Positions 1 to 64,000 of a stretch of 64,000 bases of DNA are shown here, in pieces; the stretch's first letter is position 1, and every line of letters begins with the position of its first letter. The stretch spans positions 45,508,001 to 45,572,000 of the forward strand of contig NC_043003.1 in assembly GCF_006345805.1 (NCBI RefSeq), written 5' to 3'. Both the position numbers and the translations under genes were made by a program. The DNA is from Octopus sinensis. Its lineage: Eukaryota. The notes below the pieces were generated by a model. That model did no database searches. It worked only from the letters and a program-made list of their open reading frames with translations, and was not told the DNA's origin.

Positions 1-272
1 AGACTATTGATTTCTTGAACTCTGAAAAGGGCCATAAACTCCTAACAACCATATATCTGCTGTAGAATTTCAGTGATCCAACGCAGCCAGGGCACATCAG
101 TCACATTTTCATGGTTGTCATTCCTGTGGTTAAAGATATTTTATTGAGAGGTTTGAAACCTAGCATTCGCAAAGTGCTAGTCATAGCCTAACGCATACAA
201 AAACCTTGATTTTAATTTACTTCTAAAGTTTAAATTGTTTAAAAATGTATCTGTAAGGGGTCAGGAAGGAAT

Positions 273-274
273 TG

Positions 275-309
<35 letters not shown>

Positions 310-484
310 GCTACTGCTGCTACTACTGCTACTACTACTGCATCTGCTGCTACTACTGCTACTACTCCTACTACTACGTCTACTTCTTCCACTACTACTA
401 TTGCGGTCACTGTAACTACTACTACTAGCATTACTAACTAGTACTGCTACTACTGCCACTACTACTACTACTACTACTACTACT
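273..484. repeat. (ACT)n/(GCT)n trinucleotide microsatellite
   Basis: Direct reading; explains the poly-T/S/V ORFs 223-534 and 235-441. Confidence 0.95.
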
Positions 485-774
485 AATAGTCGACCGGATA
501 TTGTTTTCAAGGACAGCAGGAAACGAATAGCCACCTAATTGATATATCAACTCCCAAAATGTGATAAGATATCTCTAGAAGAAATGGAGCAATTATCCAA
601 ATATAAAGGTCTGGTATTAAAGTTAACCATAATGTGGTGTTTGAAAATAGAAACATACCTAATAATATTAGGTTTCTTATGACTGAATGACCCAAGACCT
701 AACACTTATATATGTACACAGCAAGCAAAAACTTGGGCGCAGCTTATATATTGCATAGAATACCTTCAATGCAA

Positions 775-1290
775 TGAGAACACTTGGTTCTGTGGTTAGA
801 GCGTTCGACTTACAATTGAAATCTTGTGAATTCGATTCCCGGACCGAGTTGTAGGTTATGTTCTGGAGCAAAACACTTTATTTCAACTTGGCAGAAACGT
901 TAGCACGCCGGGCGAAATGCTTAGCAGTATTTCGTCTGCCGTTACGTTCTGAGCTCAAATTCCGCCGCGGTCGACTTTGCCTTTCATCCTTTCGGGGTCG
1001 ATAAATTAAGTACCAGTTACGCACTGGGGTCTATGTAACCGACTTAATCCCTTTGTCTGTCCTTGTTGGACCCCTATATATGTTTACCTCCTCGTGGGCA
1101 ATAAAGAAATAAGAAATGAGTTGCGACGTCACTGGTGCCAAGCTGAATCGGTCTTTGCCATTCTCTTCGACAACATCGACGTCGTGGAGTGGGGGAAGCT
1201 GGTATGCAAGGGCGACTGTTGGTCTTACATAAACATTGCCCGGACAAATACTTCGGTGCAATCTCATGATCATTCGTGACCGAAGGATCT
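775..1290 (+). mobile_element. Old tRNA-derived SINE (family C-related) interrupted by a SINE A copy at about 887-1111
   Basis: tRNA-like head GTGGTTAGAGCGTTCGACT...GAATTCGATTCCC and GAGCAAAACACTTTATTTC segment. The host element appears to resume at GAGTTGCGACGTCACTGG after the nested copy. Confidence 0.65.
887..1111 (+). mobile_element. SINE family A (tRNA-derived, tail-1)
   Basis: TGGCAGAAACGTTAGCACGCCGGGCG head, B-box-like GAGCTCAAATTCC, central GACTTTGCCTTTCATCCTTTCGGGGTCGATAAA and tail ...GGGCAATAAAGAAATA; more than 20 related copies in the window. Confidence 0.9.
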
Positions 1291-1664
1291 TTTTTTTTTT
1301 TTCTTTTTTTTAGCTCCAGTGCATTAGAACATACAAAAGCTGAACGACACACTGTATATACCCCCAGCCCCCCCCAGCAGAGCTGCGATCGGTAATAGAG
1401 TGAAAGCACGCAAAGAAATAAAAATAAAATTTCTGGATGTAATGGTTTCATATAAGGTGGGGGTAAGTCCAGATATTTAGTGTAGAGGAACAGTTGATTA
1501 CACGATCTCAATACTTGACTTTATTTTATCGACCCCGGAAAAGATGAAAGGCAAAAGTGACGTCAGTGGGTCTTGAACTCAGAGCGCAAAAAGCGGGAAG
1601 CGTTGCTGTTAAGTATTTTGTCTGATGCGATTCTTCCAGCTTGCCACTTTAATACTACAACATT

Positions 1665-1665
1665 A

Positions 1666-1719
<54 letters not shown>

Positions 1720-1950
1720 GCTACTACTACTACCACTACTACTACTACTACGACACTACAACTAATAATAATAATGTTGATGATGATGGTTTCTTTTATT
1801 GGCCACAGGAGCCCAAGACATTGAATAGAATATAAAAGGATGAAATACAACACACTATAATAATAATAATAATAACGATAACGGTGACGATGATGATGAT
1901 GATGGTTGTGGTGGTGGTGACTGTGGTGGTGGTGGTGGTGGTGGTGGTGT
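1665..1950. repeat. Compound (ACT)n/(ATA)n/(ATG)n/(GTG)n microsatellites
   Basis: Direct reading. Confidence 0.9.
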
Positions 1951-2321
1951 GGTGAACATTTTGAAGCCATCAGGCCTCACATTTGTTAAGAAAGGATTAT
2001 AATCGATTTTATTGAACGCTGTACTTTGACGAGTATTTATTTTATTGATCTCGGAACGATGAAAGACTATATAGTAAGCCTTAACACAAAACTCTAAAAG
2101 AAATGAGACGTGAATAATTACCGCGAGTATTTTTGTTTTCTAAAAGACGTAAAAAAAAAATCCCATTTTTATAGTTCTGTTCTAATAAAGTCATTTTAAT
2201 TACACGTTTAACTTGCAGCCTTGTGGTGCCAATTAAAACATTGCACTCGTTTTAACTAGCTCCATATATTACACAATTTTATTTCGAATCAGCTTTTAAT
2301 TGAGCTTTTTTTATATTTCAT

Positions 2322-2391
2322 GTGTGTATATATATATATATATATACATACATATATACATACATACATACAACATACATACATACATACA

Positions 2392-2461
<70 letters not shown>

Positions 2462-2462
2462 G

Positions 2463-2528
<66 letters not shown>

Positions 2529-2550
2529 TATATATATATAATATATATAT
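2322..2550. repeat. (TA)n/(TACA)n microsatellite
   Basis: Direct reading. Confidence 0.95.
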
Positions 2551-3094
2551 TGTAGTGGATGACGTGTCATGTTACGTATATTAATTAGGCCGGTGTTAGT
2601 TCAGGCGAAATATCAAGATTACGCATGCGCCTTTACGTTGTCATTCGACTTGTTGGAAATAGTAATCGAAATTCACTCAAACTATATCCTACTTTAATGT
2701 CTTAAGAAAGGGGAGGCTGACAAAGTTGAGAGTAGGATATGATGGTCATGACGGGAACGACTTTGATAATAGGACTGCACAGTCGGAATGGCCTTTATAA
2801 TAAACAAATACTATTAGTGGTTAAGGTGTCAGATTTATGATCTTATGAGTGTTGTCTCGATTCCTGGAACGGGTGACGCGTTGTGTTCTTGAACAAAACA
2901 CTTCATTTCACATTGCTCCAATCCACTCAGCTGGCAAATATGAGTAACACTGCGATGGACTGACAGCTGGGGAACACACACTCCATAGAAACCGGGAAAC
3001 CGGGCCCATGAACCTGACTAGGCTTTAAAAGGGCGCATTTTTTACTATTATTTATTCTCAATCACTACAGGAATAACGGCTTCAAATGACTTGA

Positions 3095-4200
3095 AATTTT
3101 GGTACAAAGCCAGCAATTTTAAGAGAAGCGGGTTAGTCTATTACAAAGTCCCAAGTGTTTAACTGGTACTTGTTTCATCGACTCCGAAAGGATGAAAGGC
3201 AAATGTAACTTTACCGGCAATTGAAATTAGAATGTGAAGTCGGAAGAAATACCACAAGGCATTTTTTCCGATACTCTAGCGAGTCTGCCAGCTTGTCACC
3301 TTAACCACGACTCTAATAACAGTAACATGAATAATTTCTCGTAAACTAACAAGGCCAAAATTTTGTAGGATTTAGTCGATTACATCAACACCAGTATTTG
3401 ATTGGTACTTCATTTCTCTGCCTCGAAATGATGCCATTCAAGGTTGACATCGGTGAGATTTGAATACTCGAAGTCTTTTTATCAGGTACTCTAGCGATTA
3501 TGCTAAACTATAATCCTGGCTAAAATAATATTTATTTGTAATATAGATTACTGAGTTGAGGCGCAATGGCCCAGTGGTTAGGGCAGCGGACTCGCGGTCG
3601 GAGGATCCCGGTTTCGATTCCCAGTCCGGCCGTTGTGTGTGTTTATTGAGCGAAAACATCTAAAGCTCCACGATGTTCCGACAGGGGGTGGTGGCGACCC
3701 TTGTTGTACTCATGCGCCACAGAAGCCGGGAAACCGGGCCCATGAGCCTGGCTAGGCTTGAAAAGGGCACGTAAATAATTGATTACAGAACCAGAAACTT
3801 CAAGAGGTGAGTTAGCTGATAAAATTAACACTAGTATTTGATTAGTAACTTATTTCCTCGACCCTGCTGGAACGAAAGCCAAAACTGACCTTGGTGGTAT
3901 CTCAACTGCCAGCACGAAGTTATTTTCTGCGATGCTTTAAGGATACGATCACTCCACCACAATTACCCTACACACACCGTTCGGTAATAAAGATTCTTGC
4001 TTTCAACTCAAAACCAGTACTTTTAAAGGAAGATGATTAGACACCAGTACATCACTGGTACTCTATGTTATCGACCGCAGGGTGTAGGGATGAAAACCAA
4101 AGTTGACTTCGACAAGTTTAACAACTTAATGTAAAGAACCGGAAGAAATACTGCCAGGGAACTTTTCTAACGCTCTAACGATTCTGCCAATACACCGCCC
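3095..4200 (-). mobile_element. Cluster of about 4 diverged SINE A copies (about 3095-3303, 3350-3510, 3800-3960, 4000-4200)
   Basis: Repeated degenerate versions of TGGTACTT...ATCGAC.CCGAAAGGATGAAAGGCAAA...CTAACGATTCTGCCA. Confidence 0.7.
3558..3779 (+). mobile_element. SINE family C (tRNA-like head)
   Basis: GGCGCAATGGCCCAGTGGTTAGGGCAGCGGACTCGCGGTCG...GGTTTCGATTCCC (A- and B-box); same head at 48567 and 55534. Confidence 0.85.
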
Positions 4201-4822
4201 ACAGCATCAATAATAATAATAACAAGAACATATCAAAATTAAGTATATACATATGACAAGGGTTGGTAGAGAGAAATTAGTAGTAAGCAATAACTAGATG
4301 GAGTTTGCCACACGGTTTCAATCAACTCTTAGTTGAATGATGTTGTTACACTTCACTTGCTCTGCTAATGTACAGAACTTACAACATGCCATAAAATAAT
4401 GTGGCTACTCGCCTAGCAGAAAAAAAAGTCAACAAAAAATACTAAATACTCTCCGTAATGCACATGCACACAAATACACATAGATGCAGATGCAAGTACT
4501 AACGCACATATTTATTTATATATAAATGCGTAAAAAAAAAAAATTCGACATGAATGTATATATGTGTATATTTGCATAATATATATGTAAATATAGACTG
4601 CATATATTTTCAACATTTTACATACGGAAACGATTATGCCTGGTATCAAAAAACACGCTGAAGATTAGTCACTGAAGTATAAGGTGGGTTAGAGGTACGA
4701 ATCAAAAATAATATGCGTTTCGCCAAACACGCACAGACGCTCACATACACACATGTACAAATAAATAATTTCATGCACACATGAGTACATTCGTAGATAG
4801 ACATACACACACACGTACATAC

Positions 4823-4921
<99 letters not shown>

Positions 4922-5784
4922 GTACGCACGCTGCGCCATGCCACTGTATTGATCACATTGTATAATTTTGTACTAAACAGCGTGAGTACAAGTAAAATAT
5001 TTAGAAGAAAAATAGAGTGTGTGTACAAGCGTATTTGTGCGTGTGTAGAATGCAATAATGCAATAGAAATACTATCGTATAAAGATACACACACACACAC
5101 ATACAGAAATACACGTAGATATCGAAATATATTTATGTATTCTACATGTATTTTTTTGTACATACATGCATTCATATATACGTTTATAAATACGTACATA
5201 CATTCGTACATACATACTTACACGCACACAGACATACATACATGCATACATGCATACATACATACATACATGACAGCGAAAGCAGGGGAGAAAGAGAGAA
5301 ACAGCGGGAGAAAGAGATGAAAGGAGTCAATGAAGTGAAACGGTCCAATACTCTGCGATCATTCGACTCTGAAGAATGCTACGATGAGTGAGTCATAATC
5401 AAAAGCTGATCCAGGGACATTTAGGGAGATGAGAGGGGAGATCGGTGACAGAGAAGGGAAAGGGGCCGCTATTATTTATGTCCAATGAAATGTTTTAAAT
5501 GGCAAACATTCCTATAGGAAAAATGACATAGAACTCTTTTGAACAGAATACAAGAGCGAATTTTGTCATCGAGTACAGTCAATTGGATGTGACCTCGATG
5601 TGTTGGTGGCATTTATCTTAGGACTCTAGAGAAATGAAAATTCAAATGTGGCGACAAGATTTGAACTTAGATAATATCGACTGCAGTTGAAAGAGTGAAA
5701 AGTATCTTAATCAAGACTTTCTTGACACATGTGTGTCTCTATTGAATATGAATATATAATATTTATATATGTACATATAGCTCG

Positions 5785-5920
<136 letters not shown>

Positions 5921-6140
5921 GTACATTTAGAGAAGTTACAGTCAGAATAAGACCATGCCTAACTTTATAGCAGCACGAAGAGAAGGCATTTAATGATGTT
6001 TCATATTACAGTTATTCTTTGGGTACTATAGCCCATTCGAGAAAAGAGTTATTGTTTGTAATATATCCGCACACACATACACACTCACATACATACGTAC
6101 ATACATATATACATACATACACATATACATACATATATAT

Positions 6141-6358
6141 ATATTGTTGTATTTCTGAATGGTCATTTTGCCAGTTTAGCCAATAAAAACACACGCACTA
6201 TATATTTGGTGTTACTTTGCTTCAGTGTTATTTATTTTTTACATTAATCTTAATCTTATTTCGGCCACTGAAGCAAAGTAACACCAAATATATAGTGCGT
6301 GTGTTTGTGTTTTTATTGGCTAAATTGGCAAAATGACCATTCCGAAATACGACAATAT
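6141..6358. repeat. Long inverted repeat (about 87-bp arms, 38-bp loop), MITE/foldback-like
   Basis: 6141-6227 is the near-perfect reverse complement of 6266-6358, with a 6-nt insertion in the right arm. Confidence 0.9.
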
Positions 6359-6434
6359 CTGTTTCAACACACGATTTCACATAAAAAATCTTGCACATCA
6401 AATATATAAACGTAGCATATATATATATATATAG

Positions 6435-6472
<38 letters not shown>

Positions 6473-6480
6473 GTGTGTGT

Positions 6481-7686
6481 ACACTCACACATGTATAAAT
6501 ATAGGTATGTATACTTATATATGTGTGTGATAGTGTGTGTGTGCGCGCGGTAATAGAAAAATGTGTGTAATTTTTTTTAAATGTGATATAGGTCTTTCAG
6601 AATTATATGCTAGCTGGATATCATTTACCCATAAAAACTCTTCTTCTTGGCCCGCATTACAGGCGGTTTACGGGTTCCAAGCGGAAGCAGTGTGCCGGCA
6701 TTAAGTTAGTAACGAAGCAGGGATGCAGGCTGCCCCGATATGACAGATAGTTTTTTTTTTGTGTGTGTGTGTGTGTGTACGACACTGATGACAAGAGCAA
6801 GGGGCACAGCAGATAACTGAAGTTTGAAGAACTGGGAAACTAACATTGCACATAAATCTCACAGTCGGATAGCATGCATACCAACCACGGTGAGTGAATG
6901 CGTTGATTCCCATGAAAGGAAGACACATAATCTATTCCGTTCTGGGTCAAATAAAACAACATTGGCTACTGAATCACACTTTGAAAAGTCGCACGTTAAA
7001 TCCAGCTATTACTGACTAGCCAACATCGCCTCCAAGAGAACACAAGCGAGCATACCCCTAGGGACATGCCACAGTAAAAGGAACTTGTACTTTTGCTGTA
7101 ATATGGTATATAATTTATCATTCGAATGCCATTTTATTTTAACTAACTGTACTTAGATGGTATTATATTCTTATCACCTTCTTCTCATGCATCGATTAAA
7201 CTTTCAGATGTTGTTATACACCGGTGGTCACAATGCGTTTCTAATTCTACCTTGAGTGCGCCATACTTTAATGTTTTTACTCAAATTAGTAATCGTCTTT
7301 CCATTGTTGTGGGGGCCTTCCGAGTAGGCTTTTCTGATCCGTTGGATAATATTCCAGCTGTTTTATGCGGAACTTGTAACATATCCGGCTCAGTGGAACT
7401 TATGCTTTTGGTATTGTCCATTCACTATATTTTTAAAGGAAATTTTGAAATGTTTTCACTTTCTTAGCTATCTATGAAACGTTTTTCACAAAAAATGTTT
7501 TCATAGGCGCAGGAGTGGCTGTGAGGTAAGTAGCTTGCTTACCAACCGTATGATTCCGGGTTCAGTCCCACTGCGTGACATCTCAGGCAAGTGTCTTCTA
7601 CTATAGCCTCGGGCCGACCAAAGCCTTGTGAGTGGATTTGGTAGACGGAAACTGAAAGAAGCCCGTCGTATATATGTATATATATA

Positions 7687-7750
<64 letters not shown>

Positions 7751-8939
7751 ACTCACACATGTATAAATATAGGTATGTATACTTATATATGTGTGTGATA
7801 GTGTGTGTGTGCGCGCGGTAATAGAAAAATGTGTGTAATTTTTTTTAAATGTGATATAGGTCTTTCAGAATTTATATGCTAGCTGGATATCATTTACCCA
7901 TAAAAACTCTTCTTCTTGGCCCGCATTACAGGCGGTTTACGGGTTCCAAGCGGAAGCAGTGTGCCGGCATTAAGTTAGTAACGAAGCAGGGATGCAGGCT
8001 GCCCCGATATGACAGATAGTTTTTTTTTTGTGTGTGTGTGTGTGTGTGTACGACACTGATGACAAGAGCAAGGGGCACAGCAGATAACTGAAGTTTGAAG
8101 AACTGGGAAACTAACATTGCACATAAATCTCACAGTCGGATAGCATGCATACCAACCACGGTGAGTGAATGCGTTGATTCCCATGAAAGGAAGACACATA
8201 ATCTATTCCGTTCTGGGTCAAATAAAACAACATTGGCTACTGAATCACACTTTGAAAAGTCGCACGTTAAATCCAGCTATTACTGACTAGCCAACATCGC
8301 CTCCAAGAGAACACAAGCGAGCATACCCCTAGGGACATGCCACAGTAAAAGGAACTTGTACTTTTGCTGTAATATGGTATATAATTTATCATTCGAATGC
8401 CATTTTATTTTAACTAACTGTACTTAGATGGTATTATATTCTTATCACCTTCTTCTCATGCATCGATTAAACTTTCAGATGTTGTTATACACCGGTGGTC
8501 ACAATGCGTTTCTAATTCTACCTTGAGTGCGCCATACTTTAATGTTTTACTCAAATAGTAATCGTCTTTCCATTGTTGTGGGGGCCTTCCGAGTAGGCTT
8601 TTCTGATCCGTTGGATAATATTCCAGCTGTTTTATGCGGAACTTGTAACATATCCGGCTCAGTGGAACTTATGCTTTTGGTATTGTCCATTCACTATATT
8701 TTTAAAGGAAATTTTGAAATGTTTTCACTTTCTTAGCTATCTATGAAACGTTTTTCACAAAAAATGTTTTCATAGGCGCAGGAGTGGCTGTGAGGTAAGT
8801 AGCTTGCTTACCAACCGTATGATTCCGGGTTCAGTCCCACTGCGTGACATCTCAGGCAAGTGTCTTCTACTATAGCCTCGGGCCGACCAAAGCCTTGTGA
8901 GTGGATTTGGTAGACGGAAACTGAAAGAAGCCCGTCGTA
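6481..8939. repeat. Tandem direct duplication, period about 1268 bp (6481-7670 and 7749-8939)
   Basis: Copies are essentially identical (e.g. identical ORFs at 6824 and 8095); the junctions lie in (TA)n(TG)n tracts. Confidence 0.95.
7505..7745 (+). mobile_element. SINE family B, 5' half only (cut at the duplication junction)
   Basis: GGCGCAGGAGTGGCTGTG.GGTAAGTAGCTTGC...GGGTTCAGTCCC...GAAGCCCGTCG, then microsatellite. Confidence 0.9.
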
Positions 8940-9019
<80 letters not shown>

Positions 9020-9247
9020 TCTGTGTGTGTGTGTGTGTGTGTGTTTGTGTGTCTGTAGTTGTCCCCCCAACATCACTTGACGGTGTGTTTGCGTCCCCGT
9101 AACTTAGCGGTTCGGCAAAAAGAGACAGATAGAATAAGTACTAGGTTTAAAAAGAATAAGCTCTGGGGGCCGATTTGCTCGACTAAAGGCGGTGCTCCAA
9201 CATGGCCGCACTCAAATGACTGAAACAAGTAAAAGAGTAAAAGAGAG
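8774..9247 (+). mobile_element. SINE family B, full length, with internal (TA)n(TG)n
   Basis: tRNA-like head, GGCAAGTGTCTTCTACTATAGCC segment, internal microsatellite, 3' part ending ACTGAAACAAGTAAAAGAG. Confidence 0.9.
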
Positions 9248-9380
9248 AGTATTATAATTGCGAAGTAATTAATCGTCATAACTGCTAATTGAGTCATTTC
9301 CGAAAGCTAATTTTGAATTATAAATCTAAGGATTTGACAAAGAAAAATTTCTTAACGTTATCCTTAATATTTAGACTGTT

Positions 9381-9593
9381 TAAGGTGGCCAGTTGGCAGA
9401 ATTGTTGGCATGCCGGACAAAACGACTAGCAGTATTTCGTCCGTTTTTACGTTTTGAGCTCAAATCTACCGAGGATGACTTTGTCGTTCATATTTTCGGG
9501 GTCAATAAAATAAGTACCAGATAATCACTGGGGTCAATGAAATTGAATTACCTTGCCCCCGAAATTGCTGGTCTAGTGTCAAAATTTTAAATC
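9381..9593 (+). mobile_element. SINE A (tail-2) with perfect 15-bp TSD
   Basis: AATATTTAGACTGTT at 9366-9380 and 9594-9608. Confidence 0.85.
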
Positions 9594-10084
9594 AATATTT
9601 AGACTGTTATTGTTAAGCATCGTCATTAGCACCGAAGGAATTATATCAAGAGTTAAAATTTTCTTAAGACTCTCTTTGTCATCCTTCTGCTGAGGTAGCA
9701 TATGTTTCTATATATGTTTTTATGACGGCTGGATTACCAAACATTCGTTTACTTCCTAAGAATGGTAAAACAACATCATATTGAACAATTTTTTTATGAA
9801 ACTTTCCATTGACACATTTTATCGAAACAAATTTATACTGAAATGACTATAAATCAAATTATATTGAATAAATTTCCAAACATAATATTTTGGAGAATAC
9901 ACACACACTATATATATATATATATTATATATATATATATATTATATATATATAAATATTATATTATACATATATAAATGCGTATATATCTACATACATA
10001 CATACGTACGTACGTAGATACATACATACATAAATACATGTGTAAATGAATATATGTGCGTATGTATGCATGTATGTATTTATT

Positions 10085-10270
10085 TATTGCCGGTTGCTCC
10101 ACCCCGTCACAAGAGTGTCATTACTTCATTGAACCTTGCACAACCATGTGCACACAGATGGCTTTTCATCCCAGTTTCCGTTCTGCCAGCACGTTCACAG
10201 ATGTAACACTTGAACTGTCTGTCTCCTGGCATCACCGGAAGAATTATGACCTCGTGTACTTTACCATGAT
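10085..10270 (-). mobile_element. 3' end of an RTE-like LINE encoding a C2H2 zinc finger
   Basis: Minus-strand translation FKCYICERAGRTETGMKSHLCAH (C-x2-C-x12-H-x3-H, 10208-10146), stop at 10109-10107, then a short UTR and a (TACA)n-type tail; resembles the RTE ORF C-terminus. Confidence 0.65.
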
Positions 10271-11129
10271 ATGATTTTGTGTTTGTTGTTTAATATAATT
10301 TTGTGAACTTGAACATGAAAACCACATGAGCCAATCTGACAGGGTCCAAAATTCTCTAGATTGTGCGTTTGTTTGATATTTATTACTTTTCTCTACGACA
10401 GAGGTTTGCGTTGGGATGCGTTAGTTTTGAGTAAGTGAGGTAAACGTCAATTAATTTATAATAGCTTTCTATACGTTAACATCAGGGCTATCAGCCATAG
10501 CACATACTGGAGATATAACAAGTATTCGACATATAAAAATCCAATGTCTATTGACTGGGATATACTTGAAATCAACCAAATGAACAAATTCCCGCTCCAG
10601 ATCCGGCAGGCAAAAAAAAGCGGGGGAAGCAGTATCTAGAATGCCGTCTTGTGCTCAATCGCGGATGTATAAGCATCAACTCTGCAGTTATTATTCAAGA
10701 TATGATACAGATTATTCCACTAGAAAGTGGTGGTAGTCAAACAAAACTACAGCCATGTTTAATTCAACTAATCTGCAAATATCCTGAATGTGACAGTTAT
10801 ACAGTTGCACTATATATAACAATCGATGTAGAATTTGCATTAGAAGAGGAATGAGACAATGGGCTTAAGTGATATATGCTTCCATGATAACACTAAATAT
10901 GCTGTACCCATATCACTGGTATGCCATACGAGGGAAACTAAATCACCCATTCCGTCCTCAGACTCGGTCGCCTACTTGTGAAAGTTTTAATAAGCAGTTA
11001 GTCTCCTATACCAAGGATACAGTCAAGACCTCGGCAGCAAAGCGTTGAGTAACCAACGACGCCGATAAGCCCTAAACCAACAGCTTGAAGATTATTGCAA
11101 CCCAGTGGAATATCTGTACAATGGATGGG

Positions 11130-11226
11130 GGCCAACTAATAAGTGAGCGGATTTGGTAGACCGAAATAGAAGGAAGCCGGTCGTCACTATGTATGTATGA
11201 ATGTATGTATATATATATATATATAT

Positions 11227-11299
<73 letters not shown>

Positions 11300-11318
11300 T
11301 GTGTGTGTGTGTGTGTGG

Positions 11319-11349
<31 letters not shown>

Positions 11350-11450
11350 TGTGCCTTTGCTTCTGTGTTTGTTCCTCACTACTGCTTACAACCAGTGTTG
11401 GTGTGTTTAAGTCTCCGTTGCCTAGCGGTTCGGCAAAAGAGACACCTAGT
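11130..11450 (+). mobile_element. SINE B, partial and diverged
   Basis: GTGAGCGGATTTGGTAGAC...microsatellite...AGCGGTTCGGCAAAAGAGAC. Confidence 0.8.
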
Positions 11451-11504
11451 ATACGTTCTGTGGGTGATTCAATCGGCCACAGTCTAATAATGAAACCATT
11501 AAAA

Positions 11505-11770
11505 GGATAAAAGATATTTGTTTTCCATTTCGCTCAGTGCAATTATCCCAAAATTCTGGCGTTATTACTGCAAAGTCGATTCACTGAAAATCTAGAAATC
11601 AAGTTTTAGATAAAAACCCTTTTAAATTCTAGTGCTTGTGTCTCCCGTCGGTCGGTGTACGAACATTCGAGAAACTTAAGCAACGAAAATGAACATCTGT
11701 TTGAAGCTTTCATAAACTACTTTGGAACTACGTGGATTGGGTCTATACGACATGGTTATCATGCTGTTAG
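11505..11770 (+). pseudogene. MULE/Mutator-like transposase fragment
   Basis: One frame, 11523-11741: FHFAQCNYPKI...KF*IKTLL...EAFINYFGTTWIG, matching the MULE (GC)xFHxxQ and YFExTWIG motifs; one in-frame stop. Confidence 0.65.
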
Positions 11771-11877
11771 TGACGAAAAAAGTGATTTTGCAATCTTTAG
11801 CATATAATTCATGAAGCAAACACAGGAAAAAAATTTTTAAGTCCTCTTACGGATCTTGAGCGTTAAATTTGGGGATG

Positions 11878-11935
<58 letters not shown>

Positions 11936-12015
11936 TAATGGTGTCAATGAGACCCAAAAGTGTCAGGTAATGTTGAATAAGTGCTATAGACAGATATATA
12001 TATATATATATAGAC

Positions 12016-12078
<63 letters not shown>

Positions 12079-12317
12079 CTGCTTATAATTCATTATATAC
12101 TTACAGACATTCTAGATATATATATCTGACGAGCAAGCTCTGCTTTTGAGATTGAAATACTTTTTGAAGCGGAAGAGAAATACCAGTCTTTCAGATAATG
12201 TATATATTGTAAAATACCCCCGATGCACCGGTAACAAATATTTTAAAGGACTGTTCGTATTGCAAGAGAGTGAACTGTTAAACTTTTGCCTCAAAATGCC
12301 AGTTATTGATATACTCC

Positions 12318-12495
12318 TTTCTACTAAAGATAAAAAGCCTGAAATTTGTGGGGAGGGGACTAGTCGATTACTTCGACCCCCGTGTTACACTAGCACTTAA
12401 TTTATTGACCCCGAAAGGATTAAAAGCAGAATTTGAACTTTGAACGTGAAGATGGACGAAATACTGTCAAGAATTTTGCCCGGCCTGCCACTATT
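12318..12495 (-). mobile_element. SINE A (tail-2), diverged
   Basis: GCCTGAAATTTGTGGGGAGGGG...GACCCCGAAAGGAT...GACGAAATAC. Confidence 0.75.
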
Positions 12496-13705
12496 ATTGA
12501 TATGATACAGATTCGTTTCAATATTATATAAGTTACCTATCGTCTATCACATACGCAGTCTCCAGTAATTGATGTTGTGTAGTGCATAATCAGCCCTGCT
12601 ACGGCAAGTAGTTTGTCCAAAGCATTTCCGCCGTGATGATCCAGTTTTATTTCAATGCTCAATGACCACTAAACCGCTTTATCAAACATGACCATTTTTA
12701 CAAATTCAAAAGAGATTTTGTTGCTATTTTTAGCAGATCAAATGGTCACATATCAGCTTCACGGAACCTATTTCTTTTTAAGTCACTGTTTGTTTTTACA
12801 AAAATATCGAGAAAAAAAATCGTTAAATTTAATATATCACTGCTTTTTGTGTTGGTGAGCTCTGTCTCTCTTACACTGGTCATTTACATGTTTACAGCTT
12901 TCTGTAGTGAAGCATTGAACGTTAAGTGTTTGGGTCACCGAAACAGCAGCGGTGATAGAATATCAAAGCAGAACATTTCATTGCTTCTTCAAAACAGCAT
13001 CACTTCAGCAATTTATTTTAACCAAAGGATCGTTGTGCCATCAGTAAATTGCTGTTAATTATTTTATAGTCTATAACGGTATGGTAATTGTGATATTATG
13101 TTCTTTTGAAGTTCTCTTCGAATGGCATGCGACCTTTTACCCTTTCATTAATGACCCAAACTTGAATGCACATCTCTTAATATTTCAAGATGGACTAGAC
13201 GATGGTGGAGAGACAGAAATGAGTGCAAATCTATTATCAAGGTGTTCCACTCGTAACTATCTCGATTCCTAGTGTACCTAGGAATATATTATTCAAGGCG
13301 GCCTTTTTTTTAAAAAAAAAGATGGTTGAGATTAATTTAAGGAAGACATAGCTACTATTTATAGCAATTAGTTATTGTCATCTACGTTCTAATTTTAACC
13401 ATTACTACAACGTTAGTCTCCCCACCTCGAATATGTTGCTTAGCCTCAGGTCAACCCTGTTCGCGCAACTCTATGATCAATGGCATTTCAGTCGTGACCA
13501 TCTGTTATATCAGTGACTACACTGTCCTATGTATCCATCTTTATTTACGGTGCACTTATATGCTTAGGTGGTGGGATGATGGTGGGGGAGGGGGAATTGG
13601 TTGCTATTTCCAGCAAGTCAAGTGCTTGACAGTTAAATAACAACTCGATTCAATCAATTATTTTCCACGTTTATAATTTGTTGCTTTTTACAACTGTTAG
13701 AAATT

Positions 13706-14005
13706 CTTTGGGCAAGTGGCTTCTACTATAGCATCAGCCGACGACCAAAGCCTTGTGAGTGGATTCGGTAGACGAAACTGAAAGAAGCTCGTGATATATG
13801 TGTGTGTGTGTGTGTGTTTGTCTCCCGCCACCACTTGACAAACGTTGCTGGTGTGTTTCCGTCCCCGTAACTTAGCGGTTCGGTAAAATATGCCGATGGA
13901 TTAAGTACTAGGCTTTAAAGTAAAAGTCCTGGTGTCCATTTGCTCGACTAAAGGCGGTGCCCCAGGATGGCCGCAGTCAAATGACAGAAACATGTAAAAG
14001 ATAAG
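13706..14005 (+). mobile_element. SINE B, 5'-truncated
   Basis: TTGGGCAAGTG.CTTCTACTATAGC through GGCCGCAGTCAAATGAC. Confidence 0.85.
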
Positions 14006-14170
14006 ACAAAAAATATAAACCGCCTTTCCGTGTTGAGTTACTTCTTAAAACGCTATACGTTCGAATTCTTTGAAGACGATATAATCGATGAAGTACCCAA
14101 CTAGCCTGAAAATGTTTTATCTCTTGTGCATGTTTAATTTATTCATAATATATATTGCGTAAGATTCAAA

Positions 14171-14769
14171 AGGCGGCAAGCTGGCAAAGACGTTAGCACG
14201 CCAGGCGAAATGCTTAGCGGTATTTCGTCTGCCGCTACGTTCTGAGTTCAAATTCCGCCGAGGTCGACTTTGCCTTTCATCCTTTCGAGGTCGATAAATT
14301 AAGTACCAGTTACGCACTGGGGTCGATGTAATCGACGTAATCCGTTTGTCTGTCCTTGTTTGTCCTCTCTGTGGTTATCCCCTTGTGGGTAGTAAAGAAA
14401 TAGGTATTTCGTCTGCCGCTACGTTCTGAGTTCAAATTCCGCCGAGGTCGACTTTGCCTGTCATCCTTTCGGGGTCGATTAAATAAGTACCAGTTACGCA
14501 CTGGGATCAATATAATCGACTTAATCCGTTTTTCTGTCCTTGTTTGTCCTCTCTGTGGTTATCCCCTTGTGGGTAGTAAAGAAATAGGTATTTCGTTTGC
14601 CGCTACGTTCTGAGTTAAATTCTGCTGAGGTCGCCTTTGCCTTTCATCCTTTCGGCGTCGATTAAATAAATACCAGTTACGTACTGGGGTCGATGTAATC
14701 GACTTAATCCCTTTGTCAGTCCATGTTTATCCCCTCTATGTTTAGCCCCCTGTGGGCAATAAAGAAATA
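14171..14769 (+). mobile_element. Three-unit SINE A array inside one degenerate TSD
   Basis: Units 14171-14402, 14403-14586 and 14587-14769; units 2 and 3 start at GGTATTTCG. Flanks are ATATTGCGTAAGATTC (14152) and ATATTGCACAAGATTC (14771). Confidence 0.9.
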
Positions 14770-14980
14770 AATATTGCACAAGATTCGAAAATGACAGATT
14801 TGTTGGTTGATTTTCTTGTTAATTTTTTTTTATATAATTGCTCTTCTATTCGACGGGCTTCTTTTAGTTTCTGTCCATGAAATCCACCCACAATGTTTGG
14901 GTCGGCCCGAGACTATAGCAGAACACCATGTCGTTGGTAAGCAAGCTACTTACCACACAGCCATTCTTATATATTATATA

Positions 14981-15025
<45 letters not shown>

Positions 15026-15099
15026 GTCTTTGTGTGTATCTATTTGTGTGTTGTCTGTAAGCTAGAGCCCTTGATTTTTTTTTATCAAACTTTATTATT

Positions 15100-17062
15100 A
15101 CTTATGACATCCTATGTTTTTTAAGCTTGAATCTGTTCGGAAGCTGCTGAAAGCATATTCTAACACAATAGCTTGTACCCTTCTTGCCTTTATCATCATC
15201 ATAGTCGTCATCATCACCATCATTATAAAGCTCATTATTTTGCATCCGTTTTCTAAGATGGCATGGGTTCTCTAAATGGTTAAGAGATCCTTCTCTCAGA
15301 ACTGACATTTGCGATTGGTTGATTTCTAGAAAAACTTGATGAAGTCTCTTTCGCATATTAACTTGACAAAAAAAAAAAAAGAAAAAAAGTGACACTGAAA
15401 ATAAAAAAAAAAAAATCTTCGAAAAATGAAAAACAGAGATAAGGAAAGAAAACAAAAACACAGAAGAAGGATATTAATAGAATAGATGATTGGAAGAATG
15501 GGTAAAGAGAATGAAAGATGAAAGTAAAAGAAAAAATGAACGAATGAGAGCGATGCTTAACTTTGCAGCAGCAGCATGCCTTAAAGTTGATGCTTATTCG
15601 AAAGGTCAAACTATTGTTATCGCTCCGATAAACTCGCGGTTTCCTTTTGAAGATGGTTCATCATTGCTGCTCCTTCCTGCCACACACACCCTTCAACCAT
15701 TACCACTTCTACTAGCACCACCACCACCACCACCACCACCACCACCACCAGTAACAAACAACAACAACAACAACTTCACTAAGAAACAACAACGGCGAAA
15801 TCAACTGAATTAACAACAAGCGTAGCTACGATCAGCGAGCTCTAATGACATAGCTAATAATATACATACATACATACATACGACATATATAAACACTCGC
15901 AAGACACACACGCGTCCTACTGCTGCTGCTGCTGCTGCTAATTGTGATCGAGATGTGACACACCAAGGAATGTAAAATCTCTACTGATGTGCCATCCTCT
16001 TCGCATGTTCTAGGGTGGAGAGAAATTTTTGTTGTTGTTGTTGTTGTTGTTATATCCTGTTCCCGCTTCTTCCCTAAAACGTCCACAGTCCTCTGACCAT
16101 GAACAACCAACTCTTTGAGACACGGATGCTGAGATAAAAACAACAAATGACTCATCTTTGTTCTGATTTTCGTATTAATAAGTGTGGCGGTGGCAGTGAT
16201 TAGGGTGATAGTGGTGGTGATGGTGGTGGTGGTGGTGGAGATGGTGATGGTGATGGCGGTGGTGTCTAGAGTGATAGTGGTAGTAGTTGTTATGATGTTA
16301 GCGATAGCTATGGTGATGGTAGTGGTTGTGGTATTGATGATGAGAGTAGTAGTAGTAGTAGTGGTGGTGTTGGTGTGGTTGAAGTGATGGTGACAAGTGA
16401 TAGTTATAGGCATGGATGTAGTGGTGGTAGTAGCAGTAGTGAATGTCATGATAGTGGTAGTGATATTCATGATGGTGGTGGTGGTGGTGGTGGCGGTAGC
16501 AATAGTGGTGGTAGTGGTGGCGGTAGCAGTAGTGGTGGTAGTGGGGGAGGATGAGGAGGTGCTGGAGAAGGTGCCGGAGGAGGTGATGATGGTGGAGATG
16601 GTGGTGATATTGGTGGTGTTATTTGCAATGGTGATGACGGTGGTGTTCATGGCATTGATGGTTAGGGTGATGATGATGATGATGATGATAACAATGCTGG
16701 TATTGGTAGATATGCTTGAATTGATGTCGGTTATATTGGGTGTTGGTGTTGGTGCTGATGGCAACGGTGCTAATGATGATAATAACATCAGGGGTATTAG
16801 CAATGGTGGTGGTGGTGGTTGAGCTGGCAATGAGATTATTGGTTTTGGTGTTTTTCACCACAGTGAAGGGTGTGAATATTATACTGGTGTTTGGCGACAG
16901 TGGTAGTTTTGGTGTGGAAAAATTTGACCATAGGGTTTGTGAAGGGGAGCGAGATTTTCGTTGGAGATTGTGTCCGAGAAATTTGGTGACGAATGTGTTT
17001 GCAATGACAATGGTGGTGGTGGTGGTGGTGGTGGTGGTGGTGGTACTGTAGAAGTAGTAGTG

Positions 17063-17113
<51 letters not shown>

Positions 17114-17430
17114 TTTGGTCAAATCGAAAACCTAAAGAAGAGAAAGGAACATCTTCAGATGTTTGACACTGAAGTGTGCTGTGCAAAGTGGTATAATGGT
17201 TGTGGTTGTGGTGGTGGTGGTGGTGGTGGCGGCACATAGTTTTAACTGGCGGTGGGGTGTTTGAAGAGATATATTGCAGTAATAAAGCTGGAGGAGACGG
17301 GGAGACAAAGGAGCGGTCCGCTCCAGTCGACTTTTTTTTTTTAGAGAGCAGCACTCTTGGATCTGTGCAATATGTCTTATTTTCAATGGGACCTAGTAGG
17401 GTGCCAAAGCTCAACGGCTACCCTTGACTT
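15100..17430. other. SINE-free low-complexity island (GGT/GTA/GAT triplet runs mixed with unique sequence); possible UTR or regulatory exon
   Basis: About 2.3 kb with no SINE; ORFs in several frames are homopolymeric with no recognisable domain. Confidence 0.3.
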
Positions 17431-17603
17431 TTACACACTTTAGCTACAACACTTAGGTAGTTGTGGCGTTACGGGTGTAGTGTTGGCAGGTGATATTAAG
17501 CACCGGGTTACCCTTGACCGATATCACATCTATAACCAAAAAGCCTTCCAGGATGACCAACCTCGCATTTTACCTATGGGCTTGTAACCGATGACTATAC
17601 TAT

Positions 17604-18062
17604 ATTGGTTTCAAATTTTGGCACAAGGCTAGCAATTTCGGGGAGGAGATTAGTCGATTACTTCGACCCCAGTTCTAGACTGGTACTTATTTTATCGACC
17701 CCGAAATAATGAAAGGCAAGGTCGATCTCGGTGGAATTTGGACTCGGACTTAGCGACAGACGAAACGCCGCCCAGCATTTTTCCTAGAGTGCTCACGATT
17801 CTACTAGCTTGTTGTCCTAACCGATGACAATATTATCAAAACTATGTTAAGGCGGCGACCTAGCAGAATCGTTAACGCTCCGGGCAAAATACTTTGAGGG
17901 GTTTCATGTTTACGTTCTGATTTCAAATTCCACCGAAGTGGATTTTGTCTTTTATTTTTTGGGTGCGGGGTCGATAAAATAATTACCAGTTGAGCCCTGG
18001 GGTGGATGTAATCGACTTATCCCACCCTTGAATTTGCTGGTCATGCGCCAAAATTTGAAATC
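17604..18062. mobile_element. Two SINE A copies head-to-head (17604-17817 minus, 17849-18062 plus)
   Basis: Family motifs on opposite strands; the minus copy has TSD TAACCGATGAC.ATA.TAT (17585 and 17818). Confidence 0.85.
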
Positions 18063-18804
18063 CGTATCATCAAACTTGTTCTTTTGTAAGACAATGGGGA
18101 AGAGTGATCAGAGGTTCATTTCGCTGATATTTCTAACACGTCATGCGCCTGCACAAAGATTCTTTTCTTGGCTTTTAGCGGTACTAATATTGGGGTTAGT
18201 TGCTATAACATGTTTGTTGTTGCCTGTTCTTTGTTGTTGTCACATAGGTCAAGCTTGACTGAATAAATCTATATCTAAAATATTCCAGCCATGCCCACTT
18301 CTTCCCTTTAGAGGAAAGGTTACACTAACCAATCTGTCCTGCTTTTTTTTTGTTTCAACACAAAAGTGTAAGATTTTAGGTGAAATTTGCTGTTTTTGTA
18401 GCAGAGACCAAGAATTAGGTTCCCTCTTGGATATCAATGATGTTGCTACTGATATAAATGATGGCGGTTTTGTTAGTGGTGGTGGTGGTGGTGGTGTTGG
18501 TGATGGTGGTGGTGGTGGTGGTGGTGGTCGGGTGGCGTTGGTGGTTGTGGTGGTGATGGTGGCGGTGGTCTTGGTGGTAATGACGGCGGTGGTGGTCCTG
18601 GTGGTAATGAAGTTATTAATGTTCATGGTTGTTGGTATGATGATAGTAATCGATGTTCCTAGTCTGTTACAGGATATATCAATTATTGTAAGTGTTGGTG
18701 GTGATGGATCCGATGATGGCATTGAACGTAGTATTGTCTCAGTCTCAATGAGAGCAGCTAAGCATCTAATGACGATAATGATGATAATAACGGTGATAAC
18801 AATA

Positions 18805-19018
18805 AACCTTTCTACTAAAAGGCACAAGGCTTGAAATTTTGGGGCATGGGGAAAGTCGATCACAATGACCCAAGTACTCGACTGGTACTTAATGTATCGA
18901 CCGCGATAGGAAATGCAAATTCGACCTCGGCAGAATTTGAACTCAGAACGTAAAGACAGACGAAATGCCGCTAAACATTTTGCCCAGCGTGCTACCAATT
19001 CTGCCAGCTTGCTGCCTT
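18805..19018 (-). mobile_element. SINE A (tail-2)
   Basis: GACCTCGGCAGAATTTGAACTCAGAACGTAAAGACAGACGAAAT...TTCTGCCAGCTTGCTGCCT. Confidence 0.85.
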
Positions 19019-19239
19019 AAACTTTTACTGAATAATGATAATTTTCGAAGTTTACCGCAGCATGTTTTGAACTCAGAACGTAAAGAACCGGAATAAATAC
19101 TGCAAAGTATATTATTTAACGCTTTAATAAGTCTTCCAATCTAATTATTATTTTAGTTTCCACCCATCTGAAATACAATGAGTACAATACAAAGAACGGG
19201 GTATGGCACCGAGGGGTTTTAGATAGAACAAAAAAAAAT

Positions 19240-20750
19240 ATTTCTGACAATCAAAAACATTTTTTTCTGACAATGAAAAACATATCACAGTCGATTCCCT
19301 CTTCATGAAACATACCTCACACTCTACTTCTTAACTGCGTATAATACTACACTTAATTATATGACTCTGGTAAATAATATTCCAATTCCTTTACTATAAT
19401 TTCACCCTCCAATCTCTCTCATGATAATTAACCTCACATTCCATTCCATCATCATGAACAGAATGTCACATTCCTCTACTTGACTAAAATATCAATGTCA
19501 AACTACAGAATATTACATTACACTTCATCACCGTGGCATATACAGCAGCGCAGTCCAATCCTCCCAATACAGCTCTGTACCATGATGGTGAAGAATACCA
19601 AGTCACACACCTTGGTTTGGTACAAAATATGATACTATTCTCTTTTTCCCCCTTGCAAAATGGAAAAACATGAACCCGCTAATACACGACTGATATATCC
19701 GCCGCCGCTCCTTCAATATCATTCTCTTCCTTTTCTTCCACTTCCCCTCCTCCTCCTCACCACCACCACCATCGCTATCATCATTTTCTTCCGGTTGTTC
19801 CTCATCATCCTCATCAACATTACCATTTTCTTCATCATCTTTGTCAACATCATTGTTTTCATCATCGTCATCATTTCCATTATCACCACCATCATTAACA
19901 ATCAACTAATACTTGTATTCATCAATCCTTTCATACATTTATCAATCATAATCATCAATTCGTTTATCAATCACCGTTAATCATCATCTATCCAACACAT
20001 AAACCTTATCAATCCATCCATCAATCATCTCTGCATCATTCACACTCCATCATTCATAACAAATCAACAGTTTCGCTCATCGATCAATCATCAATCTTTA
20101 CTTCAAACCATACACTTTCCTAAGCATTGTTATCCACCTTTAAATTCTTCTTAATCACCAGCTCACACATTACCCAAAGGTAACTGGACACATCAAGACA
20201 GCCACTAACTGCTTCCATGAACAGATACCTCAAAAACATTCTCCACACAGGACATAAATTTCTATCAAGCACACTGACCTAATCCATTATTTTCATAATG
20301 AAAATGGTCTAGTAACACTACACTAAACGATACAGCTCATTCCTGCTAAGCCTCACAATCTGATGTCATTCTACAGTGAACGCAGACCGGTAACATTATC
20401 CTAATAACATCACAAAGGCTAGATGTCTTTCCTCTTAAGGGTCAATAAATAATTTCACCTTCATAAATTGCTAACCCTTCAAGAGAGCATAACTACAATT
20501 ATAAAATATAATTCTAACATGGTTTACATAACTGGAACAGTGTCTCTGCAGACAACTTAAATTACATCATCCCTTTCTTTAGCTAACGTCCGAAGATCTA
20601 CTACTCAGTAAACGACAAACGTTTGCACACACTTCTCAATAAGTATTGCTCACAAAGGACCATTCCTATTCACACGAATCTCTTTTGCTGTCTAGTAACA
20701 CAAATCACACAACATAAACAACTATACATCGTATACATTCACACGCCTTG
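19240..20750 (+). pseudogene. Highly decayed LINE reverse-transcriptase remnant split by a low-complexity tract
   Basis: Fragments FSDNEKHITVDSLFMKH (cf. LDxEKAxDxV), TLVNNIPIPFTI (cf. VNG...F.I) and KPYTFLSIVI (cf. YLGI) occur in RT order; C/A-rich sense strand. Confidence 0.35.
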
Positions 20751-20916
20751 ATTAAATAAGAGCAAATGCGCTTCCATTTTTTTTTCAAACTCTAACTACC
20801 CATAGAGGGCGAAATAGCTTAGTCACATAGGAAAATAGTATCTCAATTCATTCAAGAATGCATATATGTACGTATGTGTGTGTCTGTATCTGTGTATTTA
20901 TATATGTATATACACT

Positions 20917-21138
20917 TTACACTTTTACTTGTTTCAGTCATTTGACTGCGACCGTGCTGGAGCACCGCCTTTAGTCGAGCAAATCGATCCCGGGACTTAT
21001 TCTTTGTAAGCCTAGTACTTATTCTATCGGTCTCTTTTGCCGAACCGCTAGGTTTCGGGGACGTAAACACACCAGCATCGGTTGTCAAGCAATGCTAGTG
21101 GGACAAAGACAGATACACAAACATACACACACACACAC

Positions 21139-21183
<45 letters not shown>

Positions 21184-21315
21184 TCCACTCACAAAGCTTT
21201 GATCGGCCCGAGGTTATAATAGAAGACACTTGCCCAAGGTACCACGCAGTGCGAATGAACCCGGAACCATATGGTTGGTAAGCAAGTTACTTACCACACA
21301 GCCACTCCTGCGCCT
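20917..21315 (-). mobile_element. SINE B
   Basis: Reverse complement of family B, from TTTACTTGTTTCAGTC to CCTGCGCCT. Confidence 0.9.
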
Positions 21316-21595
21316 TTATACATACACATAATTGTATGTATGTGTGTGAGGGTGCATGGCCTAATGGAGTGTTGTACTCAGGATCGCGAGATCGTAGTTT
21401 CAATTCCTGGACTGGGTGATGCGCTGTGTTCGTGAGCAAAGTACTTTCTCTTACGTAGCTCTGTGATCACTTCAGCACCAGATGTGTTGAAGAGCAGCAA
21501 GAGAATGAGTCGATCAAAACAAAATATATTGCAAATTTCTATTATGATACTGTATACTCTATTTTCAAACAGTCAACTCTACACCGCCTCTGTGA

Positions 21596-21626
<31 letters not shown>

Positions 21627-22223
21627 TAAATACATACATGTATATATGTAACGCATATGACGATAACCTGGGGACGGAGTCATTTGATAACACTAAGCGG
21701 CTTATAACTTTAAGTAGAAATTTATAAGAATACCCCAAGCCTTTTTCGGAATATATTAATTTCCATAATAAACACACATTACACACATTAATTTTGATAG
21801 CACAAATAAGCCGACAACGTCGACAACGCCGACAACGCCGACATCGCCCACAACGATGACACTGTTCAGTATGTGATGATTCTTACGAAGACACTTTAAT
21901 CACTGCCACCATTTCGGCTATATTTTATGTATGATTGAGCTGAACTCGCGGCACTTTATATTAATAGTTTTACACTTTAATGTATATACTGAAGTTGAAT
22001 GTTTGCGGGTAATGTGTTTATGTTGTAATAAAATAGTAGCTATTTCCTGGATAATACACCGAATTCCATGCATGTAAGATTTTATGATGATAAGAAATCA
22101 TTTACTTTTTCATTGGATTATCACTAATTTTAATTTCTATCTGGATGGGAAGAGCTTACATCGCTTGCTCAGACAGCTCGCTTCTAATAATCTACTGGTA
22201 AAGTTATATCACTAATAAGGGAG

Positions 22224-22254
<31 letters not shown>

Positions 22255-22258
<4 letters not shown>

Positions 22259-22455
22259 TAATCCAAACAAGAAAACAAAAAGACAACAACGCGAGGATGT
22301 GGAGCAAATAAAGTATTATTGGGCGCTCAGGAAAGAAGGGAAGAAGGAGGGTATGACGTTTCGAGCGGAGCTCTTCGTCGGAAACATAGGAGAAAGAAAG
22401 ATCCCGAGGTGGGAGGACAAAGGGAAAAAAAATGCAAGTGGTCTTCACGAGGTCA
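22255..22455 (-). mobile_element. Penelope-like terminal repeat with hammerhead-like motif; second copy at about 45085-45265
   Basis: Minus strand GTTT-CCGACGA-A-GAGC-TCC-GCTC-GAAAC-GTC-ATAC at 22385-22351; element embedded in TA/CA repeats. Confidence 0.6.
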
Positions 22456-22465
22456 CACACACACA

Positions 22466-22552
<87 letters not shown>

Positions 22553-22764
22553 AGAGTGAAGGCCATGCATACACATGTGTGTAGGCATGTAGCGATAAAC
22601 ATTTGATGCCTCTACTAAAATATGCTCCATAAATATATACACCATAAAAAATATGTTAGGGCGGCGAAATGCCAGTGTCATTAGAAAGGGGAATCAACTA
22701 AATTGCAGTATGTTCTGGGTTTTCTTTTTTTCTTTTTCTTTTTTTTTTAATTTTATTCTTTTAT

Positions 22765-23018
22765 ACTTTTATTTCTTTCAGTCATTCGACTGCGGCCATG
22801 CTGGAGCATATGTTTCAAGAATTTTTGTCGAACAAATCGGCTCCACAAATTATTTCTTCAGCCTAGTAAATATTCTATCGATCTCCTTTTGTTGAACAGC
22901 TATGTAACGGTGATGCAAACACACCAACACCGGTTCTCAAGTGGTAATAGGAGGACAAACACAAATATACATACAAACACACACACACAAATATAGATAT
23001 ATACATACATATATATAT

Positions 23019-23064
<46 letters not shown>

Positions 23065-23127
23065 ATGTAATATACAAATAAATATCTGTAAATATAAAAC
23101 CATCCGAACTTCTGAGTACCTCATTTC

Positions 23128-23170
<43 letters not shown>

Positions 23171-23330
23171 CCAGCTTCTTTAGTTTCGATCTACCAAATC
23201 TATTCACAGGATTTGGTCGGCCCGACGCTATAATAGAAGACACTTGTCCAAGACGCCACACAGTGGGACTGAACCCGAAACCGTGTGGTTGGGAAGCAAG
23301 CTTCTTATCACACAGCCACGCCTGCGCCTA
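22765..23330 (-). mobile_element. SINE B, diverged, with expanded internal microsatellite
   Basis: TTTCAGTCATTCGACTGCGGCC...GGGACTGAACCC...CACAGCCACGCCTGCGCCT. Confidence 0.85.
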
Positions 23331-24236
23331 ATTGTGTATTTCATCTTATTTCATTTTATCTTTTGGCACTTCGAATATAAAGCGTAAGTGCTCGAAACAA
23401 TTCCTCCTTCATCTAGTTCTCTCTTACCACCCCTCTCTTTAAAGGTCCATCTAGCTTTGAAATTTAAAGGTCCACCTAGCCTTGATATATAGTCACGTGA
23501 TTTGGCCTTGGAATGGGGTTATTTATTCGTGTGTCTGTAAAATACTTAGATGCTTAGACGTATGGAACTTAAAGGTCCAGCTCGTCCCGTAATAACATTA
23601 ATTGTATACATGTTTGTGGAATGTCAAACCGATTACACCTAATTCGTAAAAATGGGAAGTAATTCCGCTGGCTGAATAACTAAACACTCATCGTCGAAAC
23701 TGACGAAGTATCTCCCAAACATAAATATGCAAATGCTTTAAAATAAGTGTGGTGCGTTTATGCGCATGTATACTTACGCATAAGAATATATGAGCATTTA
23801 TGTACGGACGTACATAAAGGACGTACATGTGTGTGCGAGAGAGCGCGGATGTGACAGTATGTAGGTGCATGGGTATCTTTGGGAAGATGTGTTTATATTT
23901 GTGGAATTGTTTCCGAAACATCAAGAAGCATAAGAAAGGAAAGAAAACGAAAAACAAAATATAGCTTTTGATACAAAGCTTATGGTGCAGTATGTTTCTA
24001 TATAGCGCTGAATGTTTCAAGATAACTAATCTTGCTCAGCTCTTCTTTAACGCCGAAATGTGTTTCTATGGCTATTAAATTTTCTTTTACCTCAGGATAA
24101 GGGGAGATTCATAGTTCAACCATGATGTGATCCCACTATCTCATCCTCTATCTCACAGTCACTCGTTGGTTCGTTTTATTTTATATTATTCTCGTTCACC
24201 TCTAGCTTTCTGTCCTTGGCTTTCTTTTTCTTTCTC

Positions 24237-24280
<44 letters not shown>

Positions 24281-26750
24281 AAACAAGCACTCACACAAAC
24301 GAACATACGTAGAGTCTCTCTCTCTATATCTCAAAGTCGTTCACTCATCTGTGTGAATGAAAGAAAGTGATAGAGAAAAATGCTAATGATAATGACGACT
24401 ACTACTACGAAGACGACAATGATGATGATGATGATGATGATGATGAAGACGATGATGTGGGGGAGGAAATAACTGCAATAATGAGTAAAATACTTTCAGC
24501 GATTGGCTTTCTCCTTTTTCGCTCTTTATATTTCACACGTTTTCTCAGTATTGCTTCAGTATTTCTTTCTTCCTCCATTTCTTTCCCTCTGTAACTTCCA
24601 CTTTTTAAATCTTTGTTAAGTGTGTAACAGAAAGAGGTGAAAAAACAAAACAAAACAAAAAACAAAACAAGAATTAAAAAAAAACAAAGATAAATTGGAT
24701 CATCATCATCAGCAGCAGCAGCAGCAACAGCAGCTACAACACAACCACCACCACCACAATCATCAACATCATCACCATCACGGTGTGGAGAGAAGAAAAA
24801 GACACGGAACTTAGGTGGTGGTGGAGAAGCAGTCGGTGTTGGTGGAGGATGAGACAGCGTTGGAGGGAGAGGAGGGGAGAAGAGGTGGGAGAGGAGTTGG
24901 AGGAGGGGGGGGGAAGGAGAGACTAAAATGTCTTCATTCGCTTTTTATTCCTGTATTTCAATCTCTAACACTCTTCCATATATATTCAACCATAATTTCT
25001 CCCACCTTCTTCCTTTCTCTCTCTCTCTCTTTCCCTGTTTCTCTCCTTCTCTCTCTCTCCTTTTATCACGCACACATCTGCACGCGCACTTCTTCCTTCT
25101 TTTAATTTTTTTTTCCTTTTTTCAACGTCTTCGTACAGTTTATCTCCATTTCTCTGTGTTTATGCCAGTTTTATCTCAAAAATTTTCGCCCTTCTTTGTC
25201 CCTCTCTGTGTATGTGAGTGTGTGTGCGTGTGTATGTGTGTGAGTGTGTGTGTGTGTGTTACTCAATCTCTACCTTTCTCCGTCCATCAAGCTGCCTCTA
25301 TATCTCTATTTGTCTATCCTGCGTCAGTTCATTCTTGGGAGTAGCAACAGTCTCCCTGATACTCATGAAGATCTTTCCATTTAACACGCTACATGCGTCA
25401 AAGTAAAAAAGCTATTTACACATTCTGTAAATGAATTGATTTTGCTGTTGTTAAGTAATCCCATGTTTCCTTATGAAAGAGATCTATGATTATAAAACGC
25501 TTCAGCCGTGAACACTCTGTAATTTTACTCCAGGTTACATTAACTTCTATGGGGGAAGACAATAGGGTAAGATATAACTAAGATGCTGCAACCGCATCTT
25601 GCAAATCTAGCGACGAGCTTCACGTGATTTAGTGACTACAGGTACTTAAATGGATAATAGAGGTGGCGGAATGATGGGAAGTATAAGGCCGGCTACGCAA
25701 TCACAAGTCATGAGTTATATCAACAGGTGATATTTCTATCTAGCTTGAGGTTTTATTCCATTTATTCTACATAACCTCAGTTAACCCAGCAATCGGAAAT
25801 GGATGACACATCGCAGATTCCCTGACAATGTCAACAACAAGATATCCAGGGCACAACCGAGTGGATGTTCAAGTCTTATATGCGTGAAAACATTAAGCAA
25901 TTTTTTTTTTAAATCTCTATAGCTATGAAGCCAGCTCAAATCTCTTCGATGTTGAGTTTGACTTCCCATCCGCTCGATCGACTACAGGCCTCACCAAATA
26001 ATGCAGTACTTTTATAAATCATTAGCTTATGTGCGCCCGCGTGTGTGTGTGCATGTTATGGGAAATAATTACGTAAAGGTGCTATAGGCCAGTTATGTAA
26101 CAGATGTTTTTCAAAGTGTCAACATTTCTCAAAAATATCAGACCTAGTATTGAAGTAGTTCCCATGGCTTATATAGAATTTTATATAGATGTTTCTGTGC
26201 AAATGGAAGGTTTCACCTTATATTCCCATTCCATTTCCTAATTACGGGTGACTTCTTTCGGGTGCTAGTTGTAGTTGGTTAATTTTGTCACACATGCTTT
26301 TACGATGCATTTAAAAGTAGTTCTGATTGTACTTCTCTGCTTTCATATCTAGAGCTGTTCTTACTTTCCAGGGTGACGTGGAATTATCTCTGAATCACAC
26401 ATCCATTTCATTTTAGCGTTAAATATAATATTGCAAAAAGTTGGTCTAGCCATAATATATGAATACTTTATTAACGTATAAAATATAAAAGACTATTTAA
26501 GAGAAGCGATCTCAATTCATTATTTTATTGCTAATATAAAGAGCATCGTATCATATAGTGTCCGTCTCTAACAACAACAAAAAAATAAATGAGGACAAAT
26601 TCTCATATAGACACACGAATGCATAGCCACTAAATACTTCTTGTAATGAAGAATGTCATATACGAAGCAGAGGTTATCTCAACAAAATCTACCATCGCAG
26701 CTCAAACGGTGACACTACATTCATGTTTCCAATTTTAGACACGCTGATAA

Positions 26751-26786
<36 letters not shown>

Positions 26787-27460
26787 TATAGATATATAGG
26801 TACAAACAATTTTTTTCGATTGCATTTGGCTTTTAAGGGGAAACCTTCTCCTTAAAATATCAAACAAAATTATATAAATATCAGCGTTTTACAAATATGG
26901 ATTTGAAATAGCGGTTAGATGCTCAACTTAGCTCTCACGTTTAAAAGTAAACACAACTTTTCAGTTATAAGAAAAAACTTAATTGCAAGCTGAGCAGACA
27001 ATGGTATTGGCTTTCACAAAAAAGTACACAATTTCAACTTGCAAAGGAAGACATTAATTAATACTAGAAATGAATGTTCGGTGTTTCTTGAGACAAGAAA
27101 TGATACAAAATCCAACAAGTAACGAAAGTAGAATGAGAAGAAACAAAGGCAAAGAAGAAGAATTAGTGAAATAAGATGAAAACGCAAGAATAAAACAGGG
27201 TAAAGCATGAAGCAAAACGTTTAAAAACTGAAAAGCGACACGAAAATTATCTCATTTTTGATGGGTCCTACACCACTATATATAATACACACATATGTAC
27301 AAACATTTAAATAAGCATCTATCTGTATGTATATTACCTTTATCTCTCTCCCTCTCCCCTCTCTCTCTCTTTCTCTTTATATGTATTTGTGTGTGTGTGT
27401 ATGTGTGTGTGTGTACATACACACAAACTCATAGGTTCATAAATCGATATATATATATAT

Positions 27461-27504
<44 letters not shown>

Positions 27505-28309
27505 ATAGATAGATTACATATAAGGGTAAGTGATTTTATATTTATGAAATATATAACTAATATATGTACGTGCACTCATATACACACATACATCCTTTCA
27601 TGTATCTATATTTATGAATTCATACACATACATATTAATTGTAAATATGAAGTGCGTGTGCTTGTGTGTATGTGTTGCATAAAGAACTTGTGTTCATGTG
27701 GATGTATATTATACAGTTGTTTAATGAGACCTGCTAAAATATTGCTCAGTTAGAAGGAAAACCATCATAATATATAGAGAGTGATGAAGGTCAAATAAAA
27801 TTAATGTTTCACTAGAATCTAACGACATGTAGGACGAAGAGCCATAAAGTCATACATTATATACATAAATTTACTACTTACGTTTCGTATATGCAATGAT
27901 AGATAAAGGCACACATACAGATACATACACGTATGCATCCGCATTCATAGATATTACATGAATTTAATGTGCTGTATAATATATATATATGTGTGTGTAT
28001 ATGTGGGTGTATGCGCACGTATGTGTATGTGTGTATATGTACGTATGAGAATATACATATATGTAAGTGTGACATCACGTACTCAACATACATATATCTC
28101 TGTACATAATATTCACAGATCTAGAAAACCTAGTAGAGAGATAAATAGGCACACGCATACACGCAACCATACATACACACAAAGGCGCACACACACACAC
28201 ACACACTCGTGCAGAACATAAATTTACACAAACTCTAATGCATGGCGAAGACGTTGTAAGTGTGCTTAGGGAGGACGATTTGTGATATAGATGCCATACA
28301 GCAACGGCA

Positions 28310-28312
28310 GTG

Positions 28313-28345
<33 letters not shown>

Positions 28346-28349
28346 TATC

Positions 28350-28443
<94 letters not shown>

Positions 28444-28492
28444 GATATATATATATATATACATATATATATGTATACATATATATATATAT

Positions 28493-28523
<31 letters not shown>

Positions 28524-28745
28524 ATATATATATACATATATATATATAAATGTATATATACATACATATACATACATATATATATGTGTATGTATATATC
28601 TATAATGTATATATATATATGTATATATATATATGTATACATACATATATATACATATATATACATATATATACTACATATATATATTATATATATATGT
28701 GTGTTATATTATATTGCATTATGTTTTGTATGTATATATGTATGT
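28310..28745. repeat. Long degenerate (TA)n microsatellite
   Basis: Direct reading. Confidence 0.95.
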
Positions 28746-29079
28746 AAACTTAACGTTATAGGCAAGATGAAAGGCTGAGATGAAAATGTAAAGGAAAGAT
28801 ATCAATGTTTGTAGCAGGTCATAAGTGAAAAGATATAAAAATGACAGTTATTTCACTCACTTATTGCCTTAACGATTCATGTTGATGGAAATACTTTTAG
28901 ATACATTGCCGTACACTCCGCTAGAGGGAGCTACACAGAGATAAATGATCAAAAGCAAAAGATCAGATTTTTCCACTCCTGACCTCCGTTTGATGACGTA
29001 ACAGGCAATATAAATGCAGTCTAAAAGTCTTCAAATGCAATATTGATGCCCATTATATATACATACATACGTACATACG

Positions 29080-29110
<31 letters not shown>

Positions 29111-29659
29111 GTAGGTAAGTGTAGTTATCATCATTTTCAACATTATTTTTATTATTTTTCTTGTTTGTTTTTCTTTGCCTCTTTTATTTGCTTGTATATG
29201 TGTTTGTTTTATACACCGTGTGTCATCCTGATGTGTTTTATTATTCTATAATGTTCTTTTTCAGTTTATATGTCGCCTGTTATTATTTATGTATACATTT
29301 AAACATGTGATTGCACACACAAACAACACACCCAGATATTATACTCTGCATGTAAACGCGAGTGCGTTTCTGTGTCTCCGTGTGTACGCATGCCTGCCTA
29401 TCTGCCTGTCTGTCTATCTGACCGTTTGTAGTTTGAAATTCTAGTTCGTGTCCTAGTTGTGATAACCAATAAAAAGGAAACAAACACTTTTGTCATTTTT
29501 GTCTAATATCACGCAGATCTTAAACGACTGCATTTTTCACACTTTAACAATAAGTATGGGTAAACAATACCTACAAGAAATAAAAGATAATTTTTAATTT
29601 TTTAATGGGATGTAAAAAAGAAAGTGCAATTTAGGTGTGAAGTTAGGTAAAATGTGTAA

Positions 29660-29904
29660 GTGTCATGTAAAAGCTCTCGTGCTGGTGTCACATAAAAGTG
29701 CATATGACAGTGCCACGTTAAAAGCACACAGCACACGTTGTAAAGTGACTGGCATTAGGAAGGGCATCCAGCCGTAGAAAGCAAGCCAAATCAGACTGGA
29801 ACCTGGAGCAGCTTCCCAGCTTGCGAACTCTGATGAAACCGTCCAACCCATGCCAATATGGAAAACGGGCATTAAATGATGATGACGACGACGACGACGA
29901 CAAC

Positions 29905-29940
<36 letters not shown>

Positions 29941-29985
29941 AATGATGATGGTGATGGTGGTGGTGGTGGTGATGATAATGATCAC
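29660..29985 (+). mobile_element. SINE/RTE-related retroposon 3' part with (TGA)n tail
   Basis: GGCATTAGGAAGGGCATCCAGCCGTAGAAA...CCGTCCAACCCATGCCA.ATGGAAAACGG.C.TTAAATGATGATG; recognised from memory as a common octopus repeat. Confidence 0.65.
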
Positions 29986-30034
29986 TAAATGGAAACAGCG
30001 AGACAATGTGTTTCATAGCATCGGTTGTCTCTCT

Positions 30035-31150
30035 CTCTTTTACTCTCTTTTACTTGTTTCAGTCATTTGACTGCAGCCATGCTGGAGCACCGCCTTTAAT
30101 CGAGCATGTCGACCCCGGGACTTATTCTTTGTAAGCCCAGTACTTATTCTATCGGTCTCTTTTGCCGAACCGCTAAGTGGCGGGGACATAAATACACTAG
30201 CATCAGTTGTCAATCAATGCTAGGGGGACAAACACAGACACACAAACATATATATATATACATGTATACGACGGGCTTCTTTCAGTTTCCGTCTACCAAA
30301 TCCACTCACAAGGCTTTGGTCGGCCCAAGGCTATAGTATAAGACACTTGCCCAAGGTGCCACGCAGTGGGACTGAATCCGGAACCATGTGGTTTGTAAAC
30401 AAGCTACTTACCACACAGCCACTCCTGCGTCTACATTATTTACTACAATATTTTGGGAACGATTTTTTCCCTTTTTCACTTTTGAAAGATTTCCTTTTTC
30501 TGTGTTCAGGGAAATATGTCAGAACACACTAGAATGGCCTGCCGGTCGCAACGCATTTCTATTCCCAAATGGGGATATTTTCCCAAAGTTCTTCCATGTC
30601 ATTAAACAGCCAGTGTAACGCTGTATCTTTCCTCTCTTTTATTTACTTACAACATTTGAGATACTTGGCCTAACATCTTAATTGCTTTACTGAATGGTTT
30701 TTCTTTTTAAAATATTTTCACGTAGGCGTAGGAGTAGCTGTGTGGTAAGTAGCTTGCTTATGAACCACATAGTTCCGGGTTCAGTCCCACAACGTGGCAC
30801 TTTGGGCAAGTGTCTTCCACTATAGCCTCGGGCCTACCAAAGCCTTGTGAGTGGATTTGGTAGATGGAAACTGAAAGAACCCCGCCGTATGTATGTTTGT
30901 TTATATATATATATATGCGCGCGTGTGTGTGTGTATGTTTGTGCGTCTGTGTTTGCCCCCCCCCCACCATCGCTTGACAACCGATGCTGGTGTATTTACG
31001 TACCCGTAAATTAAATTAGCGGTTCGGCAAAAGAGAGCGATAGAATAAGTACTAGGCTTACAAAGAATAATTCCTGGGGTCGATTTGCTCGACTAAAGGC
31101 GGTGCTCCAGCATAGCCATAGTCACATGACTGAAACAAGTAAAAGAGTAA
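30035..31150. mobile_element. Two full SINE B copies in inverted, head-to-head orientation (30035-30430 minus, 30723-31150 plus)
   Basis: Complete family B motifs on opposite strands, about 290 bp apart. Confidence 0.9.
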
Positions 31151-32949
31151 AGCGTATTACAACGCTTCAAACAATTACAATACCTTTTATATAATGCATT
31201 TATTACGTAAACACTCCATGTACATATATGACTAGAGTCGCTAATATATTCACTTGGTGACTAACATGGTTCAGAGTTACGTACGACTAACTTCATCTCG
31301 TACAGTCGTACTGTGCTGTTGATTCTTGAATCGTAGAATGTCGAAAGAAATCGAACCGAGATCAACTTTACGTTTCGTCCTCTCATGGGCCAATAAAATA
31401 AATACTACTTGATCTAAGCAACTGTTTCACTTCTGTAAGTGGGTGCTCTCGTACTTCAATTACAAAACGTTATTAGCAATATTGCTATAACTCAAAGAAT
31501 ATAAAGTTAATAATGATGGCAAATACGTTTATATTTCTTTGAAGTATTGAAAAATGATGAAATATTGTACATGCAGTGAAAACTAAAATTTCTTTTAAGT
31601 ACAGATATATAAAAATATTTGCATTAAAACAATCTTAAAAAGAAACGTAATTGTCTTATTGTGTCGATATAAGCAACGTTTCTTTTTCCATCTGTGTCAA
31701 TAAAATAAGTACCAATTGAGCTACTTCTAACGATGTACTCTAATGTTACCCACCACTACCAACAACACCACCACCACAACAACCACCACCACTACTACTA
31801 CTACTACTACCACAGCCATCGTCAACATTTACATATGTTGTGGCTTTGAGACTAAATTAGAAATTATTATTCCAGCGTAGGTTAACGCTAAACTGCAGAC
31901 TGAAGGCAATTATTTAATTACTTACACTAACTTAAACAATGAAAAACAGATTCTACCTCAAGAAATATTACCGAATTTTTTCAACTCCTTATTGTATCCA
32001 TATCATGTTTCCTTCTCTCTCATTCGCTCTCTCTTTCTCACACGCTCTCACACACTCTCTCTCTCTCTCTCACACTCACACGCTCTCATTTCGCCTCTCT
32101 CTCTTAATCCAATTCATCCTCCTGTCTCTCTCTCTCTCTCTGATTTTCTCTCTCAATCTTTCTGTCTTTCTCCTTTTTCTCTTTCTCTTCTGTATCACAA
32201 ATACTTAGCATTTTGTAAAACGTCTGCATGGGTTTATACCGCTATTACCATTTTAGAACAGTTCCACTTATTACATAATTGAAACAGCTGTAGTTCAATT
32301 ATTTTATTTTATAGCAACTGCTTTCATTAACGATTTGACGTCATTCAAACATCTGATATTAAAAAAAAACAATTACAATAAAACAATTACAAACGAAAAA
32401 AAAAAGACAATTAATGAAGTTATAATGTTACTTTATTTTGTTTTTTTCTTTCTCCCTTCGGTGCATGATCTAGTAAAACAAATTGTTCTGCAGGTTTTTC
32501 ACCGTATTTTCATCTTCCTCTTAAAATAATTAAACAGAGAAAAATAGCTTATTGAACCTGTGTTGTTGAAATATTTGCTTGTTTGCTTGTTATTTTGTGT
32601 GTGTGTGTATGTGAGTGTATGTTTGTGTGTGAGTGTATGTGTGTGTTTGTGGGCGAGTGTATGTGTGTGTTTGTGTGCGTATGAGTGTTGGGGCAGGGGG
32701 TAAAATAGTCGATTATATTGTTGCTGTGTACCGATGTTACTAAATCACCCGCCCTAGGTCGATGAAAGAGATACTTGGCGGACAAAACTCACAGCCACCA
32801 AATTAAAGAATTTCTGAAGTTGCAGTTGAAGGCTACCGCCCTCCACCCAACAACCAACTGTGGGATGGGTGGGATAGTTATGAAGAAAGCAAGAACAGTA
32901 GCAGTGATACCCTTTAATAAAAACTAGGCACAGGCAGAAATAGATTAGA

Positions 32950-33800
32950 GAAGAATTATATTAGAAAGAAATAGATAAGGTTTGCCGGTGGGCAAATTAC
33001 AAGACGCGGCAAGGAAGGCATTGAGAGCAATATGCTAGAAGCGAGAATGGTTTCAAACCATTTCTTCCAAACACAGTGGTTGTGTTGTCAGATATAAGGC
33101 ACATTCCTTGAGATTCAAAGACACGAATCCAAATAACATAGGCTCAACTGACAGAAGTTCCACGTGCAGCATGCGCTCCTCAAAATGCATGTGGATTTGG
33201 AACAGCACTTTGCTTGACTGTTTGTGACAGTCAGTAGATTGCTGAATGTATTGGACTTTAGTGACCACGACGCATTCGATAAGGGGAGATGTTGAGATGC
33301 GAAAATCTGTTAGCAGCAGCTGTGAAAAGCTTGGTGTTAAGTCTTCCATTTGGGTAATGGTGACGATGTCTTTGCGGTATCTCTGGACAATTGCTTTTCA
33401 ATTGTAGTGATCTACATTCCAGAAGTGCCTAACAGAGTTGTAATATTGCCAATCAGATACAAAGTCTACAGACACAGAACCTGTCCAATATTCGTGGTAC
33501 CGACAAACGAAGCCGGATTACATGAGAGAGTCTTGTGTACGAGATTTGCTTTAGCACAGTAGTCGTTCGGATGAATATAAATATCGGCTGAGTCAATAGT
33601 GAAAATTAATCAATCTCACTCCTTTGTCAGAAAAAGAAGTGTTCTTCGTTGGTTATGTCGGTTCTTTTGCATAAGTGATGGAGAGGACCTAAGTGAGGCA
33701 CTTTTCTCGTTAGCCAAACAATCATTTCATATTTCAGTTTCGAAGGAAGGTGAAAATGTAGAATGTAAGGTTAGAGAGAAAGTCTCTATCCTTTAGTAAA
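32950..33800 (-). pseudogene. Decayed L1/Tx1-type ORF2 C-terminal (zf-RVT-like) region
   Basis: Across frameshifts: KWKT*HQAF / TAAANRFSHLNISPYRMRRGH*SPIHSAIY / DCHKQ...LSVEPMLFG...EEMV*, compare WKxxHxALxTxxRL...CxxCG..E...H....C. Confidence 0.5.
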
Positions 33801-34139
33801 TTTATTAAAAAGTCAGTGAGAGTAACGTGCTAATCTCACAAACAAATATTTGCAGCTTACAGGATGTACTTAGAAGATGGCACTTGTCCTTGGGACTGAG
33901 GATAATCCTGAATCTAAAGGATTCCATCATTACCCTAGGTGACGTTCTCTTTTGTTTCGAGAATCTTTATCTTTTCTATTTTCTTATCTCTTGTTTTCCT
34001 TTCTAATGCGATGTGGCAGTTGGAGGAATCTACTTCAATCTTAATAATAGCAAAACACATCCCCTTTGAAGAAACTTAACATATTAAAAAAAAAAACTAT
34101 AAAGCAAAAGAAAAAATATAAATGTGAAACTGAGACTGC

Positions 34140-35040
34140 TATTTTAAAGTAAGTTTGAGAATAACAAGGTAACATTTACTGGTAGAGCGAACACAGTGCT
34201 GAGAATAGAAACATATTTACTGCAACTTTCATGTTGACTGAGGCTCAGATTCGTTTGACGATATATCCAGTTGAAGCTTTGGCAGAATCCCTAGACAAAA
34301 GAAGCATTGTTACATGAACCAATATCTTCTGCCCGCGGAATTCATCCAGGAAAAGGCAAGATAGGTAGTAATATTACATCACTTCTGAAAAATTGTGGGT
34401 ATTTTCATATGCCTTTACAAAGGAGTTGCGGGAAGAACTATTCAGTGTATGGCACGATACATACTCCCTTAACTGTACAAGGAATATAGAAGTAGGTAAC
34501 AAGTCATTGAGTCCGCAAAGAAGGCTACTAACGTTATCTCTTGCCTCATCTTCACGTTGCTGCTCTGTATGGGTTATGGCCGAGGAGGAAAGTAATATGC
34601 AACAATATGTGATAGACTGAGTGTCAGCAAAGAAATGCAACTCCAGGTACTCCGCGGAGAGTACGAAGTTGTATCAAAATTGTACCACATTGTAACTTCA
34701 AACAGAAAAATAATAAGATTTGTGATTCGTAAAGGGTTGATTGTCTAGTGTTACACATGTAGGAGCAACACCCACTCGATGCCTTTCTGCCCAGAGGAGG
34801 AAAGAGAGCAGCAGACGCAGCAGCAACAACAACTCACTCTAGAAACCTCTGTTTTCAAAGAACCACTAGTCGAAACTTTGATAACAACAGAACAAATAGC
34901 TTCAACTTCAGGACTGACCAGAAACAACAACAACCAGCATTACTCCATCGGATCAAATGACGAGAGAGGAGTGGCAATTGCCAAGCAATGTTGGAAAAAG
35001 TAGTAAAAGCATAATAATATGCAAAAAGCCCGGATCAAAA
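34140..35040 (+). pseudogene. Decayed LINE ORF1 (gag-like) with CCHC zinc knuckle
   Basis: 34749-34790 encodes CYTCRSNTHSMPFC (C-x2-C-x4-H-x4-C), preceded by an in-frame stop and followed by a Q/T-rich stretch (ORF 34779-35003). Confidence 0.65.
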
Positions 35041-35154
35041 GCAAGAGACACCCAATTTTGGGAGGGACCCCTAAGTTTACGCCAGCCTGGGTGAGGATTT
35101 GGTACTATCGCCTTCGGATGAGTTCGTCATGGTAGCCGCCGCATATACAGTTAT

Positions 35155-35534
35155 ATGTACCATATATATATATATATATATATCTATATATATATATATT
35201 ATATATAATATATATATATAATATATATATACATATATCTATATATAATATATAATATACATATATATATATATATATATGGAATAAAAAATGGAGTTAA
35301 ACAAGTTTAAACAAGTATTTTTTCTTTCTACATATGTTTCAAAAATTCCACTGATACTTATTCAAAAGAATAAAAGGTATAAAGACGAAGTTTCAACCTT
35401 TATAAACAAGGAGTTACACATCTTTACTTGTGAGCTTTTCGCTGCCCTGGTAACTATTCATTCATTTATCCGTGTTAAGTGTTAACAAGGTAAAATACAC
35501 TCATCTATATATATATATATAATTATATATATTA

Positions 35535-35570
<36 letters not shown>

Positions 35571-35738
35571 ACTATATATATCTATATATATATATATACA
35601 TTACATATATAATATATATAGATATATATACATAATATATATATATATATATATATAATATACATAATACTATATATATATACATATATATATATACATA
35701 TATATAATATATATCAAATATATAATATATATATATAC

Positions 35739-35806
<68 letters not shown>

Positions 35807-35820
35807 CTATATATATATAT
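35155..35820. repeat. (TA)n tracts flanking a roughly 220-bp non-repetitive segment (35281-35505)
   Basis: Direct reading. Confidence 0.85.
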
Positions 35821-35824
35821 AATT

Positions 35825-36210
35825 TTTACTGTTTCAGTCATTTAGTCGAACAAATCGACCCCAGGTCTTATTCTTTTTAAGCCTAGTACTTATTCTATCG
35901 GTCTCTTTTTGCCGAACCGCTAAGTTACGGAGACATAAACACACCAGCATCGGTTGTCAAGCGATGTTGGGAGACAAAACACACAACACACAACACACAC
36001 ACACACACGACATACAACACACACATATATATATATATATACTATTATATTATACATATATATACATATATACGACGGGCTTCTTCAGTTTCCGTCAACC
36101 AAATCCACTCACAAGGCTTGGTCGGCCCGAGCTATAGTAGAAGACACTTGCCCAAGGTGCCACGCAGTGGGACTGAACCCGGAACCATGTGGTTGGTAAG
36201 CAAGCTACTT
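35825..36210 (-). mobile_element. SINE B whose head is cut by a LINE 3' end
   Basis: Family B sequence stops at CAAGCTACTT (36210). Confidence 0.9.
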
Positions 36211-36620
36211 TATTTCATAAATATTTGCCATGAAGGCATTACAATGAGGGGACGAACAAGAACACACAAACATAAAAGGGTGAAGTAGCTGTAGCAATTA
36301 AATATTTACAATTTAAAATTTACAATGATTTAATAAACATGTTTATAACTTTTGACTTAAGCGTTGCTCATTACAAATGAAATTTGTAATGGCTTCTCTG
36401 AAGGATAAGTATCCGACCACCAGGGTAGACCCCTTGCTTTTTCTTTCCTGTTTTTGGCTTCCCCTTACCTGGTGCAAAACACTCCCAGCTTCTTCGCCAT
36501 AGGCTTCCATTCTTTCATGAATCGTCTCGTGACAGGTACCTTTTCTCCAGCCTGATCTTATTACTGAGGTGGTAACTAAAAAAGTTAAACAACCCCTGGC
36601 CGGATATAAAGGTACGCGAC
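36211..36620 (-). mobile_element. 5'-truncated L1/Tx1-like LINE: ORF2 C-terminus plus 3' UTR
   Basis: TFISGQGLFNFFSYHLSNKIRLEKRYLSRDD/FMKEWKPMAKKLGVFCTR* (one frameshift, stop at 36467-36465); the 3' UTR ends ...GTTCGTCCCCTC...GAAATA. Confidence 0.65.
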
Positions 36621-36640
36621 ACTATTTCTCTCACACGCCT

Positions 36641-36684
<44 letters not shown>

Positions 36685-36959
36685 TATAGATATATATATA
36701 TATATCTATATATATAATATATATATCATATAATATATATTATATATATATAATATATATATATATATAATATATATATTGTACTGTATATATATATAAT
36801 GGATTGCATCAGAGTATATTCCTTTGGATACTTTCCAATTAGTTTTTGTCTCTGTAACGTATATTCATCTCACGTTTCTATTTTCATATAGCTTTGTATG
36901 TACTTCCCAAAATGTCTCGTAACCTCTTTGTAACAAATGGATATTTGGGACAGTTAAAT

Positions 36960-37108
<149 letters not shown>

Positions 37109-39266
37109 GGAATGGGGGACGCTGAGCAATGAGGCAATATACTTCCTAAAATGATATTCGTTTTGTAATACTGTTACTGAACTGGACATAGATTAACTCC
37201 GAAATCTTTTGACAATTTATGATATATAATGTCACCAAACACAATTGAATATAACTGTATATATCTTTTAAATGGCTATCAGATTCTTTCACAATGTAAT
37301 TGCTTCAGTTTCAACGCATAATCTCAGATCAAATCAATTGTCAAGCAAGTACAACTCCTAAGATTTTTATTTCTTCCGGAATGACGAGACATTGTAAGTG
37401 AGAAGCGTTACGCGTTTCAATTTACCATTATTAAAGTATGAAAGAATTAATATTTGCATCGCAACTTAAGAGGCCAATAACAACACCATCAAATTAGTCA
37501 TCCCGCCTTCTTTTATAGCCACTTCATCTGACACATCTTACACAGAAGGCAGGATTCTTTGAAAGCTCACAAACCCCCTGCCGGGAGCAAATATTTCTCC
37601 ACTTCCAGAATATGTAACTAAAACAGCGATTTACCGTCTTTTCCAATTGACTATATTGCTGAAACTTCATAAACTTGGCTTTCCTTCTCGCTGAAGAGTC
37701 AATGGTTATTACCAACGTCACTTGGTATATTATATTTAAGGAGTGGAGGATTATTTTACAAATTTCTCCCGCTGGCAGTGTAATATTGGCGCCATTGATA
37801 CAGAGCTTGACTAAATGCTTTTATTCGTATATTTGTTCAGTGGCGAATTAAGTGCCTAGGGGTTCTAGCAACTACTATTATTCCTCCTTGATCGATATAC
37901 TGATACAAACAATTTGTCGCACTAGTACAAAGAAAAGCTATAATCAGCAGAATCAATAACAAAACATAACTTCTAATTATTTTACCACACAGGATGATTA
38001 ATAGTTAAAATAGTCCTAGATGAAACTTGAATATAGAGAAATTATGGTAAATATTGTAAACTGTTGTTGTAGATATGGTTTTCTTTCATTAAAACTGATG
38101 CTGAGAGTTCGTCTCACCACTCGAATTTCACGAGACTGCGGTCATCAGGCGAGACAATACATACATACATACATACATACATACATACATACATACATAC
38201 ATACATGCTTGCATTGTCATTTTCAGGTTTTCTCTCAAATAATATTTGCACAGCTATGCATTTATTCATCTTTGTAACTATTGCGACCGTTATACTTCAC
38301 GATATCTTTATCTGTTTTCCTTTAGTTAATGCGGCCATTAACTATGTGATTTCCTTTTTTTTTTTTATTCTTATACCCTACAAATACTTTTTCAAGTTTA
38401 TTTTATACGTTGATTTCTTTGCGGGATACATCAATTACTATAAGCTTTAATTTCCATCCTCTCTCTCCATCGCTACCTACTTCCTTTATCTTTACTCTTA
38501 TCCTACTGCCAACTCTATCTTCTTTACCCTTCAACTCCTTAACTTAAATTTCTATAATTATAAACCTATTCATTTTATATATTATAAAATCGATCTAGAA
38601 CGTTGATCTTTTGTCAATCTCTCTCTCCCTCTCTATCTCTCTATTTCTCTTTTCCACCACCCCATAAACTCATGCACATACACACAAAATATACCTTTTA
38701 TATTATTACCACATCATCCCTTTCTACTTCCGCATTCTCTTCGCTTCAACATTTGATATTTCACCATTTATATTTAAAATATTCCGTTTATATGAGAAAG
38801 TCTTAATTCTTGAAACAGTTATTTAAAAATGACTTCGCCCACTATTCTCTCCGGAGTATATTATTCACGCTATTAATAATTTGTCAATCATTCCATAAGC
38901 TGATTTAAACGAAACAATCAACCTTTCACCTCACACTACTTTTGTACATGCTGAAAGTTTCAAAGCGGTTAATTAAATGTAAATAAATCTCTTTAAAGAC
39001 TTCAAGTGCATTTTCAAATTCTCTTACTTTTATTTACTTTTATACTTCATCTCGTGTGAATAAAAACTATTTTCTTCTCTCTGTATGTGTGTGTGTTTAG
39101 ATACATAGATATATAGATAGATAGACATAAACACAGACATATGGGGGAACACAAGCAATGCATGTGTGCGCGTATAAGTGTTTCAGAAATGTGTACGACG
39201 ACAAAAAGCCAATGACTGGTGATTTACCAATGTAATATGATTAGATAATCTGTTCAGAATCGAGTT

Positions 39267-39301
<35 letters not shown>

Positions 39302-39759
39302 GTATATATATATGACGGCTTCTCTCAGAACGACCTGCTCAAATGATTTGCTTATAGTGATCAAATATTCATGTCGCATATTAGCTCAATCTCTCTCACA
39401 AAATCGATGTTGCTTGAAAAGGTGCACGATGTGCCACATGTCAGGTGTCGGAGTGCTTGCAGTGCAACGTGAAATGAAGTGTTTTGCTCAAGAACACAAC
39501 GCACCACCCGGCCTAGGAATTGAAATCACGATCGCTAGATGTGTGTGTGTATGTGTTATGTGTGTGTGTAGACATACATACATTGGTACTGTGTGAACTG
39601 AAAACCCAGTTGATAATCCTCGGTTATTAGACAAAGAGGTAACACTAGTTTCCTATAGCTACTGACATTTTCTAGTATATAAGCAGCTTGGTACTTTGTT
39701 TCTCTGTATCCTTTTATGCGTTTCAGCCCAGAGACTGTGGACATGTTGAGGCAACGTCA

Positions 39760-40350
39760 CTGTTATCACTTTTTTAATGTTATCACTTTTTTGGTGAAGG
39801 AGGGACCTTCGATACTTTTGACCTCTTTTGAGTTTCTTGCCGGGATGTAAGTTCATCTGGCATCTTTGGCAGCAGGAGTTGAAGTTTTTTCTTGAAAACG
39901 TCTATTGCTACTCCATGTAGATCTCTGATGTTTTGGAAAGGTATTAAATATGCTTAGACCTTTGAAACCTAAGCCATTGCAGAACATGGTCCTCAACTTG
40001 AGGCGGGATGTCTGGGGTGTTTGCAACAGTGCAGTGACATCCATTTCGGAGCTAGCATAGCTCTCGATACAAAAGTTTATGCCAACCCCTTCATGATTTT
40101 CCATTCATATATCACTGCATATGTTTCCCGTATTCACTCCAGGGAGCACAGCGGTAACTCTTTCAGATTTTCCCAGTAGGTCAGCTGTTCCATTGATGCA
40201 ATATTCCTGATGTAGCATCGCTAAACTACCTCAAGTTCTGCTATTAATTTCACACTATGCTTTGGAAGAGTATCTGTAGTGGATTTGCTAGATACCTTTT
40301 GCATTTCATTAGAAGGACTATTTGGAATGTATTTCAGGACATGTTGGGGG
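39760..40350 (-). pseudogene. CR1/L2-group LINE ORF2 3' end, frameshifted
   Basis: PKHSVKLIAELEVV*RCY...; INFCIESY...RTMFCNGLGFKGLSIFNTFPK, matching post-RT motifs (WSP...LE.IQR; F...G..LFN.LP). Confidence 0.7.
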
Positions 40351-40478
40351 ACTACCGATACATATGTATGAGTGATTGTATATATGCATGTATGCGTGTG
40401 TGCATGTTTCTTCGTCTGAGTATATATGTTTGTGTGTGTGTGTCTACTCAAACAATCGCATAGATTCACACACACACA

Positions 40479-40518
<40 letters not shown>

Positions 40519-40618
40519 AGATAATCCATTTCCACTTTGCAGCTTAGTTACACGAAAGATAAATAGGCATTTATTTCTGTATCAGTTTATCTGTTTATTT
40601 GAATTGTTCGTCTATCAT

Positions 40619-40654
<36 letters not shown>

Positions 40655-40708
40655 CCTAACTTATTCTCCAAAACACGCACAATGACACACACATACTCAC
40701 TCTTTCTC

Positions 40709-40743
<35 letters not shown>

Positions 40744-41176
40744 TCAGTTTACTCTTTCAGTTATTTTTCCTTATGTCCCACGCTATTTTTATTTGCAATA
40801 AATAGAAACAATTATAGGATGTGAAGGGGTAAGATAAGAAAAGAGCTGGATTTAAATTAAACTAGAATTGAATGGATAGCTAGATGTTAAATGGGTTATG
40901 GTAACAAATAAACTGCCCTAATCTAAGGCTTCAGGTATCTCTTCACATATGGAACACATTAACCCAGCAATGCAAACTGTCTCATTTCATATTACCAGCG
41001 TACCGACCAACACATCCCGTTCGTTGAATATCTTGCATGGCCGTTTTATCTCTTCATTTTTAGTTTTATTTTAATATACTTATGTATTTGTTCATTTTTC
41101 TCTTGCTTTCGATCTATGTCTACTCATTGGCTGTGTATGTATGTATCTCTATGCGTGTGCCTAATTCTCGACACAT

Positions 41177-41226
<50 letters not shown>

Positions 41227-41384
41227 GTGTATGTATGTATGTATATATAGGAGAGGCGTATGAACGTTTTTGAGCCTTCAAGGCCTTTGAGAATTTAAGT
41301 CTTGTGACCTCTTCAGAAGTCTTGTACTATGTTTTGTTTTTGTATTTTTTTGAGACTCAAGACTTTACATACATCCCTCTTATG

Positions 41385-41428
<44 letters not shown>

Positions 41429-43516
41429 TACACACACACACACACACACACAGACACACACACAAATATACCGATATGTGTGTGTGTGTATTCGTGCATG
41501 TATAAATGGGTGTTTCTTACATGACACGTTCATTGAATTTTATATATGTATGTATATGTGAACGTATGTGTTCAAAAGGTACACACCCTCTTAACAGAAA
41601 ATCTTAGACTAGATATGTTTCGCAATTATGCAAATCACATTTCACCTACAAGTTTGGCTTGTGTGTGTCTGTGTCTGTGTGTGTCAGTCTGTATGTATGT
41701 ATGTATGTATGTATGTATGTATACACACACACATACCTAAACATATATCTTCTCACTCTTATAAGTCTTCTCACTCTTATCTACTCATTTACTAACAATT
41801 AATCTCAACAATTTTCCATGACTTCCACAAATTCTACGGCTTGAAGTGTTTTATTGTTCTTGAAACACTAATTTTCTTCTCTCTCTCTCTATTTCCCTCT
41901 CTCTCTCCATACACATGTATGTACGTATTCCTAGGCTCATATTCATTCCTTGCACAGACTACAAGAATGCTGTTATGTGTCGTTCATCGTGATAAAATGT
42001 CTTCTTGGCGATCTAGCCATTGTTATATTTGTGTGAAACCTCACTTTTCAGTAATTCCATAGTGTACATCATTGTTTACATGATACAAAAATATTTTTGA
42101 CACAAATATGTCACTTAAACCGTTCTCGTTTTTCTCCCTAAACACACAAATCTTATTCCTGCAATTTCGCAGCTACGAACATAAGTGTCCTAAATTTGTT
42201 CTAGAATCAGTACAAGAATGGATTTAAAATCTGATTCCTGCTCATCTTTATCTATGTTTTATGTTACCTTACCCTTCATACAACGCTACTTAAGTTTGCA
42301 TAGGCATCATATCTATCCAGCACACGATTTACCTCCCCTTTTTTTCTTTTATATTTAAGGCCATGTATCGAGGACTACTTATTAACCATTAAAAATCCGT
42401 AGGATAAGAGTCGATAGGATTTATGTTTAAAAATCAGTAACATTAGTGTACAATATGAATTCTTGTGAACTACAAGACAAAACTTGGACGATGTTGCTTA
42501 AAACAGTCAAAATCTTTTGTTCTTCGGCAAATTTGATCTTGACTGAATTGGCATTCTAAAGTTTATGAACATTATGGATAAACTGTCAAAATTGGCAATT
42601 ATTGGAAAGATCACGTGTTTCTTTAGTTCCACCTTTCTCAGCATATGCATATATCAGGACTTATGTATATATCAGGACTTATGCATTTATCGGGACTATG
42701 AATACTCCGGTATGGTAAAGTTGACACATATACTTCGTGAGCCAATGCGATTTTTTTTCTTTTTTTGCCGCAACTGTTTAATAATCTGATGATTATTTTC
42801 TCTCACTAATTTGAATTAATTCTCAATAATTTTAATTAATTTATTGTAATTCACTAAATTTAATGTAACTTTAATCACTCAACATTTTTAGTCTCAATAA
42901 CGTATTTGAATATATGCTAATATTTCTTAATCTTTCATCGGTTCTGTTAACTAAAATATAAGCATTTAGACTAACCTCAACGTCACCTTTGCTTTTTGAA
43001 AAAATAGTAAACATATATTGTTACATATTTATTCTAACCGCACACTGAAAAGTAGGCCGAGTACTCACACATGTCGCATTATACATCCACTTCACAGTAA
43101 ACATATCCTTAGCATTCGAGGATTAACTTTCATTGAGAAAAACTCGAAAATTAATGATCCTTCGACGACGTTTTCCAAATTCTGCTAGAGACTGCTACAA
43201 CTTGCAGTCATTCGACCTACAACCACTCAATATTATTTATTATTATTTATATTATTTGTTATTTATTACAATAGTAATAAATAGTTGTTGATGCTACATG
43301 GCTGTGCTAATATATAAGAAATCAATAGTGTTATCAAAATAAGATAATGATACAAGATAAACGCAAGTAAATTAGTGGAGCCAATAGAGCATCGACGTGT
43401 GTGGAAAGATTCCACAGAGTTATGCAAATCACATTTCACCTACAAGTTTGGCTTACTCTATTCAAATTTGCTGGCTTTGTGCCTAAATTAGAAACCATTA
43501 TTATTGTTGTAGCAAG

Positions 43517-44140
43517 GGAGGCGAGCTGGCAGAATCGTTACCACGCTGGACGAAATGTTTAGCGCTATTTCGTCTGCCGCTACGTTCTGAGTTCAAATTT
43601 CGCCGAGGTCAACTTTGCCTTTCATCCTTTCGGGGTCAATTAAATAAAGTACCAGTTACGCACAGCGGTCGATATAATTGACATAATTCCCTTGTCTGCC
43701 TTTGTTTGCCCCCTCTGTGTGTAGCCCCTTGTGAGCAATAAAGAAATAAGAATTGTTACCACGTTGGACGAAATGCTTAGCAGTATTTCGCCTGTCGCAA
43801 CGGTGTGAGTTCCAATTCCGCCGAGGTCGACTTTGCCTTTAATCCTTTCGGGGTCGATGAATTAAGTACCAATAAAACACTGGGGACGATGTAATCGATT
43901 ATTCCTACCACCAACTTTCAGGCTTTGTGCCTGTAATAGAAAGGATTATTATTTTTGTTGTACTTGTTGGCCATTTCGTCTGTCTTTACGTGCTGAGTTC
44001 AAATTCTACCGAGGTTGACTTTGATTTCCATCACTTTGGGGTTGATAAAAAAAGCACCTGTTGAACACTGGTGTCGATGTAATTGATTAGCCCCTTTGCC
44101 GAAAATATCAAGCTTGCACCTGTAGTACAAAGGCTTATTA
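43517..44140 (+). mobile_element. SINE A array (43517-43748, 43749-43950, 43968-44140)
   Basis: Tail AATAAAGAAATA is joined directly to AGAATTGTTACCACG (head-internal site). Confidence 0.85.
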
Positions 44141-44226
44141 TTAAAATTAATTATTGCTAGTGCAGCAACAATAATGAATAACCAAACTCATTCTCCTCAA
44201 AGCTGGCGGTCCTGTGCCTAATCTAG

Positions 44227-44272
<46 letters not shown>

Positions 44273-44422
44273 ATATATATATATATATGTAAGTGGTAAT
44301 GGTGTCATTGAGACTCAAAGGTGTCAGATAATGCTAAGTGCTATAGACAGACCATAGTTAAGTTCCAGGTTCGGTAAATTTGCAAATAAGAGGTTCAACG
44401 TTGGATATATGTCAGCATGTGT

Positions 44423-44723
44423 ATATAAGATTTTTTTGCGTAATGAGATAAAAAAACCAAAGCTGTGTAGATATTAGAACATTTATAGATGGAAGGTCTC
44501 ATAGCTGTTTCTAGGATTTTACATATATTTTCTATCCTCCATCTCACTCTCTATTTTGTATCCTATCTAAACTAACTATTACTTAACCATCCTCTCATAC
44601 TCTTTCCAATGAAGGGATATAAGTAATAAATATCCTGGAAACAGCTGTGAGACCTTCTATCTATAAATGTTCTAATATCTACACAGCCTTAGTTTTTTTT
44701 TTTATCTCATTACGCAAAAAATT

Positions 44724-44730
<7 letters not shown>
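44423..44730. mobile_element. Inverted-repeat element (about 95-bp arms), Penelope-like
   Basis: 44423-44517 is the near reverse complement of 44632-44730; contains CCAATGAAGGGATAT...ATATCCTGGAAACAGCTGT. Confidence 0.75.
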
Positions 44731-44764
<34 letters not shown>

Positions 44765-45042
44765 GGTGCATATAGTTAATGGAAGAGTAGTTACCTGTAG
44801 TTGAAGTAGAATTAGGGGAGGTAATTATGCAAGGAAATACTGCAGAACAAGAAGAATGGAAAGAGAGTAATGAAACTGAGTTTAAAACGTTGATAATTCA
44901 GAGACGAAGAAGAGTTTGAGTGAGAAAACAGGAAGAGCGTCGTGGGGGTAGAAATTACGCTATAATACCATCACTGTAAAATCAATTTTAATTTTAAATG
45001 GAATCTTCCAAATTGTAGTATTTCTCTCTCTCTCTCTTTCTT

Positions 45043-45084
<42 letters not shown>

Positions 45085-45085
<1 letters not shown>

Positions 45086-45265
45086 ACAACAACAACAACG
45101 CGAGGACGTGGAACAAGTATAGTGTTATTGGACGCTCAGGAAAGAAAAGAAAGAAGGAGGATTTGACGTTTTGAGCGGAGCTCTTCGCCAGAAACATAGA
45201 AAAAGGAAAGATCCAAGGAAAGGTAGACGGAGGAAAAAAATCGCCAACGAAACACACACGGCCAC
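45085..45265 (-). mobile_element. Penelope-like repeat, second copy
   Basis: Aligns with 22255-22455; minus-strand motif GTTT-CTGGCGA-A-GAGC-TCC-GCTC-AAAAC-GTC-AAAT at 45195-45161. Confidence 0.6.
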
Positions 45266-45359
45266 ATATATATATATGTGTGTGTGTGTATGTGTGTGTG
45301 TGTGTATGTGTATGTGTGTATGTGTGTGTATATGCACATGTATATGTATGTATATGTAT

Positions 45360-45761
45360 GACTGTGTGGTAAGTAGCTTATTTACCAACCACATGGTTCC
45401 AGGTTCAGTCCCACTGCGTGGCACCTTGGGAAAGTGTCTTCTACTATAGCCTTGGGCCGACCAAGGCCTTGTGAGTGGATTTGGTAGACGGAAACTGAAA
45501 GAAGTCTGTCGTATATATGTATATATATATATATATATATATGTGCGTGTGTGTGTGTTTGTGTGTCTGTGTTTGTCCCCCCGCAACATCGCTTGACAAC
45601 CGATGCTGGTGTGTTTATGTCCCCGTTACTTAGCGGTTCGGCAAAAGAGACCGATAGAATAAGTACTGGGCTTACAAAAGAATAAGTCCCGGGGTCGAGT
45701 TGCTCGATTAAAGGCGGTGCTCCAGCATGGCCGCAATCAAATGACTGAAACAAGTAAAAGA

Positions 45762-45762
<1 letters not shown>
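45360..45762 (+). mobile_element. SINE B
   Basis: Family B head through ACTGAAACAAGTAAAAGAG. Confidence 0.9.
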
Positions 45763-45796
<34 letters not shown>

Positions 45797-47113
45797 CATA
45801 TATACATACATACATACGTATGCAATTATGCACCGATGATCTCACGAACGCACATACACACTCTCTCTCTCTCTTTCTCTACCCCCCCCTACACACGTTG
45901 ACTCATATTTGCTTGGGCGTAAACATTCACCCAGAAAGAAATACATTTATATTTTTTTTATGCACATGTTTACCCATGTTCAGTGACATTTACAAACACA
46001 TGTCTGTGTACACATAAACATAAATACCAATATCATTCTATTTTCAAACTTGCATTAAAATACAAATATAGTGAGTTAACAGGTTTATTAGAAAATGCTT
46101 TGCTTTTTATTCTTGCTTTCTGTACCCTATGTTGAAATCCTACTGGGTTCACCTTTAAAGTACCAGTTATATACGGCAGTCTATTTCTATTGCCCAATGT
46201 CTCAGAAACCACAACACTGCCCCATGTCTGTGTCTGGCAATGTCAAAGAAATTGAGACCCGGTTTTCATTTTCTTTTTAATCTACAGAGGGACAGGCAGA
46301 GCCTACCATACACCAAGGCGGCTACTGCAAATGATGATGATGAGGAAGAGGAGGAGGATATGATGATAATGAGGATGATCACGACGATGAAGACGTTAAC
46401 ATATTGGTTTCAAATTTTGGCACAAGGCCAGCAATTTTAGGGGTGGCTGTGAGTCGATTACATCGTCCCCAGTACTCAATGGGTCCTATTTTATCAATCC
46501 TGACAAAATATGAAATGTAAAGCTGACTCGGCAGAATTTGGATCAATGCCAGCTCACCGCCGTAAGATACTAAAATATTGGTTCCTTTAAGATACCATTT
46601 ATAATTGTTGGAATTCATAGGTTACTAGTATAATAGAATTGGTATAATGTCTCAGTAAATGAATTACAGTTTTTGTTAGAAAAGTTGGAATCTCGCTACT
46701 GGCATATTTTCTCCTTCATCTATCCAGAAAACTGTGACTTAAGTACAACAGGATTCGATATTCCCATTAGCATTTAAATAATATATAATGGTGTATATTT
46801 TTACCGATTAAAATTTCGTGTTTATGTACTTTTAAAAAATTATTTTGTTATTTTGTGATGAATAAACTTGTATATACGCTTGCATGAATGCATTGTTTTA
46901 TATATCCCGGGTAATTGTCATTTGTGAAAAGGGAGGTAATATCGACCATAAGTTGACACTACGTAATGAATCAATAGTACATTTCCAGAGGATCTGGAAA
47001 CAAGAAATAAATCGGGACGCTCCTAGTCATATCACTATTCGTTAAACTTTCATCTCATTTAAAGTTCCTGACTCAGTTGATGACGCATTTCAGTCTGCTA
47101 GGCAAACAGTATC

Positions 47114-47339
47114 TATTTCTTTACTACCCACAAGGGGATAAACATAGAGGGGACAAATAAGGACAGACAAATGGGTTACATCGACCCCAGTGCGAAACTG
47201 GTACTTTATTTATCGACCCCGAAAGGATGAAAGGCAAAGTCGACCTCGGCGGAATTTGAACTCAGAACGTAACGACAGACGAAATACCGCTCGGGATTTC
47301 GCCAGGCGTGCTAACGTTTCTGCCAGCTCGCCGCCTTTT
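47114..47339 (-). mobile_element. Young full-length SINE A (tail-1) with perfect 18-bp TSD
   Basis: TGCTAGGCAAACAGTATC at 47096-47113 and 47340-47357. Confidence 0.95.
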
Positions 47340-48566
47340 TGCTAGGCAAACAGTATCAATGAGATGCAGCCATCGGTATTTTATCTTTCTACTTGACGTA
47401 CAACTGAAAACTCGGAAGTCGTTGCTTCAAAAGCAATTTTGACAAAGTTAATAGCGGAGATCTATTCGATTCTATTGATCAGTCAAGTCTATCTTTTTTT
47501 ACATAGACTGGCAAAATGAAAAGAAATCCATGTCTTTTGAGTCGTTTTGTATATTGCATCTATTCATTCAGATATGCTTTCTATTAAAATGTTGTCTCGT
47601 GTCTAAAGAGACACCATTATTATATTTTATAAAGTGATTTAAGATGATGTGACTTTATCTTTCATAAGAACATTTACTATGCCGAAATAATGAGCGAAAT
47701 AACCTCCACACAGACCTTGGGATTAGTAGAAATCGCAGCCAAATCCCCTTCAAATCATACTTCACACTCTTTCAAAAGTGAATGCCACATTGGCTGATAA
47801 AATGCTATAGAGAATACCATTGTAAAAATCAAAAGAAAAGCGAAGCAGTACCTGCCGGAATGACTTTGCTCACTAGTCTGTTCGATTAGAGCCTATTTTA
47901 TTGACCCTGCGTGTCTTGAACAGACAGTTAATGGGCTTAATAAATAAGAGTCACGTTTTGTTTTAGCTAACTAAAAACTATTGGTTTCTATTATTCCACA
48001 GTATTTTAAGTCAGAAATATTTACTTATAGTAAGGAGTATTAATCTCCTGAATTAAAGTTGATTAGGCTTTATATGTGAGGCAAACGTAATTAAATAGTG
48101 GTTTATAAATAATGTTAATATCGCTAAAGGAAAGAGGATTCTTAAAGTTCTAACAGAAAATTTCTTTGGAGGGAAAAAAAAAAGACATCAAGTAGCTCTC
48201 CTACGTCGTTTGATGAACTGGAAGTTTACATTTAATGCATAACTTTGAAATGAACTAGTAAGAACTTCGAAGACTTTAAATGTGGTCGTAACTCATACAA
48301 GAAACAACAGATAGATTTCCCTCAAGTCTTACGCTACTGTCTGCGAAAGATACATACTGAATATTCTAATTGAGAAAATAAAAGGACATGTGGGTCACGT
48401 CCAGAATACCTTTCTTTAAAGGACTGCTCATTTAGGCTGGAAATAAATTATAAGAACGACAAGTATTAAAACATCCTAAATATATTGGTGCTATTCTACT
48501 TCTACAGAGTCACTAATAACTTCACATACCACAGACATTGCCTCACTCATCACCAGCAGCAGCGTG

Positions 48567-48945
48567 GAGGCGCAATGGCCCAGTGGTTAGGGCAGCGGAC
48601 TCGTGGTCAGAGGATCGTGGTTTCGATTCCCAGACCGGGCGTTGTGTGTGTTTAATGAGCGAAAACACCTAAAGCTCCGCGAAGCTCCGGCAGGGGGTGG
48701 TGGCGACCCCTGTTGTACTCTTTCGCTCCAACTTTCTCTCACTTTTTTTTCATGTTTCTTGTCCCCGACTTCCTACGCAACCGCTGAGCCTAGATGCGCA
48801 TTCATCCATCCGTCGATGCTCTCGGTGTCGGGGGTTGACCTGCTTTCTCTTCTGTGGGTCTTACGAATAGCAAAGGACCACGTTTCGGACTTCTCCCATC
48901 TTGCGAGCTCTGGGATGAAGACCGTTCACTCAACAGCAACAGCAG
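48567..48945 (+). mobile_element. SINE C with a long alternative 3' part ending in (CAA/CAG)n
   Basis: Family C head; sits between CAGCAGCAGC runs. Confidence 0.85.
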
Positions 48946-49073
48946 CAGCACCACCACCTCTACTATACACTACCACAACTATACTTTCACCTCAATATTA
49001 TTACTACCAATATGCCATTACCACCATAATCACAATTGATAGATGGATGGATTGACGGAGGTATGGATGGATG

Positions 49074-49115
<42 letters not shown>

Positions 49116-49301
49116 CTTTGACTTTCATCCTTTAGAAGTCGATAAAATAAGTAACAATAGAGAACTGGGGTCGAGGTAATAGACTATACTATTTACCCCG
49201 AAACTGCTGGGCATGAGCCAAAATTTGAAATTTATACATAGACATATATACATAAATATACATACATACACACACATATATATATACATATTCTATATAT
49301 G

Positions 49302-49334
<33 letters not shown>

Positions 49335-50347
49335 TTATATACGTACTTGTATACATATATATGTATTACATGGTAACAAGACACATGGGTACTCCACGGG
49401 GTACTTTATAATTAGTCTTCGCAAAGTATTTTTTCACCAGAATGCTAACTAAATATTCATATAAATTACTCATTATATAGGTATACAACATATTCTTTAG
49501 TTATGCAGACTTACATAATGTAATATATGATATGATATATGCGTGAGGGCGCGGCGAGGGCGTGTGTGTGTATGTGAATGTACAAAACCTAAGTATGGAT
49601 GTAAATATACATGCATGCATGCACACAAACACACAGATAAATATATGTGTGCGTGAGTGTATGTGTGTGTGTTTGATTGTGTATGAATGTATTGTGTATT
49701 CAAATGTATAATGAATATGTATATATTTATGAATACATGTATGAGTTGCACACATACACATACACATAAATATATGTATATTTAATGCCTATTTATGCAA
49801 AATGTATATACACGTATACTATATATATATTTTTTTTAATGAATATGTGTATATATAAATATATGAGTGAGTAGCTATGTGTATATATGTATTTTCTTTT
49901 GTATGTAAATGAATATTTTTATTTGATATACATTAATACAAAAAATATAATGGATATGTGCATATGTGTGTGTTTGTGTGTATGTGTGTATGTATGTATT
50001 CACGTATGTACTAACATACATTATTATATAAGATTCAACTCACATGGGATAATAGTCTATAAATATTAATTGAATCTGTAGACGCAGAAACGCATACAAT
50101 ATAAAACAGATTTGCACATCTTTGTTCTTTTTCCATTACGAACCTGAACTGACGGGCGTGTGTTTGTTTTACACGTCAGTAAAATTGTGAATTTGCAAAG
50201 ATGCGGGATTTGTGGTTAACTAAAATCAAAATATATATACTATAGGTATGAAATTAAATGCTGAATGCCATAAATCAAATTAACATATATTATGATAAAT
50301 GTTATGTTATTTACTTTCTATATAAATATTTTAATATTTATGAGCAT

Positions 50348-51574
50348 CAGTGCAGCGAGCTGGCAGAAACGTTAGCACGCCGACACCACCCATACCCTTG
50401 GAGTCCCATCCTTCCCCTGCAAACAGTGATTCCACCCACTCCCCGCCTACAAGAAAATCAAAAACAAACACACAGAGCAAAGAAAGTCCCAAGACCCATT
50501 TTTTATGTGTTATACATGGGAAAGACATACAAAACGTTAAAAAACGGGTGTTAACCAAGTGGTACGAACACGAAGATTGTAGCTACACGGCTGTGGATAG
50601 TGAGGATACGGGTATATTGGCGAGAAGGTTTGAGGAAGAGGGTGTGTGTTGGAGGTCAGTGGAAATGAAAGATGAATGGATAGAGATGGCTAAAAGAAAA
50701 ACGAATGTTGTGATAGGAAAGAAAGGAATGCTAATTGGAAATGGGTGAAGAAGGACAGATAAGTGATGCTGGCGGATGGGGCCGTCGGTATCACTCTCAT
50801 ATATCATTTTCATATTCCATTTTGCTCATATATATGTAATTGTGATGTTCTATGTCCCCAATGTTTGTAATGTCCCCTCTATGTAGCCCCTAGTGGGTAA
50901 TAAAGAAATCAGAAACGTTAGCACGCCGGGCGAAATGCTCAGCAGTATTTCGTCTGTCGCTATGTTCTGAGGTCGACTTGCCTTTCATCCTTTCGGGTTC
51001 GATTAAATAAGTACCAGCTACACACTGTGGTAGATATAATCGACTTAATCCGTGTGTCTGTCCTTGTTTGTCGTCTCTGTGTTTAGTCCCCTGTGGATAG
51101 TAAAGAAATAGGTATTTCGTCGGCCGGAAAGCGGCGAGCTGGCAGAAACGTTAGCACGTCGGACGAATTACGTAGCCGTATTTCCTCTGCCGTTACGTTC
51201 TGAGTTCAAATTCCGCCGAGGTCGACTTTTCCTTTCATCCTTTCGGGGTCGATTAATTAGGTAACAGTTACGCACTGGGGTCGCTGTAATCGACTTAATA
51301 CTTATGCCTGTCCTTGTTTGTCCCCTCTGTGTTTAGCCCCTTGTGGGTAATAAAGAAATAGGTATTTCGTCTGCCTCTACGTTCTGAGTTCAAATTCCGC
51401 CGAGGTCGACTTTGCCTTTCATCCTTTCGGGGTTAATAAATTAAGTACCAGTTACGCACTGGGTCGATATAATCGACTTAATCCGTTTGCCTGTCCTTGT
51501 TTGTCCCCTTTGTGTGTAGCCCCTTGTGAGCAGTAAAGAAATAAGTATTGCTCTCTGTGGGCAATAAAGAAATA
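50348..51574 (+). mobile_element. Nested SINE A composite with an inserted ORF-bearing retroelement
   Basis: Outer TSD AATAT(T/C)TATGAGCAT (50333-50347 and 51575-51589); inner TSDs at 50364/50910 and 51111/51361. Confidence 0.9.
50383..50909 (+). mobile_element. 5'-truncated retroelement: 121 open codons, 3' UTR and a SINE A-type tail
   Basis: Flanked by CAGAAACGTTAGCACGCCG twice; frame open to the stop at 50748; ends GTCCCCTCTATGTAGCCCCTAGTGGGTAATAAAGAAAT. Confidence 0.8.
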
Positions 51575-51928
51575 AATATCTATGAGCATGGAAAACGGTG
51601 AACCGGCAGAGAATTTACCGTACTCCGGGAAAAATGTTTACCGGCATTTCGTCAGTTCTGAGTTCAAGTACCGATGGGGTTTGACTTTGCCTTTATCCTC
51701 TCAGATAAAATAAAATGCAGTTCTGAATTGGGATGAATGTCATCGACTAACTCTTTCCCTCAAGTTTTCTTACTCTGTGCCCACTAAATTAGTAATCAGT
51801 AATTCTAAGATTGCTCTTTGTAGTGCTGCCTAAATTGCTTCCTCTGGAGGTAAGATATAACTCGTATAAAGACATATAAGACGTGAGCGTAGGTTTCGTG
51901 TAGAAAGAGGTAAAAAAAAAACTGAAGT

Positions 51929-52146
51929 TACGAGGCGGTGCTGAAAAGTTTCTGCTGTGGATGGATAAAAGAAAATTCAGTAGAATCAGTTAACTATGAT
52001 TTTATTCGACATAACCCCGCTCAGAATCACATACTTATTGCAGCGGTCCTTCAGTTTTTCTAAGCCCTGTAAATGAATCGGAAGGCTGGGGCTCCAGTTA
52101 GGCCTTATGCGACAGTTAGGCCTTAACTTTTCAGCACTCCCTCGCA
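51929..52146 (-). mobile_element. Mariner-derived MITE
   Basis: TIRs CGAGGCGGTGCTGAAAAGTT and AACTTTTCAGCACTCCCTCG (18/20), TA on the left; minus strand QGLEKLKDRCNKYVILSG resembles the mariner transposase C-terminus. Confidence 0.8.
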
Positions 52147-52288
52147 TGTGATCGAATGTAGGAGTTAATAGATGGAGTGTCTGTGAGAGAAAGTGCGATA
52201 TTGTGCCATTGAAAGGTAAAGTAAGAGTGATGGGTCGCAAGAAGTTTCGCTGAGAGAAATAGGAAAGAGACAGAGGGTGAAAAATAAT

Positions 52289-53070
52289 CCTTACTATTCT
52301 AGGCACAAGGCCCGAAATTTGGGGGGAGGGGACCAGTCGATTAAATCGACCCTAGTGTTTCACTGGTACTTAATTTATCGATCCCGTAAGGATGAAAGGC
52401 AAAGTCAGCCCCAGTGACATTTGAACTGAGAACGTAAAGACAGGCGAAATACCGCTTAAGTATTTTGACCGGCATGCTAATGATTCATTTCTACTCTAGG
52501 CACAATGCCCGAAATTTGTGGGGAGGGGGCCAGTCGATTAGATCATCCCCAGTACACAACTGGTACTTAATGTATCCATCCCGAAAGGATGAAAGGCAAA
52601 GTCGACCTCGGCAAAATCTGAACTGAGAACGTAGCGGCAGATGAAATACCTATTTCTATTTCGTTACTATCCACAAGGGGCTAAACATAGTGGACAAACA
52701 AGGACAGACAAAGGGATTAAGTCGATTACATCGATCCCAGTGCGTAACTGGTACTTAATTTATCGACCCCGAAAGGATGAAAGGCAAAGTCGACCTCGGC
52801 AGAATTTGAACTCAGAACGTAACGATAACGAAATACCTATTTCTTTACTACCCACAATGGGCTAAAAACAGAGGGGACAAACAAGGATAGAAAAACGGAT
52901 TAAGTCGATTATATCGACCCCAGTCTGTAACTGTTACTTATTTAATCGACCCCGAAAGGATGAAAGGCAAAGTCGGCCTCGGCAGAATTTGAACTCACAA
53001 CGTAACGACAGACGAAATACGGCTACGCATTTCGCCCGGCGTGCTAACGTTTCTGCCAGCTCGCCGCCTT
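52289..53070 (-). mobile_element. Four-unit SINE A array in one TSD
   Basis: Junctions at about 52486, 52650 and 52837; flanks AGAGGGTGAAAAATAAT (52272) and AGAGGGTAAAAAAATAAT (53071). Confidence 0.9.
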
Positions 53071-53442
53071 AGAGGGTAAAAAAATAATGGGCTGGCGACA
53101 ACGGAGGGTGGGATTGATCGAATAGAGAAAGAAAGAGGATAATTGTGAAGGAATAAATAGTAAGTTAGAAGAGTTGAATGATAAAGAGAAAGAGCACGGA
53201 AATGACATAGACTGAAAAAGAAAATATGAATGTGAAGGAAGTACATATATGATAAATAATGGAGTGACACCATTGTACCTGTTGCTTTATCTGTCTATAC
53301 GTTCCGATATATGCGCCTCCGTGTTTATACAATGAGTAAACTGTGACGTTGTGTGTGCGTATGTATATATGTTTGCATAGAAATCTATATTCAGTACACA
53401 AACATTGTGTGTGTCTGAGTGTGTGTGTGCGCACGCCTGTAC

Positions 53443-53488
<46 letters not shown>

Positions 53489-54077
53489 TCTGTCTGTCTG
53501 TCTGTATGTATGTATGTATGAATATATAACATATACATATAGCATTCATCATGCACACAATTAAGCTCACGCATATTCACATATGTATATACGTTCCACT
53601 TTGAGTTTGTGTATTAATATGACTTTATATATATATCAATGCGATATAACTATATATATATATATAACTATATATATGTATATACATATGTACATTTTGT
53701 ATATATGTAAAAGAGCGTATGTGTATGTATATGTGTGTATGTCCGGATGTGCCTATTCTTTCATTCGCCATACATTCATGCATGCACCTACACACATACA
53801 CACGCACACCCACACCCGAACAATCGCATTGATAAAGGCTCTTAATAAAGAGCAGAATACAAGTAAAAAGGGAGTAAGTTTAAGAGAGGAAGATATAAAT
53901 AAAAACTTGAACAAGAGGGTGTGGGAGACGGTTAAGAGATCATTTGTGAAGTCTGAATTGTGGCACTTTTTAAAAGGTGGGTGTGAAAGCTTTTAGCGAG
54001 TTACGTTGTTGATTAGGTGAGGAAATATCAGGGTTAACAGAGATAGGATGGTGGGGAAGAAACAAGTAGGAACGCAT

Positions 54078-54500
54078 AGTGGTGGTGGTGGTGGAGGAAG
54101 CGGCGGTGGCTGCGGGAGAGGCAGTGCAGTTAGCGGGGGGGGCAGTTGTGGTAGTGGTGGCCTGGTGTTGGTGGCGGTGGTGGTGGTGGTGGTCTTGGTG
54201 GTGGTAATGGTTATTCCGGTAATGGCGTTGGAGGGCAGACTCCGATGTGGTGATGGTGGCAGCGGCGCTGGTAACGGTGGCAGCGGTGGTGATAGTAATG
54301 GAGATAATGGTCGTGGTGTTGGCAACGGGGAGGAGGAGGAGGTGTTGTTTCCGTCATTGTCGTCGTCCTCCTCCTGATAATGCTCCTGGTACTGGTGAGA
54401 GTGATGATACTGCTGACGGTAGCGGTGGTAACGGCAGTACAGCGGCACTAGTTTTATAATGGCGATGTTGCTGATGATTGTGGACGTGGCGAGAGTATAT
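54078..54500. repeat. Degenerate (GGT/GGC)n low-complexity tract
   Basis: Direct reading; gives the poly-G/P ORFs. Confidence 0.8.
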
Positions 54501-54663
54501 TAGTGGTAATTAGAATCAGTAATATTGGTTGCGGCTATTGATGTTGGTTTTTGGTAGATAGGTCAGCTGTAATCTAGCAGAACTATGATCATATCTTTTT
54601 TGTTTCCTAAGTCTATTGGAAACCAAGAGCAATGAACGCGTGGTTCTTTTTAAGACAGTGGGG

Positions 54664-54912
54664 CAGGGGTTCTCAACCGGGGTCCGTAAGGCCCTAGGAT
54701 TCATATAAGATTTTTTGTTAAAATTTATCTACAGTAAATTGATTATGCTTCAAGGATAAGCAAAATATTTTAACAGTCTTTTATACAATTCCTAATAATA
54801 TCTACTAAAAATATAATAGGAGTTTTCCAAAACGTTGACTGGCAGTAAGGGTCAAGCAAAGAAGAATAGGAATCAAAGGGGTCCTTAGGTGAGAAATGGT
54901 TGAAAAACACTG
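54664..54912. mobile_element. hAT (Charlie-like) MITE
   Basis: TIRs CAGGGGTTCTCAACC and GGTTGAAAAACACTG; 8-bp TSD CAGTGGGG/CAGTGTGG. Confidence 0.8.
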
Positions 54913-55533
54913 CAGTGTGGTGTGATATGAGAGAGACTATGCAACTATTTGTACCGGATCAATTAACCACGCAAAGCACCTACGATGTGGTGACGATGTT
55001 GGTGAAAACGGAGCTAGAAGTGCGCTAATAGGGTTAATAGATACGATTTTAGGAAACAGTTTCCATCTACGCAATGACCATCTTTTGTTTTATTTATCAT
55101 TATTTTTTTTTTTGTTATTATTGTTGCTGCTGCTGCTGCTGAATTTTGTTGTTGTCAACATCGGTATCAAAGGGTGGGGCATTTTCTAGTGGAGGCGATA
55201 TTTCAAGATTGCCTGTTTTCTTAAGCACTAGAACGAGTCGCCCACCACCCTTCTATTTTCGTATTATGGCACCACCCCCACCCAATGCCTTGTTTTCTTT
55301 CTTTCCTTCTTCCTCTTATTTCTCTCTGTCGCCATCTTTGAGAGGAAATCTTTTTACACGATAAAACAAGATAAACACAACACAGAGACATCGGGTGTGA
55401 CAAGTAATTATGTAAAATAACATTTTTTTTTGAATGCGCAGTTTTATGTTTGTATGCGTGTGTATGTGCGTGTGCACACATACACACACACATACATACA
55501 TACAAACATATATATATATATATATATACATAT

Positions 55534-55800
55534 GAAGGTGCAATGCCCCAGTGGTTAGGGCAGCGAACTCGCGGTCATTAGATCACGGTTTCGATTCCCA
55601 AACAGGGCGTCGTGAGTGTTTATTGAGCGAAAACACCTAAAGCTCCACGAGGCTCCGGCAGGGGGTGGTGATGATCCCTGCTGTACTCTTTCGCCACGAC
55701 TTAGCCAGCGGGGTGGCGTCACTTGAAGGATAAAACAATGCGAAATGCATTGTGACCAGCGATGTATGGCAACATCTGATAGCCTGGTCGGTCACGGTAA
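55534..55800 (+). mobile_element. SINE C with a third type of 3' end
   Basis: Family C head; tail ...GCATTGTGACCAGCGATGT...GGTCGGTCACGGT. Confidence 0.85.
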
Positions 55801-55824
55801 TAATATATATATATTCTGTTATTC

Positions 55825-56150
55825 TTACACACGTTTCAGTCGAAGAGATCGACCCCAGGACTTATTCTTTGTAAGCCTAGTACTTATTCTATTCGTCTCT
55901 TTTGCCAAACACACCAACATCGGTTGTCAAGCGGTAGTGGGGGAACAAACACAGACACACACACATAAATATATATATACATATACAAATATATATGTAT
56001 GACGGGCTTCTATCAGTTTCCGTCTACCAAAGCCGCTCACAAGGCTTTAGTCGGCCCGAGGGTAGTAGAAGACACTTGCAGCAAATGTCATGCAGTAGTA
56101 CCAAACCCTGATCCATGTGGTTGGGAAGCAAGCTTCTTAGCACACACGCC
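55825..56150 (-). mobile_element. SINE B, diverged
   Basis: GACCCCAGGACTTATTCTTTGTAAGCC...CAGTTTCCGTCTACCAAA. Confidence 0.85.
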
Positions 56151-56237
56151 ACGTCTCTCTCTTACTCATATATATATATATATATATATATAGATATATA
56201 TTTTGTGTGTTGGTGTGTGTACATACATATATAGACT

Positions 56238-56279
<42 letters not shown>

Positions 56280-56850
56280 TATGTGTGTGTGTGTACATAT
56301 ATATATATATATAATATATATATATATATAATATACATACATATAGTATGTATGTATGGATGTATGTGTATACATACATACAACACTTAGATGTGTATGC
56401 GACCGCGTGTGCATATATTCTTTTATATGTGCACACGTGTGTGTGTGTGCATACATGGATATATACGCACACACACGCACGCACAACTGCATACTGAAAT
56501 AGAAACCGGAAGAAAGAGATAGAGAGAAGAAAAGAGAGAGAGAGGATTTGTTTGGAAAGTGAGTGTCGTGTAACGACTTTCCCTATACTACTCCTGGGAC
56601 GAAAAAAGACCTTGTTCTCTGTTGAAAACTGCAATATTAATTTGTCTTACGCGAAACAGAAGTCCAATTGTTCAGGAAATAACCAGCCCGATAACACTGA
56701 ATTCACTAATACTTTATTCCTGTTTATTTTAGAATCAAATGTTAGAAGGAGGAGCAACGTCGATTCACGGCGAACTTTCGTTTCGTTTCATTTCAGGATG
56801 TATCTGAACAAAAATCTAGTTATATATTCAAATGAAACGGTGCCTTTTAA

Positions 56851-57072
56851 CCCTTTTGATACCAACCCGGCCAAAACCGCCTCTGGCTCTGTAGTATAAA
56901 TGTCTTGTTTTCATAAATTTTGAATTAAAATCTTCCACCAAACCTTAGTCACAATTTATGTTCCTGACACTAGCTGAATGATAACCAAGTTATTTTACTA
57001 AATTATTTGTTATATTTAAAATTAATTGAAAGAAACACAGACCATCCCAAAATAAATATGGTAACGAAAGGG
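56851..57072. mobile_element. piggyBac-like MITE
   Basis: TTAA-CCCTTTTGATACC ... GGTAACGAAAGGG-(CTCA). Confidence 0.65.
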
Positions 57073-57443
57073 CTCACTTAATCACAAAAACTGTTCCATC
57101 CCAACATATTAGTGACATTTTATTCCTCATATTAGTGACATTTTATTCCTTCTTCGTCTTTACTGAAGGCATGTTGCACACGAACTTACGGTCGCGGTTT
57201 CGATGATTGGAGAGGGCAGTAAGATTTTCGGTTCACTCGGCTATATATGAGTAGCCTGGCGACGTACTGGTGTCTCGTTCATAGGTGTGTTGTGATCGCG
57301 GTCACTTATATGCAATGGAAACCTGATATTAGGCTATGAGTTCTAGAACTCAACACAATAATGTCCAGGGAACATAGTCAGTTTTAGTAATGAGAAAAAA
57401 ACAGCGTTTGCGTGGATTTAATAATAATAATAATAATAATAGA

Positions 57444-57478
<35 letters not shown>

Positions 57479-57563
57479 TAATAATAATAATAATAATAAT
57501 AATAATTATTATTATTATATATATATTATTATATTATTATTATTATCATTATTATTATTATTA

Positions 57564-57922
57564 TTTGATGGCAGTTCATGCCATCAAAGTGATACTGGGG
57601 TAAAATATACGAAGCCCAATACCCATCATGACTACCGTCTGATAAGGTACACCAGGCACATGCAATCACAACCATATGTGCGCGACATGGTGATCTCATA
57701 TCAAGATAAACAGCACATGACCTTGCAAGTGGGGCCCAGTTAGAATTTTCTTCAGGTTGAGTAGCCCATCCCGCTCAAAAGGTCCATGAATAAGGATTGT
57801 TTAAGGATGTTGAAAGAACCACCCATGTTTCCAGAGGTGAATTATTCAAACCCCAAAGAATCCCTCTCAACACATGGCTATGATGCTCCCCCACTACTTC
57901 TGCTCGTGATCAGAGATGCACA
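57564..57922 (-). mobile_element. 5'-truncated non-LTR retroelement 3' UTR within (TAA)n, probably Dong/R4-like
   Basis: 360-bp segment flanked on both sides by (TTA)n; recognised from memory as an abundant octopus repeat. Confidence 0.55.
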
Positions 57923-58479
57923 TATATTATTATTATTATTTTAGTGTTATGTTGGGCGAGTTGACGAAGTTAAAAAAGCCATCGAAACTTTAATAAACTT
58001 CGCTATTTTTCCTCCTCTTTTCACTGTCATATCTCATCCAAAGGGTGACGGGGGCTGCCATCTCCTATAAGGAACATTTCACTAAATTGTTATACTAACA
58101 GCCGCATCTGCAAGAGGCCATTTGGTATGTTTCATAAAACTTTTGTAAAACAGCATGTATTTATTTCATCCTCGCATAAACTCCTGGCGAGAGAGTAACA
58201 TTTGCCAAAAACCTCCCTCAAATAATACCATACCATTTTCGGAATCAAAATATTGGATAGCATAACCACAGCTAGAGTACCTTTGAAATTGGGCTAAATA
58301 CCAATGAAGCAACAACAACAAAAGCATAAATATCTATGCATTGCAAAGATGGAGCCATTTACATGCACACTTAACACTTAACCCTCTACGAAATAGGAGC
58401 CAATTCTTCAAAAGCACACATTTTAAAAAATGGAATGAACATTTTCGATAATCTAGCCCTAGAAATATAGCGTTTGAAA

Positions 58480-58830
58480 ATAAGAGCAAAACGCTTTGGC
58501 CTGCTCGAGCAATGCTAAATTGCAGCTCATATAGTTACAAACAGTAGCAGCATTCCACAAAATAGATCTGGCTCTCCCCCCTACCGTCATACAATGCTGT
58601 GCCTCGTCATTCGCAAATCCTACTCTAAGAATATCAGAAAAGCCCCATTTACCCAGAACTGTAATAATCTGGAACGCTATTTCTTTCCACTTTTCCACTT
58701 CGGCATCAATCACAAGAAGCTGTCATGGACACAAATTTACATCGATCTCACCAAACTAGATTTATGCGATCCACCACTTCTACACTTCGGCTGTTCGATA
58801 AACCGGTCACCTGGGAAATTCCACAGTAAC
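58480..58830 (-). pseudogene. Decayed hAT (hATm-like) transposase fragment
   Basis: EVVDRINLV / QLLVIDAEVEKWKEIAFQIITVLGKWGFSDI / ILWNA..YEL, in the order expected from VDRIxIL..QLL..A..V...L..WGL.D..LW.ACxxHxYEL. Confidence 0.4.
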
Positions 58831-59460
58831 AGTAGACTGATTTGGCCCATCGCTTTCGTTCTTACATACACGCAGGCGCGTGCACACACACACACACATA
58901 CACACACACAAACACATTTACATGCACATATATATAAATGTGCATATATGTGTATGTGTATCTATCTATCTATCTATATCTATATATATATATATATATA
59001 TATCGATATCTATCTATATGTGTGTGGGGGGGTTGTATCTATGTAGTCATATTTATCGATCTATCTCTGTATATAAACATATATATATGTATAAAGAAAA
59101 ATGTCTTTTGTGTGTGTGTGTGTGTGTAAAACACGAAGTCCTACGTCAACTTTTTTTGTTTTTATAGTTTCTCTCTGAAAGAGTAGTAGGAAGTATTAAA
59201 CAGAGAGATAGATTTGGTAGATAAATGATCGACAGAGTGGAATATGGTGAATGAATTATTGGCAGCAGTCATCCAATAGTCAGGGGAGCAGACATCGAAC
59301 GTTTATGGAAGGGTGAAAATGAAATGGGAAGGAAGTATACTGAGCACAAGGAGAATTGCAAAGAAAAAAAAAAAACAACAGAGCAAAATAGAGTTGTAAA
59401 ATAGCGAAAAGAGAATAAGGAAAAGTAATAAAAGAGTAAAAGTTTAGAGATAGAGCGAAT

Positions 59461-59462
<2 letters not shown>

Positions 59463-59523
<61 letters not shown>
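59463..59523. repeat. (GA)n microsatellite
   Basis: Direct reading. Confidence 0.95.
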
Positions 59524-59528
<5 letters not shown>

Positions 59529-59659
59529 GACAGACAGACAGAGACAGAGAGACAAACAGAGGGACAAACATAGAAAAATCAAGAATAGAATTGAAGAGGG
59601 ATGACAGACTTTGGGGAAGGTAGTGATGTGGATATAGAAATGTAGAAGGAGACAAGAAA

Positions 59660-60302
59660 TATTGGTTTCAGATTGTGGCACGAGGTTGGCAATTTCAGGA
59701 GTGGGAGCTAGTGAATTACATCGACCCCAGTCCTCAACTTGTACTTATTTTTATAGAACTCAAAAGAATGAATGGAAGGCAAAATCGATCTTGGCGTAAT
59801 TCGAACTCAGAATGTAAAGACGGACGAAATGCTGCTAAGCGGTTTGCCCGGCGCGGCAACGATTCTGCCAGCTCGCAGACTTGGAGACAAGAGATATTGG
59901 TCCTAGATTTTGGCACGAGAGCCAACAATTTCGGGCGGAGGTGGAAGCTGTTTACATCGAAACCAGTGTTTCACTGGTACTTAATTTATCGACCCTAAAA
60001 GGGATGAAAAGCAAAGTCAACCTCGGCGGAATAGGAATCCGGAATGTGAAGACGGACGAAATGCCTCTAAGCAATTTTCCCGGCGTGCTAACGATTCTTT
60101 TCTACTCTAGGCACAAGCCACGAAAATTTTGGGGGAAGGGGGGGGCGGTCGATTAGATCGACCACATTACGCAACTGGTACTTAATTTATCAATTGAAAG
60201 TATGAAAGGCAAAGTCGACCTCGGCGGAATTTGAACTCAGAACGTAAAGACAGACGAAATACCGCTGCCCGGTGTGCTAACGATTCTACCAGCTCGCCGC
60301 CT
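59660..60302 (-). mobile_element. Three SINE A (tail-2) units
   Basis: A GGAGACAAGARATATTGG-like target recurs at 59648, 59883 and 60303; internal junction at about 60097. Confidence 0.85.
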
Positions 60303-61245
60303 GGAGACAGGGAGTATTGACATATATGAGTTAGGGAGAATTACGTGCTGTGTGTGTGTAGTGGGGTGTCCACTAACATTAGTTTCACAAGTAGCATCCA
60401 GTTCAATATTTAAAAACCTAATCAAAAGCAAGTATGTATCTTATACGCATAGAGATGCTCTTTTTGTTTTCAAGAAATTCTGCCTGGCCTTGATAGATTG
60501 TTTCAGTTATAGAAATTAAAGCGACAACAGCGTGTAAAATAAAATGAGTAACAGTCTCATTACAAGACCGCTCTATCTCTTGCTCAAGAAGGCAAAGTGT
60601 ACATACATACATATATGCATTTATTGCATACATGCAAAAATATATCCATATCTGCTTGTATACACACACATATACAAACATATCAATTTATGTACAAATT
60701 TCCGCAAGGAACACGGATATATGACCTGGAAAGACGTACAGGTTATATATGTTTATTCTAATATATGTATCACTACTTATCTTCGCTGTTTCATTCGGTT
60801 TAAACTTATGTTTACATGTTAGCGCTCACAAATTCAAATTCTCTCTATTTCATTAAACGCTTTGTAAAACATTGCACTAAGTAATATCCTTGTTATATCT
60901 AAAAAGTATTCATAACAGTGAAATAGATATACATATAAACATATCCCAGATGCAATGAGAGTATAAACTTACAGTAATAACATTAGCAGAAATCTCAGAT
61001 CTCACTGACATGAAACATCCACATTTTTTAGTATTTTGTTTTATTCTATAATGAGCTAAGCAATGTGTGTGTATGTGTGTGTGTATATATGTATATATGT
61101 ATGTATGTACTTAGTTACACACACACACACACCCGCGCACACACAAAATGTATATAAGTGTATGAATACCTATCTATGTGTATATATATACATACATATA
61201 TACATACCTACATACATATATACATACGCATACATACCAATACAA

Positions 61246-61283
<38 letters not shown>

Positions 61284-61421
61284 TTCTTTACTACCCACAA
61301 GGGCCTAAACATAGAGGGGACAAACAAGGACAGAGAAAGTGCGAAACTGGTACTTCATTTATCGACCTCGAAAGGATGAAAGGGAAAGTCGACCTCGGCG
61401 GAATTTGAACTCAGAACGCAA
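61284..61421 (-). mobile_element. 5'-truncated SINE A inserted in (GATA)n
   Basis: (GATA)n on both sides. Confidence 0.85.
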
Positions 61422-61422
61422 C

Positions 61423-61487
<65 letters not shown>

Positions 61488-63894
61488 GCAGGCAGGCAGG
61501 TAGGTAGGTAGGTAGGTAGGTAGTAGATAGATAGATACATACATACATACATATTCATACAATTATATACATTTGTGTGTGGGGGGGGCGCGGGTATGTG
61601 TAACTAAGTTTGTGTGTGCGTAGATTCTTGTAGGATTCTGTTCACTCATGGATGTTGTTGGTATTTTACATATGCTTGAAGGAATGATCGGAAGGATGCG
61701 AGCCAATGATGAGACAAACAGGTAGGCAGAGGCGATGAGAGTGAAGTCAGTGGGTGTGTCAAGTTTATTTGGCAAGACATTGTCTAGCTACTTGCCTAAG
61801 TGTCTTATTTCGAAATCCATAGACACATATACATATATAGTGTCAGCAATGTAAGGATGTATACATCAAATACTTGTGCGCGAGTGAGTGTGTTTGAGTA
61901 CGTGCGCGTGTATTTGAGTAATGCAATGTATAGATGTTGTAAGCGTAGAATATGTTACTGGTTAATTAGCAGCTAGTAAGCATGTGTTGAGGATCAATTG
62001 CAGAAACAATAACAGTAGCTACTTGTTGACAGCACCTAAGTATACGAAAAACGAGGAAACCTACCAAGCTAACGAGGGCGCTACTGTGTTTTACATAGGC
62101 TGGTCGGGTTTCGAAAGAAAACGTATGGATCATTTGAATCTGACAAGATATGAGTATATCTCTTTCTTTATTTCTGACGAGATATGAGTATATCGACTGA
62201 CTTTTGGTGCACATGTTGTGGAAATGTTAGGTTAAAAGGAACAAAGACCGACGTGGTAAAAGTACAAGCGATAAGACGGAGGCAAGGTCGAGAGATTAAA
62301 AAGTTACCTTTGCAATCATGAAATCTTGAGTTCGATCCTACTGTGGGACAATGCCAGTAAAGGTTATTTTTTCTTAGATAGTTTGAAGTGACTTTTAAAC
62401 TAGTTTAAGTAAAACTGCGAAAACCCTTCGTCTGTGCATAAAAGACAAAGAACCAGACTTGTCACACCGATTTTCCTTGCGGATTTACATTAAGTGTATC
62501 AATGTCTATGGAATATTCAGCCACTTATACTAAAATTCAGTTAGTAGATATTGCAATCGATCAAACAGCTGAAAGAGTTTTTGTCGAAACTGAAAGAGGA
62601 TTCATCTAAGCAAGAGACAAGCACAGGAGGGTTTATCAGATATTCTTTTTATCGTTTACTAATGAGGAAGGGCAAAGCCCATGATCGTTTTCAGTGCCTA
62701 CGCGACTGACCGGTGGGACAGATGAAATCTAACGCGAATACCTACATCAGAGTAGATTCTAATAAGAGTGCCTAAGTCTAGGTGATGGATTTGAACTCAG
62801 AGCAAGAATTGCTGCAATAAATAACACAAGGAATCATACCCCTCCCTCTAATAATTTCGCCAGTTCACGCCCGAGATTCGTAGGTTATTTTATTAACTGC
62901 GGAAGGAATAAAAAGCAAAGATGACCCCCGGCAAGATTTGAACACAGAATGTAAGGAGCCGAAGTAAATGCCACAATGTATTTCACTCGACGCTCTAAGG
63001 GCTCTGTTGGAGAAAACAAGTTCATCTTCCATGTTATATTCTATTTGGTTCTAAAAAGACAGATACTAGTAGCTCTTTCTTTCTCTTTGTCAACTTGTCA
63101 CTCACCCTCCCCCTCTCTCCCTTTCTTCATATACCATGGTTACAGGTGTTGGCTATCATGAACCTCCACGACAAAAACTAAAGATTTTATGTTTGTTTTC
63201 TAGGTAAAAGCAGTTTTTTTATGTTGCTTTATGTTGGTTTATTAAGTTTTCTTTACTAATTCTCTGATCTCCCAAGCTCACCCTTAAGGCATAATATCAA
63301 TTTAATCTTTTGGTGGAAAAACAGGAGAATAAGATCAGAAAATTTCTACACACTGGTGATCCTGTGTGGCACATGTATAGAAGTCATCCTCTGAGCCCTT
63401 AGCCTCAACACCATCTTCTCCTATTTGATCCATAACTGGTGCCCTTGACAACTGCTACAACCCTATGAAAACCTGACAGTGTGGCGCAATCACAATATAT
63501 ATATTGATTCTTCATATAAAGTCAGCGGATCCAGATGATGTAGTTGATTGAATCGACAACACTGCTTGATTGATAATTCATTTAATATACTTTAGAATTT
63601 TGAGAAGAGGACGTTATTCAATTTTATGGAACCGTGTACAAGATGAGTACTTCATTTTATTGACCTTCGGAGGAAGGGAATATGAAGCTGACATCGGTAA
63701 GATTTTAACGCAGTGCTCAGAAGATCAAAACAAATACCATAAAGTAGATTACCTAATGCCCAAGTGGTTCAAACAATTTGCAACATGGATTATTACTAAT
63801 AATACTTGATATTTTCTATTAAGCTTGGGAGATTGTGAGTTTATGATGCTCACTCACTTTCCAAAGGTAATTAAATTCGGGGTCTCTGTATGTC

Positions 63895-64000
63895 TTGTGA
63901 GACTAAGGATCTGCACCTGGAATGTTCATCTCAGAAGTGTTTACCCATGCAAGAATTTATTTTATATGGGAAAGCAGCAGTTGTTCATATAAGCAGGTCT
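63895..64000 (+). pseudogene. Possible start of a LINE AP-endonuclease domain
   Basis: 63903-63926 encodes LRICTWNV (cf. I.TWNV motif); truncated by the window end. Confidence 0.35.

Follow-up and report, generated by a model that had tools for sequence, protein, structure and literature searches.

About a third of the copies of a short interspersed element (SINE) in the genome of Octopus sinensis are joined by their tail to one fixed base in the head of another copy. Scaled from the 34-35 junctions per Mb sampled to 2.72 Gb, this corresponds to roughly 95,000 junctions genome-wide. We consider it probable that the resulting arrays arise by repeated insertion of the SINE into itself, with a seamless, homology-guided joining of the 5' end, and with local duplication supplying about 15% of the units. 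The system offers a direct and countable way in which a dispersed SINE can turn into tandem arrays; the connection between the two is called thinly evidenced in the cited part of a study of squamate satellites (PMC10702118). A third of the SINE insertions are absorbed by the element's own copies, possibly a safe-harbour strategy, and repeat annotation will miscount the SINE family and misread its arrays as satellites.

Junctions between SINE tails and SINE heads

From 1 Mb sampled genome-wide, working consensuses were built for two related SINE families, A and B. The family A consensus is 233 nt long, and family B has the same head and core with a different tail. The element is short, non-coding, dispersed and present in high copy number (64,508 exact tail matches). 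Like other SINEs, it has a 3' tail in common with a partner LINE, and target-site duplications flanked 22/34 solo copies, against a null rate of 2.5%. A B-box-like word lies at consensus positions 75-85, while no strict A box was seen, and ARAGORN and Rfam scans gave no tRNA or Rfam match.

Loci picked by exact pattern lean to young copies, and all frequencies rest on the 1-Mb sample only, which consists of 100 pieces of 10 kb taken at fixed steps along 21 chromosome-scale contigs. Duplicate loci of one array, L251 (a copy of L249) and low-complexity duplications were left out, as were 7/105 tails in which the consensus end was not reached. Mapping the sequence that follows each 3' tail onto the consensus, a check suggested in the first-pass annotation, was run on the 98 complete family A tails and revealed enrichment at positions 50 and 17. 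SINE sequence followed 40/98 of these tails: 34/98 joined position 50 (site 2), 5/98 joined position 17 (site 1, at consensus position 16-17; three in exact register, the other two showing an additional tail repeat or a deletion), and one ran into an inverted SINE piece. No sense-strand join beyond positions 50 and 17 occurred among the 98 tails, so the annotated confinement to two head positions was borne out. A by-eye count of the first 100 of the 64,508 exact tails gave 36 at position 50. Genome-wide, 35,298 exact junction matches were found for site 2 and 2,467 for site 1, whereas the reversed-pattern controls for both junctions gave 0 matches. Chains that opened with a full A unit had 1, 2, 3, 4 or 5 units in 36, 14, 6, 1 and 1 cases, respectively (1 Mb). 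The arrays lacked the long runs of similar units that mark a SINE-derived satellite and consisted mostly of two or three unrelated units.

Two variants of the head were observed besides. About one-third of the A heads in a random sample belong to a subfamily with C at position 50, which reads CGTAT for GGTAT; this is possibly an escape from self-insertion, yet at L321 a LINE occupies a site of this kind. The SINE head also occurs by itself in tandem repeats (positions 1-65, period 65-67, at most 11 matches; L052-L058, G000:C3430:1377-2212), which represent the head plus the site-2 duplication, amplified.

SINE arrays in the window

The window, the 64,000-nucleotide stretch of contig NC_043003.1 analyzed here, contains at 50333-51589 a composite SINE array into which two insertions are nested, each bounded by its own duplication. 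All of its parts lie on the forward strand. Its outer target-site duplication, annotated as 14/15 identical, is present at 50333-50347 and 51575-51589. Within it, a SINE head fragment (50348-50382), which includes the left copy of a site-1 duplication (50364-50382), is followed by the 3' part of a 5'-truncated ORF1-only non-LTR element (1.67 kb at full length) at 50383-50909. This piece comprises the last 122 codons, a stop codon at 50749-50751, a 3' UTR and a SINE-type tail at 50871-50909. The remainder of the interrupted SINE unit (50910-51110; consensus 16-233, 83% identity) opens with the right copy of the site-1 duplication (50910-50928), which matches the left copy at 19/19 positions, as expected from the claim of a foreign element lying between duplications. 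The complete SINE A that had been placed between site-2 duplications was likewise found: the left duplication copy (51111-51125, equal to consensus 50-64) precedes the inner SINE A (51126-51360; consensus 1-233, 92%), and the right copy (51361-51375, 14/15) begins the SINE body behind it (51361-51543; consensus 50-233, 94%). A 31-nt remnant at 51544-51574 reads as a site-2-like start and a second tail. The inner SINE entered a pre-existing junction of a tail with site 2 and was joined with its own head kept. The ORF1-only piece is likely the most recent event, because its duplication is 19/19, it is only 0.6% from its nearest copy (last 500 nt compared) and its host unit has fallen to 83% identity. 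To the right of the composite, a degenerate SINE core fragment lies at 51655-51702.

The same junctions recurred elsewhere in the window at the places annotated. Junctions of a tail with GGTATTTC were present at 14403, 14587, 52650 and 52837, and site-1 junctions near 43750, 52486 and 60097. Those near 52486 and 60097 are preceded by a family B tail, not an A tail, and microhomology may contribute to them because the family B tail itself ends in AGAA. A typical array (14170-14770, forward strand) consists of a head and three bodies joined at position 50, with a single outer duplication and no inner one. Four units make up the array at 52294-53070 (reverse strand): A, A joined at 50, B joined at 50 and B joined at about 18. 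An A unit is followed by a B body joined at position 17 at 43517-43905 (forward), and a B unit by a B body joined at about position 17 at 59952-60300 (reverse). A solo SINE A at 47105-47337 (reverse) carries an 18-bp duplication starting with GATAC, and a 5'-truncated SINE A with an internal deletion lies on the reverse strand inside a (TATC)n microsatellite at 61281-61423. Public reads at the locus were swamped by other repeat copies, with contigs breaking inside the SINE head.

Target motifs, partner LINEs and an ORF1-only element

In the 60 elements with a readable duplication, one motif opens both duplication copies at the tail end, mostly GGT (19), TAT (15) or AGA (12), and agreement with the SINE's own sites reaches about six bases. 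The duplication starts, for which a logo had been proposed, did show recurrent motifs, but the sites are not unique to the SINE: genome-wide, insertions start their duplication at GGTAT, AGAAA or TATAT. At sites 1 and 2, the SINE carries its copies of such general targets (AGAAA and GGTAT, respectively). SINE heads hold 190/1,541 GGTAT words but about three-quarters of the junctions of a tail with GGTAT, and 139/9,311 AGAAW words but about a third of the junctions with AGAAW. An antisense GGTAC word in the SINE core gave 829 junction matches, the sense site being used about 40 times more than the antisense site. Since an antisense junction cannot arise by tandem duplication or read-through, motif-driven insertion into SINEs is shown independently of the arrays. 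Target classes were tied to the tail subfamily (46/60 in three trimers vs 27 expected; GGT vs AGA, p=1e-4).

The first-pass annotation had invoked APE-type LINE machinery, and a LINE with the SINE's tail was indeed found, nested at both sites and accompanied by duplications. The copy at L271 (2934-8327; G000:C1:62.93 Mb) has an open ORF1 (frame of 589 aa) and ORF2 (1,131 aa; APE, RT and zf-RVT), ends in the same tail as the SINE and has a duplication within a 560-bp repeat; judged by its reading frames, it is apparently intact. Partner ORF2 matched PF03372, PF00078 and PF13966 above cut-off, while ORF1 reached 17.9 bits for the zinc-knuckle family PF00098, under the cut-off of 20.8. The best solved match of ORF2 was human L1 ORF2p (E 5.5e-69). 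Among the 120 homologue matches listed for the partner LINE there was no named Tx1 reference, and the only named invertebrate match of the partner protein among the homologues listed was from Argonauta (63% over 41% of the query). These protein matches suggest that the partner LINEs are L1/Tx1-like and of the APE type.

The ORF1-only unit is 1.67 kb long with complete ends, a single 442-aa ORF and no ORF2. Its copies are up to 99% identical and end in the SINE's tail; the ORF has a weak zinc-knuckle match, and the protein is 33-38% identical to the ORF1 of the partner LINE. Like HAL1 (half-L1), as characterized in the cited part of PMC5753468, it is non-autonomous and encodes ORF1p only, but unlike HAL1 it ends in the tail of the SINE and LINE, begins with a copy of site 1 and forms chains head-to-tail. 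HAL1 is by definition derived from mammalian L1, which this element is not; it works like HAL1, and we have not filed it as such because its partner is a distinct L1/Tx1-like lineage.

Partner LINEs were found nested at SINE sites 1 and 2, and many other targets are also used. LINE and ORF1-only units follow one another head-to-tail in mixed chains, the longest with 8-9 units, and several of these chains are nested at SINE site 1. Both elements have a site-1 variant as their 5' leader, and every copy therefore adds a new target. A full-length member of a second LINE family, with an ORF2 about 70% identical, sits exactly at site 2 at L321, where host head 2-65 is kept and the duplication is 14/16. 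The idea that no LINE uses site 2, which came from finding none in true LINE tails of one tail variant, was dropped after L011 and L321. The LINE and ORF1-only guests at both sites reveal that non-homologous guests leave visible duplications. At L227, L278 and L285, the left copy of the duplication changes over, partway along the duplicated stretch, to the variant found in the leader of the incoming element.

In some LINE/ORF1-only tandems, the junction that recurs is specific to the locus and bears no relation to the SINE sites (G000:C6:112817665-112835276, C4:149553296-149558783, C5:90674683-90676412). The 560-bp repeat of L271 and L272, which by its resemblance may be Penelope-like, is young and occurs in short direct and inverted tandems, with about 250 exact matches genome-wide. 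At least 14 LINE tails abut the same base in it. The TGGCATGG target of at least 14 LINE copies was rejected as a case of independent targeting because it lies in this repeat and L272 has no left duplication.

Growth of the arrays and relation to known systems

The arrays probably grow because the SINE borrows the enzymes of L1/Tx1-like LINEs with a common tail and has two insertion targets of those LINEs in its own head, AGAAAC at position 17 and GGTATT at position 50. Because an incoming SINE cDNA is homologous to both the host head and the duplicated overhang, annealing would usually join its 5' end, which would leave a head-(body)n structure with no visible inner duplication, and each new junction would be a fresh target. 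A minority of units would come from local duplication. The duplication switch at L227, L278 and L285, together with the homology of the whole head, points to such homology-guided joining of SINE guests.

This extra step is needed since the visibly nested form is exceptional. Visible 5' junctions of nested SINEs gave 81 exact matches (23 of them in head-only tandem repeats) vs 35,298 at the 3' side, which is about 1 in 500 of exact junctions and <1% after a rough divergence correction, and 15/24 loci with a visible 5' junction were true nested SINEs. The antisense insertions outnumber them, even though GGTAT is the more common target. The rarity of full-length inner SINEs with duplications had been named beforehand as counting against self-insertion, and it was partly found. 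The claim of growth by repeated retrotransposition into the head sites is upheld by the fixed junctions and the nested LINEs and weakened by this rarity. One outer duplication around a head-(body)n chain was seen in 14/20 and 18/23 chains, with a head of the incoming type. Because the first-unit head and positions 50-66 at site 2 are also of the incoming type, the joining must replace the host head almost completely. Host alleles at positions 50-66 of site 2 showed no excess (18/135 shared, the same as permuted), and sharing stood at 3/29 vs 4/100 (p=0.19). Site-1 allele sharing (4/7 in one count) was discarded as a sign of host retention, as it may reflect a contemporaneous subfamily and local duplicates.

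Adjacent units were 9.6% apart (55 pairs) vs 11.0% between arrays (4,108 pairs), so that for the most part units of one array are not more alike than units of different arrays, as they would be under local duplication. Unequal crossover or slippage as the sole source of the arrays is highly improbable, and we regard it as refuted: most adjacent units are unrelated and many come from different families, and crossover can explain neither the recurrence of one junction at tens of thousands of loci, nor the antisense junction, nor the duplication-flanked nested LINEs. As a contributor of about 15% it is supported by the 8/55 adjacent pairs that share at least two rare variants, vs 0.4% of between-array pairs, by some long arrays that repeat one variant junction and by the head-only tandem repeats. 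The earlier statement that arrays grow not only by unequal crossover is thus correct for most adjacent units, with local duplication or conversion accounting for about 15%. It is rather unlikely that the arrays are read-through multimers, in which rare nested copies seed a junction, transcription by Pol III starts at the inner head and continues across the downstream bodies, and the resulting multimer RNA is retrotransposed whole. Such multimers would explain the guest-type heads and the single outer duplication, and the SINE consensus contains no run of four T. They would also explain the young duplications on A+B chains, which, with 24/333 mismatches compared with 24/469 for solo A and 30/213 for solo B, appear hardly older than those of solo A and also fit co-insertion. 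Yet shared masters were not in excess among 84 arrays (25 pairs vs 23.4 expected; rare-allele Mantel r=0.018, p=0.17), the distance Mantel value (r=0.155, p=0.036) is obtainable from shared age, the B bodies are near star-like (pairwise 12.3% vs 13.2% expected), and read-through cannot make antisense junctions.

Independent units behind a guest-type head, with one outer duplication of the same age, are also what single-event concatenation would produce, in which the endonuclease would nick again, either in the new cDNA (GGTAT/AGAAA) or in the duplication just made, and priming would use another RNA from the same particle; LINE/ORF1-only chains that mix several families and repeat a locus-specific junction agree with it as well. 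We judge it decidedly unlikely, as the downstream B bodies are older than the A units in front of them (6.6% vs 3.8% diverged; 20/29, p=0.003), solo B duplications are old (11/88 and 19/125 mismatches), outer targets follow the tail type of the last unit and not those of inner units, and private junction variants in LINE chains (L280, L285) read as stepwise. Counting against stepwise insertion, no age difference between first and last units was detected in A+A arrays (24 pairs, p=0.12 and 0.74).

With repeated self-insertion as the preferred reading, the octopus SINE system is a variant of known target-specific Tx1/SINE systems. The closest is that of SINEU and the Tx1-Mar LINEs of crocodilians, for which the cited text describes tandem SINEs formed by sequential insertion with the duplication sandwiched between them (Kojima 2015, PMC4494074). 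In both systems, the SINE and Tx1-type LINEs have a common target in a repeat, but this target is Mariner-N4_AMi for SINEU and the SINE's own head, with two sites, in octopus; unlike SINEU, most SINE-in-SINE junctions in octopus are without an inner duplication. The blood clam arrays of the form TSD1-(SINE)n-TSD1 (PMC11481361) resemble the octopus arrays in their full-head first unit, in later units cut at one position and in one outer duplication. They make up ~3% of SINEs, vs ~35% of tails in octopus, and include tail-truncated units, unlike octopus; the cited part of that report suggests unequal recombination and names no target-specific LINE. In the R1 arrays of Drosophila, as the cited text has it, insertion-site preference leads to tandems able to expand (McGurk and Barbash 2018, PMC5932611). 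The R1 double insertion described there matches the octopus LINE and ORF1-only chains, whereas R1 units have host duplication between them and the element is without a target of its own, unlike the octopus SINE. The squamate SINE-derived satellites are also tandem units from a fixed part of a SINE, while the octopus arrays are short and mostly heterogeneous; the wording 'target site' occurs 0 times in the cited part of that report (PMC10702118). In the literature searched, which included few subscription journals, no paper was listed that describes a SINE with its own head as the target.

It is possible, though we hold this tentatively, that target choice is inherited through RNA: a read-through trailer, made of the element's own duplication, would pair with the nicked DNA, and daughters would land like their parent. 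If this is true, the trailer of a copy in a SINE head matches every other copy, and runaway self-targeting would follow. The leads for such inheritance are the three target classes by tail subfamily, the about 40-fold difference in sense and antisense use, LINE chains that repeat a locus-specific junction whatever its sequence, and LINE copies that differ at four endonuclease residues and sit at unrelated targets. For R2Ol, R1Bm and SART1, the cited parts of two reports describe pairing of the target with target sequence carried by the read-through RNA, an annealing that improves insertion (PMC6795142, PMC7265360); those elements are strictly site-specific in rDNA or telomeres and were tested in cells, whereas the octopus trailer step is proposed by analogy with them. 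Separate endonucleases could explain the target classes, because the second LINE family sits at site 2, and an unrelated target may have been spread by hitchhiking in another repeat. The apparently intact L271 LINE makes the question of endonuclease versus RNA testable in vitro. In one case, at L322:3143 on the reverse strand, 11 nt from the leader of an ORF1-only element stand in the flank behind its tail, in place of the antisense SINE host sequence, as if a read-through trailer had been copied or matched.
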